Sequence record: MZ726793.1
DNA: 64,000 bases
Origin: Escherichia phage vB_EcoM_ASO2A
Strand: one strand, 5' to 3'
Part shown: piece after piece, positions 1-64,000 of the stretch
Position numbering within the stretch: the stretch's first letter is position 1
Layout of the letters: the number at the start of each line of letters is the position of its first letter
Position numbers and translations under genes: made by a program
The notes under the pieces: generated by a model
What the model was told of the DNA's origin: nothing
Database searches by the model: none
Seen by the model: only the letters and a program-made list of their open reading frames with translations

Positions 1-26
1 GGGCGCACCAAGCGCCCTTTCTTTTT
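1..26 (+). terminator. Rho-independent terminator (GGGCGC-ACCAA-GCGCCC + T-run)
   Basis: GC hairpin followed by TTTCTTTTT; near-identical copies at 3983 and 5121. Confidence 0.6.
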
Positions 27-47
27 ACATGTAGAGGATAAACAAAA

Positions 48-233
48 ATGACTTTAAACGAGCTTAAAACAGCCTATAACGCAACATTAAAAATAGCCGT
101 GCGTTACCGTGACGAATACGGTTTTATTGCGCAGGGTGTGATCCTGGGCTTTTCTGACGATGGTTTGATCTATGTTGATGCACATCACAACAAGGTTAAA
201 CCTGAAAACGTCATTAGCATAAAATATCTTTAA
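48..233 (+). CDS. hypothetical protein
   Basis: 61-aa ORF; SD GAGGA upstream of ATG. Confidence 0.5.
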   Translation: MTLNELKTAYNATLKIAVRYRDEYGFIAQGVILGFSDDGLIYVDAHHNKVKPENVISIKYL

Positions 234-239
234 AAACGC

Positions 240-267
240 TTGACACCATAACCAGGTAGGATAAGAT
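240..267 (+). promoter_or_regulatory. sigma70-like early promoter with 5' hairpin
   Basis: TTGACA, 16-nt spacer, TAAGAT; then TAGGGCGG and hairpin 281-295. Confidence 0.55.
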
Positions 268-318
268 GTATCACATAGGGCGGGAATAGTTCCCGACCAC
301 ATAAAAGAGAAAAACATT

Positions 319-531
319 ATGACCACTATCACAACAAAACAAGAAAAAATTATTACAGACATTGCCGCAGTAGCCGCTATTGCTATTATCGGTACCTACT
401 ATGACACCGCGCGTCCTTCCTCCTTGCATGAGATCGCCGCCGTTGCATCAGTTGGCGTGCTGTTTTACGTTGGTAAACGTTATTTATCACCAATGATTAA
501 CAAGCTGACACCGTGGAAAAATAAAGGTTGA
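319..531 (+). CDS. hypothetical protein (hydrophobic)
   Basis: 70-aa ORF; A-rich RBS; hydrophobic stretch IAAVAAIAIIG. Confidence 0.5.
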   Translation: MTTITTKQEKIITDIAAVAAIAIIGTYYDTARPSSLHEIAAVASVGVLFYVGKRYLSPMINKLTPWKNKG

Positions 532-555
532 TCCTGTTTTACATTGTGTTATAGT
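528..555 (+). promoter_or_regulatory. sigma70-like early promoter with 5' hairpin
   Basis: TTGATC, 16 nt, TATAGT; TAGGGCGG; hairpin GCGGCA-ATGG-TGCCGC 567-582. Confidence 0.5.
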
Positions 556-602
556 TATCGTGTAGGGCGGCAATGGTGCCGCGCCCCTTTGAGGATGCAA
601 TC

Positions 603-887
603 ATGAGTAAAGCTAACACCGTGCTAATGTTTTCCCTGATTAATGATCCCGCTTACTTGTCCAACATGACGCAGGAGGGTAACACATTAACGGCAACATT
701 CACCAATAAGCTTGACCGAGTGATCATCATCTCACTGAAAACAGTTAGTAAAGGCTTTTACTCGTTAGCTTATCATTGGATCACTGATACCGACGAGACA
801 AGCCAGGACTATAGCGCCCCTTTCCCTGAATCAATGGCACGGGAGATCATCGCCGCCGTTGTAAATGATGGTTTGTTTACTGCATAA
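603..887 (+). CDS. hypothetical protein
   Basis: 94 aa; start moved from 573 to ATG 603 (SD GAGGA) because the 5' hairpin overlaps 573. Confidence 0.5.
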   Translation: MSKANTVLMFSLINDPAYLSNMTQEGNTLTATFTNKLDRVIIISLKTVSKGFYSLAYHWITDTDETSQDYSAPFPESMAREIIAAVVNDGLFTA

Positions 888-904
888 ATAATTTAGAAAA
901 AGGC

Positions 905-932
905 TTGCAATCATTTTGAGATAGTGTATATT
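905..932 (+). promoter_or_regulatory. sigma70-like early promoter with 5' hairpin
   Basis: TTGCAA, 16 nt, TATATT; TAGGGCGG; hairpin 949-961. Confidence 0.5.
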
Positions 933-984
933 TAATTCATAGGGCGGCGGGAATAGTTCCCAAAGCAAACGAGAGGATTACACG

Positions 985-1104
985 ATGAGCAAGTACACAG
1001 TAGAATACACGGTAGAGAATCCGGTAGTATCCGAAGGTAAAAAGATGACATTTGCCATCAGTATAATCGCTTTCGTTGTCACTATCTTATCAATCATCTT
1101 ATAA
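985..1104 (+). CDS. small membrane protein (39 aa)
   Basis: ORF below track cutoff; SD GAGAGGA; one hydrophobic helix. Confidence 0.45.
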   Translation: MSKYTVEYTVENPVVSEGKKMTFAISIIAFVVTILSIIL

Positions 1105-1114
1105 GGTGCACACC

Positions 1115-1276
1115 ATGAAAATAACAGACATTATCAAAGAGATCGCCCTTGCCGCTGGCGTTGAAGTCGAGGAAGTGATCGCGCTCAATCTTACAGAAAA
1201 CGATCTGCGCAACTATGAAGCGGAAAGCGTGAAAGCAAGCGGCGCGGTCCTGGCATATAATCCGGCTAACAAATAG
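1115..1276 (+). CDS. hypothetical protein
   Basis: 53 aa from internal ATG 1115 with SD AAGGTG (track ORF 1076..1276). Confidence 0.45.
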   Translation: MKITDIIKEIALAAGVEVEEVIALNLTENDLRNYEAESVKASGAVLAYNPANK

Positions 1277-1277
1277 T

Positions 1278-1305
1278 TTGACAAGCTGAATCAACCTGAT
1301 AAGAT
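1278..1305 (+). promoter_or_regulatory. sigma70-like early promoter with 5' hairpin
   Basis: TTGACA, 16 nt, TAAGAT; TAGGGGCG; hairpin GGGGCG-ACAAG-CGCCCC 1316-1332. Confidence 0.55.
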
Positions 1306-1356
1306 GTATCACATAGGGGCGACAAGCGCCCCGCCTAACAGAAGAGAGAAAAAATC

Positions 1357-1635
1357 ATGACCATCGTTAAATTAACAACCGAAGAAATGAAAACAATGTT
1401 AACCACTAATTTACAAAATTGGAAAATTGGTGTTGACGTTGAAACAGTGTGCAAGTTGAACGACAAACTAACACCGGACGACATTGAAACGATCATCCGT
1501 GCAGATTTCTATGATGCTTTATACGATGATTCCACAGTCCTTGAAACGATGTTGGATAACGCTTGGATCAATCCCGATTTGGCGGCTTATGGTCATCTTG
1601 CCTTTGAAGCCATCCATAATGTTTATAATCGTTAA
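1357..1635 (+). CDS. hypothetical protein
   Basis: 92-aa ORF; RBS GAGAGAAAAAATC-ATG. Confidence 0.55.
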   Translation: MTIVKLTTEEMKTMLTTNLQNWKIGVDVETVCKLNDKLTPDDIETIIRADFYDALYDDSTVLETMLDNAWINPDLAAYGHLAFEAIHNVYNR

Positions 1636-1645
1636 GGGGGATAAC

Positions 1646-1756
1646 ATGAATCCGAAAGATATGCAAGCATGGAAAGGGTACGACGATCTAAGCGCCTTGC
1701 GCAATAAGTCAAGCCGTAACTTTAGACGGTTGGAAGCAAAGAAAAAGAAAAAATAG
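1646..1756 (+). CDS. small basic protein (36 aa)
   Basis: SD AGGGGG 7 nt before ATG 1646; C-terminal part of track ORF 1484..1756. Confidence 0.4.
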   Translation: MNPKDMQAWKGYDDLSALRNKSSRNFRRLEAKKKKK

Positions 1757-1757
1757 T

Positions 1758-1785
1758 TTGACAAGTCCGCGTAGTCTGGTAATAT
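1758..1785 (+). promoter_or_regulatory. sigma70-like early promoter with 5' hairpin
   Basis: TTGACA, 16 nt, TAATAT; TAGGGCGG; hairpin 1798-1813. Confidence 0.55.
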
Positions 1786-1834
1786 GTATCTTGTAGGGCG
1801 GCAATGGTGCCGCTCACAAGAAGAGAGAAAAATC

Positions 1835-2119
1835 ATGAAAATTACAAAAAGCCTAACTAATTATGCAGCACGTCGCGGATTATGCTTAACCGTTGAAAAC
1901 TTAGGGAAAGAAGACTTTTTGTGTTTTTGGGAGCTTGAGAATGATTGCGAGTGGATGTTTTCTTATTCTATCTGCGAAGATCAAAACGGTTGTTTGTTAA
2001 CCTGGCGCGGTAATATCTATTTACCGGAAGAAATTAAAGAAGAGTTACCAGGTACGATCATGACAGAGAGACAGCTTAAAGAAGTGATCAATTTTGTAGG
2101 GCAAAACATTAAAAAATAA
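1835..2119 (+). CDS. hypothetical protein
   Basis: 94 aa from ATG 1835 downstream of the 5' hairpin. Confidence 0.5.
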   Translation: MKITKSLTNYAARRGLCLTVENLGKEDFLCFWELENDCEWMFSYSICEDQNGCLLTWRGNIYLPEEIKEELPGTIMTERQLKEVINFVGQNIKK

Positions 2120-2120
2120 T

Positions 2121-2149
2121 TTGACAGTAGGCAAACAACGTAGTAAAGT
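2121..2149 (+). promoter_or_regulatory. sigma70-like early promoter with 5' hairpin
   Basis: TTGACA, 17 nt, TAAAGT; TAGAGCGG; hairpin 2161-2182. Confidence 0.5.
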
Positions 2150-2204
2150 TTATTACATAGAGCGGCGGAATGGTCCACCGCTCACAACAGAAGAGAAACA
2201 AATC

Positions 2205-2375
2205 ATGATCCCGACTATGTTTTATGTATCGCGCAAAGGTCACAATATTTTTTGGTCTGAAGATTTAAATGAAGCTATGACGTTTGCCCATGATCGTGTT
2301 GCTATCGGTGGCGTTAACATCACTGTAACCGATGAAAACGGCATTGAATACTATAACGGCGACGATGAAGAATAA
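2205..2375 (+). CDS. hypothetical protein
   Basis: 56 aa from ATG 2205 downstream of the hairpin. Confidence 0.45.
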   Translation: MIPTMFYVSRKGHNIFWSEDLNEAMTFAHDRVAIGGVNITVTDENGIEYYNGDDEE

Positions 2376-2423
2376 TTAATGAGGCGGGGGGAGTATTCCC
2401 CGCCGTCAATAAAGAGGTAAATC

Positions 2424-2693
2424 ATGAAAATATCATTAGACGTTGCAATCAAGGCCATCGAATCCGGTTACATCCTGGTAAAAGATGATAAGGCTAAAAC
2501 CGTGCACCACGTTAACAAGGAAACAGGCGAAAGCATGATCACATATAAAGCCGCCTACTTTCTCCAATCAGTAGCAGATCCGCGCGTACAACGCCAGGTT
2601 ACAGCGGCTATTGCTAAAAAATTATGTGCTTTACAGGGCACAAGTTTTAACGAGATCGCCCCGTGTTTTGACTGGTCGAGCTTGAAAAAATAA
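2424..2693 (+). CDS. hypothetical protein
   Basis: 89-aa ORF; RBS AAGAGGTAAATC-ATG; GC hairpin 2383-2404 upstream. Confidence 0.55.
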   Translation: MKISLDVAIKAIESGYILVKDDKAKTVHHVNKETGESMITYKAAYFLQSVADPRVQRQVTAAIAKKLCALQGTSFNEIAPCFDWSSLKK

Positions 2694-2694
2694 T

Positions 2695-2722
2695 TTGACA
2701 ACAATTATAAATCGGGTAGAAT
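2695..2722 (+). promoter_or_regulatory. sigma70-like early promoter with 5' hairpin
   Basis: TTGACA, 16 nt, TAGAAT; TAGGGCGG; hairpin 2733-2756. Confidence 0.55.
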
Positions 2723-2774
2723 GTATTTCGTAGGGCGGGGCAATAAGGCAACGCCCATTAATGAGGGTAGAATC

Positions 2775-2879
2775 ATGTTAGAGAAAATTTTCACGGTCGT
2801 AGTAGTGGGCCTGGCGTTATCGGTTGGAGTGGTTGCAACTATGGCTAACATGATCCTATCTTCCCACGGTATTGGATAA
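2775..2879 (+). CDS. small membrane protein (34 aa)
   Basis: ORF below track cutoff; single hydrophobic helix. Confidence 0.45.
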   Translation: MLEKIFTVVVVGLALSVGVVATMANMILSSHGIG

Positions 2880-2889
2880 GGTGAATCAA

Positions 2890-3105
2890 ATGATCACGAA
2901 TAAGACAGGTAAAACAGAATTTTTACGCGCCTTGCAGATCGGCAAGCCTGAGATCTGGCATTGCACTAAATCCGCGCATAATGAAATGAAAGATTTTACC
3001 GCTACTTTACAACGTGTTAAAATATCTATCACACAGAAAAAAGCCTTGTTAGTAGTAGAAAACGAGATCCCGCAAACTATTATTATTGTCGAGCGTACAG
3101 CATGA
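2890..3105 (+). CDS. hypothetical protein
   Basis: 71 aa from ATG 2890 with SD AAGGTG. Confidence 0.5.
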   Translation: MITNKTGKTEFLRALQIGKPEIWHCTKSAHNEMKDFTATLQRVKISITQKKALLVVENEIPQTIIIVERTA

Positions 3106-3488
3106 AAACAGAAATCATTATTGAAATCATCAACGGTTATAAAGAAGCCTTTATTTTTGCTGAATCAGCAAGGGATCATGAAGGTAATTTTATTGATAAC
3201 TTAGACGATTATGATTTTTCTCCTAGCGCGGACGAACGGATCGCCCAGGATGTAACAGCCTTTATTAATGCTAATCTTGCCGCTATCTCTGAGGCAATGA
3301 GCGACGGCGCAACAGCCAACCAGATCGGGAATGATTTACATTTTACCCGTAACGGTCACGGCGCAGGCTTTTGGGATCGCCCTGAAATATACACCACTAA
3401 CACGGCGAACCGCCTAACCAATGCAGCTAAGTTTATGCCGAACGTGTCGGCTTACATTGGTGAAGATAATTTGATTTATATTGAATAA
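3102..3488 (+). CDS. hypothetical protein
   Basis: 128-aa ORF; ATGA start/stop overlap with upstream gene. Confidence 0.55.
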   Translation: MKTEIIIEIINGYKEAFIFAESARDHEGNFIDNLDDYDFSPSADERIAQDVTAFINANLAAISEAMSDGATANQIGNDLHFTRNGHGAGFWDRPEIYTTNTANRLTNAAKFMPNVSAYIGEDNLIYIE

Positions 3489-3494
3489 AAAGTA

Positions 3495-3522
3495 TTGACA
3501 CCGATCCCCAATATGGTACTAT
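3495..3522 (+). promoter_or_regulatory. sigma70-like early promoter with 5' hairpin
   Basis: TTGACA, 16 nt, TACTAT; TAGGCGGG; hairpin 3533-3553. Confidence 0.55.
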
Positions 3523-3576
3523 TTACCACGTAGGCGGGAAATGGTTTCCCGCCAGGTAATCAAAAAGGTAAATACT

Positions 3577-3966
3577 ATGCGCAACCTGGTTTCTGTTTCT
3601 AACGTTGAAAAATTTCAATCTTTACAGGGTATCGTTAACAACGTAGCGCCTTTTTTAGTCAACGGCTTGATTGCAAAGATGAAAAATAAACATCATGCGG
3701 CATGGTCTGCTTACTGCTTTGATAATGATGAAAAAGCGGCTGAAATGATGCTAAATATGCTGTTAGACAGTGTAGAATCATCTTTACCGGAAAACATCGC
3801 AGAAGAGATCACCTATCGTTATAATATGGCGATCACTTACCAGGAGGTTGCGCAATTTAATATGATGGACGATGACGAACAACAGGATCAGGAAATGTTT
3901 TGGGAGTATGCTGATCGTCAATCGGCTTTTGATGAAAAATTAGCGATGTATTATAACGAATATTAA
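3577..3966 (+). CDS. hypothetical protein
   Basis: 129 aa from ATG 3577 downstream of the hairpin. Confidence 0.55.
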   Translation: MRNLVSVSNVEKFQSLQGIVNNVAPFLVNGLIAKMKNKHHAAWSAYCFDNDEKAAEMMLNMLLDSVESSLPENIAEEITYRYNMAITYQEVAQFNMMDDDEQQDQEMFWEYADRQSAFDEKLAMYYNEY

Positions 3967-3982
3967 TACACGGTAAAAGAAA

Positions 3983-4006
3983 GGGGCGCACTAAGCGCCC
4001 TTTTTT
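3983..4006 (+). terminator. Rho-independent terminator
   Basis: GGGCGC-ACTAA-GCGCCC followed by TTTTTT. Confidence 0.65.
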
Positions 4007-4351
4007 GTATTCTTTTTTCACGATGGAAACAACACGTAAAGAATAGGCGTAAAGGTGGCGTAAAACCATCTAAAACCGACTGTAACCGCTTAAACAAGGT
4101 AGGAATGATTAATCACCTTACCAGGATGAAAAAGCCGTTATAAAGCTATCTAGAGCGTTTAAAGCACATAGGAAATAATTTGCTTTTTATCTTGCCTTTT
4201 ACCCTGCTTTTGATTATTATTATGGAACGGGCGGCACCTGGAAGCAGGGGAAGATAATCACCGGAAGACCCCGCTATATATTGATAGCTAACATCTATCA
4301 AACAACAAAACATCAAAGAGATAAACTATCAAATCTTTACAATCCTACCTA

Positions 4352-4380
4352 TTGACACCGGATCACGCTTACATTATCAT
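4352..4380 (+). promoter_or_regulatory. sigma70-like early promoter with 5' hairpin
   Basis: TTGACA, 17 nt, TATCAT; TAGGGCGG; hairpin 4392-4410. Confidence 0.55.
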
Positions 4381-4428
4381 TTATCACGTAGGGCGGGAAT
4401 GTTTCCCGCCTGATTTAGGAGTCATATC

Positions 4429-4662
4429 ATGATCGAACAAATTAAAAGCACTAAACCAAATGTTAACGGTAATGTTTCTCACTTTATCGGGGATAATGAA
4501 AGAGGTACACCGTACGCCGCCGTAACCGTTCAACCGAACGGGGATTATTGGTTTACCGTGTACGGATCTTACTCTTTTGGACGTTCGGCACATGATAAGA
4601 TCTTGCAAGTGGTTAAGCCTACTGGGAAGAATATCACAGCAGAAAAATTTTATAAAAAATAA
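4429..4662 (+). CDS. hypothetical protein
   Basis: 77-aa ORF; SD AGGAG 7 nt upstream. Confidence 0.55.
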   Translation: MIEQIKSTKPNVNGNVSHFIGDNERGTPYAAVTVQPNGDYWFTVYGSYSFGRSAHDKILQVVKPTGKNITAEKFYKK

Positions 4663-4663
4663 C

Positions 4664-4692
4664 TTGCTTTATAGCTCCTGTTAACTTATAGT
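4664..4692 (+). promoter_or_regulatory. sigma70-like early promoter
   Basis: TTGCTT, 17 nt, TATAGT; TAGGGCGA downstream. Confidence 0.45.
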
Positions 4693-4741
4693 TATTGCGT
4701 AGGGCGAGCAATACAGCAAGCCCACAAAGAGGAAAATAAAA

Positions 4742-5110
4742 ATGAGCAAATCAGCAATTAAAGCACTTGAAAAAGCACAAGAAGTGATCGCAACGTCAAC
4801 CACTGGCGCAAAGGTTAATCTTGTTGGTTATCTGACAGATGAAACTATCCGTAAAAATTGGCGTAATGCTGATTTACTGGCTTGCTTATTGATTAATAGT
4901 GTCGCTAATGCTTTCCAGTGCGAAACAGCCGAGAGCCTGGAGGAAAACTTGTTTGATAATATGGATCAAGCCATTGAAACCTATATACAATCAAACATGG
5001 ATAGCTGGAACAGTAAAACATGGCCCGACAATTTACGCGATACAACTGATCAACTGATCCGCCTTGCCCTGATGGTTGAACGCGATAACGTTCACAACCG
5101 CACAAAGTAA
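4742..5110 (+). CDS. hypothetical protein
   Basis: 122-aa ORF; RBS AAGAGGAAAATAAAA-ATG. Confidence 0.55.
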   Translation: MSKSAIKALEKAQEVIATSTTGAKVNLVGYLTDETIRKNWRNADLLACLLINSVANAFQCETAESLEENLFDNMDQAIETYIQSNMDSWNSKTWPDNLRDTTDQLIRLALMVERDNVHNRTK

Positions 5111-5120
5111 GATTATACAA

Positions 5121-5148
5121 GGGGCGCACTAAGCGCCCTTTCTTTTTG
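5121..5148 (+). terminator. Rho-independent terminator
   Basis: GGGCGC-ACTAA-GCGCCC followed by TTTCTTTTT. Confidence 0.65.
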
Positions 5149-6659
5149 CCTAAATAATGTTGATAGATTCCGCCTATGGAAAACCGACACAGAACAAAAC
5201 TGAATAAATAGCGGTATCGAGCTAATCAACCATTAAACGAATAACCATACCTCCCAGGGTAACAGGCTGTTAGAGAGCCATTTAGAGCGGTTAAAATCGA
5301 TCAACAACCAACAACAAACCATCAAAAACACCCTTTTACCTCCTTTCTAGTGCAATGATAACCATTATCATCTATCCATGTTTATCTATGCAATATAAGT
5401 GCATAACTATAATGTTGATAATAGTTCGCAACAACTAACTAACCAACAACCTAAAACAATAAGCAAACTAATCATAATCAAAGGAATAATAGCAAGATGA
5501 TTGATAACGACAAACAATCAAACTATGATGAATACTAAGCAAGATAACGATAATACGACAAAACAACCAACTAACGAACAATAACAAACGAAACCATTAA
5601 AATAATAACTATTAGCAAAATAGTGCCTGAATGAAATCATTACAAAACGAATCATTCACAGGATCATCATTAGCACGCTATGCCGGACACATAGCGAGCT
5701 AATAATAAGCCAACTACACCCCAACAATCATAACCATCGGTGATGGTTATTTCTTGTTACTGCGTAGCTTGCAATAATTGCAAGCGTAATACGCTTACAC
5801 TTATTGCGCTGGCTTATTATTAGCATTATATGTAATTACCAAGATCATAACATTAGCGCAATAACAATAATCATTGTGGTAATTACAAGATGAAATCATT
5901 AGCAAGATGAATAATTGCACGTAGCAACATGAGCGAATAGCGACAGGTTGCATAGTGTGCACATAGATGTACACGCAGTGTATAAACATACAAGAAAATA
6001 AAGGCTAATCTTTCGGGGGCGAATACTATCGCGTAGCGATATGTTGAGCATCTTCTCTTAAACGTAAATAAAATCAGAAAATTCTTGATTTATTTTAGTT
6101 TTTATGTTAATAAACGTTTAAATAATAATCATTCTCATATAAATAATAGTCTGCTTGTCATGAGCGGGATCAGTTGACAATGTTCCGTCATATGATGAAG
6201 TTGCCAAACCATTGATAAATAAGTGTTTGTGTGATTTATAATCAAGTGGCCCACCTTGTCGCTATGTTGGCATGAGCCTTGCATAAGTCCTTGAATACGA
6301 ATGATAATTATTCTCATTCTCATGATATTTGGGAATTGTCGCTGCGTGGACCTGACGGCCCGAAAATTCGCGTTAAGCACTTCTTACGTATGCGCCATGA
6401 TTTTTGCCATATGATATTGATTCTATTAGATATTCTTGCCATGATTGCCATGAAACAGGGTGTCCCGAAATAATCTCTCCCCGTAGATATTTTGGGTTAC
6501 TTTTTATACAAGAGTGGGGTGTCAAAAATAATCGGTATATATGGGATAATTGATAGGAATCCCCTATGATAATTCGATTGTAATTCCCTGAGATTGATCG
6601 TATGATGTTGGTGATTGATGATTGCCATGAAAGATGGCTAACGATGAGAGGAGATTATC
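5141..6659. repeat. 1.5 kb non-coding A-rich region with short direct repeats
   Basis: No ORF with RBS; top strand A-rich and G-poor; repeated ATTAGCAAGATGA, GATTGCCATGAAA and ATCATTCTCAT motifs. Confidence 0.5.
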
Positions 6660-7034
6660 ATGCAAGAGAGTAAAAATGTTCCGTTGAGTAGTGCAACATT
6701 GCTTCGCTTCTATAAAGCATGGATTGCCAACTATCCTGCAATGAATCGCACAACGAGTGGCTTATGTGGTTGTCTGGTGGATTATGTAGATGATTTTGTT
6801 GGTGAGACAACTAGAGAAGAAGATAGAAAATGGCGGGATAGTTTGTTGGACCGTTTGAAATATGAAATGAGGAAACAATTTACATGTGCAGGGCTGGACT
6901 ACAATCTTCCGTTCAATGCAGATTGCATGGATTACCTTTCAGAGTGTATAAACTTGGCGTGTCATACCAACACGTTACGTCTTCAATGGGTGAAAGACAG
7001 AATTGAAGATGCAAATAATGCTTGCATTGAATAA
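6660..7034 (+). CDS. hypothetical protein, paralog family A (GLC...WVKDR)
   Basis: 124 aa; SD GAGGAG; shares FY..W, GLCxxL, PF and R.xWVKDR motifs with five other ORFs. Confidence 0.6.
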   Translation: MQESKNVPLSSATLLRFYKAWIANYPAMNRTTSGLCGCLVDYVDDFVGETTREEDRKWRDSLLDRLKYEMRKQFTCAGLDYNLPFNADCMDYLSECINLACHTNTLRLQWVKDRIEDANNACIE

Positions 7035-7093
7035 AGATGTTTGTATAATGGTTTGCATACCGCGCATAACAGATAGCCAATGAGGAGATTGAA

Positions 7094-7303
7094 ATGTCAA
7101 ATATGAAAACTGTATCCTTGTATTTAGCTAACACTGATCGTGTGCACACCCTTGCTAACGCAAGTCGTGTACTCGTGCAGTTTCGAAACTTCGCACCGTC
7201 CGTTGTGACAGGTAGTGAAACGTGTGTTATCGATTTCATTAACGAATACTTCCGAGGGAATCCGGTTGGTCGTTATTTCATTAAGGGTCTGAAGGATGCA
7301 TAA
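7094..7303 (+). CDS. hypothetical protein
   Basis: 69-aa ORF; SD GAGGAG. Confidence 0.55.
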   Translation: MSNMKTVSLYLANTDRVHTLANASRVLVQFRNFAPSVVTGSETCVIDFINEYFRGNPVGRYFIKGLKDA

Positions 7304-7304
7304 T

Positions 7305-7526
7305 ATGAAACGCATGAAAATTCGTATTGAGAATGATGGTGGTTATAAAGGATTGGCACATGCAAAATTTCCACTTGTGCTGGAAGCTACGGTGGAATAC
7401 AGTGGGCTTGCTCATGTGCGATTCTCGAAGATGATGGAAGTGCAGGAATGGTTTTGGGACGAGATAGATGCACGAGAAGGAGAAGATTATGTTTTCTTTC
7501 CTCACGAATATGAAATTGTCTATTAA
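7305..7526 (+). CDS. hypothetical protein, paralog family B
   Basis: 73 aa; SD AAGGA; C-terminal EW..W..EG.DYVFF shared with 11243..11464. Confidence 0.55.
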   Translation: MKRMKIRIENDGGYKGLAHAKFPLVLEATVEYSGLAHVRFSKMMEVQEWFWDEIDAREGEDYVFFPHEYEIVY

Positions 7527-7538
7527 AGGTTGTGTGCA

Positions 7539-7778
7539 ATGATCACACCACAGCAAAACGAAGCAGCAATGGATCTTCTTGATAGTTTGTATTTCGATAA
7601 TTGGTATTCTGAATGTGAATGGATGAATATGCAAACTCTGAAAGAGAAGACAAAAGCGTTGATTACAGTAGATCAATTTCTTGCAGAGACGGAAAGAATG
7701 AATTATGATATGGCATCTCGCGCACGACGCGTTTCCATTTTCAATAAAATGTTAGCATTATGGGGAGGTAGAAAATGA
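7539..7778 (+). CDS. hypothetical protein
   Basis: 79 aa from ATG 7539. Confidence 0.5.
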   Translation: MITPQQNEAAMDLLDSLYFDNWYSECEWMNMQTLKEKTKALITVDQFLAETERMNYDMASRARRVSIFNKMLALWGGRK

Positions 7779-8236
7779 GACAATTCACTATACTGGCAGC
7801 TTATGTGCAATGTGTTCACGATTATGTTAGTGCTCATACAGGTTTGCTGGAAGTTAATAGTAAAATTGAAGGCAATATGGGTACTGTCTATGTGCAACAT
7901 ACTTTATCCAATGTGCCGTTTAAAGTGTTCACTGTTGTAGCTGCCGATTACAATCGTGTAGATGTACGTTTCTTGGATCATAATTTTCGTAACGCACTAG
8001 ATAATATCGAAGATTATCTTCCCGTGAAACCTTTGTCATTTCCACCAAGTCGTGCAAATAATGTAGTGACAAACCTTAATGAAAGGAATGTGGCTATGCA
8101 CAAAAAAGTCCGTCAACTGAAAACGCTGATGGAAATGCAAGAAGAGATTGAAAAAGAACTAAAAGAAGATTTTGGTATGCTTCCAAAAGACGCTTTGAAA
8201 TGGTATGATGAACTAAGAGGAGAAAGTTATGAATAA
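7775..8236 (+). CDS. hypothetical protein
   Basis: 153-aa ORF; SD GGAGG; overlaps neighbours by 4 and 8 nt. Confidence 0.55.
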   Translation: MRQFTILAAYVQCVHDYVSAHTGLLEVNSKIEGNMGTVYVQHTLSNVPFKVFTVVAADYNRVDVRFLDHNFRNALDNIEDYLPVKPLSFPPSRANNVVTNLNERNVAMHKKVRQLKTLMEMQEEIEKELKEDFGMLPKDALKWYDELRGESYE

Positions 8237-8423
8237 AGGAACTACTGTATATTTAGTAACAAAGAATACCCCAGGCTGGAGCCAATGCAGCACTGTCCCT
8301 TACAAGATCTGTGCAACATTAGAACTAGCACAACGTGCAGAAGCAGAAGTGGATGCCATGCAATACAGCTATGGTGAGATCATTCCTTTTACTCTTGAAC
8401 AAGAAGGAGCATACAATGTTTAA
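8229..8423 (+). CDS. hypothetical protein (tandem paralog D)
   Basis: 64 aa; SD AGAGGAG; shares a W.VV...F.S.EEA motif with the C-termini of the next two ORFs. Confidence 0.55.
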   Translation: MNKGTTVYLVTKNTPGWSQCSTVPYKICATLELAQRAEAEVDAMQYSYGEIIPFTLEQEGAYNV

Positions 8424-8871
8424 AGTAGGGATTACTTATAAATTCAAAAGCGTTGCTGACCAAGGAGATATGGCAACACATGACAAAGCAAATATTGCTG
8501 TTTGCCAAGCGATTGGAAACGAAGTTTTCAAAGTTATGAATACAGATGATAAGTATGGTCATGTTCTTGAGTTTTATATCAATGGTACCCTCTATACAGC
8601 AGGTGTTACCCCAGGGTTTAATTCGTATACTTATTTGATTGATAACGAAGAATTTAAATATTTTGAAGAAGTAAAGGAGGAAACAATGGGTAAAGCAGAA
8701 CCACAATGGCATGTTGTGATCGTAGGATCAGAGTGTGTAGATGTTTGTTCTAGTTTTGAAAAAGCTTCTGAAGTAGCTACAAAAGCTAAGAAGGATTATC
8801 CGTCGAAGACGGTTGAGATTTACGCTCGTGTTGCAGTAGCAAACGCCACAATCACTATTGATAAGGAGTAA
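8416..8871 (+). CDS. hypothetical protein (tandem paralog D)
   Basis: 151 aa from ATG 8416; N-terminal MFKVG..Y.FK shared with neighbours. Confidence 0.55.
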   Translation: MFKVGITYKFKSVADQGDMATHDKANIAVCQAIGNEVFKVMNTDDKYGHVLEFYINGTLYTAGVTPGFNSYTYLIDNEEFKYFEEVKEETMGKAEPQWHVVIVGSECVDVCSSFEKASEVATKAKKDYPSKTVEIYARVAVANATITIDKE

Positions 8872-8876
8872 AGCCA

Positions 8877-9332
8877 ATGTTCAAAGAAGGTCATGTCTAC
8901 CGTTTCCAGGATGAAGATTATATGCGACTATATTCTACCTTTGATAACAGTATTGCGGCTATCATCGGAGAGAATTTTTTCGAGGTGTTGAGCACTGATG
9001 CAAATGGTAATATCTTGTCAATTGTTGTGATAGGGAGAGACGGTATTATCACTGCTAGTGATGGGGATCGTTACATAATCAATTCTGCTCATATAGATTA
9101 TTTTGTTGACGGTGGTATTCGTGGTGGTCGTGGAAAACCCCAAGAAGAACCTGTTGATACAACAAAAGAAGAGTGGTATGTTGTAATGACTGATGACACC
9201 TGTATTTCTGGGTTTGAAAGTTATGAAGAAGCTTTGAAAGAGGCAGCAGAGCATAAAATGTCTAATCCTACAGAAGAGGTTGAAGTTTATAAACGTTTGG
9301 TTGTTGCTACCATCGGCGTATCTTTTGTTTAA
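8877..9332 (+). CDS. hypothetical protein (tandem paralog D)
   Basis: 151-aa ORF; SD AAGGAG. Confidence 0.55.
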   Translation: MFKEGHVYRFQDEDYMRLYSTFDNSIAAIIGENFFEVLSTDANGNILSIVVIGRDGIITASDGDRYIINSAHIDYFVDGGIRGGRGKPQEEPVDTTKEEWYVVMTDDTCISGFESYEEALKEAAEHKMSNPTEEVEVYKRLVVATIGVSFV

Positions 9333-9344
9333 AAGGGGAATGTT

Positions 9345-9782
9345 ATGTTTAAAGTTAATGCTGTTTATTGTTTCAAAAGTAAAGCTGCCTGTGAAGCTTT
9401 CTCTATGATCTCTGATGAAAATTTCAAAATGGCAGCTTTGATTGAAGGGTCTTGTTTCCGCGTCGAGGATGTTAGTGAATCAGGGTCTGTTTGCTCATTG
9501 ATTTTATTGGACAGCGGGGATATTATTGAAGCTGGACAGTATCCGTTCAGAAGTTGGGAGATATTGTTAGCTCGCGGAGAGCGTAACTTTTTTATGTGCG
9601 TGTCTGCGGGGGAAGTTGTGAAAGAAACTAAGGATGTTTCTGTTTACAATTCTGAATTTATAAGTTATAGTGAGTATCAACATCTGGAAGGCATTGTTGG
9701 TCACTTGTTATCTCTGATTGACATTGAATGTGACCTGCCTGAATCATTGAAAGAAGAGTTGAAAGCATTAGATTTGTTATAA
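9345..9782 (+). CDS. hypothetical protein (tandem paralog D)
   Basis: 145-aa ORF; N-terminal MFKVNAVYCFK. Confidence 0.55.
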   Translation: MFKVNAVYCFKSKAACEAFSMISDENFKMAALIEGSCFRVEDVSESGSVCSLILLDSGDIIEAGQYPFRSWEILLARGERNFFMCVSAGEVVKETKDVSVYNSEFISYSEYQHLEGIVGHLLSLIDIECDLPESLKEELKALDLL

Positions 9783-9809
9783 TGTTTCGCACAACGAAAG
9801 GAGAATAAG

Positions 9810-10109
9810 ATGAATCTGACCGAACAGTTACGCCGTATTGCAAAAGAAGCTTCCTTCAACTTCCCTGTTGAAGAAGTGATCGAGACATGTTTTGCTGAAG
9901 CACGAGCGGGGAATTCTTCAAGAAATTTCACACCATCTGATTTTGGTCTGGATAATTCCCCTACCCACCCAGGGGCGATCTACAATCAGGTGAAGTGGAT
10001 GGATGAAGCAGTAGCAATTCTTCGTGAGCGTGGGCTTATTGTTTATAAAGAAATGGATCTGAACGGGGCATACGAGTGGATCACTATTGATTGGTCCGAG
10101 GTGAAATGA
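9810..10109 (+). CDS. hypothetical protein
   Basis: 99-aa ORF; SD AAGGAG. Confidence 0.55.
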   Translation: MNLTEQLRRIAKEASFNFPVEEVIETCFAEARAGNSSRNFTPSDFGLDNSPTHPGAIYNQVKWMDEAVAILRERGLIVYKEMDLNGAYEWITIDWSEVK

Positions 10110-10342
10110 TGAAAGGTAACAAGATGAAAGTTAATCAAGTGCCGAGCGCATACACTTTGTGGCTTGCGCGAGCGTTACACCAGACGATCAAAGACCCTAA
10201 GAAGCCAATGAAGAGTGGGAAGAAGTTTATGTCTAAGGGCAAAACAACCTTTGGCTTCACTCGTATGTCTGTTAAGATGAAAAGGCTGGGGTACAAGCCA
10301 AACTACGCTCGTTACCCTTCTGAATACAACTGGTTTGACTAA
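10106..10342 (+). CDS. hypothetical basic protein
   Basis: 78 aa, lysine-rich; SD GAGGTG. Confidence 0.5.
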   Translation: MMKGNKMKVNQVPSAYTLWLARALHQTIKDPKKPMKSGKKFMSKGKTTFGFTRMSVKMKRLGYKPNYARYPSEYNWFD

Positions 10343-10355
10343 AAGGAGAAAGACT

Positions 10356-10532
10356 ATGGCTACTTTTCAACAACTGAAAGATGTTTCACGTTTAGTAAGA
10401 AAAATCCGAGAAGCAGACGCTGCTGTGCGGAATGCATTAACGCCAGCAGAGCGTGAAGATCTTGAAGAGGAGGTGAAAACAGCCGAGAATGCTTTTGCTG
10501 TGTATCTTTCAACACTGTATACAGGAGGTTAA
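10356..10532 (+). CDS. hypothetical protein
   Basis: 58 aa from ATG 10356; SD AAGGAG. Confidence 0.5.
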   Translation: MATFQQLKDVSRLVRKIREADAAVRNALTPAEREDLEEEVKTAENAFAVYLSTLYTGG

Positions 10533-10847
10533 ATGTCAGAAGAACTTAAAGAATTTTATCAAGCATATCATAACTGGCTGTTAGCTGGTGCTCCTGATAA
10601 TAATCCTTTCTGGCATGATAAAGGATTATGTAGTTGCCTCTACCTTTGGACTGGAGGTTATGATGATCTAAATTATGAAATGCAAATGCAATTCCGTGAG
10701 GCAGGATTGTCTGAAGAATACCCGTTTGATGACGGAGACTGGTTTAAATATGATTTTGCACAAAGAAACGGGCTGCTACATTTGAATGCTGCCCGTATAA
10801 AATGGGTAAAAGATCATGCTACACAGGAGGATGTGCAATGCCAATAG
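10533..10847 (+). CDS. hypothetical protein, paralog family A
   Basis: 104 aa; family A motifs (FY..W, GLC, PF, RIKWVKDH). Confidence 0.6.
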   Translation: MSEELKEFYQAYHNWLLAGAPDNNPFWHDKGLCSCLYLWTGGYDDLNYEMQMQFREAGLSEEYPFDDGDWFKYDFAQRNGLLHLNAARIKWVKDHATQEDVQCQ

Positions 10848-11038
10848 TGTTTAGTTTCTTGGTGATTGTTATGGTTGTTCTTTTCGCGGCATGGCTTTGG
10901 GATTTTGACCCAGGAGCAGCGCAGCAAAGAGCTACAGACTGGAAAGAACAATGTATTGTGCTCAAACATGAACGAAATGCGGAGAAATTTCTTGACCTGG
11001 AGTGTGATCGCCTTGTAAGATACAAGCAAGATAAATAA
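10838..11038 (+). CDS. small membrane protein
   Basis: 66 aa from ATG 10838; SD AGGAGG; one TM helix. Confidence 0.5.
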   Translation: MPIVFSFLVIVMVVLFAAWLWDFDPGAAQQRATDWKEQCIVLKHERNAEKFLDLECDRLVRYKQDK

Positions 11039-11052
11039 CCTTGAGGTGCAAA

Positions 11053-11241
11053 ATGGTAATTGAGATTAAACTTGAATATGCTGGGGCTGTTGCCCTGATC
11101 GCACAAATGTTGGGAGCAAAGATTGAAGAAGTGTGTATCAATGCCTGGAGTGTAGAGATTAATGTTCCTATGGATAACATTGCTAATCGCTTGCTGGTAG
11201 CAGAGTGTGAACGCACCAACATAATCTACAAAGGAGCATAA
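11053..11241 (+). CDS. hypothetical protein
   Basis: 62 aa; SD GAGGTG. Confidence 0.5.
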   Translation: MVIEIKLEYAGAVALIAQMLGAKIEEVCINAWSVEINVPMDNIANRLLVAECERTNIIYKGA

Positions 11242-11242
11242 T

Positions 11243-11464
11243 ATGAAAATTAGAGTTTGTGATGTATTGGGTTATGTTGGTTTTGAGAATGTTCAGATTC
11301 CTTTTGTTGTTGAAGCACATCTTGTTAGCGATGACATGACAACATTCTTTGTTACGATAGAAGAAATGTCCAAAGTTGAGGGATGGGAGTGGTTTGAAGA
11401 AGATGTTTGGGAAGGTTGTGATTACGTATTTTTCTCTGACGAAGTGAATATTCTTGCGGAGTAG
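11243..11464 (+). CDS. hypothetical protein, paralog family B
   Basis: 73 aa; SD AAAGGAG; C-terminal motif shared with 7305..7526. Confidence 0.55.
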   Translation: MKIRVCDVLGYVGFENVQIPFVVEAHLVSDDMTTFFVTIEEMSKVEGWEWFEEDVWEGCDYVFFSDEVNILAE

Positions 11465-11466
11465 GT

Positions 11467-11673
11467 ATGTCTTGTTTTACAAAAGCAGTGTCCATATGTA
11501 AGAAACAATATGAAAGTGATTACGGAATATTTAATATTCCAGTAGATCATACAGAGTATTGTTCATGTGGTGGCAGAATGAAGAAAACAGTGATTTATGC
11601 GGATAATGGAGATGAACTTGTTCCGGTTGTGGTTTGCAAAGCTTGTCATTCTGTTAAAACATTAAAAGCGTAA
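11467..11673 (+). CDS. putative zinc-ribbon protein
   Basis: 68 aa with CSCGG...CKAC cysteine pairs. Confidence 0.5.
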   Translation: MSCFTKAVSICKKQYESDYGIFNIPVDHTEYCSCGGRMKKTVIYADNGDELVPVVVCKACHSVKTLKA

Positions 11674-11768
11674 GGAGTCGGGACACCCGACGATTGGAGC
11701 TAAAAATTTTGCGTACAACCCTTTCCGCCCAACAGGGGCGCGTCGGGTAAGTAAAGAGGAGAGTTTAT

Positions 11769-12167
11769 ATGAAAAAGATCATCGTAGGTTTCTTGTTACT
11801 CATTGCATCACTTGGAACAGCAAATGCGTCTCAAGTTTATGAGTGTGTGTCAGATGTGGTTGTTAAAAATCTGAAAGGTGAAGTGATTTCTGGTCCTAAG
11901 AAAATGGCTTCTGTTGTCATTAATAAAGATAACTCCTTTATCCTTAAAAATTCAGGTGGTGCTTTGATGAGTGGCATTCTGCAATACACAGGAGAAAAAA
12001 GTAAAGATGGTAGTGCTATGTATGGTTCACAACAGTTTATTGGCACTACTGAAGTTGTGATGATGCGCACAGAGTATCGAGACACTTTAGCTTGGTTTGC
12101 ATTTCTAAAAAATGATAAAACAATAACGAATGTTCTTACTCTAGAAGCTGATTGTACGCAACGATAA
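11769..12167 (+). CDS. secreted protein with signal peptide
   Basis: 132 aa; N-terminal MKKIIVGFLLLIASLGTANA; SD AGAGGAG. Confidence 0.6.
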   Translation: MKKIIVGFLLLIASLGTANASQVYECVSDVVVKNLKGEVISGPKKMASVVINKDNSFILKNSGGALMSGILQYTGEKSKDGSAMYGSQQFIGTTEVVMMRTEYRDTLAWFAFLKNDKTITNVLTLEADCTQR

Positions 12168-12177
12168 GGGGGGATTT

Positions 12178-12633
12178 ATGACTAAAATGAGACATTACGC
12201 TGTAAACTGCAACGATGCTTGGCGTTTGTGTCCTGATGATCCGACAGAAGGCACATTTGTAAGATATGAGGATTATAAAGAGTTATCGGATGCTGTAATC
12301 GCATTGTTAACTGATATCCGTTCACGTTATCCAGGACAAGATTTCACTTGCCCTCACATCAAACTTCTTGCTTGCCTGGTAGAAGGTGAGAAAGAAGTGG
12401 AAGATGGCTTCAAGCGTGTAGAGTATCAAGGTGAAACTTTAGATGTTCCTGAATTTGTTAATTATATTGCAACAGATTCAAGTGGCGAGCGTTATGGTTA
12501 CACTCATAAACCGGAGATTCCAGATTTCGCTTATGCGTGGCGTATTCCTTATGAAGTTTTTAATGTTGCAGATTGCTGGTATTTAGGAGAAGGAAACAAC
12601 CTTAATTGGCGTGATTCCTTGTTTCAGGTTTAA
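12178..12633 (+). CDS. hypothetical protein
   Basis: 151-aa ORF; SD GGGGGG. Confidence 0.55.
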   Translation: MTKMRHYAVNCNDAWRLCPDDPTEGTFVRYEDYKELSDAVIALLTDIRSRYPGQDFTCPHIKLLACLVEGEKEVEDGFKRVEYQGETLDVPEFVNYIATDSSGERYGYTHKPEIPDFAYAWRIPYEVFNVADCWYLGEGNNLNWRDSLFQV

Positions 12634-12637
12634 CAAT

Positions 12638-12901
12638 ATGAAAGAGACATTGCCAGCAGCATACCGTTTGAATGATGAACGTATTTGGGAGTGGACCGAC
12701 GTTTCTTGTTTTTACCCTGAAATAGTTCAATATTGGCGAGCAAAAGGGTGTGTTGTAGTTATCAACCCATGTGGACCAGTCGATGAAGATTGCTTGTATC
12801 TCGATGGAAAGTGGCACAGTTATTGTCGCTGGCCTTTTGAGTGGATGTGTAAAGAAGATCTCCCAGAGGGTTGGGAGTATCCAAAAGCAAATAGGAGATA
12901 A
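12638..12901 (+). CDS. hypothetical protein
   Basis: 87 aa from internal ATG; weak RBS. Confidence 0.4.
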   Translation: MKETLPAAYRLNDERIWEWTDVSCFYPEIVQYWRAKGCVVVINPCGPVDEDCLYLDGKWHSYCRWPFEWMCKEDLPEGWEYPKANRR

Positions 12902-12902
12902 T

Positions 12903-13265
12903 ATGTCTAAAGATTTTGTTGAAATGTTTGTCAAAGATGAAGAAACTGGTTTAGGCACAGGTTTCATTTGTGAAGAAACCTTTAAACGTGAACAAGAAAA
13001 AGCTATTCTTATGCGAAACTATGATCACGCATTAGAACAATGGAAAAATGCAGAACAAAAATGCAAAAACCTTTATGCAGAAAATAGAAAACTACAAGAT
13101 CAAATGGAGTTGTTAGCTATCAGTTTACGATCTCTCATTTTGGCTGTAGAAGATGGTTTTAAAAATCCAGATGGTTTTCCTGTGAGCGATATTGAACATG
13201 ATTTGTATCTTGCTCGTGGTGCTTACTTCTATGTTAAACAGAAGTCTGTAGAAGGAGAGAAGTGA
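12903..13265 (+). CDS. hypothetical protein
   Basis: 120 aa from ATG 12903; SD AGGAG. Confidence 0.5.
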   Translation: MSKDFVEMFVKDEETGLGTGFICEETFKREQEKAILMRNYDHALEQWKNAEQKCKNLYAENRKLQDQMELLAISLRSLILAVEDGFKNPDGFPVSDIEHDLYLARGAYFYVKQKSVEGEK

Positions 13266-13462
13266 TGGAAGAAAAACTGGAACGTATTATCGAGTTAGCC
13301 ATGTCTATTGGCTACGACGATTGTTTTCTCCAAACTATTGGAGAAACAGAGAACGATTACGACTCTTGGGTGAAAGAGTTGGAAGAACTTAAAACTTCCT
13401 TGATTGCTGACTTTGCTAAAGCAGAGGATAAAGCAGATCGTTACAACTATCTGTGTCGATAA
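13262..13462 (+). CDS. hypothetical protein
   Basis: 66-aa ORF; ATGA overlap with upstream gene. Confidence 0.5.
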   Translation: MMEEKLERIIELAMSIGYDDCFLQTIGETENDYDSWVKELEELKTSLIADFAKAEDKADRYNYLCR

Positions 13463-13465
13463 ACC

Positions 13466-13494
13466 TTGACATTTATTTTATGTATGGTATACAT
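13466..13494 (+). promoter_or_regulatory. sigma70-like promoter overlapped by a palindrome
   Basis: TTGACA, 17 nt, ATACAT; inverted repeat ATGTATG-GTATA-CATACAT across the -10. Confidence 0.45.
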
Positions 13495-13524
13495 ACATTA
13501 TCAACGTGAGCAAGGTGGTGTAAT

Positions 13525-13797
13525 ATGAATAAAGATCGGTTTCTTTCTTTAGTCGCGGAAGCTCCTTTTGATGTTCTTGGGGTGAGATTATGGAAAGACA
13601 GAAACTATGGGTTAGATGTTCAAACATACTCTCTTTGGTTGGTTGGGGAGCACAGCTTAGATGAAAGCTTGTGCATGGGTAGGGATTCTCGTTCCCTCTG
13701 TTTAAAGTTCAGAAGCTTAGAACGCGCAAACAAAGAGCAAGAAAAACTAACGAGGTGGCTAAATGAAAACAAGCGCAAGGTTGATGGAGTTTTATAA
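13525..13797 (+). CDS. hypothetical protein
   Basis: 90-aa ORF; SD AAGGTGG. Confidence 0.55.
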   Translation: MNKDRFLSLVAEAPFDVLGVRLWKDRNYGLDVQTYSLWLVGEHSLDESLCMGRDSRSLCLKFRSLERANKEQEKLTRWLNENKRKVDGVL

Positions 13798-14089
13798 AAT
13801 TTATCTAGCATGGATTGATGTTGGTGCTCCTGATGGTAAACCTTTTCGGCGGGATTGCGGTTTGTGTGCCAACTTATTCGACTATGTGCACGCGGATGGC
13901 TACAATCCCCTTATAACAACCTTGTCAGATGAAATGCACGCACAGTTTTACCACAAAGGGTTAAGTCAAGAATTACCCTTCAATGAGAACTACGATGCAT
14001 ATGTCTTAGAATCAGATGCAGAGGTATGTCACCTGAATGTGGACAGGATTAATTGGGTAAGAGATCGTATTGCAGAGGAGGATGAATAA
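13763..14089 (+). CDS. hypothetical protein, paralog family A
   Basis: 108 aa; family A motifs; overlaps upstream gene. Confidence 0.55.
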   Translation: MKTSARLMEFYKIYLAWIDVGAPDGKPFRRDCGLCANLFDYVHADGYNPLITTLSDEMHAQFYHKGLSQELPFNENYDAYVLESDAEVCHLNVDRINWVRDRIAEEDE

Positions 14090-14316
14090 TGTCGGATTAT
14101 AACTGGTATGAACTTGAGGCTGTTTGTCAGTTTTATGACTCAATAGTTCTGCGTGATCCAATCTGTCAAGAATTGAGTCGCCGTGCAAGTGCATTGGCAA
14201 TCCGTGTTAAAATAAACGGTTGGAACGCAGATTTGGAAAAAGAGTTGGAATTTCTCTTAGAAAACACGCGGGTCTTCCGCAAAGTGTTCCCTGAATGGTT
14301 TGAGATGGAAGAATGA
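14089..14316 (+). CDS. hypothetical protein
   Basis: 75-aa ORF; start overlaps upstream stop. Confidence 0.5.
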   Translation: MSDYNWYELEAVCQFYDSIVLRDPICQELSRRASALAIRVKINGWNADLEKELEFLLENTRVFRKVFPEWFEMEE

Positions 14317-14531
14317 TCATGTGGATTGTGCGTCTTAAGTATGATGGCAAGTTTCCGTGGGAGAAAGATGTTTGTGCTTGTGATTCGGCAGCACATGCCA
14401 AAGCAGCGGGTCAGGCAGTAGTTGACATGTATAACAACACTTCCGTTGATCCAGAAATGGCAGGTGTTACAATGAGCATGTTCACTTACTATTCTTTTGA
14501 GGTTTACTATCATGAAGGAGAGTGGAAATGA
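14313..14531 (+). CDS. hypothetical protein
   Basis: 72-aa ORF; ATGA overlap. Confidence 0.5.
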   Translation: MIMWIVRLKYDGKFPWEKDVCACDSAAHAKAAGQAVVDMYNNTSVDPEMAGVTMSMFTYYSFEVYYHEGEWK

Positions 14532-14848
14532 GCGAAGAACTATTAACATTTTACCGCACGTATTTGGCATGGTTGGAAGCTGGTGCTCCTGAAGGCGAAC
14601 CGTTCACCCGTTGCACAGGTTTGTGCTCGAACCTCTATGATTTTTACGATATGGGTGAAAGCGAACGATACGAACCCGTACTGGATGAAATGCATGAGCA
14701 GTTCTACCGCAAAGGTTTGGTTATGGTGTTGCCTTTCAACAGTAATTTTGGAAAGTACACCTTAGAAGCGGAAAAAAGCCGCTGTCACTTGAATGTGGAT
14801 CGTGTGAACTGGGTAAAAGAACGTGTAGCAGAAGAAATAATTGGTTGA
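14522..14848 (+). CDS. hypothetical protein, paralog family A
   Basis: 108 aa; closest paralog of 13763..14089. Confidence 0.6.
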   Translation: MEMSEELLTFYRTYLAWLEAGAPEGEPFTRCTGLCSNLYDFYDMGESERYEPVLDEMHEQFYRKGLVMVLPFNSNFGKYTLEAEKSRCHLNVDRVNWVKERVAEEIIG

Positions 14849-14902
14849 CAGAGGGATCTATCTTTGTCATAATCATCTCATCGAAACAGAGAGGAGAGAA
14901 TC

Positions 14903-15316
14903 ATGAAAAAGTTTATTTGCACCCGTTCCACTAACAGTGATATCCTTGTAGGTAAGGTTATCAAAGGAGAACTCTTCCATGCAAACGGTAAGAAATATAT
15001 TCTGCTGAAAGATTCTTTCAACGGGGAATATCCGCGCTGCACTTTCTTCAATTACAACACTCCATTTGCTTTAGAAGGAGATGCTTGGGATTGGGCTGAA
15101 CTCAATCCTTGTTGTGAGGAAGAAGAATCTATGTTCTTAGGTTTAAACGTTTACCGTGTAGATTACACCATGTGCGGAGCGGAACATTCTGTTCGCGTAG
15201 AAGCCGAATCCAAGCTACAAGCACCTTTCAAGGCGGGATTGACTTTGGGTCATTGTTTGGCAAACATTGAAGATGTTGTGATCCAAAGAGTTGTTTTAGA
15301 GAAAGAGGCTATTTGA
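14903..15316 (+). CDS. hypothetical protein
   Basis: 137-aa ORF; SD GAGAGGAGAG. Confidence 0.55.
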   Translation: MKKFICTRSTNSDILVGKVIKGELFHANGKKYILLKDSFNGEYPRCTFFNYNTPFALEGDAWDWAELNPCCEEEESMFLGLNVYRVDYTMCGAEHSVRVEAESKLQAPFKAGLTLGHCLANIEDVVIQRVVLEKEAI

Positions 15317-15369
15317 CAGAAAACGGTGCAATATTTAAAATATAAAGATTAACCACAAAAGGAGAGAAA

Positions 15370-15669
15370 ATGCAAGTTGAAGACCTGATCCAGATTCTAA
15401 ATAAAGCCAAAGAGAAGGGTGCTATCAAAGACTGGAAACGTGAAACGAGTGAAGACCTATCTCACTGTTGCCGAGAATTTTACATCGAAGGTATTGCTGA
15501 CGATCATTATATTATCGAATGGTATATCAACTTAATGACTCTTAAGCACGGTTCGTTTGAGGTTTGGTTTGATGACATTGATGTAAATGGTTTTCATCCT
15601 GGCTATAAAATCGCTATGCAGTTATCTTATCGTAGAGAAGTTGTAGCACATTTGGGTTTACATAACTAA
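15370..15669 (+). CDS. hypothetical protein
   Basis: 99-aa ORF; SD AAAAGGAGAG. Confidence 0.55.
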   Translation: MQVEDLIQILNKAKEKGAIKDWKRETSEDLSHCCREFYIEGIADDHYIIEWYINLMTLKHGSFEVWFDDIDVNGFHPGYKIAMQLSYRREVVAHLGLHN

Positions 15670-15679
15670 GGAGAAAAGA

Positions 15680-16003
15680 ATGCAAGCAGTTGTTAACGAA
15701 GCTATTATGAACTTATCCTTCTTGTTAGCTGGTTTAGGAGGTGTTCTCATAGGTTTGGCTCTTATCTGGTGTATTCGTCGATTAGTCGGGTACCGACAAA
15801 AAGGTGTTTCATGTTTTGTATCTTACAATTTTACAACTGCTTACAGCAATGAGGTTGGATCTGGCAATGCTCAAGCATTTTTACCAACATATCCTCCTAC
15901 GGTGGAAGATATTCGAAACTTGGAAGTAGAACTTATGGGACTAAGTGATAACTATACATCTCTAGTTATTCAAAATATTTTTCGACTAAAACAGGGGGCG
16001 TGA
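15680..16003 (+). CDS. membrane protein
   Basis: 107 aa; SD AAGGAG; TM helix LLAGLGGVLIGLALIWCI. Confidence 0.55.
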   Translation: MQAVVNEAIMNLSFLLAGLGGVLIGLALIWCIRRLVGYRQKGVSCFVSYNFTTAYSNEVGSGNAQAFLPTYPPTVEDIRNLEVELMGLSDNYTSLVIQNIFRLKQGA

Positions 16004-16216
16004 ATGAAGGTACATTACCCTCATCCGTTTGATCCTAAAAACAAAGCCGTAATTCTTCGTCAGTGGCAACGGGTTTGTCGTACTAAATGTCCAATCAATA
16101 GCCCACACAATGTAGACAAGGACTATCTTGGGACATTTGTTGAATACACTTACATAGACAAAAACAAGCGTAAACAACATGTCGAGGAATACTGCTTAAG
16201 AGTAGAATGGCTGTAA
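16004..16216 (+). CDS. hypothetical protein
   Basis: 70-aa ORF immediately after upstream stop. Confidence 0.5.
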   Translation: MKVHYPHPFDPKNKAVILRQWQRVCRTKCPINSPHNVDKDYLGTFVEYTYIDKNKRKQHVEEYCLRVEWL

Positions 16217-16228
16217 ATAATAAATACC

Positions 16229-16257
16229 TTGACAAATGTTTATTCGTTTTGTAAAGT
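16229..16257 (+). promoter_or_regulatory. sigma70-like promoter upstream of recombinase
   Basis: TTGACA, 17 nt, TAAAGT; near-palindrome AATAAA..TTTATT around the -35. Confidence 0.45.
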
Positions 16258-16286
16258 GAGAATACAGCAATGGTTTAGGAGTGGTT

Positions 16287-16958
16287 ATGAAAAAGTTTGT
16301 TGTTTACAGTCGTCTTTCTAAACAGAAAAAAGGTGAGGCACAATATGGTATGGAGAGCCAAGAGAACGATATCCGTTACTTCTTAGACTCTGTACCTGAT
16401 GCGGAAGTTATTGGTCAATTTTCTGAATACTATTCGGGTAAGGGCGATTGGAAGCAACGTAAGGAACTGGTTAAAGCGGTTGAAATGTGTAAAGCTACCG
16501 GAGCAACTTTATTGGTAGCTAAAGTTGACCGCTTGGGTCGTAACAACGCCTCCGTAGCAACTCTTCTAGAAATGATCGATGTTAAGATAGCCATCATGCC
16601 AGACGCAGATAAAATGGTTATACAGCTTCTGTCTGTTCTGGCTGAACAAGAAGTTAGAGGTATTGCTGATCGTATTAAAAAGGGTCTTGCTGTAGCAAAA
16701 AGCAAAGGTGTTTTATTAGGCAGTGCTAATCCTAAAACTGCCGCTGCACGTAGAAAAGGAAAAATGGAATACAACTCTGTTAAAGCAGACGCTTTTGCAG
16801 AGACATTCCGTGAACGTTTGGAGATCCTTAGAGATTTAAATACACCTTACAAAACTATTGCTGAAAAATTCAATAGTAAGAAAATAGCAACAGCACGTGG
16901 TGGTAAATGGGATGCTAAAACTGTTTCTCGTTTGTGTGCCAGACTGAACATTAAATAG
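16287..16958 (+). CDS. serine recombinase (resolvase/invertase family)
   Basis: 223 aa from ATG 16287; N-terminal VVYSRLS...Q with LLVAKVDRLGRN, C-terminal HTH-like region. Confidence 0.7.
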   Translation: MKKFVVYSRLSKQKKGEAQYGMESQENDIRYFLDSVPDAEVIGQFSEYYSGKGDWKQRKELVKAVEMCKATGATLLVAKVDRLGRNNASVATLLEMIDVKIAIMPDADKMVIQLLSVLAEQEVRGIADRIKKGLAVAKSKGVLLGSANPKTAAARRKGKMEYNSVKADAFAETFRERLEILRDLNTPYKTIAEKFNSKKIATARGGKWDAKTVSRLCARLNIK

Positions 16959-16966
16959 GAGAGGAT

Positions 16967-17389
16967 ATGAAACAAGAAAATGAATCTGTAGATCACTTAA
17001 TCATGCTGTCAGCCCTTTTTGCCGGATGGGACGTATTTTTTGAAAATTTGTTCAATTCTGCTACAGATGGTTCCGATTTTATGCGCCAGTTTAAACGACG
17101 AACTGTTGAGGACTATGCTTTCTATTCAGGTCGGATTGAAAAAGGTTACGAAGATACAAATACAACACTCACCATTAAAGTTTTAGATGTGATGTTTAGT
17201 GTTATAGATGCTATCGACGAAAGTCTTCCGATCCTAGATAATTGTAATACGAAAGTCTATGTTTACAAAATAGCTCGTGCTTATGTGTCTGCAAACAGTT
17301 GTCTTCTTTCCACCCAGATTGCCGTGAACAATCTTGCCAACTTGTTTGATGAAGGAGAAACTTTTTATGACAATCGATTTGAAGTGTAA
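16967..17389 (+). CDS. hypothetical protein
   Basis: 140-aa ORF; SD AGGAGAGG. Confidence 0.55.
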   Translation: MKQENESVDHLIMLSALFAGWDVFFENLFNSATDGSDFMRQFKRRTVEDYAFYSGRIEKGYEDTNTTLTIKVLDVMFSVIDAIDESLPILDNCNTKVYVYKIARAYVSANSCLLSTQIAVNNLANLFDEGETFYDNRFEV

Positions 17390-17732
17390 GAGGATTCTTT
17401 TAGATTTCTATAATAATTGGTTAGAACACCTCCGGCTCTTTCCAAGAGAAAGTGGTTACGCTGATGTTGGCTTATGCCGAGGTCTACGTATGTATATAAG
17501 TGATGAATTTCGGGCCGAGCATTCTTTAGCATATTCTGTTTATGGTATGCAATTAGCCAGTTTTGAAAACGCTGGCTTAGATACAACTTTCCCATTTAAC
17601 ACAGCAAAATCTTTTGAGCAAGAGTGTAAGGAAAAACGTTGCATGTTTAATGAAAAACGTGTACAGTGGGTTAAGGATCGAGTTAAACAACTGGAACAAG
17701 AGTTGGATTTCTTCTATGATGAGGCAGAATAA
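17367..17732 (+). CDS. hypothetical protein, paralog family A
   Basis: 121 aa from ATG 17367; SD GAAGGAG; family A motifs. Confidence 0.55.
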   Translation: MTIDLKCKRILLDFYNNWLEHLRLFPRESGYADVGLCRGLRMYISDEFRAEHSLAYSVYGMQLASFENAGLDTTFPFNTAKSFEQECKEKRCMFNEKRVQWVKDRVKQLEQELDFFYDEAE

Positions 17733-18004
17733 TGGATAGACAAACCTTAAAAACAATGGCAGATGCCACTAATTCCCCGTACTTTGAAAAAGTAAGTAAA
17801 TTGGTAGCTCAAGCCGCAGAGGAAGGATATTATAACATAAACATCCACAACCCAAGTCTTATACTAGAAATGCCAAGTGATAAGAAGATACAAGAGAGTA
17901 TCTGTGAAGGTATTGTTAGTTACTGGCGCGAGCGTGGGTGTGGTGCAAACATGGCTTTAGACAGTGCAAACATTGTAAGATATATAAATATTTCTTGGGG
18001 GTGA
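17732..18004 (+). CDS. hypothetical protein
   Basis: 90-aa ORF. Confidence 0.5.
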   Translation: MDRQTLKTMADATNSPYFEKVSKLVAQAAEEGYYNINIHNPSLILEMPSDKKIQESICEGIVSYWRERGCGANMALDSANIVRYINISWG

Positions 18005-18008
18005 TTTT

Positions 18009-18620
18009 ATGATTCAATGCACTCATATCCAAATTACTTGGAGAGATGAACTTTACCATTTGGGACAATTTACTGTAGGGGAAACATACCCTGTCATTAA
18101 ACATAATCCTAACATCGCAAACTTTGATAGGATGGTTCTTGTTGAGGACGATCTGGGTCAAACTTATTCTTTAGATCTAAAATATCCGTTTTCTTACGGC
18201 TACGATTGGATCGTTACTTTTGAAGACGTGGAGGAAAATAAAACAATGAACGAAAAAAATTCTTGGTATTATCGTTGTGAACTGCCGCCAGTAGGTGAAA
18301 AGGTTATCTTTGTTCCTGATTTGGAAAGATATTCTTGGGACAGTTCTTATTCTGTTCCTAAAGAAGGCACCGAAGTTGAAGTTATTGCACATCGCACGAC
18401 TTCGCATGGTAACGATGTAGCAGTTGTTTTCTGGGATGATGAAGGCGCTGCTTGTGCAGGTGGCTTTGTTGCAGGTAACTTTGAACCCCTGCCAGATCCT
18501 TTGAAGGAGGCAATTTTAGGCGTAGCTTCTTTTGGACTCTCTTACACGTCTGCACAGGAGATCGTAGAAGGTATTTTAAACGGTACTGTTCCAAACGAAA
18601 TTTTCAAACAGATTAAGTAA
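18009..18620 (+). CDS. hypothetical protein
   Basis: 203-aa ORF; hairpin CACCCCG-TTCT-GCGGGGTG follows stop. Confidence 0.55.
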   Translation: MIQCTHIQITWRDELYHLGQFTVGETYPVIKHNPNIANFDRMVLVEDDLGQTYSLDLKYPFSYGYDWIVTFEDVEENKTMNEKNSWYYRCELPPVGEKVIFVPDLERYSWDSSYSVPKEGTEVEVIAHRTTSHGNDVAVVFWDDEGAACAGGFVAGNFEPLPDPLKEAILGVASFGLSYTSAQEIVEGILNGTVPNEIFKQIK

Positions 18621-18671
18621 CAGTTGCACCCCGTTCTGCGGGGTGTTATTGTATATGTAAAGGAGGCGCTA

Positions 18672-19010
18672 ATGTATTACACTGAAGACTACATATTGTA
18701 TAACTTTTTTAAAGGTTGGTTGAAATGGGCGGAACAAGCTCCTGTCGGAGATTGTGTTTTTCCTTGGGATTCTCGTCAAGGCTTGTGTCGTTGTTTGGAA
18801 GATTGGCTTATAACCACAAACTACAATTCAGAAACTAAGAAATCTACATCAAACAGATTAAAAATGTTGTTTGAAGAAGATGGTTTAGATCCAATTTATC
18901 CTTTCGGTGAGGAAAGTTTCCACAATGGTCTTTTCCTTGGCACTCAACATTATGATAAAGATCGTGTAGATTGGGTAAAAGAAAAGGTAGCACAGTATGA
19001 ATGGGGTTAA
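18672..19010 (+). CDS. hypothetical protein, paralog family A
   Basis: 112 aa from ATG 18672; SD AAAGGAGG; family A motifs. Confidence 0.55.
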   Translation: MYYTEDYILYNFFKGWLKWAEQAPVGDCVFPWDSRQGLCRCLEDWLITTNYNSETKKSTSNRLKMLFEEDGLDPIYPFGEESFHNGLFLGTQHYDKDRVDWVKEKVAQYEWG

Positions 19011-19200
19011 GAATTATCACCGCTGGTTAGAAAGCTATCTTAAGAAATGTGAACTTGGTGTTCCAGGTTATACTTACGACACGGACGAGATTCTTGATGA
19101 AATGGAAGTTTGGTTTAAAGAGCCTCGTGAACTATTGGAAAACATTCTAATGGCTTGGGATGGTACGGCACAAAGCATTGAAGGAGGTAGAAATGAGTAA
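18997..19200 (+). CDS. hypothetical protein
   Basis: 67-aa ORF. Confidence 0.5.
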   Translation: MNGVKNYHRWLESYLKKCELGVPGYTYDTDEILDEMEVWFKEPRELLENILMAWDGTAQSIEGGRNE

Positions 19201-19327
19201 GAAATTGTTTAATATTCGTGAGAACCGTGATGGATCGTTCTCTGTAGTCAATGAGTTTAACGTTTCGGTTGGGACTTTTATTACTAAACGTCAAGCAGAA
19301 CAAGTAAGAGATACTTTAAACAAGTAA
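19193..19327 (+). CDS. small protein (44 aa)
   Basis: ORF below track cutoff; SD GGAGG upstream. Confidence 0.4.
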   Translation: MSKKLFNIRENRDGSFSVVNEFNVSVGTFITKRQAEQVRDTLNK

Positions 19328-19345
19328 ATTTTTAAGGGGGGACTT

Positions 19346-19765
19346 ATGTTAGGTAAGATCAAAGCTTTTTTCAAACGTATTGTTGAAGGAAGTCCAACAG
19401 AAGGTGCATTAGGAAGATCTCTAACAGGAGAACCACTTGCCATAATTTCTATCAGTCGGTATGGTGGATATTCAATTAAACAAACACCTTTAGGTATAAA
19501 AGGTAGTATGCTTTCTTGGACAATATCTCAAGTTGGTGATAACAGACTTGCAGCTATAGCATTGCTTCGTGGGGAGTATGACTATTGTTTATCAGCATCT
19601 TGTAAAAAGCACCTCATAGAGCACATTAGAGACAGAGTAGAAAGAGAAGGCGGATACTTCTTCGAAACTAAGAGAAACGAACAAGGAACTCTTGACTTCA
19701 CTAAGGTTTACTGGGACAATCATACTCGTCAAACTGTTGAACAACTTCTGGAGGAAAGATGTTAA
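19346..19765 (+). CDS. hypothetical protein
   Basis: 139-aa ORF; SD AAGGGGGG. Confidence 0.55.
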   Translation: MLGKIKAFFKRIVEGSPTEGALGRSLTGEPLAIISISRYGGYSIKQTPLGIKGSMLSWTISQVGDNRLAAIALLRGEYDYCLSASCKKHLIEHIRDRVEREGGYFFETKRNEQGTLDFTKVYWDNHTRQTVEQLLEERC

Positions 19766-19968
19766 AAGCTTTTGCTGTATACTCTACTGTAGGATTCTTT
19801 TATTGGATTATAGTTGTTGTTGGATGTTGGTTGGGTTCTTCTGTTGTGATGGGAGAATGGTTAACATACAATGTATTTGAATGGGATGTAGTTTGTAGAT
19901 CATTACTTGTTATATGGACTGCTATTGTTTGTTGGATAACTGTTAGTCTAACATTAGATCTATATTGA
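19759..19968 (+). CDS. small membrane protein (two TM segments)
   Basis: 69 aa; two hydrophobic helices; last gene before the 360 bp gap. Confidence 0.5.
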   Translation: MLKAFAVYSTVGFFYWIIVVVGCWLGSSVVMGEWLTYNVFEWDVVCRSLLVIWTAIVCWITVSLTLDLY

Positions 19969-20261
19969 TTAATAGATGGTAGATAGATGATCATAGTTTA
20001 TCTACCTTCACTTACGTTTCATACCTCACTATCGTGAGTAACATGAAACATTATTATATAGAAATCTACTACTCGCTATCGCTCGTAAACATATGTTTAG
20101 GGTACCATATTTTTTTGAAAAAGTCAATGTTGATTCACCTATCAATTATCTGTTTAAGATAAATCTTACCTATCAATCTAACTCTTAACTAGTATTGCAC
20201 CTATAGTAAGACTATTCCTATAGTTATTAACCCTCTTCTTCTGTAGAATGTAATTAGATCC

Positions 20262-20290
20262 TTGACAAACTCACAAAGCTTGTGTTACAT
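20262..20290 (+). promoter_or_regulatory. sigma70-like promoter
   Basis: TTGACA, 17 nt, TTACAT; followed by SD AGGAGGAAG and ATG 20329. Confidence 0.5.
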
Positions 20291-20328
20291 TGTGTCTCAC
20301 AAGTGAATAATACCGAACAGGAGGAAGA

Positions 20329-20544
20329 ATGAGTTCCAATTTTCTATACAAAGCAAAAGATTCACGAGATGGAGAGAACCATTGGTGGTTGATCACAGAA
20401 GATGGTGTTATCATCCTACCGTGGGACGGAGAGACGAAAGTTCAAATACTAGAGAAAGTAAAAGGTGTTAGTTTTAATGTTAGTCATGATATAACAACTT
20501 TCAAAGCTTTTGCTATGAATCCTAGTCTTGTTGCTGAATGGTAA
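20329..20544 (+). CDS. hypothetical protein
   Basis: 71-aa ORF; SD CAGGAGGAAG. Confidence 0.55.
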   Translation: MSSNFLYKAKDSRDGENHWWLITEDGVIILPWDGETKVQILEKVKGVSFNVSHDITTFKAFAMNPSLVAEW

Positions 20545-20557
20545 TCCAGGAGAAGAT

Positions 20558-20776
20558 ATGACTAAAATGTATGCAGCCGTTGATAAGCTGGATGGGTCTG
20601 ATTCTGTTTTTATTTTGAATAAAATGGGTGTCTTAGTTTATGCCCGAACTTCTCAAAACATAGAGCACCAAGTGGAAGCAGCACAAATTTTAGAGCAAAT
20701 AACCCCTCCATACCTATACTCAAATGTTGAGCGTTTTAACGATGCACTTGGTTTGACGTTAATAGCGGAATGGTAA
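20558..20776 (+). CDS. hypothetical protein
   Basis: 72 aa from ATG 20558; SD AGGAG; C-terminal AEW like the preceding ORF. Confidence 0.5.
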   Translation: MTKMYAAVDKLDGSDSVFILNKMGVLVYARTSQNIEHQVEAAQILEQITPPYLYSNVERFNDALGLTLIAEW

Positions 20777-20976
20777 TAATGGCGAAAATGTTGAAAATTG
20801 ATAATGTCGTAACAATCACTACGTCCATACCTTGTCCTCCTATGCCTTGCCCCTATTGTGGTGGTGCAGGATATGTTATGGCGGATGTAGGTCAAATTTA
20901 CGAGTGTAACCCGTGCAAAACCACAGGTTATATCCAAATAGAATCAGAGGAGAAACACTATGAGCCAAAACGCTAA
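20770..20976 (+). CDS. putative zinc-finger protein
   Basis: 68 aa with CPYCGGAG and CNPCKTTG (CxxCxGxG-type). Confidence 0.5.
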   Translation: MVIMAKMLKIDNVVTITTSIPCPPMPCPYCGGAGYVMADVGQIYECNPCKTTGYIQIESEEKHYEPKR

Positions 20977-21409
20977 AGAAAAAGAAGTAATCACGGTAAT
21001 CCGTCAGATGGAAGGTGCCGAAAACAATGCTTTTGTTACTAAGATTCTTCTTAATATTTTTGAAGATGTTATTTTAAACAATCCTGGTCATAAAGATTAT
21101 CAGTATGATGTTATGATGGGTGCTTTGCTTGAGATTAACAAAAACACTTTTGCTGAATATGAGCAACACATGCTTTTACCAGAGGAAGATCAGGATTATT
21201 TGTTATCTGGTGCTTTAAGTGCACAAGAAAATTTCTACCACGTTCTTAATATGGCTTATGCAGATGAACTTGCTGTCTCCCTTGAAGAGCGGATTCAAAT
21301 GGTTCGTGACGTAATGAATGAACAAATCCAAGAAGTTGAAGATCTGGTAGCAGAGCCTTTAGCAGAAATTCGTGCAGCTATTGAAAAACAAAAAGGAACT
21401 CAATCATGA
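20960..21409 (+). CDS. hypothetical protein
   Basis: 149-aa ORF. Confidence 0.55.
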   Translation: MSQNAKEKEVITVIRQMEGAENNAFVTKILLNIFEDVILNNPGHKDYQYDVMMGALLEINKNTFAEYEQHMLLPEEDQDYLLSGALSAQENFYHVLNMAYADELAVSLEERIQMVRDVMNEQIQEVEDLVAEPLAEIRAAIEKQKGTQS

Positions 21410-21573
21410 TGCAAGTAGGTGATGTGGTTTGTCTTAAAGGTGCAAACAAACAAATGACAGTAATAGAAAGTTATGGTGAATCTTGTAAAGTAACTTGGTT
21501 TGATGAAAACGGGGATTTGCAACACGCTATATTCGATCAAAAAGCTTTGAGGAAGGTTGAAGAAAAAGAATGA
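21406..21573 (+). CDS. small protein (DUF2158-like)
   Basis: 55 aa, below track cutoff; MMQVGDVVCLKGANKQMTV resembles the small GDxVxLKSGGPxMTV family; ATGA overlap. Confidence 0.5.
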   Translation: MMQVGDVVCLKGANKQMTVIESYGESCKVTWFDENGDLQHAIFDQKALRKVEEKE

Positions 21574-21833
21574 GCCATCCGTCAATATTTTTCTGTTTTG
21601 TAGATCTTGAAAACGAGTCTTTAATCGTTGATAGTGAGGGTTACTTCACTTATTGGGAATCCGAGCACGAAACTATAAGTGTAGTGAAAGAAATTATGCA
21701 AACCAATCCAAACCTACCAGCGCATAAGTACGGTATTGCAAAAGTGTTTGTTACTAAAACAGAGTACACAAAAGAGCGAAGCACTTTGTACCATAATATT
21801 GAAGTGATTCACTATTTCAAAGATGTTATTTAG
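21570..21833 (+). CDS. hypothetical protein
   Basis: 87-aa ORF. Confidence 0.5.
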   Translation: MSHPSIFFCFVDLENESLIVDSEGYFTYWESEHETISVVKEIMQTNPNLPAHKYGIAKVFVTKTEYTKERSTLYHNIEVIHYFKDVI

Positions 21834-21841
21834 GAGGTTAT

Positions 21842-22450
21842 ATGGAAGAGAAGATTTGGGATGGTAAAGATCCTTTAGAAGTTGGACACGTAGCACGTGT
21901 CAAAAAATCTACTACAGGTCCTGGTTTTTCTGGTTTGTATCATATACCAGAAGAAGGTCAGCACGTTACAATTTTGGCTCGTGACAAACAAAACGGAGCA
22001 ACGCCTGTGTGGATTGTTCGTTGGTATGACAAAGATCTTAACATTTGCTTGTCACCTATTATGGCTCATTTGCTGGAAGCCCCTTGCTCTGAAGAAGCTC
22101 TAATTTTTGTTTCGGCTTTTCAGAAAGCCACAGGTTTAACATTAGATGCAAAAGATGTGCAAAAAGCATTTGACATTATTCAGGAAGACAACGATACTAC
22201 ATCTAACGACGAACTGGTTGAAGTTACAATCTTATCTTCAGCAGATATCCGAGAGATTGATAATTGTGATTTTCCAATCACATTTAAAATGTCGCAGAAA
22301 GACATGCAGTCATCTGGAAGTTGTTTTGGTATACCTCGTTGGTTTTTTGATTCTATCAAAAATTCTACTACAGAGGGATCAGACTATGATCAAGATGACA
22401 TGCTTTGGTTCTTAAAAAACCGAGAGATTGTTCTCTCACCACTTAAATAA
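21842..22450 (+). CDS. hypothetical protein
   Basis: 202-aa ORF; SD AGGAGG. Confidence 0.55.
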   Translation: MEEKIWDGKDPLEVGHVARVKKSTTGPGFSGLYHIPEEGQHVTILARDKQNGATPVWIVRWYDKDLNICLSPIMAHLLEAPCSEEALIFVSAFQKATGLTLDAKDVQKAFDIIQEDNDTTSNDELVEVTILSSADIREIDNCDFPITFKMSQKDMQSSGSCFGIPRWFFDSIKNSTTEGSDYDQDDMLWFLKNREIVLSPLK

Positions 22451-22459
22451 GGAGAAATA

Positions 22460-22561
22460 ATGGTTTCATTTATCGTAGGTGTAGTTGTAGGCTATCTTAT
22501 TAACAAATATCAAGACGTTATCACGGCAAAAGTAAAAGACATTTTAGACTCATCTAAATAA
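22460..22561 (+). CDS. small membrane protein (33 aa)
   Basis: ORF below track cutoff; SD AAGGAG; hydrophobic N-terminus. Confidence 0.45.
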   Translation: MVSFIVGVVVGYLINKYQDVITAKVKDILDSSK

Positions 22562-22613
22562 TCTATCAAAGCTGCATCTTCAATAGGTGCAGCCTTTTAA
22601 AAGGAGATATGGC

Positions 22614-22784
22614 ATGACTAAACGCACTGATTTTAAATGTATGCATTGTGGGAAATCTTTTGGGGATCATCAAGCTCGCACATTCAACTGTCCACGTAAA
22701 GGTCGCGGAAATTTTAAAGGTTTTAATCCCGCACATGTTTATTCTCCAGATTACGATAAGCCAGAAGAAAAATTTGTTATTTAA
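22614..22784 (+). CDS. small cysteine-rich protein
   Basis: 56 aa from ATG 22614; SD AAGGAG; CMHC...C. Confidence 0.5.
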   Translation: MTKRTDFKCMHCGKSFGDHQARTFNCPRKGRGNFKGFNPAHVYSPDYDKPEEKFVI

Positions 22785-22796
22785 TAAGGAGGTCAT

Positions 22797-23078
22797 ATGG
22801 AACTCGTTCAAGAATTGTATAATGCTTTAGGAGCAAAAGGAAAAGATTGGCCCGAACATGCGCTTATTGCTATAAGAGACTCCGATGGTGAGATTAAGTT
22901 TTCAAGCGTAAGTAAAGAGCACATCGTAGAAACAAAACTGGGTATTTACATGCGTGGAACTTATTGCTTATTCAACACTAGAATGGTAGAAGCCCCTGTT
23001 ATCGAGGATGGAACAAAAGGTTGCCCCACAATCGTAACAAAATCTGAATATGAGAAGTTTTTCTACGCTAAGGCTTGA
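22797..23078 (+). CDS. hypothetical protein
   Basis: 93-aa ORF; SD AAGGAGG. Confidence 0.55.
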   Translation: MELVQELYNALGAKGKDWPEHALIAIRDSDGEIKFSSVSKEHIVETKLGIYMRGTYCLFNTRMVEAPVIEDGTKGCPTIVTKSEYEKFFYAKA

Positions 23079-23122
23079 CACAGAAACAATACTATAGGAT
23101 AGTGATCCTATCGTAGCAATAG

Positions 23123-23145
23123 AACCCGCTTCGGCGGGTTTTTTC
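23123..23145 (+). terminator. Rho-independent terminator (UUCG loop)
   Basis: CCCGC-TTCG-GCGGG followed by TTTTTT. Confidence 0.65.
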
Positions 23146-23169
23146 ATATCTGTAGCAATAGGAGGTCGT

Positions 23170-23400
23170 GTGTTAAATAAAATCGAAGAAGGTTGTATGG
23201 CATTTTTGGTAGATAACCCGTTTCCCTTTATGGTTAAGGTCCATGTAGGAGAGTATTTAGGTTATGACGAATGGGATTGTAGTATCAATAGTGAAATGCA
23301 CCACTACCAACCAACAATACTTAAGACGGATCAAATGGCGCGTATTACAGTAGAGGATGAATTGATCATCGAGTTATACGAGAGAGCACTGCACAAGTAA
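23170..23400 (+). CDS. hypothetical protein
   Basis: 76-aa ORF with GTG start 4 nt after AGGAGG. Confidence 0.45.
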   Translation: MLNKIEEGCMAFLVDNPFPFMVKVHVGEYLGYDEWDCSINSEMHHYQPTILKTDQMARITVEDELIIELYERALHK

Positions 23401-23440
23401 GCTAGAACCCACCTAAATCGAACAGAGACGCTCTAAAATA

Positions 23441-23472
23441 GAAAAGGCACCCACTTGGGTGCCTTTGTTTTA
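23441..23472. terminator. Bidirectional rho-independent terminator
   Basis: GGCACCC-ACTT-GGGTGCC flanked by AAAA and TTTGTTTT, between converging gene blocks. Confidence 0.65.
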
Positions 23473-23742
23473 TTCTTCGTTAGATTGCGTCTCAGACGCG
23501 TTAAATTCGGTTTCAGTACAACTTGCTAGGTAACTTATATTTTGCATCACTACAACTACAGGTGTTTGAAGTTTATCTTCTAGCCCCGCAGCCACTTGAG
23601 CCAAGGCATTATCAATATTTGATTTCCTAACGCCTGTTCCATGTCCTGTTGCCAAGTAAAGATTACCTTCCCCTTTTTGTGTAGCATTAGCAAAGTAGTA
23701 AACGTAATGTGCAAGGTAGTAATCACGGATTTCTTCAGTCAT
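23470..23742 (-). CDS. hypothetical protein
   Basis: 90-aa ORF; SD AGGAG; last gene of the SIR2 operon. Confidence 0.5.
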   Translation of the reverse strand: MTEEIRDYYLAHYVYYFANATQKGEGNLYLATGHGTGVRKSNIDNALAQVAAGLEDKLQTPVVVVMQNISYLASCTETEFNASETQSNEE

Positions 23743-23785
23743 TTTATTCTCCTAATAAGAAAGGGGCCGAAGCCCCTTGAGTGGT

Positions 23786-24586
23786 TTATTTGTTTAAGTG
23801 GTCTTCGACCATTTTAATGAAACCTTCATTGCTGAAGGCTGTTGCAGCTTTTTCTCGGTAAACAAAAACTCCACGATCTTCATAGAGAAGTGTTTCTTCG
23901 TAATTAACTCCAGGGTTAACTACAACCATTTTTGTCCCGATATTAAGAGCAGGAAAAAGCTCCCAGTTAAAATTGATAACTTGATTAGAGCAACCCACTA
24001 CAATCACCATATCTTGAGCCGTCAAGCCGTCTAAGATGTGGTACATATCGTTATACAATGGGGCAGTCTCCCCAAAGAACACTACATTGGGCTTCACATA
24101 CTTGTAATCATCCACATCGATAGCAGCATAGCCAACATCTTTGATGATTCTATTGTCTACGATCACTTCAGGCAGGAAGCCGTGAACATGTAGAACATCT
24201 TCATGAACAACACCCGCTTGTTCCAGAAGATCATCTACGTTTGTCGTGATGTTGATAACACGATCACAGCCGTACTCTTGAAACCATTCCGCGATCTGGT
24301 AATGCGCAGCGTTAGGAGACACACTATCCATCTCTACGCGACGTTTATTGTAGAAGTCATGAGTTTTACGGTAGAGGTTGTATCCCTCTGCATCTAATCC
24401 ACCAACAGCGCCAGGAACACACTGTTCTTGCTGGTAGCCAGCACGGAAATTGAAAATGTCACACACTTCAGAAAGGTCGTATTCATCCCACAAAGCTTTA
24501 CCACTTTCTGTGTCAGTGCGGAAAGTACGAATACCGCTATCGGCGCTTAAGCCAGCGCCGCTAATCACTATTAATCGTCTTGGCAT
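23786..24586 (-). CDS. SIR2-family protein (sirtuin-like NAD-dependent enzyme)
   Basis: 266 aa; N-terminal VISGAGLSADSGIRTFR matches the sirtuin GAGIS..SGIP.FR motif. Confidence 0.65.
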   Translation of the reverse strand: MPRRLIVISGAGLSADSGIRTFRTDTESGKALWDEYDLSEVCDIFNFRAGYQQEQCVPGAVGGLDAEGYNLYRKTHDFYNKRRVEMDSVSPNAAHYQIAEWFQEYGCDRVINITTNVDDLLEQAGVVHEDVLHVHGFLPEVIVDNRIIKDVGYAAIDVDDYKYVKPNVVFFGETAPLYNDMYHILDGLTAQDMVIVVGCSNQVINFNWELFPALNIGTKMVVVNPGVNYEETLLYEDRGVFVYREKAATAFSNEGFIKMVEDHLNK

Positions 24587-25056
24587 TCTTCCTCCTCAAA
24601 TGGATCATAAGAATCGTACTCGTAAGTATCATCTTCTGAAAATTCTACTTCGAAATAAATATCAAACTCTGCAAACAGACGTAGGATGTTAGACATGCTG
24701 TAATAATTATCGTAGGCAGATTCAGCTTCATAGTAAACATAAAGCAAATGGTTAGCCTTATCATCTTCCAAATATTTCCCGTCTGCATACGCATAGTCTG
24801 CATATGCTTTACCTGCATCTTCCACAAGAGAACGATCAAGCAGAGTAGGAAATGGTTTCTCTTTTTCTTTTAGTTTGCTCACCAACCAATGTGCAATATC
24901 ATTCCATTCTGCATCCATACCACTAAAGCAACTTGCTTCTTCTCCAAAAGAAGCTTCTCCTAAATCGCCACTAATACGAACAACATTAGATGAACTATAG
25001 CCACACGTTTCACAATCAGAGTAACTATTATGCACATTGACATTTACTTGAAACAT
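24571..25056 (-). CDS. hypothetical acidic protein
   Basis: 161 aa, strongly acidic C-terminus. Confidence 0.5.
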   Translation of the reverse strand: MFQVNVNVHNSYSDCETCGYSSSNVVRISGDLGEASFGEEASCFSGMDAEWNDIAHWLVSKLKEKEKPFPTLLDRSLVEDAGKAYADYAYADGKYLEDDKANHLLYVYYEAESAYDNYYSMSNILRLFAEFDIYFEVEFSEDDTYEYDSYDPFEEEECQDD

Positions 25057-25114
25057 ATTCCCTCCTATAAAAGAAAAGCCCCCTGAAACAGGAGGCTTTG
25101 TTCAGATATCGGCA

Positions 25115-25768
25115 CTATACCAGACTTTGAAGGTATTTGTCAAGTGCTTCTTGATCACCTTGACAAACATAGCAACGGAAGTCTTGAGCAGAAGGTTCTT
25201 TGTCCTCGTCCCAATCCCAATAGACAGTACCTTTATAGCGTGAGCCTGGGAACTCGAAGTATGCCACATGAGTAATATGGTGTGGGCCACCCCAAAACTC
25301 TGTAAAAGTAAATTGAGGATACGCTGCTTTAACTGTATTTTCAAACCAAGTTTTACGATCTAATGCTTCGTTTATAAAATAAGCATGGCGTTCCATTTCA
25401 TCCCACGTTTTCCAGACACTTCTCTCATCAGGAGAAAAGACAAGCCATTCTGGAAGGTAGAGAGTGTCATAGTAATCATCATATTCGATCTCGGAGACGC
25501 ACGAAGCTGACTCCTCCAGTTTTGAGTAATCAAAAGCAGAATATACCCACCAACCATCTTCCAGTAACGCTTTGATAGGGACGAAGCCTTTATCAGCATA
25601 TTGATCGAATTGTTTGACACGGTGGCTTGTGCAGTCTTCAAACTCACATTCTAAACGATATGCACCTTTTCGACGAGCCTCAAGACCGTGTGCACTGAAA
25701 ATAACAACACTTCCTTCACCATCATTACGATCTACTTGATAAGCAACTACTTGTTTTGAATTTGACAT
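25115..25768 (-). CDS. hypothetical protein
   Basis: 217-aa ORF. Confidence 0.5.
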   Translation of the reverse strand: MSNSKQVVAYQVDRNDGEGSVVIFSAHGLEARRKGAYRLECEFEDCTSHRVKQFDQYADKGFVPIKALLEDGWWVYSAFDYSKLEESASCVSEIEYDDYYDTLYLPEWLVFSPDERSVWKTWDEMERHAYFINEALDRKTWFENTVKAAYPQFTFTEFWGGPHHITHVAYFEFPGSRYKGTVYWDWDEDKEPSAQDFRCYVCQGDQEALDKYLQSLV

Positions 25769-26451
25769 TATTTCTCCTTATCTAGAAGATTGTTAGACAA
25801 AAACACTGCACGAGCAAAACCACGTGCGGTTAAGGATCTAAGTTGTTTTGTTTTTGCACTAGCTCCACCTAAGCTTTTCCAACCCCAGAAGCAGCCTATA
25901 TGATCTACTGGTTTCTTCACTGGTTGAACAAAACCATTGCCGTGCCAAATACAAGTTTTCTTTGTATACCCATCACGGGTAGGCATTTTAGGATGAAAGC
26001 TTCCTTCCTCTTCAAACAAATACCCACCATACTCATAAGGATCAAAGTAAAAATCGGGTTTACGCCATAAGGTTGAAAGTTTACCTACTGGGTTCTCAAT
26101 CATCCAAGGAACATTATATTTGTTACCCAAAGCTTCCACTACACGAATATTAGCTAAAGCTTCATCTAGTTCCTCTGTGCTACGTTCGTGTTTGCTACCA
26201 CTACCTGCTAACATAGTGCAAGGTGGAAATCCAAAAATAATATCGGGTTTAGGTATCCCATGATCTTCAGGGTTGAATGTAGAATCTATCCAGGCATTCA
26301 CATAGGTTATGTTTGGGTGCTCCATCCTAACCTCGTATTTACCGTGATCCCCTTCATCAGCGTTTACACAAAAACACTTGTGACCTGCTTCGGCATAACG
26401 TAACACCATAATCCCAGATCCGTCAAACATAGACAAAACTGTTTTACTCAT
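25768..26451 (-). CDS. C5-cytosine methyltransferase-like protein (compact)
   Basis: 228 aa from ATG 26451; motifs FDGSG, GFPPC and ENPVG in canonical order. Confidence 0.5.
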   Translation of the reverse strand: MSKTVLSMFDGSGIMVLRYAEAGHKCFCVNADEGDHGKYEVRMEHPNITYVNAWIDSTFNPEDHGIPKPDIIFGFPPCTMLAGSGSKHERSTEELDEALANIRVVEALGNKYNVPWMIENPVGKLSTLWRKPDFYFDPYEYGGYLFEEEGSFHPKMPTRDGYTKKTCIWHGNGFVQPVKKPVDHIGCFWGWKSLGGASAKTKQLRSLTARGFARAVFLSNNLLDKEK

Positions 26452-26857
26452 TACCCCTCCATTCAAGACAAGCCATAACTTTACGCCAATCACTTTCTGT
26501 AAGAAAAATCTCGTTTGCTTTCTTCCACAAATCTAAATCGTGAAGGGTTGGAATACGATATGTTAGTTCACAGAATCTATGCTCTTCTTCTGTAATATAA
26601 CCAAAATGCAGAGCCACATCGTGAAACCAACACCAACCATGCATCTCTCGAACAACATGGTCATGCTGAGACATTGTTTTATGCCGTAAACCTAACCAAC
26701 AAGGAACAGATACTTTAGTAGTCTTTAATCTGTGATCAACAGTATTAGAGTATTCAATAATAGCTGTCAGTTTCAATCGTGCTTTTTCTAAATCCTCATG
26801 GGTCACTTTGAAATAACTTTCTGAAAGATATCCACACATATTAATAACCTCCTTCAA
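26444..26857 (-). CDS. hypothetical protein
   Basis: 137-aa ORF. Confidence 0.5.
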   Translation of the reverse strand: MKEVINMCGYLSESYFKVTHEDLEKARLKLTAIIEYSNTVDHRLKTTKVSVPCWLGLRHKTMSQHDHVVREMHGWCWFHDVALHFGYITEEEHRFCELTYRIPTLHDLDLWKKANEIFLTESDWRKVMACLEWRGNE

Positions 26858-27782
26858 AAGGCTTAACTACATGTTGATTAGCTTTAAAACGTTCAACATA
26901 GTCGTTTTCGCCCATGTTTTCATATAGCTTAGTAACAACATAAAAGTTTTCCCAAGCATATTCCCTAAACCAACCACTAGTGATGGATGTGCAGACTTTA
27001 GATAAAGCCATTATAAAACTTTGCTTAGGGGTTGGACCTCCGATCTCTTCACCGAAAGGAATTTGTGAACGTTCCAAAGCCAAAACACACGCTTCTTCAT
27101 AAACACCTAACAGGCGCACATGTTTTGGTTGAGCAAAAAACTTTTCTTTGCTGGTCATAACTTCACTTCCATCTTTCATATAAGATTTATATGCTGGAGC
27201 ATCCATTAACGCGATTGCTTCATGGATAGAATCATGATCATAAACATAGGGAACCTCGTCACCTTTAAAGAAGTCTTTACTTTTTACGTTTAAGTTCGGA
27301 TGAGAGTAAGTGTATGTTTCTTTCTCACGTAACTCATAAATACTCTTAAGATTTTCTGGGATCTTTGCGCCCAGTGACCGCATGAAATGAATATCTTTCA
27401 TAGTTTTAAAGAAGTGAGGACTATCCTTTTTAAAACGATGACTCATTTTAAGAAGGTAGAGCACATCTAAAGGAGCAACAACATGTCCAGCGTAAGTTCG
27501 ACGAACATCATCAGAATCTTCACAATAACTAATCAAAGCTTCTGTGCTATCTCCTTGAGAAGCAATATCATATTCCAAATGTGCACCAGCTATCATTTTG
27601 ACGTGGCCTTTGTTCCTTTTACGTTCTACAAGTTCAACAAACTCGTCTTGAGAGAACATTTTTGATAATTCTTCCCACTCTTGTTCTGTACACAGGTAAT
27701 CTAAATCTACACAAGGGCGATACAAGTCTTTTCCCATGTCCATAGCATGAATTTGTAATGCACGGCTACCAATTAACACCAT
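26841..27782 (-). CDS. hypothetical protein (possible nucleotidyltransferase fold)
   Basis: 313 aa; weak N-terminal GS...DLD pattern; first gene of the operon. Confidence 0.45.
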   Translation of the reverse strand: MVLIGSRALQIHAMDMGKDLYRPCVDLDYLCTEQEWEELSKMFSQDEFVELVERKRNKGHVKMIAGAHLEYDIASQGDSTEALISYCEDSDDVRRTYAGHVVAPLDVLYLLKMSHRFKKDSPHFFKTMKDIHFMRSLGAKIPENLKSIYELREKETYTYSHPNLNVKSKDFFKGDEVPYVYDHDSIHEAIALMDAPAYKSYMKDGSEVMTSKEKFFAQPKHVRLLGVYEEACVLALERSQIPFGEEIGGPTPKQSFIMALSKVCTSITSGWFREYAWENFYVVTKLYENMGENDYVERFKANQHVVKPFEGGY

Positions 27783-27840
27783 AATATTTCTCCTCTATTG
27801 GTTGATAGGTTAAGTTTATCAAGCTTCCAGATTCCTGTCA

Positions 27841-27864
27841 ATAAAAAACCCGCCGAAGCGGGTT
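27841..27864 (-). terminator. Rho-independent terminator (UUCG loop)
   Basis: On minus strand CCCGC-UUCG-GCGGG then UUUUUU; the T-run overlaps the -35 of the SIR2-operon promoter. Confidence 0.6.
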
Positions 27865-27872
27865 ATTATTTA

Positions 27873-28145
27873 CTAACACATTGAGGAAGAAGAGATCCAA
27901 ACACCTCTTGTGGTTAAACCATTTTCATCCAACTCTACACCATAATCTTCACAAATGAAATCAATATAGTGATCTGCGGCTGGCGTTCCTGTAGGGTAAT
28001 AAGTTTCTCCGTTACCGTAGTCACCTATCCAAGCTTGTTCCTGAAACTGTTCACAGAGTTCTTCAATTTCCTTACGAAACTTTCTTTGTGCTTGTTCCAT
28101 CTCTTTAACTTTCTTTTTTATCAGCAGTTCGCCTTCAGACTCCAC
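27873..28145 (-). CDS. acidic small protein, paralog family C (C-terminal W-SSS-C)
   Basis: 90 aa, GTG start after SD AAGGAG; ends GVWISSSSMC. Confidence 0.5.
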   Translation of the reverse strand: MESEGELLIKKKVKEMEQAQRKFRKEIEELCEQFQEQAWIGDYGNGETYYPTGTPAADHYIDFICEDYGVELDENGLTTRGVWISSSSMC

Positions 28146-28154
28146 AATCTCTCC

Positions 28155-28373
28155 TTAACAGCTACTACTGTGCCAAACGCCTTGAGAATTAACGACGAAA
28201 CCATCATCACCTTCACCATAACAAGAAGAGGATTGCCAATCTTCAAAACAGATTGCGTCATCTTCTAAGCTAAGACCAAAACCAGCATCTTCGGCTTCTT
28301 TTGTAAGTTCGTCCACTAAAGCCATAATAGCTTGGGCTTTTTCAGTTAATTCTTCAATGTTACGATAACTCAT
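28155..28373 (-). CDS. acidic small protein, paralog family C
   Basis: 72 aa from ATG 28373; SD GAGGAG; ends GVWHSSSC with an internal WQSSSC. Confidence 0.55.
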   Translation of the reverse strand: MSYRNIEELTEKAQAIMALVDELTKEAEDAGFGLSLEDDAICFEDWQSSSCYGEGDDGFVVNSQGVWHSSSC

Positions 28374-28642
28374 TAGTATTTCTCCTCTGGTTGGAAAACG
28401 GAACGACAGGCCCACATAGAAGCTTCTTTCAACTTAGTCTTTGCTATTGAAATTTGGTCAAGGCGGGTGGATATATTGGTAGACTCTTCCAAATCTTCAC
28501 AATCATCCAGTTCAGCCCACAATTCAGACATTAGAGCATCAAAGATTAATCCTAATCGAACTTCAGCATCTTTAATAGCATTCACTTTACCAATTTTGTC
28601 ATCGGTATGCGGTTTATAACCTTTGATATCTTCGATTCCCAC
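28373..28642 (-). CDS. hypothetical protein
   Basis: 89 aa with GTG start 4 nt after AGGAGG. Confidence 0.45.
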   Translation of the reverse strand: MGIEDIKGYKPHTDDKIGKVNAIKDAEVRLGLIFDALMSELWAELDDCEDLEESTNISTRLDQISIAKTKLKEASMWACRSVFQPEEKY

Positions 28643-28653
28643 TTTACCTCCTA

Positions 28654-28851
28654 TTAACAACTTAAAGAAGATGGATGCCAATTTGTTCCAGTATTCTCAT
28701 TTTCATCTTCTGGATCATAATAACCACCCATCCCATATTCAGGAGAGAAACTGAAACCTTCACCAGTCTCGTCTGCTAACTGTTCTGCTTCCGCTAAAGC
28801 CTCATAAGCTGCTTTTACGGCTTCTTCTACTGTTTTAAACTTGGTCGTCAT
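28654..28851 (-). CDS. acidic small protein, paralog family C
   Basis: 65 aa; ends NWHPSSLSC. Confidence 0.55.
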   Translation of the reverse strand: MTTKFKTVEEAVKAAYEALAEAEQLADETGEGFSFSPEYGMGGYYDPEDENENTGTNWHPSSLSC

Positions 28852-29125
28852 AAAATTTCTCCTCTCCTAAAGACATGTTGACATGAAATGCGCGGTATGT
28901 AAATTCGTTGTCCGTTGTGTTAGAATAAAACTCAAATTGAACAACACCGTCTTGAGAAGACAAATACATGCCAATTTGAACTGTTCCTTCTGGTACCAGG
29001 TAAGCATACTCTGGACGTAGTGTTACATTGTAAAAATAAAGTTCCCCAACACCCATTTCATCCCAAGCTTCCCAAGCGGTAACGAAGTTACTTTCAAAAC
29101 TTGTTACTGATCCGAACTCTGCCAT
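28835..29125 (-). CDS. hypothetical protein
   Basis: 96-aa ORF. Confidence 0.5.
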   Translation of the reverse strand: MAEFGSVTSFESNFVTAWEAWDEMGVGELYFYNVTLRPEYAYLVPEGTVQIGMYLSSQDGVVQFEFYSNTTDNEFTYRAFHVNMSLGEEKFYDDQV

Positions 29126-29616
29126 AAAACCTCCTCAATCTTGTAGTTTGACTCCATCTCCAACACATTTCCACGAACATCTCTCCGAAGAAAGGCATAA
29201 GCTTTATTAGGTATTGTAGACTCATATTTAACCATATCTGGCACAGCAAAAGATACTACTACTCCTGCTGGGCTTCTGTCAAGAGCCTTATTAATATTTC
29301 TAAGGATATCGTTAGCCAAGATTTCTGCCAATTCTCCAAGAACAGTTTCGGTTATATCTTTATATCCCATTAAATATTTGTTGATATCTTTCATCTCTGT
29401 ATTGTTCAGAGTATAGTCTAAAGGATAAAAATTCAAAGAGGAGTCACTTTTATGTGTCCACATGAAATGCACCCGATCCGAGCAGAATCGTAACCCTCTA
29501 CGAAGAATATCTTCTACAACAGGGAGAATTTCTTTTGTCACATCATTAACCATGTTGTAATCTAAGATTTCTGCCAAGTTTGTTCTTTGTTCACCACGTT
29601 TACGTCTAGGAATCAC
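29104..29616 (-). CDS. hypothetical protein
   Basis: 170-aa ORF. Confidence 0.5.
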   Translation of the reverse strand: MIPRRKRGEQRTNLAEILDYNMVNDVTKEILPVVEDILRRGLRFCSDRVHFMWTHKSDSSLNFYPLDYTLNNTEMKDINKYLMGYKDITETVLGELAEILANDILRNINKALDRSPAGVVVSFAVPDMVKYESTIPNKAYAFLRRDVRGNVLEMESNYKIEEVLWQSSDQ

Positions 29617-30187
29617 TTGTTATTGCCCTCATTACCAAAGGTCGTAGAAAATCGTAAATCTCTTGTTTTGTTTTCCCACGAATGTTTAAACAAGGAACAT
29701 TATTGGCTTTAGCTATCTTCCAAGCCGTAGCTGTTCCACCTTTTGCATCTCCATGTTTATCAGTATTAGTACAAGCCAACAAGAAACATGATGGAGCAGG
29801 ATTCTCCAAATCTCTGCCTAACACTTGATGCACATTACGTTGGTGCAATTTTCTAGCACCCTGCTTAAGCTTTTCATAAGCTGGGTGAACATCTTTGATC
29901 CATTGCACAGAGATAGCATAGTTCATTGTATCTGGTTTTGCAAGAACAATAACATCACCTGGAATCTGATTACCTTTGAAATTTTCCCAAGGAACATAAA
30001 TTTCCTTGTTAGTAGGATTTTCAGACTCTTGGACACCTGTTTCAAAAGCAGAATCACTACCCTCTGCCTTACCAGACCGTAATTTAAACCCAAGGTTTGA
30101 AAGCCATTTCCCTATGCCTACCATCAAAGCCCACTCTTCTTCAGATATGTCCCTACTTCCAACTCCCGTATAGAACAGTTCTGCCAT
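29606..30187 (-). CDS. DprA/Smf-like Rossmann-fold protein (putative)
   Basis: 193 aa from ATG 30187; YTGVGSRD and SGKAEGSDSA resemble DprA motifs. Confidence 0.4.
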   Translation of the reverse strand: MAELFYTGVGSRDISEEEWALMVGIGKWLSNLGFKLRSGKAEGSDSAFETGVQESENPTNKEIYVPWENFKGNQIPGDVIVLAKPDTMNYAISVQWIKDVHPAYEKLKQGARKLHQRNVHQVLGRDLENPAPSCFLLACTNTDKHGDAKGGTATAWKIAKANNVPCLNIRGKTKQEIYDFLRPLVMRAITSDS

Positions 30188-30194
30188 AATCACC

Positions 30195-30503
30195 TCAACA
30201 AGTAATTTCAAAAGGTGTATAGGGTTCCGTATTTCTCATAATCCAAGGACTGCTAGGATTGCTCGGATCATAAGGACCAAAAGGTTTTATGGTAGGTTGT
30301 GTTTCTTTCTTCTGAATCTCTTCAAAAATACGACGAAGTTCAGAATATTCTTGATCCACCATAAGATTCGGTGCATCTGATTCTACAGTTTGCAGGTTAT
30401 CTTCCTTAAGAACAATCTCACGAACAAGATTAACATCTTCTGTTTCTAAGATAACTTCTTTACGGATATTACCTACACTTTGAATAATTGTAATTTTATA
30501 CAT
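30195..30503 (-). CDS. hypothetical protein
   Basis: 102-aa ORF. Confidence 0.5.
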   Translation of the reverse strand: MYKITIIQSVGNIRKEVILETEDVNLVREIVLKEDNLQTVESDAPNLMVDQEYSELRRIFEEIQKKETQPTIKPFGPYDPSNPSSPWIMRNTEPYTPFEITC

Positions 30504-31246
30504 TAATCCTCCTCAAGAGTTGAATAAAATTGAAGACCACCATCCATATCGAAATAAGCAAATGTTAAGTTATTATTGAACACAGATCCAGTATCCATAT
30601 AAACACGATTCGCATTGATAATAGGTGTTTTTACATAAGAGTGTCCATGAAACACATAATCCACACCCATCACAACAGGAAGTTTCATTCCCTCTTTAGC
30701 ACAGTCTACCATATCTCTGTCCCACATAAGTGCTTCAGCAAAACGGTTTTCCTGTGTTTTTGTCATCTTCGAAATGTATTCTGGAAGATCTGTTACAGGG
30801 AGATATTCCAAAGAAGATGGATACCCACCATGAATAAACGCAAGTTTCATGCCTCTGTAGTTAACAATGAGAACAACAGGTAAATCTTCTGTCATCATTG
30901 CTAAGGCTGTAGCTCCTTCTTCACCACATTCTTCAAATACCGTATATCCTCCATTTTGATACCAACACTCGTAGTAGCTACGATCTCCTTCCAGCATACC
31001 TTTAATCATCATGTCTTCATGATTGCCACGAATAGCGTAGCGATTGTGTTTACGAGTAAATTCTAAAACACAACGAAAGTTTTGCTTTCCACGATCAGTA
31101 AGATCTCCTAAAGATACAACTACATCTGTATCTCGGATACCTAACTTTGCCTTTCCTTTTTCATACAGATTATAACAACCATGTAGATCTCCAATTATAA
31201 AAAGGTCTTGATCGCTTTTAACAGTAATTTCTCTATGTATGATCAC
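30503..31246 (-). CDS. Ser/Thr protein phosphatase (metallophosphatase)
   Basis: 247 aa; motifs GDLHGC, GDLTDRG, GNHE. Confidence 0.8.
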   Translation of the reverse strand: MIIHREITVKSDQDLFIIGDLHGCYNLYEKGKAKLGIRDTDVVVSLGDLTDRGKQNFRCVLEFTRKHNRYAIRGNHEDMMIKGMLEGDRSYYECWYQNGGYTVFEECGEEGATALAMMTEDLPVVLIVNYRGMKLAFIHGGYPSSLEYLPVTDLPEYISKMTKTQENRFAEALMWDRDMVDCAKEGMKLPVVMGVDYVFHGHSYVKTPIINANRVYMDTGSVFNNNLTFAYFDMDGGLQFYSTLEED

Positions 31247-31572
31247 TTATCCTCCTCAAAATCTAAGAAAATAAAAATATTCACCTTTCCTTCAATCTCT
31301 TGTTCTAAAACAAGATCGGCAAATTCTGCATAAGCTTTCTCTTCAACTTTTTCAATATGCTCTGCGGCATCTTTAAAAGGCGTATCCCCATCCACCTTTA
31401 CTAATAAGAAAAGAGATCGCATTTCTACGCTTTTACTGTTACGAGGAAGGAAATCTACAGCTTCAACAATTCTCCAACCCAAATAGCCAGGGGTTTTATG
31501 AATCTCTCCTAAATACTTTTCTAAGATTTTACGACCCTCGTCGATAAGGGCTTGTTCTGTAGTAATTTCCAT
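31243..31572 (-). CDS. hypothetical protein
   Basis: 109-aa ORF. Confidence 0.5.
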   Translation of the reverse strand: MEITTEQALIDEGRKILEKYLGEIHKTPGYLGWRIVEAVDFLPRNSKSVEMRSLFLLVKVDGDTPFKDAAEHIEKVEEKAYAEFADLVLEQEIEGKVNIFIFLDFEEDK

Positions 31573-31582
31573 TCCTTCCTCC

Positions 31583-32173
31583 TCAAATTATTAACGAAAC
31601 CGCATGACTAAATCTTGGTTCAGATATAACCTCTGCTACAGTAACATATGTATCGTGCAGCCAAAAAGATTCTACTCTACAAACACAAATACCGTTGATA
31701 ATGAAATCTACACAGGCTTTATTATTTTCGCACACTTGTTGACTATAAACAACCCCTAAAGAGTCATAAAGTGATCTCACTGTTGCTACCATTTCATCTG
31801 TTTCGTCTTCCTGTGAAACAAAGAAAACGAATACAGACAAGTTATTAGCGAAAGTATTGCTATTCTCTACTTCAACCGACTTACAAGGTAAAAAGGAGTA
31901 ATATTTACCATTAGGTATCAATTTCGCCTCAACCTGGTTAAGTATGCTTTGAGATGGTTTTGTTACATAAAAAAGATTTTCTGTTGGGTTTTCAACATTA
32001 CTCCTTACTATGCAACGAGTGGGGTTCGAAGGATCAAAAACATGATCGAAATCGACACACACAGGTAAGTTAACAACTTTAAACTTTTTGCTAAGAATGC
32101 TTACTGCTGTAAAAATCAAACCAGCATTTATTTTGCCAGTGAAAGTTGAACGCATAACTACTCCTCGGATCAT
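31583..32173 (-). CDS. hypothetical protein
   Basis: 196-aa ORF; ATGA overlap with upstream gene. Confidence 0.5.
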   Translation of the reverse strand: MIRGVVMRSTFTGKINAGLIFTAVSILSKKFKVVNLPVCVDFDHVFDPSNPTRCIVRSNVENPTENLFYVTKPSQSILNQVEAKLIPNGKYYSFLPCKSVEVENSNTFANNLSVFVFFVSQEDETDEMVATVRSLYDSLGVVYSQQVCENNKACVDFIINGICVCRVESFWLHDTYVTVAEVISEPRFSHAVSLII

Positions 32174-32364
32174 TCTACCAAAGAGAATTCCGCCTCTTCC
32201 AGGTAGATTACAGACCTTGTTGCATGATATTTAACGCTCCAGAAATTACCTTCGCGCCGTAAAAGTATCTCATTCACATCAAGATTGCTTAGAAAAACCA
32301 TATAACTTAAAGCTTGTTGACGCGTTGAGAATTGTTTCTCTAAAAGTTCTTCTCCGCTCTGCAT
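32170..32364 (-). CDS. hypothetical protein
   Basis: 64-aa ORF. Confidence 0.45.
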   Translation of the reverse strand: MQSGEELLEKQFSTRQQALSYMVFLSNLDVNEILLRREGNFWSVKYHATRSVIYLEEAEFSLVE

Positions 32365-32409
32365 AATCCCTCCTTAAAATACTCCCTCCGAAAAGGGAGT
32401 ATAAGTATA

Positions 32410-32613
32410 TCACGTAGTTGTTATGTTGTCTTCTTGGATTCTAGAATCCACTTCTGCAAACATATCTTCTGCACTGTAATTATTTCCAGTCCAGCGTGAT
32501 AAAAGGATAGCACCAATCTCTTTTGCATGAGATTCGGACTCCGCATAAACGTTAGTCCCAGTGTCACCTTTTTTCTTTTCATGTGCATAAATGCAGTAAT
32601 AATTGTAAGCCAT
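32410..32613 (-). CDS. hypothetical protein
   Basis: 67-aa ORF. Confidence 0.45.
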   Translation of the reverse strand: MAYNYYCIYAHEKKKGDTGTNVYAESESHAKEIGAILLSRWTGNNYSAEDMFAEVDSRIQEDNITTT

Positions 32614-32849
32614 TAGTCTTCCCAGTCATTGCCCTCGGTAGAGTGAACCAAAGCTCGCACGATACCGCCGTAATCTACTGCCTGATTTGCAGCATGTTCG
32701 GCATAAACTTCAATGGCTTTTTTGAAGAAAAGAGCAGTAGCTGCTTCAATATTATCCATTTCGCCATCTACGTCAGTAGAAAGTGAAAGGTTGAGGCTTT
32801 CATCTACTTCATCAAAATCAATAGCCACTGTCATAATTAGTTTACCCAT
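32613..32849 (-). CDS. hypothetical protein
   Basis: 78-aa ORF. Confidence 0.5.
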   Translation of the reverse strand: MGKLIMTVAIDFDEVDESLNLSLSTDVDGEMDNIEAATALFFKKAIEVYAEHAANQAVDYGGIVRALVHSTEGNDWED

Positions 32850-32861
32850 AGTTCACACTCC

Positions 32862-33371
32862 TTAAACAAAATAAAATGGTTGAGAGAGGCCCAAACGATT
32901 CTTTGGGTCGTATACATACCAAGCGTATGCTGTCTTATCTGTTCCACCTGCAACAAACGAAGGCCGTTCTGAAAGGACTATAAGGTTTGTTGGTGGATTC
33001 TTTTGATGGAACTCTCGTCGTTTCTTTGACTCCAAGAAGCCCAACCGAAGAAGATAAATACAAACATCCGCCTCTTTTAAGCTCTTTTCCAAGAACTCCA
33101 TTGCTAACTTAAATGGAGGATTTGTGATTATAATATCGGGACGATTTTCCCATTTATGACTAAAATAATCTTTACCTTCTTCAAGTTCGCAATATTCTGA
33201 ACCTTCAGGAAAATGGCGATAAATCGCTTCAGCTTCACCTCTACAAGGTTCTGCAAAAACCCAACCTTCTTCCTTTAGATTTTTGAAATCTATAACACTA
33301 AACAAACTATTGATTGCTTTTTGCGGTGTCGGATAATAATCGCTCGTTGGGCGATCATAATCTAATGCCAT
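32862..33371 (-). CDS. N6-adenine DNA methyltransferase-like protein (small phage Dam type)
   Basis: 169 aa; DYYPTP near the N-terminus and IITNPPF catalytic motif. Confidence 0.5.
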   Translation of the reverse strand: MALDYDRPTSDYYPTPQKAINSLFSVIDFKNLKEEGWVFAEPCRGEAEAIYRHFPEGSEYCELEEGKDYFSHKWENRPDIIITNPPFKLAMEFLEKSLKEADVCIYLLRLGFLESKKRREFHQKNPPTNLIVLSERPSFVAGGTDKTAYAWYVYDPKNRLGLSQPFYFV

Positions 33372-33789
33372 CTAAAATCTCCTCTTTTGTAATATTATCC
33401 AACTCTTTAAAGGATGAAATCTCGTTTAATAATCCTATTTGATCAGCCTCTAGAGGATAAGTGTTTTTATCTGTTTTTCTAGACAGAATATCTTCAACAA
33501 ACTTATCAATAGCCAAAGAAGAATCATAAAATTTTAAAAGTTGGTAATCCATAGGAGATATTTTGTCATCTCTTAGAAATATTTCTAACATGTTTTCAGT
33601 AGTATCGTGGTTTAGTGTATGTTCACCAAAAATATTAACTTCGTAAACATCTTTGCCAAACCAACGTTTCTTCTTTTCAACAGTATAGGTTTTTGCCACC
33701 AGACCATCTAAACAGTTTCTTGCCCTCTTACATGTTTGACGGTAAGAGTGGATAGCGCCTTCAACAAACTTAGCAGGAACTTGTAACAT
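33355..33789 (-). CDS. hypothetical protein
   Basis: 144-aa ORF. Confidence 0.5.
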   Translation of the reverse strand: MLQVPAKFVEGAIHSYRQTCKRARNCLDGLVAKTYTVEKKKRWFGKDVYEVNIFGEHTLNHDTTENMLEIFLRDDKISPMDYQLLKFYDSSLAIDKFVEDILSRKTDKNTYPLEADQIGLLNEISSFKELDNITKEEILDGIRL

Positions 33790-33834
33790 TATTAATCTCC
33801 TATGTTTAAGAAATGCCCCCGAAGGGGCAGTTTG

Positions 33835-34527
33835 TTAAATAGCGGTTCCTTCGAAATCCGCCACATTTACGAGATTAATATTTTCAGATTTAGAAGTCAA
33901 GTTGTTTTCTGCAACAGATTTTTCTTCAGTATCCGCCTCGTTACCTGCCACGTTACGAGGTTCTTCTTCACCGTAGGGATTACCGAATTTCAAAAGATTG
34001 ATCAATTCTTCTTTGGAGAAGTTTTCTAAATCATCGTCTGTTAATTCAATAATCTCGTCTTGTTCTTCAATAAATGTTTCACCACCAGAAAAAGCATCTC
34101 GCTTTTTAGCTACTTCCATAGCTTGTTCTGGTGTTGCCCCTGCGTCAAGAGCAGCTAAAGCAAAGTCTGACCCACTTCCTACTGCATAATATTCTTCATC
34201 AATCGGATATGCACGTGTTGGGTTGTTACCTTCGTGCAAGAAAATACGTCCGTCTGGATGAACAACAAGTGCAATAAACTCTTCATCTTCTTTATCTGGA
34301 TCAGAGTGAATCATCAAACCAGGGACAGCATCACGTGCTGCTTCGCACTGTAGATTTTGTTCAAACCATTGAAAGAAAGAAAGCACGGAGGTCAGACGAC
34401 CAGCACCACCTACAAGGTAATCTCCAATTTTTCGGACCTTTTTGAAATTAATAGAATCTACACGTCCACCAAAAGTTACCTTACCGTCACTCAAAATCTT
34501 ATTTTTGGTTGCAATAATTGTCGTCAC
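33835..34527 (-). CDS. HslV-like (proteasome beta-type) threonine peptidase homolog
   Basis: 230 aa; N-terminal MTTI, LVGGAG and AVGSGSDFALAA resemble HslV; long acidic C-terminal extension. Confidence 0.45.
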   Translation of the reverse strand: MTTIIATKNKILSDGKVTFGGRVDSINFKKVRKIGDYLVGGAGRLTSVLSFFQWFEQNLQCEAARDAVPGLMIHSDPDKEDEEFIALVVHPDGRIFLHEGNNPTRAYPIDEEYYAVGSGSDFALAALDAGATPEQAMEVAKKRDAFSGGETFIEEQDEIIELTDDDLENFSKEELINLLKFGNPYGEEEPRNVAGNEADTEEKSVAENNLTSKSENINLVNVADFEGTAI

Positions 34528-35030
34528 TATTCTTCCTCCTCTGTTAATGTTTTAAGAACCGCTTTCCCGCCATTCACATATTTGCAGATGTATTCTATCG
34601 CACGTAGTGTCTCTTTGTCAACAAAAATTTGATCAGACGTTGCGAGCGGGTTATTAAGAAGATCACTGCAATCACGAACAAGCAGTGCTTTCTTATTAAA
34701 CAAATTACTTAAGAACAGTAACTTCGCCTCTTCTTCTGTTATGTGCAGAAGGCTAGGATCGGAGCCAGCTATTCCTATTATACAATCAAACAAGCTTTCT
34801 TTACTATCAGAAAGTTCTTGAAAATGGTTTAAAAGCCAATCTTCTCCTAGACACCAACATTTAAACATTTCCAGTTTATCTCGGAGGGTCATATTCTCTA
34901 AAGTAAGAGCAATCTCTTTTTCAATATGGTTTACACAAATTTGACGAAATTCGTTAGGTTTTACGAGTCCCGTTTGATAGCACTCATCTATACCGCTTCT
35001 TCCGATAGCTATTGTTGCTACACCCATCAA
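34527..35030 (-). CDS. hypothetical protein
   Basis: 167-aa ORF. Confidence 0.5.
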   Translation of the reverse strand: MMGVATIAIGRSGIDECYQTGLVKPNEFRQICVNHIEKEIALTLENMTLRDKLEMFKCWCLGEDWLLNHFQELSDSKESLFDCIIGIAGSDPSLLHITEEEAKLLFLSNLFNKKALLVRDCSDLLNNPLATSDQIFVDKETLRAIEYICKYVNGGKAVLKTLTEEEE

Positions 35031-35062
35031 TCCTCCTTATAAATGGCTTCCCTGCCATGTCA

Positions 35063-35872
35063 TTAAATAAACACTTCAGTAATCAGTTTAGACAAACGTC
35101 CACGTTTATTATCGTCCGTTGTCAGTTCAACGTATCCAATAAAATCTACAATTGGCTCACGAACACCTTCTTCATTTTCTGGATATAAAAGTTCCAAAAT
35201 TTGATGCAGACCATTGCTACGTTTTTTAATTGCATATGTCTGGCGAACATCGCCTAATACAATAACATGCGTATTAATACCTGCACGTTCAATAAGAAGT
35301 TTAAGTGTTTCTGTTGACATAAGTTGTGCTTCGTCAATAATGACGATTGTATTATCCAGGGTGGCCCCCAACAAATAGTTAGGAATATTCAATTCGATCT
35401 TACCTGATCCAATATCGTTTTCCAATTTGTTGGCTGTCATGAATTGCTGGAAAATACGTTTTGTAGATTCATAGTGTGCTGCTAGTTTATCTGTTTTATC
35501 TCCAGACAAGAAACCAATCTGGTCATCTCCGACTTCAGTAGGGTTCTTGATAAAAAGTAGTTTACGGAAGTCTCCTGAACGAAGCATCTGCAAAGCTTTC
35601 CATAAAGCAACAGAGGTTTTACCAGTCCCTGCCGGAGCATTTACAACAGTCAGATCATTCCAAATCATGCTTTGAACAATCTTATTTTGGTCCCCTTCAG
35701 GCATAAATTCATCTAAACGGTAATCGTCATTACCTACCGCTTTTGCTGCATAACGGCTTTCAATCTTTGCTGAATTAGCCAGTTTCTGCCGTTGTGTTTT
35801 AGCTGCGGTTTTATTTCCCATAGTAGCACTCCTTTTAGAAGGGGCCGAAGCCCCTTTATTAGTTGTAAGCAT
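35063..35872 (-). CDS. phoH: PhoH-like ATPase
   Basis: 269 aa; Walker A APAGTGKTS; overall PhoH layout. Confidence 0.8.
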   Translation of the reverse strand: MLTTNKGASAPSKRSATMGNKTAAKTQRQKLANSAKIESRYAAKAVGNDDYRLDEFMPEGDQNKIVQSMIWNDLTVVNAPAGTGKTSVALWKALQMLRSGDFRKLLFIKNPTEVGDDQIGFLSGDKTDKLAAHYESTKRIFQQFMTANKLENDIGSGKIELNIPNYLLGATLDNTIVIIDEAQLMSTETLKLLIERAGINTHVIVLGDVRQTYAIKKRSNGLHQILELLYPENEEGVREPIVDFIGYVELTTDDNKRGRLSKLITEVFI

Positions 35873-36359
35873 CTAAAGTTCCAGAAGTCAGAACTTTAAT
35901 TACTCGTTCAGCACGGTTTGGCGTCTGGCTATACCATCGGCTTTTACGCATGTTTTTACCTGCTTGAGTATAATATGCATTGCTGATTAAAGTCAAGCTA
36001 TTTTGAAACCCTTCAGCACCTTTTAACCCCAACTGGAAAACCATGTTGATTATTCCCAATTTACGAGTATCACTAACCTTATCATAGATTGGTGATAAGA
36101 TAGCACTGTTTTTTATGTCTCTCTTCACTTTTGCAACATCGTCAGCAAAGATTTGACGGGCTTCTTTTTCTGTGATAACTCCATTAGTCTTACGACCAAG
36201 AAGATTATCTAAGATTTGAATAGCCTTTGCTTTATCTTTTATTTTAGTCAGAAGGTGTCCTATGCCGACTGTCCAATAACCAAGATGGTCTTGATAAACA
36301 GTAAGCTTCAGTCCTTCATCGACTCGTAGCATATCAAACTCATCTACTACTTTAGCCAT
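35859..36359 (-). CDS. T4-type lysozyme (endolysin)
   Basis: 166 aa; MLRVDEGLKLTVYQDHLGYWTVGIGHLLTK closely matches the T4 lysozyme N-terminus including catalytic E, D and T. Confidence 0.9.
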   Translation of the reverse strand: MAKVVDEFDMLRVDEGLKLTVYQDHLGYWTVGIGHLLTKIKDKAKAIQILDNLLGRKTNGVITEKEARQIFADDVAKVKRDIKNSAILSPIYDKVSDTRKLGIINMVFQLGLKGAEGFQNSLTLISNAYYTQAGKNMRKSRWYSQTPNRAERVIKVLTSGTLDAYN

Positions 36360-36366
36360 TTACTTC

Positions 36367-36516
36367 CTATTCGTCGTCTCCTACTCCGTGATCCAACTCG
36401 TTAAACAACAGATGTTCTGGAGAAGTTTCACGTTTTGGTTTCGTTTTCTTTATGTTGGACTTCAGCTCATTTGCCAAAGCACGAGAAAAGATCTTACGTT
36501 TCTGTTTACTTTTCAT
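36367..36516 (-). CDS. small basic protein (49 aa)
   Basis: ORF below track cutoff filling the lysozyme-glutaredoxin gap; weak SD. Confidence 0.3.
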   Translation of the reverse strand: MKSKQKRKIFSRALANELKSNIKKTKPKRETSPEHLLFNELDHGVGDDE

Positions 36517-36521
36517 AATTG

Positions 36522-36782
36522 TTACTCCGCAATTTGAGCCATGAGATCACGCAGTTCGGTAAAACCGCCTACGTATGTTACCTCCCCGTTCACTTCGGAC
36601 AGAATTTGTGGAAATGTGCGTGGAGGAACTCCGGTAAGATCAACAACTGTTTTAGTCATTGATTCTAAATCATAGTCTTGATCAAGACTTAAATATTCAA
36701 ACTGTTTATTGCGCATGGTTAATAGTTGTTTTGACATTTCACAAAATTGACAGTTAGGTTTACCAAAAATTACAAATTCCAT
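36522..36782 (-). CDS. glutaredoxin/thioredoxin-like protein
   Basis: 86 aa; N-terminal CQFC redox motif; next to the rml and nrd genes. Confidence 0.65.
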   Translation of the reverse strand: MEFVIFGKPNCQFCEMSKQLLTMRNKQFEYLSLDQDYDLESMTKTVVDLTGVPPRTFPQILSEVNGEVTYVGGFTELRDLMAQIAE

Positions 36783-37624
36783 TACCTCTCCTTATTAAGT
36801 AATACTGCTAAAGACTGTTCAATACCTTTATTTAAATCTGATTTTGTAAGATAGTGACTGGTTACTAGTTGTGACTTCACCGGACGTGCTGCTGGAGCAT
36901 TATAGGTTGAAGCTGATACCGCCGATATCTTAACAGGTTCTGGCATCTGTGTCAAGATCTTTTCCGCAAACTCCGCCCAAGAAATAAGATGGCTTCCTGC
37001 AAAATGGTAAGTCTTAACAGACCTTGACCAACCTGTTTTTAATACTTCAAAAATAGCTTCTGCTAAATCTGGAGCATATGTTGGACAAGAGAACTGATCA
37101 GCAACAATAATAAAATCACGTTGTCCATCATTATAGCGAGACAACATGGTTTTTAGAAAGTTATTTCCAAATTCGCTATATACCGAGGCTGTTCGAATAA
37201 TATATGCATTTGGGTTAACTCCTCGCACCATTTTTTCACCAAGTTCTTTCGTATACCCATAATTGTTTATTGGGTTAGGTGTAGTATCTTCAAAAATAGG
37301 ATGAGAATAATTAAAAATATAGTCTGTAGAAATATGCACAAAATCAATTTTAAGTTTGCTGCACACTGCCGCAATATTTGCAGGTCCATACGCATTAACA
37401 GCCAAAGCAGTAGCAAAATCATGTTCTGCTTTATCTACAGCCGTATAAGCGGCGCAATTAATAACACCATCTACATAATCTTCAATAATAGCGTTTCGCA
37501 CAGCTTCAAAATTTGTAATATCTACACGTTCTTTAGGATAAATTAAAGATACATTTGAAGGAGCCACTTTACGTAAAGCTTGTCCCAGTTGTCCATTACC
37601 GCCCAATACCAGATATGTTAGCAT
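36782..37624 (-). CDS. rmlD: dTDP-4-dehydrorhamnose reductase
   Basis: 280 aa; N-terminal LVLGGNGQLGQAL Rossmann motif; last gene of the rml operon. Confidence 0.8.
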   Translation of the reverse strand: MLTYLVLGGNGQLGQALRKVAPSNVSLIYPKERVDITNFEAVRNAIIEDYVDGVINCAAYTAVDKAEHDFATALAVNAYGPANIAAVCSKLKIDFVHISTDYIFNYSHPIFEDTTPNPINNYGYTKELGEKMVRGVNPNAYIIRTASVYSEFGNNFLKTMLSRYNDGQRDFIIVADQFSCPTYAPDLAEAIFEVLKTGWSRSVKTYHFAGSHLISWAEFAEKILTQMPEPVKISAVSASTYNAPAARPVKSQLVTSHYLTKSDLNKGIEQSLAVLLNKER

Positions 37625-38184
37625 ACACCCTCGCTACGTAACTGTTGAAAAGATTTAGCCATTGCATCTTTTGTTGATAGAATAGGTTTAAAACCTTCGT
37701 CAAAAATCATATCGAAGCCCCAATCGATCCCTATATCAGGATCATCCCAACGTAAACTTTGTTCACTAGAAGGGTCGTATGGAGTTGTGCATTTGTATTC
37801 AAAGATAGCATCCATACTCAAAACTATAAAACCATGAGCCAAACCAGGCGGAAGCCAAAACTGCGTATGGTGTCGTGCACGAAGAACAACACCGTCCCAA
37901 GCACCGTAAGTTGGACTATCTTTACGTAAATCTACAGCGAAATCCAATACTTCCCCACTTACACAACGAACTAGCTTACCTTGCGGGTTATTTGTTTGAA
38001 AGTGCATTCCTCGCAAAACACCGAAGTTTGATTTAGACATGTTATCTTGAACGAAAGTTTGTCTACCAATAATATCTTCGTATTTTTGTTCATTATATGT
38101 TTCTAGAAAGAAACCACGATCATCTTTATAAACGTCTGGTTTGATAATTACCGCACCTTCAATTTTTGTTTTTTCTACTTTCAT
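37618..38184 (-). CDS. rmlC: dTDP-4-dehydrorhamnose 3,5-epimerase
   Basis: 188 aa from ATG 38184 (ATGA overlap with rmlA stop); cupin-type RmlC motifs DDRGFF and RGMHFQ. Confidence 0.8.
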
Positions 38185-39059
38185 TTTCTCTCCGCTAATT
38201 TGAGTAGGTATTGCCCGTACTCTGTTTTCTTCAGTGAGTTTCCATGATACACCAAAGTCTCTAAAGAAATCCACCCTTTTTTGAAAGCAATTTCTTCCAG
38301 GCACGCAATCTTCAATCCTTGACAGTTCTCAATAGTCTGCACGAATTGACCAGCTTCCATCAGACTGGCGTGTGTTCCTGTGTCAAGCCAAGTAAATCCT
38401 CGTCCGAGAACTTCCACTTGTAACTTCCTGTCTTCTAGGTAGCTGCGATTGATATCAGTGATCTCCAGTTCTCCACGCGCGGAAGGGGTTACTTCTAATG
38501 CACGTTGAATAACAGAGTTATCATAGAAATACAAACCTGTGACAGCATAATCTGATTTAGGATTTTCAGGTTTCTCTTCAATAGAAATAGCTTGACGATT
38601 ACTCCCAAATTCAACCACACCGAATCGTTCAGGATCTTTCACCAAATACCCGAAAATACAAGCTCCGCCCCAAACATCTACCATCTCACTGGCGTTAATC
38701 AGTAGTTTACCAAAGCTTTGTCCGAAGAATAGGTTGTCACCTAAAATAAGAGCAACAGAGTCTTCTCCGATAAAATCTTTACCTATGATGAAAGCTTCCG
38801 CAAGACCTCGTGGCTCGGATTGGATTGCGTAAGTGAGTTTTATCCCAAACATAGACCCATCTCCGAGAAGATACTCAAAGTCTTCCTGATCACCTGGTGT
38901 GGTGATGATTAAAATATCCTTAATGTCAGCCAACATCAATACCGATAAAGGGTAGTAGATCATGGGTTTGTCATACACAGGGAGCAATTGCTTGCTCACA
39001 CTGCGTGTTACCGGATGAAGGCGGGTTCCGCTTCCTCCCGCCAAAATAATACCTTTCAT
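38181..39059 (-). CDS. rmlA: glucose-1-phosphate thymidylyltransferase
   Basis: 292 aa; [18 protein letters not shown]...[17 protein letters not shown] is the RmlA signature. Confidence 0.9.
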
Positions 39060-39067
39060 AACCCTCC

Positions 39068-40060
39068 TTAAATTTTCTCACTCCACCATTGAGGGTTGTT
39101 TAAGTACCATTCAATCGTTGAGTAGAGATCTTGTTCAAATGTAGAGTTTGCACTCCAGCCCAGTTCAGACTCTATCTTAGAAGGATTGATTTCATAACGC
39201 AAGTCATGTCCTTTACGATCTTCAACAAAAGTTATCAAGTTGGAAGAAGGGTAGGTTACTGCTTCTGGATGTACAGTATCCATATAGTCACAAACCATAT
39301 AGATGATCTCCATATTGGTTTTGGGATTACGTGTTCCAACATTATACGTTTGACCTGGTTCTCCACCTGTTGCCACTTGAAGAATAGCTCGCGCATGATC
39401 CTCAACAAAAAGCCAGTCTCGCACCTGGTCGCCTTTACCATACACCGGAATCTCTTTATTCGTCAAGATACTTGTGATGATTTTTGGGATCAGCTTTTCT
39501 GGATGTTGATAAGGCCCAAAGTTATTGGAGCAGTTGGTTATCACAACAGGCAAATCGTAGGTGCGGTGCCAAGCTTTCACAAGATGGTCAGATGCCGCCT
39601 TAGACGCACTGTATGGGCTTGAAGGGGCATAAGCTGTCTCTTCGGTAAAAGGAACGCCAGAGTCTGCCATATCGCCGTACACTTCGTCTGTGGAGACGTG
39701 TACGAACATCTTCAGTTTATTTTTTGGGAGGAGCCTTGCAGCTTCCAATAAATTGTATGTACCAATAATATTGGAGTCAATGAAAACTCGTGGATTCTTG
39801 ATAGAATTATCCACATGACTCTCTGCCGCTAAGTGAATGATGAAATCGGGATTGCACTCTACTACTAAACTTTTGACCTGGGTTTCGTTTGCCAAATCTG
39901 TCATGCTTAGTTTAATGTGAGTGATATCGCCTACATTCTCAATATCTGCTGCATAGCCCATCTTATCAACGACAAAAACTTCGTTATTAGGATCTTGACA
40001 AAGAGAGCGCACCACGGCACTCCCAATAAAACCAAGACCACCTGTTACCAGATAGCGCAT
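39068..40060 (-). CDS. rmlB: dTDP-glucose 4,6-dehydratase
   Basis: 330 aa; [21 protein letters not shown]-binding N-terminus typical of RmlB. Confidence 0.9.
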
Positions 40061-40069
40061 CAGTTCTCC

Positions 40070-40396
40070 TTACCAGACATGTTGAGAAATAATAGTTTCC
40101 GTTTTAATGTTATATTTTTCAAGTAGTTTTGCATAGGCTTCTTTTGCATTCTCATTCAATTGCTCAAGATCTACAGCTATGCTTCCCTCTCCGCCTTCTA
40201 AATCAAGGCCATATATGCAATAAGACTCATCCGCATCGTAGAAAGGAGAGATGCGGCTTAAGTCCAGACCTTCTTGTAAGAACCAGTTAAAATCTCCATC
40301 AAATTCTTCTTCAATTCTAGGATCTTCTCCTACAGCCTCTTCCCATTTATTAAAAGGTGCACCCTGTAACATACGCCATGCAATATCAACTCCCAC
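40070..40396 (-). CDS. hypothetical acidic protein
   Basis: 108-aa ORF. Confidence 0.5.
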   Translation of the reverse strand: MGVDIAWRMLQGAPFNKWEEAVGEDPRIEEEFDGDFNWFLQEGLDLSRISPFYDADESYCIYGLDLEGGEGSIAVDLEQLNENAKEAYAKLLEKYNIKTETIISQHVW

Positions 40397-40532
40397 TATC
40401 TTCCTCCTCTTCTTTTTCTTCTGTATGAACGAAACCTAAGCCGTTACAATTCCAACAAGGAATAAATTGTTCCATACTAACAATAAAATTCCCAGTGCCG
40501 CCGCAGATAGGACAAATACTTACATCATCCAT
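40386..40532 (-). CDS. small zinc-ribbon protein (48 aa)
   Basis: ORF below track cutoff; CPICGG...CWNC. Confidence 0.45.
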   Translation of the reverse strand: MDDVSICPICGGTGNFIVSMEQFIPCWNCNGLGFVHTEEKEEEEDSGS

Positions 40533-40534
40533 TA

Positions 40535-40741
40535 TTAAAGCTCCTCAATCTTTTCTAACATCTGTTTTAACTCATTCTCTGTTAACAGAATTTCTGTGAT
40601 ACCATCATAAGTTTCTACCATCAGAGTAAAACATTTTTCCCCATCTGAACACACAAAAGCGCCACCTTCATCTTCTGTTAAGTCAGAATTAATATCTACA
40701 TCACCAAAATCAATCATCTTTTTCTCCTTTGATAATTTCAA
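40535..40741 (-). CDS. hypothetical protein
   Basis: 68-aa ORF. Confidence 0.5.
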   Translation of the reverse strand: MKLSKEKKMIDFGDVDINSDLTEDEGGAFVCSDGEKCFTLMVETYDGITEILLTENELKQMLEKIEEL

Positions 40742-40928
40742 ACTTGGCTACACCATTAACTATAATGTGACCACAAGACATAACTCCTAGCCAAGGATCG
40801 CCGTTTTTCTTCAGGCGTTTACCGAATACATCACAAAAACCATTCTTCATTTCGGAGGCTTCATAAGAAGCCCCTTTATCAAAAACGTCTTTGAATGTGT
40901 CGATTATACCAACACATCTCAAAATCAT
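40710..40928 (-). CDS. hypothetical protein
   Basis: 72-aa ORF. Confidence 0.45.
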   Translation of the reverse strand: MILRCVGIIDTFKDVFDKGASYEASEMKNGFCDVFGKRLKKNGDPWLGVMSCGHIIVNGVAKFEIIKGEKDD

Positions 40929-42013
40929 TAGAAGTCAAGCTCCTCATCATCAGAGAGATCTTTGTTAGCTGAATTCAATTTGTAATTAGTTAACTGAATC
41001 TCTTGGGCTGCTGACTGAATCAAATCAGGATTCAACCATTTTTCCATCCAAGCTAAAGGACTATGTTTAGGTGCTTTAAACTTGGCTTTCATTTTCAATC
41101 GACGATAAATAGGAGCAGCATTGAAATAAACCCACTGTTTAGACAATTCGGCGTTAAGACCTACAATAAAACGACCTTCACTAAACAGGTAGTCACACCA
41201 CTGTTCCTCTTGTTCAACAACAGTGTCGAGGATCAAAGTCAACTCTTCAATATTGTCTTCGTAAATTTTACGCCAAATTGGGTCATGCATCAATGCATCA
41301 ATTACAGCATAATCCATCTTAACATGCAAGATTTCATCTAGCATAATTTTCTGGATCAGTTTACAAGCCCCAACAAACAGTTGTTGTTCTGCCATAGCAA
41401 AAGTAGCAGAGAAGGAAGATATAAACTGAATACCTTCTAATCCAATCAGGGCTACCATCCCTTTAAGAATCAGCAGTCGAAGTTCATCGTTAGCTTCAAT
41501 CAATCCTAGAGCATACTTATGACCAGCTTCTTCCAACTGACCCATGATATCAGCAATGATACCCATACGATTGAAAATTTTATCATTAATCATAATCTGA
41601 TTGATGACTTCAATTGGATCTGGAGTACATTGACGGATTATTTCAGAATACGTTAACGCATGGAGAACTTCCATTTCACTCTGCTTCATCATCATAGCAC
41701 AGGCTTCATTGTTACTCAAGAATGGAGAGAACAAAGTGATGATTGATTTTGCAAGAGAATCATTTTCCCATTGGAACGATAAGTTTTTAATCATAACATC
41801 ATAGTTGTTTTTAGAACAAGCTACGAAATCTTTACGTGTCTGATCCAGATTAACTTCGTTTTCATCCCAATCTTGTGCTTTTTGAAGTTTGTAGAGTTTG
41901 TGCATTTCAGGGTAAGTCACGTTGATAGAATCAAAAATCCCCAACTGTTCCCCCATGAAAACTGGATATTTACCTGTTTTGTAAGTCTCGTTATGTAAAT
42001 TAATTGCTGCCAT
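40928..42013 (-). CDS. nrdB: ribonucleotide reductase class Ia beta subunit
   Basis: 361 aa; R2 di-iron/ferritin-like architecture; adjacent to nrdA. Confidence 0.85.
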   Translation of the reverse strand: MAAINLHNETYKTGKYPVFMGEQLGIFDSINVTYPEMHKLYKLQKAQDWDENEVNLDQTRKDFVACSKNNYDVMIKNLSFQWENDSLAKSIITLFSPFLSNNEACAMMMKQSEMEVLHALTYSEIIRQCTPDPIEVINQIMINDKIFNRMGIIADIMGQLEEAGHKYALGLIEANDELRLLILKGMVALIGLEGIQFISSFSATFAMAEQQLFVGACKLIQKIMLDEILHVKMDYAVIDALMHDPIWRKIYEDNIEELTLILDTVVEQEEQWCDYLFSEGRFIVGLNAELSKQWVYFNAAPIYRRLKMKAKFKAPKHSPLAWMEKWLNPDLIQSAAQEIQLTNYKLNSANKDLSDDEELDF

Positions 42014-42338
42014 TTAAATCCTCCACTATTTCACAAAAACCTCTTAAGCTTAAAATATCTTCTTCCTCAAAATCATTGCTCCGGTAGAAAGCTTCCAGTG
42101 CTTCCCATACGCTTCTACCAAGTATAACAGTCACTGTTTCTTCACTTCTTGCCCTTGTTATTGCGTAAGCCGTGGCTTCTGGATAAAAAGATTCCCAAAT
42201 CTGCATGTTAGCTATTTCAAGACCGCCAAGATAATGGTGACACCAAGTAGGGGTAAAATCTTCAGGGCGAATCAACAGAGGCTTAAACCCAGGTCGGTAG
42301 ATTGGGGTTACTCCAGGTAAAACTATAATTGTGCTCAT
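42000..42338 (-). CDS. hypothetical protein
   Basis: 112 aa from ATG 42338, downstream of hairpin 42357-42370 and SD GAGGAGG. Confidence 0.5.
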   Translation of the reverse strand: MSTIIVLPGVTPIYRPGFKPLLIRPEDFTPTWCHHYLGGLEIANMQIWESFYPEATAYAITRARSEETVTVILGRSVWEALEAFYRSNDFEEEDILSLRGFCEIVEDLNGSN

Positions 42339-42378
42339 AATCCTCCTCAATAAAAAGGGGCTGAAGCCCCTAGTTTCA

Positions 42379-44619
42379 TCACATTTTGCAAGCTTCACAA
42401 CCACCATCAGAATCTTCTTGTGCTAAAGAGTCTGCTGATTTTGTTCTACTGTTAAGGTAATACAATGACTTGCCACCCAGTCTAGCAAAATTCAGAATAA
42501 ACTGCATCTCAGCTTTCACTGATAAACGTCCACCTACCAATTTAGAATAATCTAGCCAAGAATCACAAGAAATTCCTTGGTCCGTAAACTTGGTAAAGAT
42601 ACCATACATTTCTGCAAGATCTTTAGCCGGAGTGTCCCAGGCAGACTGGTAGAACATTTTCAGTTTTTCATAGTCTGGAACAATAAATAATACACTACCT
42701 TTCTGACTTTGTTTATACATAATAGTATCACGAACAGGATACAGAGAGTTAGTAGTATTGCTTACCAAACTGCTGGACTCATTAGGTGCAATAGCAGCCA
42801 AGACACTGTTACGGATACCACCTTGTTCAATGATTTCAGCACGTAAGCCTTCCCAGTCCATTTTAAGATCAAAATTACCGATACTATCTACTGTTTTAGC
42901 ATAAGTGTCAATTGGTAGCCAACCTTGAGGCCATTTGGTCTTATCGATCCATTCTGCATTACCTTTTTCCTTAGCCAGACGCAGAGAGGCTTTTGCCAAC
43001 CAAAAGTAATGACGTTCTGCAAGTTCATGCATTAATTTTTTAGCATAAGCGTCTGAATAATTTACAAAATTACTTGCCAAATAATGCGCTAAGTTTGTAA
43101 TGCCTACACCAATAGATCTACGTGCTTTAGCAGTTATTTCGTTATGTTTAAATGGATAATCCATTGTTTCAATAACGTTGTCAATTGTCAATACAGTGTA
43201 GTATGCAACATCCTCATATTCTTCAGGTAAGACACGACCAGCAACAATAGAAGATAAGAAGCATAAAGCCAATTCTTGATTTTCTGTATTCTCACCAGTA
43301 AAGAGATCCGGCATACTGTGGAAAGCTTTAGTTGGTAAGAAGATCTCTTGACACAGGTTTGATTGATACACCGTATCCAGGAAAGGTGTATGGTTGTTAA
43401 CGTTGTCAGCAAAGAACATGTAAATACGTCCTGTTTCTGCACGTTGAACAATAATCTCTGTCAGAAGATCACGAGCCTTAACAAATTTTTTCTTAATGCG
43501 ACGACGGCTTACTTTGTCATAAACTGCATCAAACTCTTCTTCACTTTTATACAAAGCTTCATAAAGTTCAGGAGCATCATCACAACTAACTAACATCCAA
43601 TCTTCGTTTTTTGCTGCTCGACGCAAGAACGAACGGTTAACAACAATAGAATAATCCAGTTTGTCTACTCGTTTATCTATAGGTGTTGTTGGATTCTTCA
43701 GTCGAATCAGATCGTCGAAGTCTGGTTCAAGTATGGTAAAGGTAACTGTAGCACTACCTCCACGGCTTGCTTGCTTCGAAGCTCCAACACTATCTTCCAT
43801 CCATTTCAGATACGGAAGAAGACCACCATGAATAATACGATTATTCTTAACACCTTGACCTGTGGCACGAGTTTGAAGATTAACACCAATACCTGCGTTA
43901 TTCAACGTATACTCATGAGCTAAGTAATTAGCAATGGCTAAAGACTCTGCCGTATCGTCTGCACGGAACAAACAACAAGACGCACTTCCTTTGATTGGAG
44001 TTCGTAGAGTTGTCAGATACGGCGATGGCAGATTAATCTTAAGATCGCTAACATAAGTATAAAGTTTTTTAATATCTTCTATACGGCGTTCTTTTGGTTG
44101 GATCTCCATAACCTTCATTGCGATACCAATGAAAAGAAACTGTGGAGACTCATGCACCACATCGTTTACTGCATCTCGAATAAGATATTTATCTACCATC
44201 TGACGTAAAACAGAATAACCATAAGTTAGATTTTTATTATGCTTTACAATCTTACCGATTTCTTTGATCTCTTCATCAGTATAATCCATTTTAGCCCAAT
44301 GTCCACGTTCTACCATATCATGATAAAAGGTATTCAGTGAAGGGATACTGTGGTATCCCCCATGAGCCTGTTTGTAAATCATACCCAGAAGAAGTCTTCC
44401 TGCCATATCACTGTAAGCTTGTGTTTTCTTGTCAATACACGCTGCAATCATTGCTTTATGCAGATCACGTGTAGACACACCGTCATAACACCGCTTCACA
44501 GCTTCTAATTCAATTTCAGACCAGTTTAGTTTACCTGCTGCAAATTCAGACCACTTGCGAAGTTTTTCTGGATTAAACTCCTCTGTCTTACCGTTAGATT
44601 TAGTTACAAAACGAATCAA
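42379..44619 (-). CDS. nrdA: ribonucleotide reductase class Ia alpha subunit
   Basis: 746 aa; NLCQEIFLPT active-site region and C-terminal CxxC tail. Confidence 0.9.
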   Translation of the reverse strand: MIRFVTKSNGKTEEFNPEKLRKWSEFAAGKLNWSEIELEAVKRCYDGVSTRDLHKAMIAACIDKKTQAYSDMAGRLLLGMIYKQAHGGYHSIPSLNTFYHDMVERGHWAKMDYTDEEIKEIGKIVKHNKNLTYGYSVLRQMVDKYLIRDAVNDVVHESPQFLFIGIAMKVMEIQPKERRIEDIKKLYTYVSDLKINLPSPYLTTLRTPIKGSASCCLFRADDTAESLAIANYLAHEYTLNNAGIGVNLQTRATGQGVKNNRIIHGGLLPYLKWMEDSVGASKQASRGGSATVTFTILEPDFDDLIRLKNPTTPIDKRVDKLDYSIVVNRSFLRRAAKNEDWMLVSCDDAPELYEALYKSEEEFDAVYDKVSRRRIKKKFVKARDLLTEIIVQRAETGRIYMFFADNVNNHTPFLDTVYQSNLCQEIFLPTKAFHSMPDLFTGENTENQELALCFLSSIVAGRVLPEEYEDVAYYTVLTIDNVIETMDYPFKHNEITAKARRSIGVGITNLAHYLASNFVNYSDAYAKKLMHELAERHYFWLAKASLRLAKEKGNAEWIDKTKWPQGWLPIDTYAKTVDSIGNFDLKMDWEGLRAEIIEQGGIRNSVLAAIAPNESSSLVSNTTNSLYPVRDTIMYKQSQKGSVLFIVPDYEKLKMFYQSAWDTPAKDLAEMYGIFTKFTDQGISCDSWLDYSKLVGGRLSVKAEMQFILNFARLGGKSLYYLNSRTKSADSLAQEDSDGGCEACKM

Positions 44620-44635
44620 CTTCTCCTCCCTATTA

Positions 44636-44890
44636 TTAATGCATATTCAAAACATCTACATCATAACCGAACTTCATTTCATTAAAAAGTCCATTAGCAT
44701 ATAGAAAACCTTCAAAATGAGTTATGTCATCAAACCCTTTTGCTTTTGCTCGACGGTCTGCTTCTTGTCTTTTAGGAGATAAACGTTTTGAAGTGTCTAG
44801 AATTACAGTTACATTACAACCAACAGTTTCATCAAAATAGACTTCGATTTCACAGCCTTCATATTTATTATCAGTCATTGTCCCTCTCAT
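44636..44890 (-). CDS. hypothetical protein
   Basis: 84-aa ORF. Confidence 0.5.
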   Translation of the reverse strand: MRGTMTDNKYEGCEIEVYFDETVGCNVTVILDTSKRLSPKRQEADRRAKAKGFDDITHFEGFLYANGLFNEMKFGYDVDVLNMH

Positions 44891-45297
44891 TGATTAGTAT
44901 CATCTGCTTTCGCAGGATCATAAGAGTTACCGAAATCATCCATCTTAATATGTGACGCACCCCAACCTGTAAATTCTTCATCACCAAAATGAAAAATATC
45001 ATTTTCTTGATAGATTCGTTTAAAACCACAATTAGGTGAAACAGGGAAAGTGAAAAGCGTTGTATTTGAAAACACTACTCGCTTATCGTTATTGCTTCGG
45101 ATATTCACATTACGCTCAACAGAATAGTGTGAATCTTCAGCCATACCCAGCATTACAAGCGACGCTCTAATAACAGCATTTTGTTTCTCGTGTGGGATAT
45201 TGCCATTGTGTTTATTTGATTCTAGTTTCCAGATAGGGGTAGACATTACAGTAGACATGCTTACGGTAGCCCAAGTTGTAGTATTTACTAATGACAT
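44887..45297 (-). CDS. hypothetical protein
   Basis: 136 aa from ATG 45297; SD AAGGAG. Confidence 0.5.
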   Translation of the reverse strand: MSLVNTTTWATVSMSTVMSTPIWKLESNKHNGNIPHEKQNAVIRASLVMLGMAEDSHYSVERNVNIRSNNDKRVVFSNTTLFTFPVSPNCGFKRIYQENDIFHFGDEEFTGWGASHIKMDDFGNSYDPAKADDTNQ

Positions 45298-45395
45298 ATT
45301 TTCTCCTTCATTTTGAATGGGAGGACTCACCTCCTCCCAGTATTGTGCTATATTATACTAAAACTAATACTAAAGTCAATAACTATTTAAACAGA

Positions 45396-46394
45396 TCACC
45401 ATTTAGTATGATTTGTTAAAAGTTGACGATGTTGAATCCAGCCTTTGAAATTGCCAGACCAAAACTTACCATTACGATCTACATGGGTAATACCTGGTTC
45501 CCAAGAGTTAAAATCCCAAGGAGCATTGATAAACAAATCTTCAAAACAGTTCTCTCCATATTGTTCGCATGTTTCTTGAATTGGAGTGGCTTGATGTTCA
45601 AACGGAGAAGCATGAACCTTGCGCCCAGTCAGCAAACGACCATAGATATCTAAAGCTTTATCTTTAGTTGCATTTAAACGACGATAGCTAACCTGTGCAC
45701 AACATGAAGCTGAAATAGCTTTGGCTTCTTCCAAGGTAAGCACAACAACTTCTCCAGATTCATCTTGAACGTAGTATCCACCAAAAACAAAATGATCGTC
45801 ACCTTCTGTGCCAATATTATCGTAGAAATGGTCTACATAAGGTGTGTGCCATTGCCCTGGTTTCAGCACTTCTGGTGTAGATCCTTCATACTCTTTGTGC
45901 ATCTCTTTAGCCAAAGCTTCGATAGTAGGATCGGCTTCTTTGTCATCACGTAGCCACCAGAAATTTTCATATTCTGTTGCTGTCAGAACTGTTTTAATTC
46001 GTTGGAAAGGTTCCAGAAGACGGTTTGCAACTTGTTTGTGGTACCCTGCCAAAGAGAATTCTTCTGCAAAACGTGCTGCACTAAGCGCGGCAAGATCCCA
46101 CCACTCTTGAGCAGTATAACCTGCATCAATAAGAGCGTCATGATCAACACCTTTATCCTGCATACCAGGTTGGTTAGCCCCAAAACGATAAGGACGAGCA
46201 GGTTGATTTCGCACCATTTCAATCAGTGTTTTAACAGGTATAGCACGGCTAGAAGCAGCATTACGACTGAACAGGCGGTGAGTCATCAATTCTGAATGAA
46301 TAATACGTGGATATTCTAGTTCAAAAGTTACAATCTCTTTTCCGTCTTCAGTGATGGAATGCGCAATAATACTAGCCGAAATCTGTTTTGTCAT
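45396..46394 (-). CDS. thyX: flavin-dependent thymidylate synthase
   Basis: 332 aa; ThyX RHR...S.R signature in MTHRLFSRNAASSRAIP. Confidence 0.8.
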   Translation of the reverse strand: MTKQISASIIAHSITEDGKEIVTFELEYPRIIHSELMTHRLFSRNAASSRAIPVKTLIEMVRNQPARPYRFGANQPGMQDKGVDHDALIDAGYTAQEWWDLAALSAARFAEEFSLAGYHKQVANRLLEPFQRIKTVLTATEYENFWWLRDDKEADPTIEALAKEMHKEYEGSTPEVLKPGQWHTPYVDHFYDNIGTEGDDHFVFGGYYVQDESGEVVVLTLEEAKAISASCCAQVSYRRLNATKDKALDIYGRLLTGRKVHASPFEHQATPIQETCEQYGENCFEDLFINAPWDFNSWEPGITHVDRNGKFWSGNFKGWIQHRQLLTNHTKW

Positions 46395-46403
46395 TTTTTC
46401 TCC

Positions 46404-47012
46404 TTAGTTTTTAAAATTGTTCAAAGTGTTAAAAACATCCAAACATGTTAGCCACTGATCTTCTAAACCTGTGATCACAACATTTGGTTTTTTCTTTAGT
46501 TCTTCTAGATGGTTATCTTTATAAGGCGTATTAAAATATATTTTAACCACTTCATCTGGAAAATATAGTAGGTTATCAGCCCTGTCATCTATTGCTATAT
46601 CACAAGGCAATAAGTATTTTTCTTTCGTAGCAAAAAAGCCGTTACCAGATCCTTTGCTAAAATCAATCGTATCTAACGTTCTTAAAACATGCTTATGTTT
46701 AGAACTTAAGTGACCACCTTTTGTCACACTTGCGATCAAAAGATTGCTACCTTTCCTTGAAACATACTTTAAGAAATCTGGCATACCTGGAACAAAACCC
46801 ATTGTATCATAGAGATGAGGATTATCCAGAAATCCGTAAGGATCTATATTGAACTCCTCCCTGAAACCAGGAAAGTAGTTGGTAAGATCATAGTCTGCAT
46901 TTTTTGTGAATGTGTCTATCTTAACACCAAGTCCACTAATCTTATTCAACCATTCTAACCAAGCAACATCTAATGGAGCCACAACTAAATCCCAATCACA
47001 TACTATCTGCAT
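46404..47012 (-). CDS. HAD-family 5'(3')-deoxyribonucleotidase-like protein
   Basis: 202 aa; N-terminal DWD (HAD motif I); nucleotide-metabolism neighbourhood. Confidence 0.5.
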   Translation of the reverse strand: MQIVCDWDLVVAPLDVAWLEWLNKISGLGVKIDTFTKNADYDLTNYFPGFREEFNIDPYGFLDNPHLYDTMGFVPGMPDFLKYVSRKGSNLLIASVTKGGHLSSKHKHVLRTLDTIDFSKGSGNGFFATKEKYLLPCDIAIDDRADNLLYFPDEVVKIYFNTPYKDNHLEELKKKPNVVITGLEDQWLTCLDVFNTLNNFKN

Positions 47013-47048
47013 AAAACCTCCTCTCTCTTTTAGTATAGTTATCTTATA

Positions 47049-47624
47049 CTAACTTTCAATTTCCTGCAATAGGATTTTGACTATTTGTTTGCGGCGTTTC
47101 GCTACTGTGCTTTCAGGTTCTATTTTACGCTTCTTCAACCAAGCTTTATCTTTCTTAGCTCTACACAAAGCTATTGCTTCTTTTTCAGCTTTCGCTTCTT
47201 CAAAAGATATACCTTGTTTATCTGCATAAGCAAGAATAGAGTTGCACAATTTACAAACCATTCGCAAATCTTCTTCTTTCACATAGATCAAACGGAAAAC
47301 AAAAAGGGGAATATCCTCAAAACATTGAAGTTGTTTTGCTGCGTGAATATGATCCACTTGGAAGTCTTTCATTCCTCCTCTGTGTCCACATATTTCGCAC
47401 TCACAATTCCAAACTTGTTTTGGTTTTCCAGTTTTCTTGTCTATCATCACATTGCCGTCTTTATCTACACGATCAACTTTAAAACGCCTTGCATTGATAA
47501 CCTTAATTTTATTAGGGTGTCTCATCCATGCTTTTCTAAAACATCCCCTAAGATAAGTATAAAATTCAGCTTGTGTTTTCCAGGGTGTTCCTTCACCCCA
47601 CATTATTTTTGGTTCACCTGCCAA
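47049..47624 (-). CDS. HNH / endonuclease VII-like nuclease
   Basis: 191 aa; CECEICGHRG...DFQVDHIHA zinc-binding HNH-like core. Confidence 0.55.
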   Translation of the reverse strand: MAGEPKIMWGEGTPWKTQAEFYTYLRGCFRKAWMRHPNKIKVINARRFKVDRVDKDGNVMIDKKTGKPKQVWNCECEICGHRGGMKDFQVDHIHAAKQLQCFEDIPLFVFRLIYVKEEDLRMVCKLCNSILAYADKQGISFEEAKAEKEAIALCRAKKDKAWLKKRKIEPESTVAKRRKQIVKILLQEIES

Positions 47625-47667
47625 TATTGCTCACCTTTTTAGCTGTATATTCCCCTGGTGGGATATT

Positions 47668-47703
47668 GTGTTTAAAAAACAAAAGGCGGTCTAACCCCGC
47701 CTT
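47668..47703 (-). terminator. Rho-independent terminator
   Basis: On minus strand AAGGCGG-GGUUAGA-CCGCCUU followed by a U-run. Confidence 0.5.
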
Positions 47704-47791
47704 GCACATTGTTTCTGGAATAGTCAAAGTTAGTAAAAGTTTATCACCTTTTCGGTTGAATATTTTATAAACTTCTCCTGCTCCATATTGT

Positions 47792-48193
47792 TTAGTATTG
47801 CTCGCCACTAATACGTTCCTTAAGTTGTTTAATAGCTTCGATTGCATCTAAATAAGAAGAGTTATACATGTGTTTCAGTGCTACTCGTACTAAAGGATCT
47901 TTTGTGAAGAAATCAATAAGAAGCATAGCTTGATCATGTTTAGCTGCATTTGTCATAGATGGATAATTTTCACGAACCATATACGTGCTATTTTGCATAA
48001 GGGTTCTTTCTAGTTCAATACAATGAATAGCTTTATCTAGGTTAATCTGACGTTCACCTTTAATACGTGTTGCGTATTTTGCCAATTTGCAAAAACAAGG
48101 TGTGCCACCAACCAAATAAGCTAGTTCAATAGGTTGCATTGCCATTTTTGTGTAGTGATCACCGTCAACCTGATTATCAAAAGCATTAGACAT
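47792..48193 (-). CDS. DUF3310-like protein
   Basis: 133 aa; GDHY...IE motif near the N-terminus, as in the phage DUF3310 family. Confidence 0.45.
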   Translation of the reverse strand: MSNAFDNQVDGDHYTKMAMQPIELAYLVGGTPCFCKLAKYATRIKGERQINLDKAIHCIELERTLMQNSTYMVRENYPSMTNAAKHDQAMLLIDFFTKDPLVRVALKHMYNSSYLDAIEAIKQLKERISGEQY

Positions 48194-48413
48194 AATTTTC
48201 CTCCTGAATTCCTACTGCACCTTCTTCTGGGTAGTCTGCATAATAAGCTACCCTACCTTGATAGATAACATCACCATCATTATTGTAGATTGCTGTATCT
48301 TCTTGAATTGTTATTTCAACATCAAGTAAATCTGGGTCTTTCTCGATGGTATAGTTCAAACCTAACATTTCAAACAGTTCGAAAATTTCGTTACCTGTTA
48401 ATGTAATGCTCAT
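48186..48413 (-). CDS. hypothetical protein
   Basis: 75 aa from ATG 48413; SD AAGGAGG. Confidence 0.5.
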   Translation of the reverse strand: MSITLTGNEIFELFEMLGLNYTIEKDPDLLDVEITIQEDTAIYNNDGDVIYQGRVAYYADYPEEGAVGIQEENYV

Positions 48414-48499
48414 ATTTCCTCCTTTTATTGTGGTTAGCAGAGTATACACTAATATAAAATTTTTGTCAATAAAAAAGGGAGCAATAAGCTCCCTGATTA

Positions 48500-49459
48500 T
48501 TAGATTCCAATAATAGTTGCTGCTCGTTTATCCTTGGATCTGGTGTTTGCTCTACTACGTGACAAACCGCCGCAAGATTCACAACGAATGATATCGAAAG
48601 AACTTACCGCAGTGTGGTATTGTTTACCAGTAACAACGTGAACGTGATCACTGCCACAACGAGAACAACGGACCTTCTCATCTGGGTAATAAGCGGATAA
48701 GTTAGGATGCTGTGGAATCCACGGAAGGATTTTCATATACAAATCACGGAGTGAAACAACATCACCATCATTGTAAATCTGCATACGTTCAAAAGCATCA
48801 CGATCACCTTCACAACATGCTTTCCATAAAGGGAATCCCTCGTTATCCAGTTTTTCACTTTCTGTTTCGAAATATGCTCCCATTTCTTTAAGGGAGTTGG
48901 AAGGAAGTGCAAATTGTTTCTTAGCTGCCTTCAATGTATCAACAACTACATAATTAGAAGGAGGAGCCATATCGTGATATGCAAATCGTTGGTTAATGTA
49001 TGCACGGTCAAACTTATACCCGTTGTGTGCCACAACTACATCTGCCTCATTCAGAAGGTTCCAAAGATCTTGGCAAAGCTCCCAATCATCTGTATGATCA
49101 ATATCAAAAAGAGGATAAGAAGACAAGTTCTTACCTTCCACTTCACCAGTATACAGGTCAGCAGAAGAGTAAGATAACAAATAACCCCTACGAATTACTT
49201 GATCTGGAGAAATGAAGGCTTTGAATCGACGGAAAGTATATGCAATCTCTGGTGCAGTTTCAACATCAATAATTTTAATAACGGGTTGTTTCTTTTTAAC
49301 TGGCTCTTGTTTACTTGCTCCAAATCGTGCAAGGAAATCGTTCACTGTGCTTTTTCTTGTTGGACTACCTAAAACAATTGCTGCAATATTACGAGAAGAC
49401 ATACCCTCTGCACTCATACTAAGGATATCTGCTTTCTGCTCTTCTGTTAATCTGCTCAC
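48500..49459 (-). CDS. DnaQ-like (DEDD) 3'-5' exonuclease
   Basis: 319 aa; Exo I motif IIDVETAP, VVAHNGYKFD, C-terminal Cys cluster. Confidence 0.6.
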   Translation of the reverse strand: MSRLTEEQKADILSMSAEGMSSRNIAAIVLGSPTRKSTVNDFLARFGASKQEPVKKKQPVIKIIDVETAPEIAYTFRRFKAFISPDQVIRRGYLLSYSSADLYTGEVEGKNLSSYPLFDIDHTDDWELCQDLWNLLNEADVVVAHNGYKFDRAYINQRFAYHDMAPPSNYVVVDTLKAAKKQFALPSNSLKEMGAYFETESEKLDNEGFPLWKACCEGDRDAFERMQIYNDGDVVSLRDLYMKILPWIPQHPNLSAYYPDEKVRCSRCGSDHVHVVTGKQYHTAVSSFDIIRCESCGGLSRSRANTRSKDKRAATIIGI

Positions 49460-50574
49460 TCTGCCTCCTGTTGTGAGATGTATGACTGAAGCATACTCTC
49501 AAATGTTGTATCGTCATTATCCCAGCGTTTCATGTATACCAACTGGAAAATTGTTTCTATCCATTCATCTGTTGTCATATGGACTTCTTCTCCATCCCAA
49601 GAAGTAAAATTAACACCATCTGGGAACCATGAGTAGTAAGTATCTTTAACTGTTTGGAAAAGTTCTGCTTGAGTTTTACAAGCTGAAAGAAGATTAAAAC
49701 AAGTAATATCTCCGAACTTAATATCAAAATCTTGATAAGGTCGGATACTATCTGTTTTATCTCCCATTAGCATCTGATATGCTAACCAGTAACTGCCCCA
49801 ACCTTTAACTTCTTTCTTTTTACCTTTATCTACGATCCATATATCGCCAATAGACTCGTCAATAAGAATTATATCTGGATTTTTAAATACTCCATCCTCT
49901 TTGTAGAAATTAAAAAGGATACTAGGAGTATGTAAACTATCTTTATCTATAGATACTACGATATAAGAAAATTTACCCGTCCTTTTATAATCTTTATAAC
50001 CTTGGAAACCATACTTCTCTAACTCATCATCAGCTTCTATTACAGTAACAACATCACCATTGTGGAACTCCACAAGATAATCTTTGGTTTCTGAAAGCTG
50101 AAGTGGTTTGATATCTAATCGTTCAGATTTATATTCTACAGGCATTTTGAAGGCGTGTCTGAAAGTTTTTCCTACGCCAATAACTCCGCAATATTTTTCT
50201 AAACGTAGATGTTTTAGAATACCTAAGACTTTTGTTTTAGCTGCTTGGAAGGTGTGTCCGATATCTTCTGGCGGGTATTGCTTATCAATGATTTCGAACT
50301 CTTCCTTTGTGAAGGGACGTTTGTTTTTGGAGGATCTTTCTGCATTTGTATCTCCTAGCCAACCTCCAATTTTAGTCTTGCTTTTACCCCAAAACTCTGT
50401 CTTATTTTTAAATTCCTTTTGAGCACCTGAAGGGATGTGCTTCGCAATGATTGTTCTTTTCTCTAATGCAGACGCTGCTTGGAAAGCGATCTGATCATAA
50501 TCAATTGCAGCTATTGTTTCTTCATTGACATATAAATGAAGATCTTCAGGTTTAATTAAAATATAACCGCTAAT
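49456..50574 (-). CDS. FEN / RNase H-like 5'-3' exonuclease (start codon uncertain)
   Basis: Frame open from 50586 to 49456; IDYDQIA and GDKTDSI resemble T4 RNase H; no in-frame ATG/GTG/TTG before 50145; ATT at 50574 follows AGGGGG. Confidence 0.5.
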   Translation of the reverse strand: MSGYILIKPEDLHLYVNEETIAAIDYDQIAFQAASALEKRTIIAKHIPSGAQKEFKNKTEFWGKSKTKIGGWLGDTNAERSSKNKRPFTKEEFEIIDKQYPPEDIGHTFQAAKTKVLGILKHLRLEKYCGVIGVGKTFRHAFKMPVEYKSERLDIKPLQLSETKDYLVEFHNGDVVTVIEADDELEKYGFQGYKDYKRTGKFSYIVVSIDKDSLHTPSILFNFYKEDGVFKNPDIILIDESIGDIWIVDKGKKKEVKGWGSYWLAYQMLMGDKTDSIRPYQDFDIKFGDITCFNLLSACKTQAELFQTVKDTYYSWFPDGVNFTSWDGEEVHMTTDEWIETIFQLVYMKRWDNDDTTFESMLQSYISQQEAE

Positions 50575-50586
50575 ATTTCCCCCTAG

Positions 50587-50796
50587 TTATTCATCGTCAT
50601 CCTCTGTTGAGAATGTTTTAGTATACGGACATTGACGACTTTTCGGGATTGCTATAACTTCATCTTGGTTAGCGTTAGAATAGTAGCAATATTTTGTATT
50701 GCCATTAACTTCAGAATCAGACAAGATTAAAGTAATTTGACCTGCTGCTACTGTGAAACTAAAAGCTAAAAGAACGACTGTCAGAATCTTTTTCAT
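50587..50796 (-). CDS. small secreted protein with signal peptide
   Basis: 69 aa; MKKILTVVLLAFSFTVAAG signal-like N-terminus; SD AGGAGG. Confidence 0.55.
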   Translation of the reverse strand: MKKILTVVLLAFSFTVAAGQITLILSDSEVNGNTKYCYYSNANQDEVIAIPKSRQCPYTKTFSTEDDDE

Positions 50797-50802
50797 AACG
50801 CC

Positions 50803-50835
50803 TCCTAAAAAGCCTACCTCATTAAGTAGGTAGGC
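50803..50835 (-). terminator. Rho-independent terminator (partial)
   Basis: On minus strand GCCUACC hairpin followed by UUUUU, just upstream of the next SD. Confidence 0.45.
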
Positions 50836-50868
50836 ATAATATCATAACTAATCCCGCAAGTCAAGAAC

Positions 50869-51747
50869 TTATTTAAGGATTGTTGCTTTGGTTAAATCTT
50901 CCATCAGACCTCGAATCTCATTGAAGCACAGAAGGACTGAAGCTTCAATACTGCCTTCTTCGTCTGCAAAATATTTCGGAAAACGTAGTTTAGAAAGTTT
51001 AAACTCTTTATCCACTACGAAATCTACAACACCGTCATATTCAAGACCGATTGCAACAACATCTTTACCATCTTCTTTTAGTTCGACAGCTTTAGACTCG
51101 TATAGGGATTCTTTACTCCAAACAACAACGCCCTCGCTATCCTCCATTTTGATATAATTTCCGAGAGTAATACGATCTGCTTCGTGATTCTCCAGCAATT
51201 CACCAAAACCTTTTACAATAGCTTCTTCATGCACACTAAAACCTACCGAAGGGAAAGTCCCCAGAACGGAACGGAGGAAAGAAGTAATCTCTTCTGCAAC
51301 CTTTTTACTTCCATTAAGAACATAAAGAAGATTCGTAGTTTTATCCAAGACAACATAGTTAAAGAAATCTTCAGGTTCTGTTTCAGGCAATAGTGCAAAT
51401 TCAATATCTTCCTTCATTGCTTTTACTACTTCTTTATCGACATAAAACTCTTTACCTTCGCTCTCCATGTCCTGACGCATTTCTTCTAGACGTTCATTCA
51501 GAATACGTTTAACTTTCTTTTTATCTACCTTCTTCACAGATTGACCTACATTAAGCAGTTCAAGATCTGAAAACTCTTTTACAAATTTAGAGTCATCTTC
51601 GAAACGAACAAGACCGATAGTGTGTGACTGGGAGCCTTCTGCTGTTACAAATTCCAGAGGAATATCTGTAATGTTGTTAAGGGATGCTACAGAAGCATTG
51701 TCACCAACAACCATAGGCAGAGCGGATTTAAAAGATTTTACAAACAT
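50869..51747 (-). CDS. RdgC-like recombination-associated protein
   Basis: 292 aa; central LLP...VVLD...NLLYVLNGSKKVAEEI...FLRSVLGTFP aligns with the E. coli RdgC core. Confidence 0.5.
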   Translation of the reverse strand: MFVKSFKSALPMVVGDNASVASLNNITDIPLEFVTAEGSQSHTIGLVRFEDDSKFVKEFSDLELLNVGQSVKKVDKKKVKRILNERLEEMRQDMESEGKEFYVDKEVVKAMKEDIEFALLPETEPEDFFNYVVLDKTTNLLYVLNGSKKVAEEITSFLRSVLGTFPSVGFSVHEEAIVKGFGELLENHEADRITLGNYIKMEDSEGVVVWSKESLYESKAVELKEDGKDVVAIGLEYDGVVDFVVDKEFKLSKLRFPKYFADEEGSIEASVLLCFNEIRGLMEDLTKATILK

Positions 51748-51803
51748 GTTTCCTCCTATTTAATACATCTCACATTACCGCCCGTAAAGGGCGGCTTACA
51801 ACA

Positions 51804-52529
51804 TTACTTGTTAATAATACCTGCAATATTAGGTTTGACAAAGGTCGATGGTTTCATGATCTTACCTTTATCATCAAAGAACACATACACTTTCTGTTTT
51901 TCATTATAAACAGCATGAACACCAGTGTATGCCCCTTCTGGACGATTGGCATTTCGTTCTTCAATTGCAGCGCATTCTTGTGCAATGGCTGAATCGATAT
52001 CCGAAGTTTTCCAAGTTTTCAGCAACTGTTGTTTAGTTGGATACTTGGAATCATTACTTTTCAATACCTCTTTAATAACTTTCTTTTCTGGATATTTTGA
52101 ACGGATTAGAGTGTCACGAGACATACGCATAATACCAGCAGCCATTAGTGCCATTTGAACTGGCTCTGTAAATGTTTGTTCCAAAGCATCAAAATCAGTA
52201 TACACAGTTGGAGTAAAAACATCGCCTACAGCATAGTCCAAGAAATTCATCGTATGTTCTTCACCAAAGAACATGTAAGTCAGATAACTGGATACTACAA
52301 AAATATCCGCTGCTGCATCCAAGAGTTCTACATGATCGTTTACTTTCGCGGCTGTTTCATACTCTTTAAGCTCTTCACGAACGAACCCGATTTGGGACAT
52401 AAATAACTCTTGAGTGAATTCAGGTTGTTCACCACCTCGTGCTTTGGCATTCCAATCAATTACGTGCTTTGCTGCATTTTTGAAAAATTCAGTATCGAAT
52501 TTAATATCTTTAAAAAAATTCTCGATCAT
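51804..52529 (-). CDS. hypothetical protein
   Basis: 241-aa ORF. Confidence 0.5.
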   Translation of the reverse strand: MIENFFKDIKFDTEFFKNAAKHVIDWNAKARGGEQPEFTQELFMSQIGFVREELKEYETAAKVNDHVELLDAAADIFVVSSYLTYMFFGEEHTMNFLDYAVGDVFTPTVYTDFDALEQTFTEPVQMALMAAGIMRMSRDTLIRSKYPEKKVIKEVLKSNDSKYPTKQQLLKTWKTSDIDSAIAQECAAIEERNANRPEGAYTGVHAVYNEKQKVYVFFDDKGKIMKPSTFVKPNIAGIINK

Positions 52530-52538
52530 TATAACTCC

Positions 52539-52721
52539 TTATTTAAAATAGCTTTCTAGAAAGTTGCTAATATTTACTACAGACTCACCCATGTAAATCC
52601 CTGCGAAACCGAAAACAAGCATACGTGGAATATTGAAATACCATTTATCTGCCGGAAAAGATGCCAGAATTACAATAGCAATTGCTATCAACATCATAAG
52701 AATTGTTGCTAAAATTATCAT
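52539..52721 (-). CDS. small membrane protein
   Basis: 60 aa; two hydrophobic segments. Confidence 0.45.
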   Translation of the reverse strand: MIILATILMMLIAIAIVILASFPADKWYFNIPRMLVFGFAGIYMGESVVNISNFLESYFK

Positions 52722-52774
52722 AAAAATGCCTCCAGGTATTTTTCACAATGATAAGCTAAGAACATTTTTCCTCC

Positions 52775-53902
52775 TTATTCTGCTGGTTCCCAAGTGCCTG
52801 GGATCATTTCTCGAATACGAACACCAACAGGTTTTGTTGGAATACCTTCATCTGAAAATTCTTCATACTCTATTTCAACGAACTGATTAATCAAGGTAGA
52901 AGCATTCTCTGCTTTACGATAATTGATAGTCTCATGAGCATCTTTACGCATTAAGAATTCGACTACTTTACCATTTTCCATCTCGCCTGTCAACACTCCA
53001 TCACCATTTTTATCACTTTTTGAATTTATTACTTTAACTTCAAGCGTATGACGAGGCTTACGTTTAATAACATCATAAGAACGTTTATCAAATTCGTAAA
53101 CTCCGTGAGCATTACGATATACTACACCTTCAGCTTTCTCAAGTAAAGCTTTTTCATAGAAAGCATCAAACTGTTCTTGGTTTTCAATATACTCTGTATG
53201 AACTACACAAATAAGCTCATCAAGACCATAATCCTCCACTACTGCCTTAAGAGCAGTAAGAACATCAACACGTTTTTCAAACGGTAGATCTGGAACTGGA
53301 ATATCGTATACGTAATAGTTCAGCAAAGGTGTATTTGCATTATGCTTCTTCCAGGCACTGTTAATTTGTTGTAGACTAAGGACACCTAACCCAGCAAACA
53401 CTTCACCATCAAGAGGATGACCAACAACTTCACTAATAAAGTTTGGAATACCTTTCCAATGAGGTGGCAGGTTATACACTTCCCCAGCTTTTGATAAACA
53501 CTCCCCTTTCATGTTAATCATAGAACGTAACCCGTTCAGTTTGTATTGTGCATAACCAGGGAACACAACCCTTTCAGGATAATCTTTATAATCCTGGCAT
53601 TTCATTGGTGTGGAAGGAACATGGTTTTCAGCTTCTTCTTTTGTTTTATAATAGCCATTCTTTAACTGTTTTGTCCATTTGGCAAAAGCTTCAAGTTCAG
53701 CTTGTTCTTCCGGTGTTGTTTCATTGGAACGACCAATGTTTTTTGCTTCTGCTGTATAAGATTTTTCTGTGATTTTTCCACCTACCCTTCCATGAGCTAC
53801 AGTAACAACTGCACCATCTGTATACACTGTCCACTGTTTAAGTTTTCCTTTTGAATCTTTACCATACAGCGTTTGATTTGTTTGTTGCATTAGTCCTCCC
53901 AT
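52775..53902 (-). CDS. ATP-dependent DNA ligase
   Basis: 375 aa; nucleotidyltransferase motifs KLNGLR, LDGEVF, EGVVYR and a downstream KxK. Confidence 0.65.
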   Translation of the reverse strand: MGGLMQQTNQTLYGKDSKGKLKQWTVYTDGAVVTVAHGRVGGKITEKSYTAEAKNIGRSNETTPEEQAELEAFAKWTKQLKNGYYKTKEEAENHVPSTPMKCQDYKDYPERVVFPGYAQYKLNGLRSMINMKGECLSKAGEVYNLPPHWKGIPNFISEVVGHPLDGEVFAGLGVLSLQQINSAWKKHNANTPLLNYYVYDIPVPDLPFEKRVDVLTALKAVVEDYGLDELICVVHTEYIENQEQFDAFYEKALLEKAEGVVYRNAHGVYEFDKRSYDVIKRKPRHTLEVKVINSKSDKNGDGVLTGEMENGKVVEFLMRKDAHETINYRKAENASTLINQFVEIEYEEFSDEGIPTKPVGVRIREMIPGTWEPAE

Positions 53903-54111
53903 TTAAAAACTGAAATTTTCAATCTGTTACACACTTCATCCAAATCTGCGTCGAGTAACGTTGTAGATGTTGCCAACATATAATCAATGCTTGTGAAACC
54001 TTGCCCTTTGGCATAGTCAAACATATCTTCATACATATCTTCAAGATCACCGTCATCAAAAGTAGCTAGAAAATCCTCGTCCCCACTACGAACATAAAAT
54101 GCAGTACTCAT
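53890..54111 (-). CDS. hypothetical protein
   Basis: 73-aa ORF. Confidence 0.5.
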   Translation of the reverse strand: MSTAFYVRSGDEDFLATFDDGDLEDMYEDMFDYAKGQGFTSIDYMLATSTTLLDADLDEVCNRLKISVFKWED

Positions 54112-54296
54112 TCATCTTCATCCCAAGATTCAAAAACGCAGCAATCATCGGTTTCTATAATACCAACACGTCCGCAGGTATTGCAAGTGATTTTATCACC
54201 GTAGAATAAATAATTTTTATCACCCTCTGTGTTTACAGAGATTTCATGACTGCCACAAGGACAAGTCAGCCAATCAACAACGATATCTTTTTTCAT
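54108..54296 (-). CDS. zinc-ribbon protein
   Basis: 62 aa; CPCG...CNTCG. Confidence 0.5.
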   Translation of the reverse strand: MKKDIVVDWLTCPCGSHEISVNTEGDKNYLFYGDKITCNTCGRVGIIETDDCCVFESWDEDE

Positions 54297-54305
54297 AATC
54301 CCTCC

Positions 54306-54632
54306 TTAAGCGTTCAGTTCGTTGTTGAGTTCGTAAATCTCTTCTTGAAGAGCATCAATCTCTTCCTCCAAACGGGAGATCTCTTCTTTTAGATATACCA
54401 TTTCTGATTCTTTCTCTTCTAACTCATTTTCAAATTTTACTTTATTCGCCTCATTTTCATAATGGAGTTCAGCGTAATCATCGCGCATTTGTTCAATAAG
54501 ATGAATCAGAGACAAGATGTAATTATCTCCCGTTTCATCACGCCATTCTTCACCGTGGCGGAGAACGGTAATTCGTCCAGTATCTTCATCTAAAATTGTC
54601 TCATATTTACGATCATCTGTATAAATCTGCAT
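54306..54632 (-). CDS. hypothetical coiled-coil protein
   Basis: 108 aa; E/L-rich heptad-like C-terminus. Confidence 0.5.
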   Translation of the reverse strand: MQIYTDDRKYETILDEDTGRITVLRHGEEWRDETGDNYILSLIHLIEQMRDDYAELHYENEANKVKFENELEEKESEMVYLKEEISRLEEEIDALQEEIYELNNELNA

Positions 54633-54641
54633 TATTACTCC

Positions 54642-55046
54642 TTATTGAAGTTTAAGTGAACCACGAAGACGTTTCTCTTGCTGATCACGAATATATTGTG
54701 GAACCTCGTGAATTGAATCATTACCGTGCCTATTTTCAACAACTAAAGAGATAACTTGATAACCAAACTCTTCAGCAAGAGTTAGATAAGGTTTAAGTTC
54801 TTTCTCTGTGGTTGAAGTGTTAGAAACAATAATCTTGTTAAGATTAGATGCCATAGCATCACGAACAATACTCTGACACCATGCGTGTGCTTTACCTACG
54901 TTTTCTGGCTTCCAATCGTAAACACCACTTTCTGTGTAATGATATTGATCTGCCTCACAGATAGGCCAATAACCTTCAGAAATAATTTCTGCTACTGTAG
55001 ATTTACCAGCACCTGAAACGCCACGTAAAATGATAAGTTGTTTCAT
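54642..55046 (-). CDS. P-loop polynucleotide kinase-like protein
   Basis: 134 aa; Walker A GVSGAGKST; directly downstream of the RNA ligase. Confidence 0.55.
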   Translation of the reverse strand: MKQLIILRGVSGAGKSTVAEIISEGYWPICEADQYHYTESGVYDWKPENVGKAHAWCQSIVRDAMASNLNKIIVSNTSTTEKELKPYLTLAEEFGYQVISLVVENRHGNDSIHEVPQYIRDQQEKRLRGSLKLQ

Positions 55047-55979
55047 TTATCCTCCAAAGAAGTTTTCGATTTTTTCACGTCGCTCCTGCTGATTTAAAGC
55101 AGCCCATTGAGTCTTCGTAAAATTATTTCGAATCCATTCTAACAAAGCGTAATATTCTTCGTCAACAATTTGTTTGGCATTTTTTGGATTATCCCAAATC
55201 AGATCCCACTTTTTATCTCCACCACGCATAAGAAACTTCTTAGTAAGATAGTGTGGTGATTTAATTTTTAAAAGTAAGTTGAACGGATAGTTTGTTTCAC
55301 GAACTACAAATCCTTCGTGTTTACAATGTTTAGACATTTCAACAACATCTGAAAACTTAACCATTGGATGAACTTCAGGACGCTTAAATTTGGTGACAGA
55401 AGCAATTCCATCAAGAGCACCTTCAGGTAACATAAAACTTGTCCCATCAGGATTTTGAATTCTGGCACCAATTAAGTATGCACCTGGTTCTTCTTCGACA
55501 ATATGCGGATCAGAAGGATCACAGATTTCAAAAAGGAAAGTTGCTTTTGCACTCTCTATCCATTTGATGAAATGTTCTATGTCATCACACTCTGAAATAA
55601 TATGATTCTTTGCAATACTTGCAAAATCTGATTCAAGGCTTCCTGTTGTCGATACAATAAGTTGACCTTTATATACACCTACAGAGGCCATAAAACCATT
55701 TACTTTACGAACCACATCTACAAATTCATCCGCTGGTAGATCTGTGCCATTCTCAAAACGATTAAAAATCTTAGTGAAAGGCCAAATAACAACATTGTCA
55801 TCATCGTCAACAACGATTCCGCGACATTCTAGAAGACGAGAATCAATGTTCCACAGGTTATCCCAGAAAACTTTGTTCTTATACTTAAGAACAGATAGAC
55901 CAGAATACTCTCCTTCTTTATATGTTTTCTTATGAACTAAACCTTTTTCAACCAAATCGTCGCAATTAAATTTAGCCAC
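55047..55979 (-). CDS. RNA ligase (T4 Rnl1-like)
   Basis: 310 aa; LECRGIVV, KIFN and KVNGF...STTGS align with T4 RnlA ALECRGIMF, KFFN and KEDGSL...SKGS. Confidence 0.65.
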   Translation of the reverse strand: MAKFNCDDLVEKGLVHKKTYKEGEYSGLSVLKYKNKVFWDNLWNIDSRLLECRGIVVDDDDNVVIWPFTKIFNRFENGTDLPADEFVDVVRKVNGFMASVGVYKGQLIVSTTGSLESDFASIAKNHIISECDDIEHFIKWIESAKATFLFEICDPSDPHIVEEEPGAYLIGARIQNPDGTSFMLPEGALDGIASVTKFKRPEVHPMVKFSDVVEMSKHCKHEGFVVRETNYPFNLLLKIKSPHYLTKKFLMRGGDKKWDLIWDNPKNAKQIVDEEYYALLEWIRNNFTKTQWAALNQQERREKIENFFGG

Positions 55980-55980
55980 A

Positions 55981-56532
55981 TTACTCTCCTTTGATTATTT
56001 TGTGATGGTCTACAGTTACGATATCTCGTTTACTCATCATAGAAATTATCTCATCAAAATGTAAGATTTTTCCGTGTGCATCCCAACCCACATCTAACAT
56101 TTTACCATAAGCTTCATCAGGGAAAGATCCGTGGGAATGCCCGTGTAGCATGATTGATCCACGACCTTGCTTATTCCAGGAGGCCATAGGGTAATGGCTT
56201 AAGACGAAGAACAGCTTCTGATATTTCACTTCGTCATAATACACCACTTCTCCATACTCTGCAAGCACTTCTCGGTGTTTGCTGTAATCATGGTTCCCAA
56301 CACAATAAGTGATATCCCCTTGGAGGCGGGAAGCAATCTTACGGGTATCTTCTTCAGTCCCGAAACAGAAGTCACCCAAATGCCACATCTTGACACCTGG
56401 ACTCGTAGCGCATTTATTCCATGCTTCGATCAGTGCTTCTGTCATGTGGTCCATATCTTCCCACGGTCGATATTCAGGAGCAAACTCTCGTATACGTTTG
56501 TGCATAAAATGCAAATCACTTGTAATAAACAT
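55981..56532 (-). CDS. calcineurin-like metallophosphoesterase
   Basis: 183 aa; motifs DLHF, GDFCFG, GNHD, HGHSH. Confidence 0.7.
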   Translation of the reverse strand: MFITSDLHFMHKRIREFAPEYRPWEDMDHMTEALIEAWNKCATSPGVKMWHLGDFCFGTEEDTRKIASRLQGDITYCVGNHDYSKHREVLAEYGEVVYYDEVKYQKLFFVLSHYPMASWNKQGRGSIMLHGHSHGSFPDEAYGKMLDVGWDAHGKILHFDEIISMMSKRDIVTVDHHKIIKGE

Positions 56533-56888
56533 TAGTATAATCCCTCGCTAAATAGGTCACGATCATGACCATTACGTTCGTAGTCAATCTGGTCTGCGTG
56601 TTTTGCAATAATGTATGCATCTTCACGACTCCACCAATTGTAGTATTGATCAATAAAACCTTGATTGTTTGGAAGACAATGCACTTTATCAAGCACACCT
56701 GCTTCTTTCAATACATTCAATTGTGCTGATAATATAGGATTTGCATGTCGAACACAAGGAATAATTAACTCTTCACCATTTTTCAGAATATATTTATTCG
56801 CAGCACAGACGATAACACGTTGCGCATAATGACCCTCACCAATCCAGGTAAGAGGTTGGTAACAAATATTGTTTTCAATACCACTCAT
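56532..56888 (-). CDS. hypothetical protein
   Basis: 118-aa ORF. Confidence 0.5.
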   Translation of the reverse strand: MSGIENNICYQPLTWIGEGHYAQRVIVCAANKYILKNGEELIIPCVRHANPILSAQLNVLKEAGVLDKVHCLPNNQGFIDQYYNWWSREDAYIIAKHADQIDYERNGHDRDLFSEGLY

Positions 56889-56894
56889 TGTTTC

Positions 56895-57038
56895 CTAATC
56901 CTCCTCTCTTAAGTTATCCTCGATAAAACTAGTATCTGGAAGTAAAAGATCATTACTTGTGTCGGGCCAATCCTCTTCTTCTCGGTAGATAAAATAACCT
57001 TCGTCCTCTTCTTGTTCCGACCAAACCGAATGATGCAT
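56895..57038 (-). CDS. small acidic protein (47 aa)
   Basis: ORF below track cutoff; SD AAGGAGAG; its stop lies next to the SD of the following gene. Confidence 0.45.
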   Translation of the reverse strand: MHHSVWSEQEEDEGYFIYREEEDWPDTSNDLLLPDTSFIEDNLREED

Positions 57039-57047
57039 GTTCTCTCC

Positions 57048-57404
57048 TTAATAGTGCACACGAATCATTTTAATACCATAACGCAGCATGGATTCTTTTG
57101 CAAGCATGAATTTATCCCCAGCGGCTGGATTAGAAGTATGCACGAAAATGGTAGGTGAACCAAAGCAAGGTTTACCAAACGCCAGAAGTTCTTCCAGGCA
57201 CAGGAAAACATCATACCCATCTTGGTCAGAATCTTCACCCAAATCGTTGTCAAAATGCCACTCGTCTACAAAACGATAACCCTTCTGCACCTCATTCATG
57301 TAGCGAGAGGCAAGAAGTTCCTGTGATGTTTTAAACCAGATTGCATCTGGACAACCATAATCTTTTGGATCACGTAAATCATCAAGCCAAATAATAGTAC
57401 CCAT
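57048..57404 (-). CDS. hypothetical protein
   Basis: 118-aa ORF. Confidence 0.5.
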   Translation of the reverse strand: MGTIIWLDDLRDPKDYGCPDAIWFKTSQELLASRYMNEVQKGYRFVDEWHFDNDLGEDSDQDGYDVFLCLEELLAFGKPCFGSPTIFVHTSNPAAGDKFMLAKESMLRYGIKMIRVHY

Positions 57405-57414
57405 ATAACCTCCT

Positions 57415-57885
57415 CTAAGCTGGCATGATTAAAAAAGAACTCTCCACTTCAAAATGCCAATCATCTACAAGCCCTGATTCCCAATCCTTCTCTTCATGGA
57501 AAGAGCAAATCCAACGGTACATACCTGGCGGTGTATTCTCAACATCTTCTGGCAACCCGTAATCCAAAGCTGTCAAACCGTTCTCTGTAAAACTAGAATG
57601 GAGATTAGGAGCTTTCAATACAGAAACCCTGCCTCCAACATCTACAGCCACAATCCACTCTGTCATGTATGGGCTGTCATATTGAGGCTCATCAGAACCT
57701 ACCTCAACAGCCTCTGTGCGTAAGATGATAAGAGGCTGCTCTGTGATTGGGGCTTTGACAATATACCCGTGATCCTCAAAAAGATCGATAACCTCGAACT
57801 CATCGCCGTTTTCGACACCATAACTCTTATTCAAAGAGATAAACTTCGGGTTATCATCGTAAGCTTTAGTTACTTTAATTCTCAT
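57415..57885 (-). CDS. hypothetical protein
   Basis: 156-aa ORF. Confidence 0.5.
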   Translation of the reverse strand: MRIKVTKAYDDNPKFISLNKSYGVENGDEFEVIDLFEDHGYIVKAPITEQPLIILRTEAVEVGSDEPQYDSPYMTEWIVAVDVGGRVSVLKAPNLHSSFTENGLTALDYGLPEDVENTPPGMYRWICSFHEEKDWESGLVDDWHFEVESSFLIMPA

Positions 57886-58106
57886 TTTTCCTCCTTCACT
57901 TTAACCTCAAATTCTACAGGCTTACCCTCAATGTAAAAACACTGATACTCTGCCTTATCATCCTCATCACGAGGCCAAGTTACCAAGGAGTTATAGCAAT
58001 CTTCTGGTGTTTTGAAGATGTTTTTAGTCTCCACAGTAACATTCCCATTAAGTGTTGCCAATACCACCCACCCAGCTACAGGGATCATAGTGCCTCCACT
58101 TTCCAC
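57882..58106 (-). CDS. hypothetical protein
   Basis: 74-aa ORF. Confidence 0.45.
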   Translation of the reverse strand: MESGGTMIPVAGWVVLATLNGNVTVETKNIFKTPEDCYNSLVTWPRDEDDKAEYQCFYIEGKPVEFEVKVKEEK

Positions 58107-58267
58107 GTTTTACCCTTATCAACCAAGGTCTTTGCTACAGCATACTCCTTCCCATTAACAAGGAAATAATAAACGATAAAAGATTTCCCGATTGTTACTG
58201 TCTTAGTAACCTCTACACGTTTAACACCTTGCATGTATTTTGCCTTACCGGAATAGAGTAAAATCAT
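58085..58267 (-). CDS. hypothetical protein
   Basis: 60-aa ORF. Confidence 0.4.
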   Translation of the reverse strand: MILLYSGKAKYMQGVKRVEVTKTVTIGKSFIVYYFLVNGKEYAVAKTLVDKGKTWKVEAL

Positions 58268-58545
58268 TTTGCATTCCTCTTGTTGTTGATAACATCCATA
58301 GCAGTATATGGTTTATTAGTGCCATGATACTCCAGAATCATTGGAGAGCCTTCTTGCACTACTTCAAAGATACCATAAACAGAACTTTCAGCAAATACCA
58401 TTTGCTTCGTGCCTTCATCGTTTACAACGAGAGAAAACTTCTTGCCTGTCCCGTTGAGGATCTCGTATTTCTTGCCAGCAGTGAATAATCCAGAGTACCA
58501 CTCATTATCTGTTGCTTTTACACACTTCAGGAAAGTCTTGATCAT
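58264..58545 (-). CDS. hypothetical protein
   Basis: 93-aa ORF. Confidence 0.5.
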   Translation of the reverse strand: MIKTFLKCVKATDNEWYSGLFTAGKKYEILNGTGKKFSLVVNDEGTKQMVFAESSVYGIFEVVQEGSPMILEYHGTNKPYTAMDVINNKRNAK

Positions 58546-58895
58546 TTCTTTTTGCTCCTCTTTTTAGATTTCTCATACAAACCTAACACAGCCGCTTCTT
58601 TTGCACAAGTAGGAACTGAAGTCATCCCTCTTCTTTTTGCTTCTGGTAGTTGCAAAGTCCATATTCCCCACCAATAAATTTGGTCTGCCGTGAGTGGTTC
58701 AGCCATTGGATCTGCCTCCTGCTCCTCAAGACGTTGCAACGCTTCTTCAATCTTCTCGATTGGTGTGTCAAAGACGAATGCCTCCGTATCAAATTTATCT
58801 TTCTTAGGAACTGATTTGGCTACTTTGAGAACCTCGTTTTTCGGTTTCTTAGTAACGTTCTTTGGCTTTGATAACTTCTTCGGTGTTTTCGCCAC
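58542..58895 (-). CDS. lysine-rich protein (possible nucleic-acid binding)
   Basis: 117 aa; K-rich N- and C-termini. Confidence 0.5.
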   Translation of the reverse strand: MAKTPKKLSKPKNVTKKPKNEVLKVAKSVPKKDKFDTEAFVFDTPIEKIEEALQRLEEQEADPMAEPLTADQIYWWGIWTLQLPEAKRRGMTSVPTCAKEAAVLGLYEKSKKRSKKK

Positions 58896-59088
58896 TTACT
58901 ACCTCCATACGATCTAAAAAGTCATTCACAAATCTCCAGTAACGTTGACCTGTTCTAAGATCTTCATAGATAACCACAGGATCAAACACTTTAGATATTC
59001 CGGCAGGTTTTGGAAATTCCACTACTGTATATAAACCACCTTTTGCTACACAAGAATAGGTTACGCCTGTAATTGGATAGTTGCTCAT
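58849..59088 (-). CDS. hypothetical protein
   Basis: 79-aa ORF. Confidence 0.45.
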   Translation of the reverse strand: MSNYPITGVTYSCVAKGGLYTVVEFPKPAGISKVFDPVVIYEDLRTGQRYWRFVNDFLDRMEVVSGENTEEVIKAKERY

Positions 59089-59279
59089 TTCTTTACGTAC
59101 TCCATGATTGGGGTATGGTCGCCAGTAAGCGTAACACGGCTGTAGGACACATCTTGTGTCTTCAACGTATCAATCCACTCTAAGAAGTGTTCTTTAGCTT
59201 CTGTGTAGTTCTGTGTGCCTTTAACAACGTGTATACCATCTAGCGTTACACGGAATACCATTTGAATAACGTCTTTCAT
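59085..59279 (-). CDS. hypothetical protein
   Basis: 64-aa ORF. Confidence 0.5.
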   Translation of the reverse strand: MKDVIQMVFRVTLDGIHVVKGTQNYTEAKEHFLEWIDTLKTQDVSYSRVTLTGDHTPIMEYVKK

Positions 59280-59392
59280 TTCTTACCTCCTTTGTTGTCA
59301 AAGTAGCTTACCAGAACATCGTGAACCACACACATGGCAAAAATCAGAACAATTGTTGCCAGGATTGGGTTCTCACTAATTAGTGCTATCAT
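59276..59392 (-). CDS. small membrane protein (38 aa)
   Basis: ORF below track cutoff; SD GGAGG; ATGA overlap with next gene. Confidence 0.4.
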   Translation of the reverse strand: MIALISENPILATIVLIFAMCVVHDVLVSYFDNKGGKK

Positions 59393-59699
59393 CTTTAACC
59401 ACCTCCAATTGCCTTTCTAGTTTGACTCTGTTTGAGAACTGATAATGACACAACTTACATTGCATGTCAACAATCTGATCGTGATTTAACCCTACAATTT
59501 TAACTTCCTTTGCACCATCCCACTCCAAATACTCAAAGCCATCCAAATGATTACTCTTGTACAACAGGAATGCTATCTGCTTCCATTCAATCTGAATATC
59601 ATTTAAATGATATGCTGCACAGAAGATATCCTCATAGTAAAAGACGATCATTGTCATTGCTTCGTCAAGTACAACTACCTCTTGTCTTGTAAATCTCAT
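59376..59699 (-). CDS. hypothetical protein
   Basis: 107-aa ORF; first gene of the leftward block; SD AGGAGG; GCGTC-AGA-GACGC hairpin in its 5' leader. Confidence 0.5.
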   Translation of the reverse strand: MRFTRQEVVVLDEAMTMIVFYYEDIFCAAYHLNDIQIEWKQIAFLLYKSNHLDGFEYLEWDGAKEVKIVGLNHDQIVDMQCKLCHYQFSNRVKLERQLEVVKDDSTN

Positions 59700-59952
59700 T
59701 CTAGCCTCCTAAACGCGTCTCTGACGCACTTTTATATATAAGATGATAAATCACCTTACCTAGTAAGTAAACTTGCTCTACAGCCTCTTATGAAGCTTAT
59801 GTTATAGGCTATACTATTGCTACCTGTTTAAGCAAGGTTTTTGCACACAGAAAATAATTTTTAATAAAACTCTTGACTTTTGTGTTCGAAGTATGCTACC
59901 CTAGAAATCTATTAACGAGCGCAGCGAGTTAAGGTTTTAGGTTGGTGATGTA

Positions 59953-59985
59953 GTACTCTGTACTCAAGTACTGTACTCCGTACTA
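59953..59985. repeat. Five tandem GTACT(C) iteron-like repeats
   Basis: GTACTC, GTACTC, GTACT, GTACTCC, GTACTA within 33 bp. Confidence 0.6.
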
Positions 59986-60030
59986 GATTAATAATTATTA
60001 AATATTAATAATAAATAATTATTAGATCTA
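59986..60030. repeat. AT-rich palindromic tract
   Basis: TTAATAATTATTAA palindrome and TAATAATAAATAATTATTA, essentially pure A/T. Confidence 0.55.
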
Positions 60031-60117
60031 ACAAACAGGTACAGTGTATCAGAACTGGTACGTACAGATCAACTTCTATCAATTAAAAATAAAATAATAA
60101 ATTATTATAAATAATAC

Positions 60118-60146
60118 TTGATCTATAGATTAGTATGAAGTACAGT
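60118..60146 (+). promoter_or_regulatory. sigma70-like promoter
   Basis: TTGATC, 17 nt, TACAGT; then SD GGAGGTG and ATG 60179. Confidence 0.45.
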
Positions 60147-60178
60147 ACGAAACATCTTAACAAGAATGGAGGTGTGCA

Positions 60179-60364
60179 ATGATTAGTGAGAATCCGTGCA
60201 AATGGCATCATGTGCCTATTAAAGATTGTATGTCTTGTAATCCACGTTCTATTTATAACATTGCATCTTATGATGATGACAATGTGTTAGACGATGATGA
60301 AGGCTGGGAGGATTTAGATTGGACTGGTTATGAAACCAAAAAGGATAAAATTATTCCTAGTTGA
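60179..60364 (+). CDS. hypothetical protein
   Basis: 61-aa ORF; SD GGAGGTG. Confidence 0.5.
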   Translation: MISENPCKWHHVPIKDCMSCNPRSIYNIASYDDDNVLDDDEGWEDLDWTGYETKKDKIIPS

Positions 60365-60401
60365 CTTAAGATATCCTTCGTGCTAAACTAGAAGTGAGGA
60401 G

Positions 60402-60653
60402 ATGCCGATCACTCCCCATTTGGGGTTCGAAGGATATATGCAAAATAGCTTTTATTTTAGGTGCCGTGCTTGTAATAGGCATTTGACAAACCACTCCAGA
60501 CGTGATAAAAATGGAGTCATCAAGGAATCAGACCTCTGTTCTATTTGCACAGGTTTGGCTTTTGATGATAGTCCCGAAAGGGTTTATCAGCATCAATGTA
60601 TAACAGACGTTCTCGTGTCAAACTTGGTAGAGGACGAACAACTAACAGATTAG
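60402..60653 (+). CDS. cysteine-rich protein (zinc-finger-like)
   Basis: 83 aa; CRACNRH...CSIC; SD GAGGAG. Confidence 0.5.
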   Translation: MPITPHLGFEGYMQNSFYFRCRACNRHLTNHSRRDKNGVIKESDLCSICTGLAFDDSPERVYQHQCITDVLVSNLVEDEQLTD

Positions 60654-60661
60654 GAGGAACA

Positions 60662-60910
60662 ATGTCTCTATTAGAAAAACACGTGTTTGAAGATGGTAAC
60701 GGCAATGCAGTTTTTCTTTTCCATCCAGAAAAATACACATCTGAAAACAATGGTACAACTTCTATTGTAATCACTAAAGATGTTAAAGTTATTGATTTCT
60801 TGGCTCTGATGCGAGAGATGGATCTTGAAATTAATACTTTTAACGCAGAAGCTTTGGTTGTTGCTCTTCTGGAAAAGAAAGATAGTGAAGAAGTAGCAGA
60901 ATATGCTTAA
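60662..60910 (+). CDS. hypothetical protein
   Basis: 82 aa from ATG 60662; SD AGGAGG. Confidence 0.5.
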   Translation: MSLLEKHVFEDGNGNAVFLFHPEKYTSENNGTTSIVITKDVKVIDFLALMREMDLEINTFNAEALVVALLEKKDSEEVAEYA

Positions 60911-60917
60911 ATAACTA

Positions 60918-60947
60918 TTGACAAACGTATCCTTCATATGTTAGGAT
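60918..60947 (+). promoter_or_regulatory. sigma70-like promoter (conserved ACTATTGACAA box)
   Basis: AACTATTGACAA recurs at 61501 and 62471; -10-like TTAGGAT. Confidence 0.5.
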
Positions 60948-60961
60948 ACGTTCATCAAGTG

Positions 60962-61148
60962 TGGTAACAGGGTCGTTGACTTTTGTTAAGAGGGGCTTGC
61001 ACTGCGGTAGTGTTAGAGACTACTTCTTCAGAGGTTAGCTACCAAAGAGGAAAAGGAATAGTCTCGGCTCAAGAACTTTTACGCTGAAAGTTGGGCTTGG
61101 TCTTAGAGAATGTAGCGGTTCTCTACAATCGTCAGCGTCTCTGTTACC
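60962..61148 (+). ncRNA. Candidate structured small RNA upstream of the tRNAs
   Basis: 187 nt closed by GGTAACAG...CTGTTACC with nested stems (GAGACTA..TAGTCTC; TAGAGAA..TTCTCTA); no ORF. Confidence 0.3.
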
Positions 61149-61156
61149 ACATTTAT

Positions 61157-61231
61157 GGCCCTGTAGCTCAATGGGAGAGCTGTCGGCTCATAACCGATAG
61201 GTAGCTGGATCGAAACCAGCCAGGGCCACCA
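61157..61231 (+). tRNA. tRNA-Met (anticodon CAT)
   Basis: Manual cloverleaf: acceptor GGCCCTG/CAGGGCC, D-stem GCTC/GAGC, loop CTCATAA, T-arm GCTGG/CCAGC, encoded CCA. Confidence 0.8.
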
Positions 61232-61233
61232 AC

Positions 61234-61308
61234 GTCTTTATGGTGTAATGGATAGCACAGGAGTCTTCTAAACTCTTAGTCAAGGTTCGATTCCTTGTAA
61301 AGACACCA
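61234..61308 (+). tRNA. tRNA-Arg (anticodon TCT)
   Basis: Acceptor GTCTTTA/TAAAGAC, loop CTTCTAA, T-arm CAAGG-TTCGATT-CCTTG, CCA. Confidence 0.8.
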
Positions 61309-61503
61309 GAACATTTTAACATGAATTAGCTCAAGTGATTTGAACCCACTACTGATCATGGTGGCAGAGAATGAGGCAAGTATGTCAGACATTATAAACA
61401 AAGGCCACGGTTATATTAGAAGACATAAATGCTCGAAGAGCACCGTTCGTGGAGAACGGGGTTGGTGGAGTCACCATTCATGGTAAAATGTTTTAAAAAA
61501 CTA

Positions 61504-61533
61504 TTGACAACTAACATTATTTTATGTTAGATT
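61504..61533 (+). promoter_or_regulatory. sigma70-like promoter (ACTATTGACAA box) for tRNA transcription
   Basis: TTGACA, 17 nt, TTAGATT; tRNA-Ser begins about 9 nt downstream. Confidence 0.5.
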
Positions 61534-61541
61534 ATAAGTAT

Positions 61542-61632
61542 GGAAGGGCAAATCGACGTGGCGACGAAAACGGTCTTGAAAACCGCCGAGCTTGAAAGAG
61601 CCTTGGGAGTTCGACTCTCCCTCCTTCCGCCA
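61542..61632 (+). tRNA. tRNA-Ser (anticodon TGA), long variable arm
   Basis: Acceptor GGAAGGG/TCCTTCC, loop CTTGAAA, T-arm GGGAG-TTCGACT-CTCCC, CCA; D-arm atypical. Confidence 0.7.
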
Positions 61633-61637
61633 GATTA

Positions 61638-61723
61638 GGTAGATTGGTGAAATGGTAGCCACGACAGTTTGCTAAACTGTAGTCGGAAACGGCGTGTAGG
61701 TTCGAGTCCTACATCTACCGCCA
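61638..61723 (+). tRNA. tRNA-Ser (anticodon GCT), long variable arm
   Basis: Acceptor GGTAGAT/ATCTACC, arm ACAGT-TTGCTAA-ACTGT, 15-nt variable arm, CCA. Confidence 0.8.
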
Positions 61724-61853
61724 AGTTCTTTTTAATATAGCTTACTTTAGCAGAGTAAATCTTCGGCAAGTGGCGGTAACCACTTTACCGATAACTCATA
61801 GTTAGTGGTGTGAACACTGGCTATTTTAAAAAGAATTTAAATATTAGTATTTA

Positions 61854-61941
61854 GGTGAGTTAATTCCGTAGGGGTAGCGGGGCAGACTGTAAATCTGTTA
61901 TCATTGCGATTCGGGTGGTTCGACTCCATCACTCACCACCA
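61854..61941 (+). tRNA. tRNA-Tyr (anticodon GTA), long variable arm
   Basis: Acceptor GGTGAGT/ACTCACC, GCAGA-CTGTAAA-TCTGT as in E. coli tRNA-Tyr, CCA. Confidence 0.8.
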
Positions 61942-61947
61942 AATTAA

Positions 61948-62033
61948 GATGAGTTGGCTGAATGGTTTAAGCGGCGGACTGTTAATCCGTGTTCGAAAGA
62001 ACGATATAGGTTCAAATCCTATACTCATCGCCA
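61948..62033 (+). tRNA. tRNA with anticodon GTT (Asn by position) and an atypical long variable arm
   Basis: Acceptor GATGAGT/ACTCATC, arm GCGGA-CTGTTAA-TCCGT, 15-nt variable arm (GTTC-GAAA-GAAC), CCA. Confidence 0.5.
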
Positions 62034-62040
62034 GAATTAT

Positions 62041-62117
62041 GGACTTGTAGAGTTAAGGTAAACCCCCAGTCGCCAAGAGGCTTCTGGAATTGCAGGTATC
62101 GAATCCTGCCGAGTCCC
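62041..62117 (+). ncRNA. tRNA-like element (degenerate, no canonical anticodon arm)
   Basis: Acceptor-like GGACTTG/CGAGTCC and T-arm-like GCAGG-TATCGAAT-CCTGC (8-nt loop); no 5-7-5 anticodon arm; no CCA. Confidence 0.2.
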
Positions 62118-62123
62118 AGCTTT

Positions 62124-62198
62124 GCTCCTATAGTATAATGGCTATTACAACGGTTTTGTAATCCGTGGATCTCTGTTCGATTCAGAGTGGGAGCACCA
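62124..62198 (+). tRNA. tRNA-Thr (anticodon TGT)
   Basis: Acceptor GCTCCTA/TGGGAGC, loop TTTGTAA, T-arm CTCTG-TTCGATT-CAGAG, CCA. Confidence 0.75.
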
Positions 62199-62473
62199 AC
62201 ACAACATTAAGGGCACTGTGATTGATCGTCGTATCCTGTGCACAAGGTCTGTTCGAAAGACAGTGTTCTTAGTATTGTGTTGATCACACAAAAAGAGTTA
62301 CCTGAAACTTGACCGGAGTAGGGTTGGATGGGGCAAAAGAAGAAGCGGCTCTCCCATCGACAGCAACGAAGAATAATATTTGACTTTGGTTTTGTATTAT
62401 TTTAAGTTAGCTTACCGAACGTAGGGCTAGTCACCCAACGGGATACTCGTCACTGTCCCACTCAATAAAACTA

Positions 62474-62503
62474 TTGACAACCAATAGTAAAATGTAGTAT
62501 AGT
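62474..62503 (+). promoter_or_regulatory. sigma70-like promoter (ACTATTGACAA box) upstream of tRNA-Gly
   Basis: TTGACA, 18 nt, TATAGT; then GTAGGGCG and tRNA-Gly. Confidence 0.5.
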
Positions 62504-62514
62504 AAAGATGTAGG

Positions 62515-62588
62515 GCGTTCTTGGTGTAGCGGTAGCATTCCGTCCTTCCAAGTCGGCGGCACGAGTTCGATCCTCGTAGAACGCTCCA
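62515..62588 (+). tRNA. tRNA-Gly (anticodon TCC)
   Basis: Acceptor GCGTTCT/AGAACGC, loop CTTCCAA (stem has one U-U mismatch), T-arm ACGAG-TTCGATC-CTCGT, CCA. Confidence 0.65.
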
Positions 62589-62686
62589 AATTATTTAATA
62601 AAGGGTTGCCAGAAAACTTTCTCTTTTACTCATGGTTTTCTCCTTCTCTCACACCTCTTCTGGTTGCCCTTCATTAAATGATTTAT

Positions 62687-62762
62687 TGGTTTGTAGTGTA
62701 GTCCGGTAGCACACGACACTTTGACTGTCGTAGGTTTGGTTCAAATCCAGACAGACCAGCCA
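62687..62762 (+). tRNA. tRNA-Gln (anticodon TTG)
   Basis: Starts with U like E. coli tRNA-Gln; acceptor TGGTTTG/CAGACCA, arm CGACA-CTTTGAC-TGTCG, CCA. Confidence 0.75.
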
Positions 62763-62855
62763 TATAACAAAGGTGAGTCACTACCTCAAGTGTGAAGTTA
62801 AAAACGAGGAGCCGCCGAACACTTTCTTTTGCGGTGTACCTTTAGAATGTTATGA

Positions 62856-62932
62856 CGGAATTTAGCTCAGTTTGGTAGAGTGTACGCTTTGGGAGCGTAT
62901 TGTCGCAGGTTCGAATCCTGCAATTCCGACCA
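62856..62932 (+). tRNA. tRNA-Pro (anticodon TGG)
   Basis: Starts with C like E. coli tRNA-Pro; acceptor CGGAATT/AATTCCG, arm TACGC-TTTGGGA-GCGTA, T-arm GCAGG-TTCGAAT-CCTGC, CCA. Confidence 0.8.
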
Positions 62933-62938
62933 ATTAAA

Positions 62939-63012
62939 TGTTTCGTAGTTCAATGGTAGAACCCACGACTGATAATCGTGAGATACAAGTTCGATTCTTG
63001 TCGAAACAACCA
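62939..63012 (+). tRNA. tRNA-Ile (anticodon GAT)
   Basis: Acceptor TGTTTCG/CGAAACA, D-stem GTTC/GAAC, arm CACGA-CTGATAA-TCGTG, CCA. Confidence 0.75.
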
Positions 63013-63014
63013 GT

Positions 63015-63084
63015 TTCCCGTTAGACTTACAGGATAAGAGTTCCACAATTTATTGTGACGCTGGTTCGAATCCAGCACGGGATA
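63015..63084 (+). ncRNA. tRNA-like element with aberrant anticodon arm (possible pseudo-tRNA)
   Basis: Canonical T-arm GCTGG-TTCGAAT-CCAGC and 6-bp acceptor, but the anticodon region folds as CACAA-TTTA-TTGTG; no CCA. Confidence 0.25.
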
Positions 63085-63090
63085 CATAAT

Positions 63091-63169
63091 AGCGGGATAG
63101 AGGAGTCTGGTCGTCCTCGCCAGTTTCATATGCTGGAGATCATTGGTTCAAATCCAATTCCCGCCTCCA
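63091..63169 (+). tRNA. tRNA with anticodon CAT (Met, or Ile2 if modified)
   Basis: Acceptor AGCGGGA/TCCCGCC (1:72 mismatch), 11-nt D-loop, arm CCAGT-TTCATAT-GCTGG, CCA. Confidence 0.7.
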
Positions 63170-63285
63170 AATATCGCTTGCCAGCGGTATCTTTGAAGAC
63201 CTTGCCTGGTTCCTTCTAAGATGGAGGGGTGCGACTCCTTAACGCACAATTATAATAAAGCATTTCAAATTAACAGTATTTATTA

Positions 63286-63308
63286 GCCTCCTTATTGGAG
63301 GCTTTTTG
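63286..63308 (+). terminator. Rho-independent terminator after the tRNA cluster
   Basis: GCCTCC-TTATT-GGAGGC followed by TTTTT. Confidence 0.65.
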
Positions 63309-63326
63309 CTATCTATTGAATAAAAC

Positions 63327-63355
63327 TTGACTTATTATTTTTTATATGTTAAGAT
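63327..63355 (+). promoter_or_regulatory. sigma70-like promoter
   Basis: TTGACT, 17 nt, TAAGAT (same -10 as the early cassettes). Confidence 0.5.
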
Positions 63356-63376
63356 AAAGTTTAGGAGGATTTTATT

Positions 63377-63673
63377 ATGCCTAAACTAAAACGTGGTCGT
63401 GGAAGACCAACAGCCGAAATGCAACAGATTTACGCAATGGATGCGGCGCAAGCAAGTGTAAAAGAATTATTTGCAGAGCATTATTTAGAAGCTATGCGGT
63501 ATATTGTTGAACTTGTTAATGATAAGGATGCAGCAAAACCTCTCCGCTTCCAAGCAGCTAAAGCTATTAAAGAGCAAGTAGAAGAATGGTTAGAAGAACA
63601 TTATGAAGCTATGGAAGAAGAAACCCCTGCCGTGCAGAATACAGATGACGTTCCTAAAAAGATCGTAATCTAA
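63377..63673 (+). CDS. hypothetical protein with AT-hook-like motif
   Basis: 98 aa; N-terminal KRGRGRP; SD AGGAGG. Confidence 0.55.
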   Translation: MPKLKRGRGRPTAEMQQIYAMDAAQASVKELFAEHYLEAMRYIVELVNDKDAAKPLRFQAAKAIKEQVEEWLEEHYEAMEEETPAVQNTDDVPKKIVI

Positions 63674-63722
63674 TCCCTCTCCTCTCTTGGGGCTTTGCCC
63701 CTCCTCCTTGTTATTTTTAACA

Positions 63723-63752
63723 CCCCTCTCCGAAAGGTTAGGGGCTTTTTTA
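63723..63752 (+). terminator. Rho-independent terminator
   Basis: CCCCT...AGGGG hairpin followed by TTTTTT. Confidence 0.5.
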
Positions 63753-63762
63753 TTTTTAATGC

Positions 63763-63792
63763 TTGCAATTATATATCATTTTGTGATAAGAT
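63763..63792 (+). promoter_or_regulatory. sigma70-like promoter
   Basis: TTGCAA, 18 nt, TAAGAT; then SD GAGGAGG. Confidence 0.45.
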
Positions 63793-63813
63793 CAGATATG
63801 AGGAGGATAAAAT

Positions 63814-63984
63814 ATGCGCAATTTTGTAGTTAAAAATGATTTTAACCGTTCTTCTTATCATAAAGATAAAAAGAATGATTACACACGGGCTTGGAACTTG
63901 GAGGAAGAACTTTATGATGACAGAGAAGACTTGGGAAGAGATCCTAGCGGAGGCTCAACCAATGGAAGTGAAGAAGATAGTTAA
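63814..63984 (+). CDS. small protein (56 aa)
   Basis: ORF below track cutoff; SD GAGGAGG 7 nt upstream. Confidence 0.4.
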   Translation: MRNFVVKNDFNRSSYHKDKKNDYTRAWNLEEELYDDREDLGRDPSGGSTNGSEEDS

Positions 63985-64000
63985 CAACGCCCCTTCTCTT

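Follow-up and report, generated by a model that had tools for sequence, protein, structure and literature searches.

The tRNA cluster of Escherichia phage vB_EcoM_ASO2A, a phAPEC8-like Phapecoctavirus, contains a tRNA-Asn(GUU) whose variable arm resembles that of class II tRNAs and two tRNA-like RNAs, elements A and B, and the three are genuine, selected RNA genes located within predicted polycistronic tRNA operons. The genes were analyzed in a window of 64,000 nt (sequence record MZ726793.1), the term denoting the whole stretch of DNA studied. Taken together, we read them with moderate confidence as a working tRNA-Asn of a class found in phages and tRNA arrays, accompanied by two non-decoding mimics, for which the likeliest role would be in an answer to host defence. 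An earlier note on this DNA had placed a long-arm tRNA with anticodon GTT at 61948-62033 and two degenerate tRNA-like elements at 62041-62117 and 63015-63084. All three features are real at these positions, the ends of the first being reproduced exactly by ARAGORN and the other two being supported by their folds.

In total, twelve tRNAs were identified in the cluster, ten by ARAGORN and two, tRNA-Tyr (61854-61941) and a Ser(UGA)-like gene (61542-61632), by Rfam, a number which agrees with the eleven canonical tRNAs plus the long-arm tRNA-Asn counted earlier by hand. All twelve encode CCA. A consensus scan predicted two sigma-70-like promoters on the plus strand, one at 61504-61533 (10/12 matches, extended -10) for the unit Ser-Ser-Tyr-Asn-A-Thr and one at 62474-62503 (11/12) for the unit Gly-Gln-Pro-Ile-B-Met, and a terminator scan placed an intrinsic terminator-like hairpin at the end of the cluster (63285-63303, plus strand). 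Genes for a kinase, an Rnl1 RNA ligase and a phosphoesterase, together an RNA-repair cassette, are located 5 kb upstream in the window. The full 64 kb were also scanned for tRNA "top halves", with shuffled sequences as control. Within the cluster the scan returned eleven of the twelve called tRNAs, both A and B, one alternative start of the B acceptor stem and nothing else, while outside it gave 11 scattered matches with 6/7 pairs, about the number obtained from the shuffles.

The gene at 61948-62033 (plus strand) was called tRNA-Asn(gtt) by ARAGORN and scored 62 bits with the Rfam tRNA model, which places 12 inserted nucleotides in the variable region; in the minimum free energy fold, the cloverleaf is accompanied by a GUUC-GAAA-GAAC hairpin. 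All three approaches give an acceptor stem of 7 bp, anticodon and T stems of 5 bp each and loops of 7 nt, and the GTT (Asn) reading and 15-nt variable arm reported earlier are thus borne out. The anticodon lies at 61981-61983, position 73 is G and CCA is encoded. The variable arm (61991-62005, plus strand) comprises a 4-bp stem (61991-61994/61999-62002), a GAAA loop (61995-61998) and an unpaired GAU (62003-62005), which places the gene outside class I with its variable loop of 4-5 nt.

In E. coli, the identity set recognized by AsnRS consists of the anticodon and G73 (PMC9976931). Both elements, GUU and G73, are present in the window gene. For comparison, E. coli asnT and serU were retrieved directly, and the anticodon arm GCGGA-CUGUUAA-UCCGU matches that of asnT at 17 of 17 positions. 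Since both identity elements and a host-identical anticodon arm are retained, the tRNA is expected to be charged by the host AsnRS and to read AAC and AAU. The four host genes asnT/U/V/W share the GUU anticodon, G73 and the 17-nt anticodon arm with the window copy. They differ from it in having a variable region of 5 nt, against 15 nt with a hairpin in the window copy, which in addition has a 3-bp D stem and the acceptor pairs G1-C72 and A2-U71, against U1-A72 in the host. A BLAST search with the tRNA-Asn and element A against 5,426 E. coli genomes gave no match at E≤0.01, the query being too short for a database of 28 Gb.

Except in mitochondria, only tRNA-Leu, tRNA-Ser, bacterial tRNA-Tyr and tRNA-Sec are classically marked by a long variable arm. 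Judged from sequence comparisons, the long-arm tRNA-Asn is a widespread class in phages and mobile tRNA arrays, with a covarying, usually GNRA-capped arm. The architecture is also found in phi92, in Vequintavirinae and in most T5-like phages, homologs being present in phi92, Mydovirus, Seunavirus and T5-like phages. In IMG/VR, the long-arm pattern was matched by at least 120 viral contigs, at least 95 of which were confirmed by ARAGORN; among sampled viral tRNA-Asn with the anticodon arm of the window gene, about 13% are long-armed. In 185,579 bacterial and archaeal genomes only 64 matches were obtained, 18 of them confirmed by ARAGORN, and 12 of these 18 sit in loci where 7 to 36 tRNA genes are found within 8 kb. 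The long arm is thus unusual for tRNA-Asn in cells, as had been claimed, but not in phages.

Among 90 unique long arms, 76 form a hairpin of at least 3 bp (shuffle maximum 36) and 56 carry a GNRA loop (shuffle mean 0.7), with 37 distinct stem sequences; homologous arms show covarying stems such as UUC/GAA, AAC/GUU, UCC/GGA, AGC/GCU and AGU/ACU. The shared geometry is a hairpin of 3-4 bp set directly on the anticodon stem, usually GNRA-capped and followed by about three unpaired 3′ nucleotides; in the window gene, the stem is flanked by 0 unpaired nucleotides 5′ and 3 unpaired nucleotides 3′, here written (0,3). All 58 homologs ending in CCA have G73. No description of a long-arm tRNA-Asn was found in the literature searched. 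The nearest known likenesses are the nematode nev-tRNAs (PMC3333845) and bacterial allo-tRNAs (PMC5389517), in which a long variable arm is likewise combined with the anticodon of a class I amino acid. Their identity is still that of Leu or Ser, and the anticodon has no influence on their charging, whereas the long-arm tRNA-Asn has intact Asn identity elements and an arm geometry unlike that of tRNA-Ser.

Element A (62041-62117, plus strand) has an acceptor stem (62041-62047/62110-62116), a D-like arm (~62050-62065), a closed hairpin (62066-62087) with the loop AAGA (62075-62078) and a T arm (62092-62109) with an 8-nt loop, UAUCGAAU. Comparison of structure and sequence identifies it as an ortholog of phage T5 RNA3, annotated in T5 as gene rna3 (T5s07, NC_005859, 33877-33949), a "putative tRNA-like RNA". 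With a covariance model trained on T5-like RNA3 alone, A was found at 62041-62118 with 39.2 bits (E ~1.5e-9), the best real tRNA reaching 27 bits. The alignment revealed in A the 8-nt T loop YAUCRAAU, which is conserved in three lineages, and the D-arm motif GUAGAGUUAA..AAACC. T5 RNA3 shares with A the position directly 3′ of tRNA-Asn, the D-arm motif GUAGAGUUAAG-UAAACC, the AUUG linker, the 8-nt T loop and a closed hairpin where a tRNA would have its anticodon loop. It differs in its central hairpin (6 bp and a 6-nt loop, against 22 nt with an internal loop and the AAGA loop in A) and in its ACCA end, and the acceptor and T stems of the two differ through compensatory changes. In A no ACCA is encoded: the 7-bp stem reads CGAGUCC-C-AGC, and CCA is obtained only with a 6-bp stem and no discriminator.

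In every lineage inspected (T5, AKFV33, Bas26, Bas32, Bas33, phi92 and the window phage) A adjoins the 3′ side of tRNA-Asn, the gap from the CCA of tRNA-Asn to A being 7 nt in the window and 2-5 nt in the others. The T5-like copies were detected solely through a structure-based scan of the spacers between tRNAs, and 354 T5-like records have a match to A. The long-arm tRNA-Asn also occurs without A, in Epseptimavirus 26175IV, Mydovirus and Seunavirus, and the two are therefore not obligate partners. Scans of IMG/VR for the motifs of A gave the same lineages only, plus chance matches in a coding gene. A function for RNA3 was not found in the literature searched. The longer T5 RNA1 and RNA2 (103-172 nt; "tRNA-like stable RNA with unknown functions") and T4 RNAC and RNAD, likened to A and B here from their description in the literature, are likewise small non-tRNA RNAs among phage tRNA genes, some of them tRNA-like, and the roles of these small RNAs of the T4 and T5 tRNA regions are unexplained (PMC3014915, PMC9697503). 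RNA1 and RNA2 differ in showing no sequence similarity to A or B beyond a generic T arm.

Element B (63015-63084, plus strand) represents a second family of non-decoding tRNA-like RNAs. Its acceptor stem (63015-63021/63077-63083) contains a U1xU72 mismatch and is followed by a bulged D arm (63024-63043), a closed hairpin (63044-63057) and a canonical T arm (63060-63076); the 4-nt TTTA loop described earlier is seen in the fold as UUUA at 63049-63052. Members of the family occur in Vequintavirinae and in phiEB49, the copies in A7_1, UPEC06, LTH01 and phiEB49 including the "tRNA-Val" of the latter. A model built from A7_1, UPEC06 and phiEB49 only, with no Phapecoctavirus, found B at 63015-63086 with 78.9 bits (E ~2.5e-18), the runner-up being tRNA-Ile at 34.6 bits and all real tRNAs scoring at most 35 bits. 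The relatives have a self-paired loop with G33. CCA is not encoded in the window copy of B but is present in those of A7_1 and phiEB49. The gene upstream of B varies by lineage, being Ile, Tyr or Arg, and the conservation of B is thus not due to linkage to an adjacent gene. A scan of IMG/VR for the D-arm motif of B gave the same lineages only, plus chance matches in a coding gene, and comparison with the T5 tRNA region gave T-arm identity only.

Both elements retain acceptor, D and T arms, folding with an acceptor stem of 6-7 bp, a T stem of 5 bp and a central hairpin whose loop has 4 nt (z-scores of -3.6 for A and -3.0 for B). The earlier statement that they keep acceptor and T arm and lack a proper anticodon arm is supported by these folds, except that the T arm of A, with its 8-nt loop, is non-canonical. 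The 4-nt loops stand in place of a 7-nt loop with U33, and since the anticodon loop is replaced by a closed hairpin with a loop of 3-6 nt and no U33, they cannot decode. It had been considered that standard tools might assign ordinary identities to the three features; they did so for the Asn gene only, its long arm being kept, while ARAGORN and Rfam 15 (E≤1) gave no call and no overlapping match of any family at 62041-62117 or 63015-63084. Membership of the YrlA/Y-RNA-like group was not supported either, the sole YrlA match (E 0.39) falling on tRNA-Pro/Ile and not on A or B.

In the alignments of A and of B, 94.9% of the cells are paired in each case, and compensatory changes were observed at 10 of 20 pairs in A and 6 of 22 in B, whereas slid controls gave 0-3. 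Across phage families the D arms hardly vary in sequence while the stems covary. Decay, as implied by "degenerate" and pseudo-tRNA in the earlier note, is opposed by the compensatory stem changes, the conservation across phage families and the matches to models built from other lineages, and an assignment as decaying pseudogenes was rejected; A and B are best described as predicted non-decoding tRNA mimics under structural selection. The other suggestion of that note, that they may be processing decoys, is a possible one. Because they keep the tRNA top half and D arm, both would be expected to be excised by RNase P and 3′ processing enzymes and to accumulate as L-shaped RNAs of ~70-77 nt. A search for their isotype ancestry among the nearest neighbours in ~1,565 phage tRNAs gave no consistent isotype, and a resemblance of the A T arm to E. 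coli tRNA-Lys, noticed by hand, was dropped.

A neutral origin of all three features, in which A and B began as tRNA genes and lost the ability to decode and the long arm is a leftover with no present adaptive role, retained as the folded core now needs it, is considered unlikely. A class-II tRNA-Tyr(GUA) could, for example, have turned into tRNA-Asn through A36U and A73G. The central arm of B is still a canonical 17 nt in Vequintavirinae and phiEB49, which fits descent from a true tRNA, and the Asn arm resembles that of phage tRNA-Tyr in geometry ((1,3) unpaired nucleotides in 14 of 31 Tyr, (0,3) in 23 of 39 Asn). The Tyr and Asn genes of the window are adjacent, with 6 of 7 acceptor positions in common, and the D arms of long-arm tRNA-Asn are slightly nearer to those of class II tRNAs (29/41). 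However, the Tyr signal is absent in other lineages, where acceptor identity is 3-4 of 7, and nearest-neighbour searches were mixed. Neither would decay yield stem substitutions that are mostly compensatory next to near-invariant D arms, and the retention of the unusual 8-nt T loop of A in three lineages and the strong GNRA enrichment of the Asn arm also argue against relics. No single donor of the long-arm tRNA-Asn within the same genome was consistent, its D arm leaning weakly to class II. It is doubtful, too, that A and B act merely in cis, as places next to which RNase P cuts, so that the preceding tRNA (Asn, Ile) is freed of its 3′ trailer and the following tRNA (Thr, Met) of its 5′ leader, while A and B have no task once excised. 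Such punctuation would suit their position 2-7 nt from their neighbours in predicted polycistronic units, the precise retention of the acceptor and T arms required by RNase P, the coupling of A to tRNA-Asn wherever A is found and the lack of an unambiguous encoded CCA in the window copies. Against it, other neighbouring real tRNAs in the cluster are processed without spacers, the upstream neighbours of B differ among phages and the long-arm tRNA-Asn is found without A. Shape alone would moreover be enough for this purpose, yet the D arms are near-invariant, and a 3′ CCA, as in mature tRNAs, is encoded in T5 RNA3 and in B of A7_1 and phiEB49.

Very improbable is a role in mistranslation, with the long-arm tRNA(GUU) serving, through its class-II arm and G73, as a substrate of SerRS (or TyrRS) that puts Ser (or Tyr) at Asn codons. 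Ser identity does reside mainly in the variable arm, the anticodon being ignored, and G73 is common to tRNA-Ser and tRNA-Asn (PMC9976931); the phage tRNA-Ser(GCU) likewise carries an arm of 4 bp capped by GAAA. However, the Asn arms have 3-4 bp and (0,3) unpaired nucleotides, against 5-7 bp and (1,1) in tRNA-Ser of the same contigs. The G2-C71 pair of tRNA-Ser, conserved in bacteria, is A-U in the window gene, despite its G1-C72, and is missing in 37 of 58 long-arm tRNA-Asn; only 21 of the 58 have both Ser acceptor pairs, and 27 have U1-A72 of the E. coli asnT type. Serylation was thus judged unlikely by arm geometry and acceptor pairs. The A73 needed by TyrRS and LeuRS was never found, G73 being present in the window gene and 58 of 58 homologs, and both Asn identity elements are fully conserved.

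For the working tRNA-Asn with its two mimics, we consider the cluster a probable part of the phage response to host tRNA-cleaving defences, and counter-defence against such nucleases is our best guess for the role of the mimics. The PARIS nuclease AriB cuts E. coli tRNA-Asn(GUU) at 40|41 and touches D-loop positions 16-17, and viral tRNAs acting as competitive inhibitors were raised as a possibility by the authors (PMC12409363). The cut lies three nucleotides from the origin of the long arm, which would alter the surface beside this anticodon-stem site. As AriB-like nucleases bridge the 40|41 site and the D loop, a hairpin grafted onto the variable region would obstruct them sterically; it is structural reasoning of this kind that suggests that the long arm may help to evade nucleases. 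The mimics would serve as uncleavable competitors or as partners of a tRNA-binding protein, and either role would explain near-invariant D arms combined with covarying stems. It is a tentative proposal that phages have thereby found two structural, non-substitutional escapes, a GNRA hairpin that blocks AriB-type nucleases while AsnRS recognition is kept, and anticodon-less mimics that competitively inhibit tRNA-binding defence or toxin proteins.

The known escape tRNAs of T5 (tRNA-Lys, tRNA-Thr and tRNA-Asn against PARIS AriB, tRNA-Tyr against retron-Eco7) have their isoacceptors clustered here (Tyr-Asn-[A]-Thr, with Lys upstream in phi92), and the two phages share a host, the window phage also carrying the RNA-repair cassette. 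In the known cases, escape results from base substitutions in or close to the site that is cut, whereas the window tRNA-Asn retains the host U36-A-A-U-C|C41 and differs in the adjoining variable arm, the protection by which is hypothetical. At the Asn locus of T5-like phages two alternatives were observed, either a short tRNA-Asn in which the cleavage site is substituted or a long-arm tRNA-Asn in which it is intact. As a counter-example, 36 cluster-borne short-arm phage tRNA-Asn with an intact site occur in our sample. Bas34 is a PARIS-sensitive T5 relative whose rescue needs T5 tRNA-Asn, and the published phenotypes of Bas33 and Bas34 are compatible both with protection and with none. A simple decoy model is weakened, since the mimics do not have the anticodon loop bound by AriB and PrrC-type nucleases; a further counterpoint is that encoded CCA is ambiguous in A and missing from B in the window phage.

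Annotation pipelines overlook both mimics and several unusual true tRNAs in phages that are therapeutic candidates, and the phage-enriched class of GNRA-armed tRNA-Asn has so far been labelled plain "tRNA-Asn" in hundreds of genomes. RNA3 is now seen to be conserved, with covariation, across Demerecviridae and Stephanstirmvirinae and to be physically coupled to tRNA-Asn. With B as a second family beside RNA3, the mimics extend the unsolved question of the small stable RNAs in the tRNA regions of T4 and T5. As tRNA-Asn has recently been shown to be a PARIS target, the idea that the long arm may protect this tRNA can be tested directly with existing reagents.

The tRNA cluster of the window (61157-63169, + strand) is 100% identical to that of Escherichia phage MRostami-2023b in a phage database search and 97-99.8% identical to those of phAPEC8-like phages (Phapecoctavirus, Stephanstirmvirinae). 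ARAGORN identified 10 tRNAs in the cluster, and Rfam added tRNA-Tyr (61854-61938, + strand) and a Ser(UGA)-like class II tRNA (61542-61632, + strand; Rfam match 61542-61628, to the tRNA-Sec model only, sub-threshold at 37 bits), neither of which was called by ARAGORN. This gives 12 tRNA genes including the long-arm tRNA-Asn, the same number as the eleven canonical genes plus one counted in the earlier note. The Ser(UGA)-like gene has an odd D arm (GCAAAUCGA..GGCGACGAAAA), which is kept in the T5-like contigs L028 and L088, and its homolog in phi92 is annotated as a pseudogene. In the tRNA(CAU) at 63091-63169 (79 nt), A1 and C72 are mismatched, the 5-bp D stem carries an enlarged loop, and the discriminator is U; the gene is named 'tRNA-Pseudo-CAT' in RefSeq phAPEC8, and Met, Ile2 and initiator-like are candidate identities. 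A consensus scan predicted three sigma-70-like promoters (60918, 61504 and 62474) and one terminator (63285-63303). The promoter regions 61495-61533 and 62465-62503, upstream of the second and third tRNA transcription units, are almost identical (AAAACTATTGACAAC...). The predicted unit Ser-Ser-Tyr-Asn-A-Thr would carry the tRNA-like element A (62041-62117), and the predicted unit Gly-Gln-Pro-Ile-B-Met the tRNA-like element B (63015-63084). In public records the Asn gene is a plain tRNA-Asn, and elements A and B are without annotation. A weak Rfam match to RyhB at 63256-63310 (29 bits, E 0.013, far sub-threshold) overlaps the hairpin of the cluster-end terminator and most likely reflects a hairpin plus U-run alone. 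Records labelled as phages of Campylobacter, Acinetobacter, Pseudomonas, Klebsiella or Serratia share 92-99% identity with E. coli Phapecoctavirus where they were compared (the whole cluster gives 95-99%, element B a minimum of 92.5%), and are probably host mislabels or contaminant isolates.

The element at 61948-62033, proposed in the earlier note as a GTT tRNA with a long variable arm, was accepted by both ARAGORN and Rfam (62 bits), and the Rfam alignment places a 12-nt insertion in the variable region. It folds as a standard cloverleaf with an extra hairpin, GUUC-GAAA-GAAC, followed by unpaired GAU. The 17-nt anticodon arm (GCGGA-CUGUUAA-UCCGU) matches E. coli asnT at every position, and G73 serves as discriminator. 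Since asparagine identity in E. coli resides in the anticodon and G73 (PMC9976931), charging by AsnRS would be expected. For serine, identity is set mainly by the long arm, whatever the anticodon (PMC9976931), and mischarging, with mistranslation at Asn codons, therefore had to be weighed. The tRNA-Ser arms of the same viral contigs have 5-7 bp and one unpaired nucleotide per side, whereas the long Asn arms have 3-4 bp with no unpaired nucleotide 5' and three 3', a geometry nearest to that of tRNA-Tyr among the tRNAs of these contigs. Bacterial tRNA-Ser conserves a G2-C71 pair; the window's tRNA-Asn has A-U there, and 37 of 58 long-arm homologs lack G2-C71, while the U1-A72 pair of E. coli asnT is present in 27. 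All 58 have G73, and none has A73, which TyrRS and LeuRS need. Based on the arm geometry, the 2-71 and 1-72 pairs and the discriminator, Asn identity appears most probable and mistranslation unlikely.

Full-length long-arm homologs (83-86 nt) were identified in phi92 (Justusliebigvirus), in Mydovirus and Seunavirus (Vequintavirinae) and in T5-like Demerecviridae, with compensatory changes between their arm stems (UUC/GAA, AAC/GUU, UCC/GGA, AGC/GCU and AGU/ACU). Defined as an Asn anticodon arm with a long gap ahead of the T arm, the pattern was found in at least 120 IMG/VR contigs and gave 64 matches in 185,579 bacterial and archaeal species (one genome each). ARAGORN confirmed a tRNA(gtt) of 79-91 nt in at least 95 viral and 18 genomic cases, 12 of the latter in loci with 7 to 36 tRNA genes in 8 kb. 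In an unselected sample of viral contigs with an Asn anticodon arm, 16 of 120 were long; among its cluster-borne genes, about 15 were long versus 36 short. A hairpin of at least 3 bp is present in 76 of 90 unique long sequences (shuffles: mean 25.7, maximum 36) and a GNRA tetraloop in 56 (shuffles: mean 0.7), with 37 different closing stems. The long-arm tRNA-Asn, a gene already annotated as such, is a member of a phage-enriched structural class, of which we found no description in the literature. The adjacent Tyr and Asn genes of the window share six of seven acceptor positions and the same arm geometry, which suggests that the arm may have originated by a Tyr-to-Asn shift via A36U and A73G. 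This resemblance was not seen in the other lineages compared, and nearest-neighbour searches on the ancestry of the arm gave mixed results.

In the fold of element A (z = -3.6), the acceptor stem has 7 bp, the T stem 5 bp and the T loop 8 nt (UAUCGAAU), and an AAGA loop caps the central hairpin, which is in two parts. BLAST searches identified it in 87 Phapecoctavirus records, with a diverged copy in 39 Justusliebigvirus records, and screening the spacers of IMG/VR tRNA clusters by structure led to a third version in T5-like contigs. Among T5-like phages, 354 records contain the T5-type version; in the T5 reference genome it is entered as 'rna3, RNA3, putative tRNA-like RNA', directly 3' of tRNA-Asn. 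A covariance model built from four T5-like sequences only gave 39.2 bits for element A of the window (E about 1.5e-9) and 43.3 bits for the phi92 element, with all real tRNAs below both at 27 bits or less. When the three lineages are aligned, paired cells make up 94.9%, and both sides have changed in 10 of 20 pairs (slid controls: 0-3). Three parts are near-invariant: the D arm (GUAGAGUUAA..AAACC), an AUUG linker and the T loop of 8 nt. The central arm varies in sequence and length and forms a closed hairpin in every version (T5 RNA3: 6 bp, 6-nt loop; phi92: 6 bp, 4-nt loop; window: 4+3 bp, 4-nt loop). T5 RNA3 ends in ACCA; in element A of the window, a CCA cannot be read unambiguously. These results place element A in the T5 RNA3 family as a new member and show the family to be conserved and structured. 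The Justusliebigvirus phage arall (L235, 1398-1492) has an element A of the Phapecoctavirus type, not the phi92 type, which indicates that the two genera have exchanged tRNA-cluster modules.

The acceptor stem of element B has 6 bp and, at 1-72, a U-U mismatch. The T arm is canonical; the D arm contains a 3-nt bulge, and its loop includes GG. The central hairpin, CACAA-UUUA-UUGUG, has the TTTA loop described earlier. Relatives were identified in a Vequintavirinae group (A7_1, W70, UPEC06 and LTH01) and in a siphovirus, phiEB49, whose copy is named tRNA-Val(AAC) by ARAGORN-style annotation. In these relatives the central arm has the canonical 17 nt with a self-paired 'loop' (CG-UAU-CG or CG-UCU-CG in the Vequintavirinae copies, where position 33 is G); the Phapecoctavirus arm is down to 13-14 nt. 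A model built with no Phapecoctavirus sequences gave 78.9 bits for the window element (E about 2.5e-18), the best true tRNA reaching 34.6 bits, and compensatory changes were found in 6 of 22 pairs (0-1 in slid controls). Different genes lie upstream of it in different phages (Ile in the window, Tyr in the Vequintavirinae, Arg in phiEB49), and element B is thus maintained in its own right. Model searches of phi92, T5, Mydovirus and Seunavirus identified no homolog. Element B represents a family of its own, a sister to the RNA3 family and similar in kind.

Neither element matched a family in Rfam 15, and comparison with phage tRNAs gave no assignable ancestral isotype. A decoding role was rejected for both, as they have no 7-nt loop, no U33 and no tRNA-finder call. 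The earlier observation that they lack a proper anticodon arm was borne out, but the suggestion of pseudo-tRNAs, in the sense of decay, was not supported, since the substitutions in their stems are compensatory and both are conserved across phage families. An intact acceptor/T-arm domain is what RNase P and 3' trimming act on; having this domain, A and B would be processed in this way and accumulate as tRNA-shaped RNAs. The D-arm sequences are near-invariant while the stems covary, suggesting a sequence-specific partner and not a purely architectural role. We also scanned viral tRNA clusters (IMG/VR loci L016-L135, 1.09 Mb) for 'top halves' made of an acceptor and a T arm beside called tRNAs, and obtained 80 candidates without an ARAGORN call; some are missed class II tRNAs and others have aberrant central regions. 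Non-canonical tRNA-like elements thus look common in phage tRNA clusters. In addition, tRNA-Lys(UUU) of SalP219 (L015:2354-2440, 87 nt) has a hairpin inserted in the D loop, and a spacer of VLCpiM5a (L014:2733-2812) holds an unannotated tRNA-like element with an aberrant interior.

AriB, the PARIS nuclease that cuts E. coli tRNA-Asn(GUU) at 40|41, contacts D-loop positions 16-17 through its second subunit, and T5 tRNAs evade it via cleavage-site substitutions; competitive inhibition by viral tRNAs was raised as a possibility (PMC12409363). Unlike the T5 tRNAs, the window's tRNA-Asn keeps the host sequence at the cleavage site, and its extra arm begins three nucleotides away. At the Cys-Asn-RNA3 locus of T5-like phages there are two alternative tRNA-Asn alleles: a short one (78 nt) with an altered cleavage site and anticodon-stem substitutions, in T5 (L238 = NC_005859, 4953-5030), Bf23, VEc33 and altogether about 136 records at ≥90% identity, and a long one (83-86 nt) with an intact site and a host-like anticodon arm, in AKFV33, Bas26, Bas32 and Bas33 (L006, L346, L347 and L348). 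The published PARIS phenotypes are equivocal here: T5 tRNA-Lys alone rescues Bas33, whose sequence we checked to contain both long-arm Asn and RNA3, and Bas34 requires T5 tRNA-Asn too.

Five kb upstream of the tRNA cluster region, an AAA_33 P-loop kinase (54642-55046), a T4 Rnl1-family RNA ligase (55047-55979; PF09511, E 2.7e-15) and a calcineurin-like phosphoesterase (metallophosphoesterase, 55981-56532) are adjacent on the minus strand (54642-56532), and Nernie, a Justusliebigvirus, has the same three genes in its annotation. Kinase, RNA ligase and phosphoesterase form the enzyme set for repair of cleaved tRNAs, which suggests that phages of this lineage encounter host nucleases that cleave tRNAs. 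The evidence for the long-arm tRNA-Asn and elements A and B comprises sequence, fold, homology, covariation, genomic coupling and distribution, and the main rivals to a function in counter-defence are that they are neutral relics or serve as processing punctuation. Considering the contacts made by AriB, the arm close to the cleavage site, the two Asn alleles and the RNA-repair trio, a counter-defence role for all three is a plausible candidate and the best supported of these readings.
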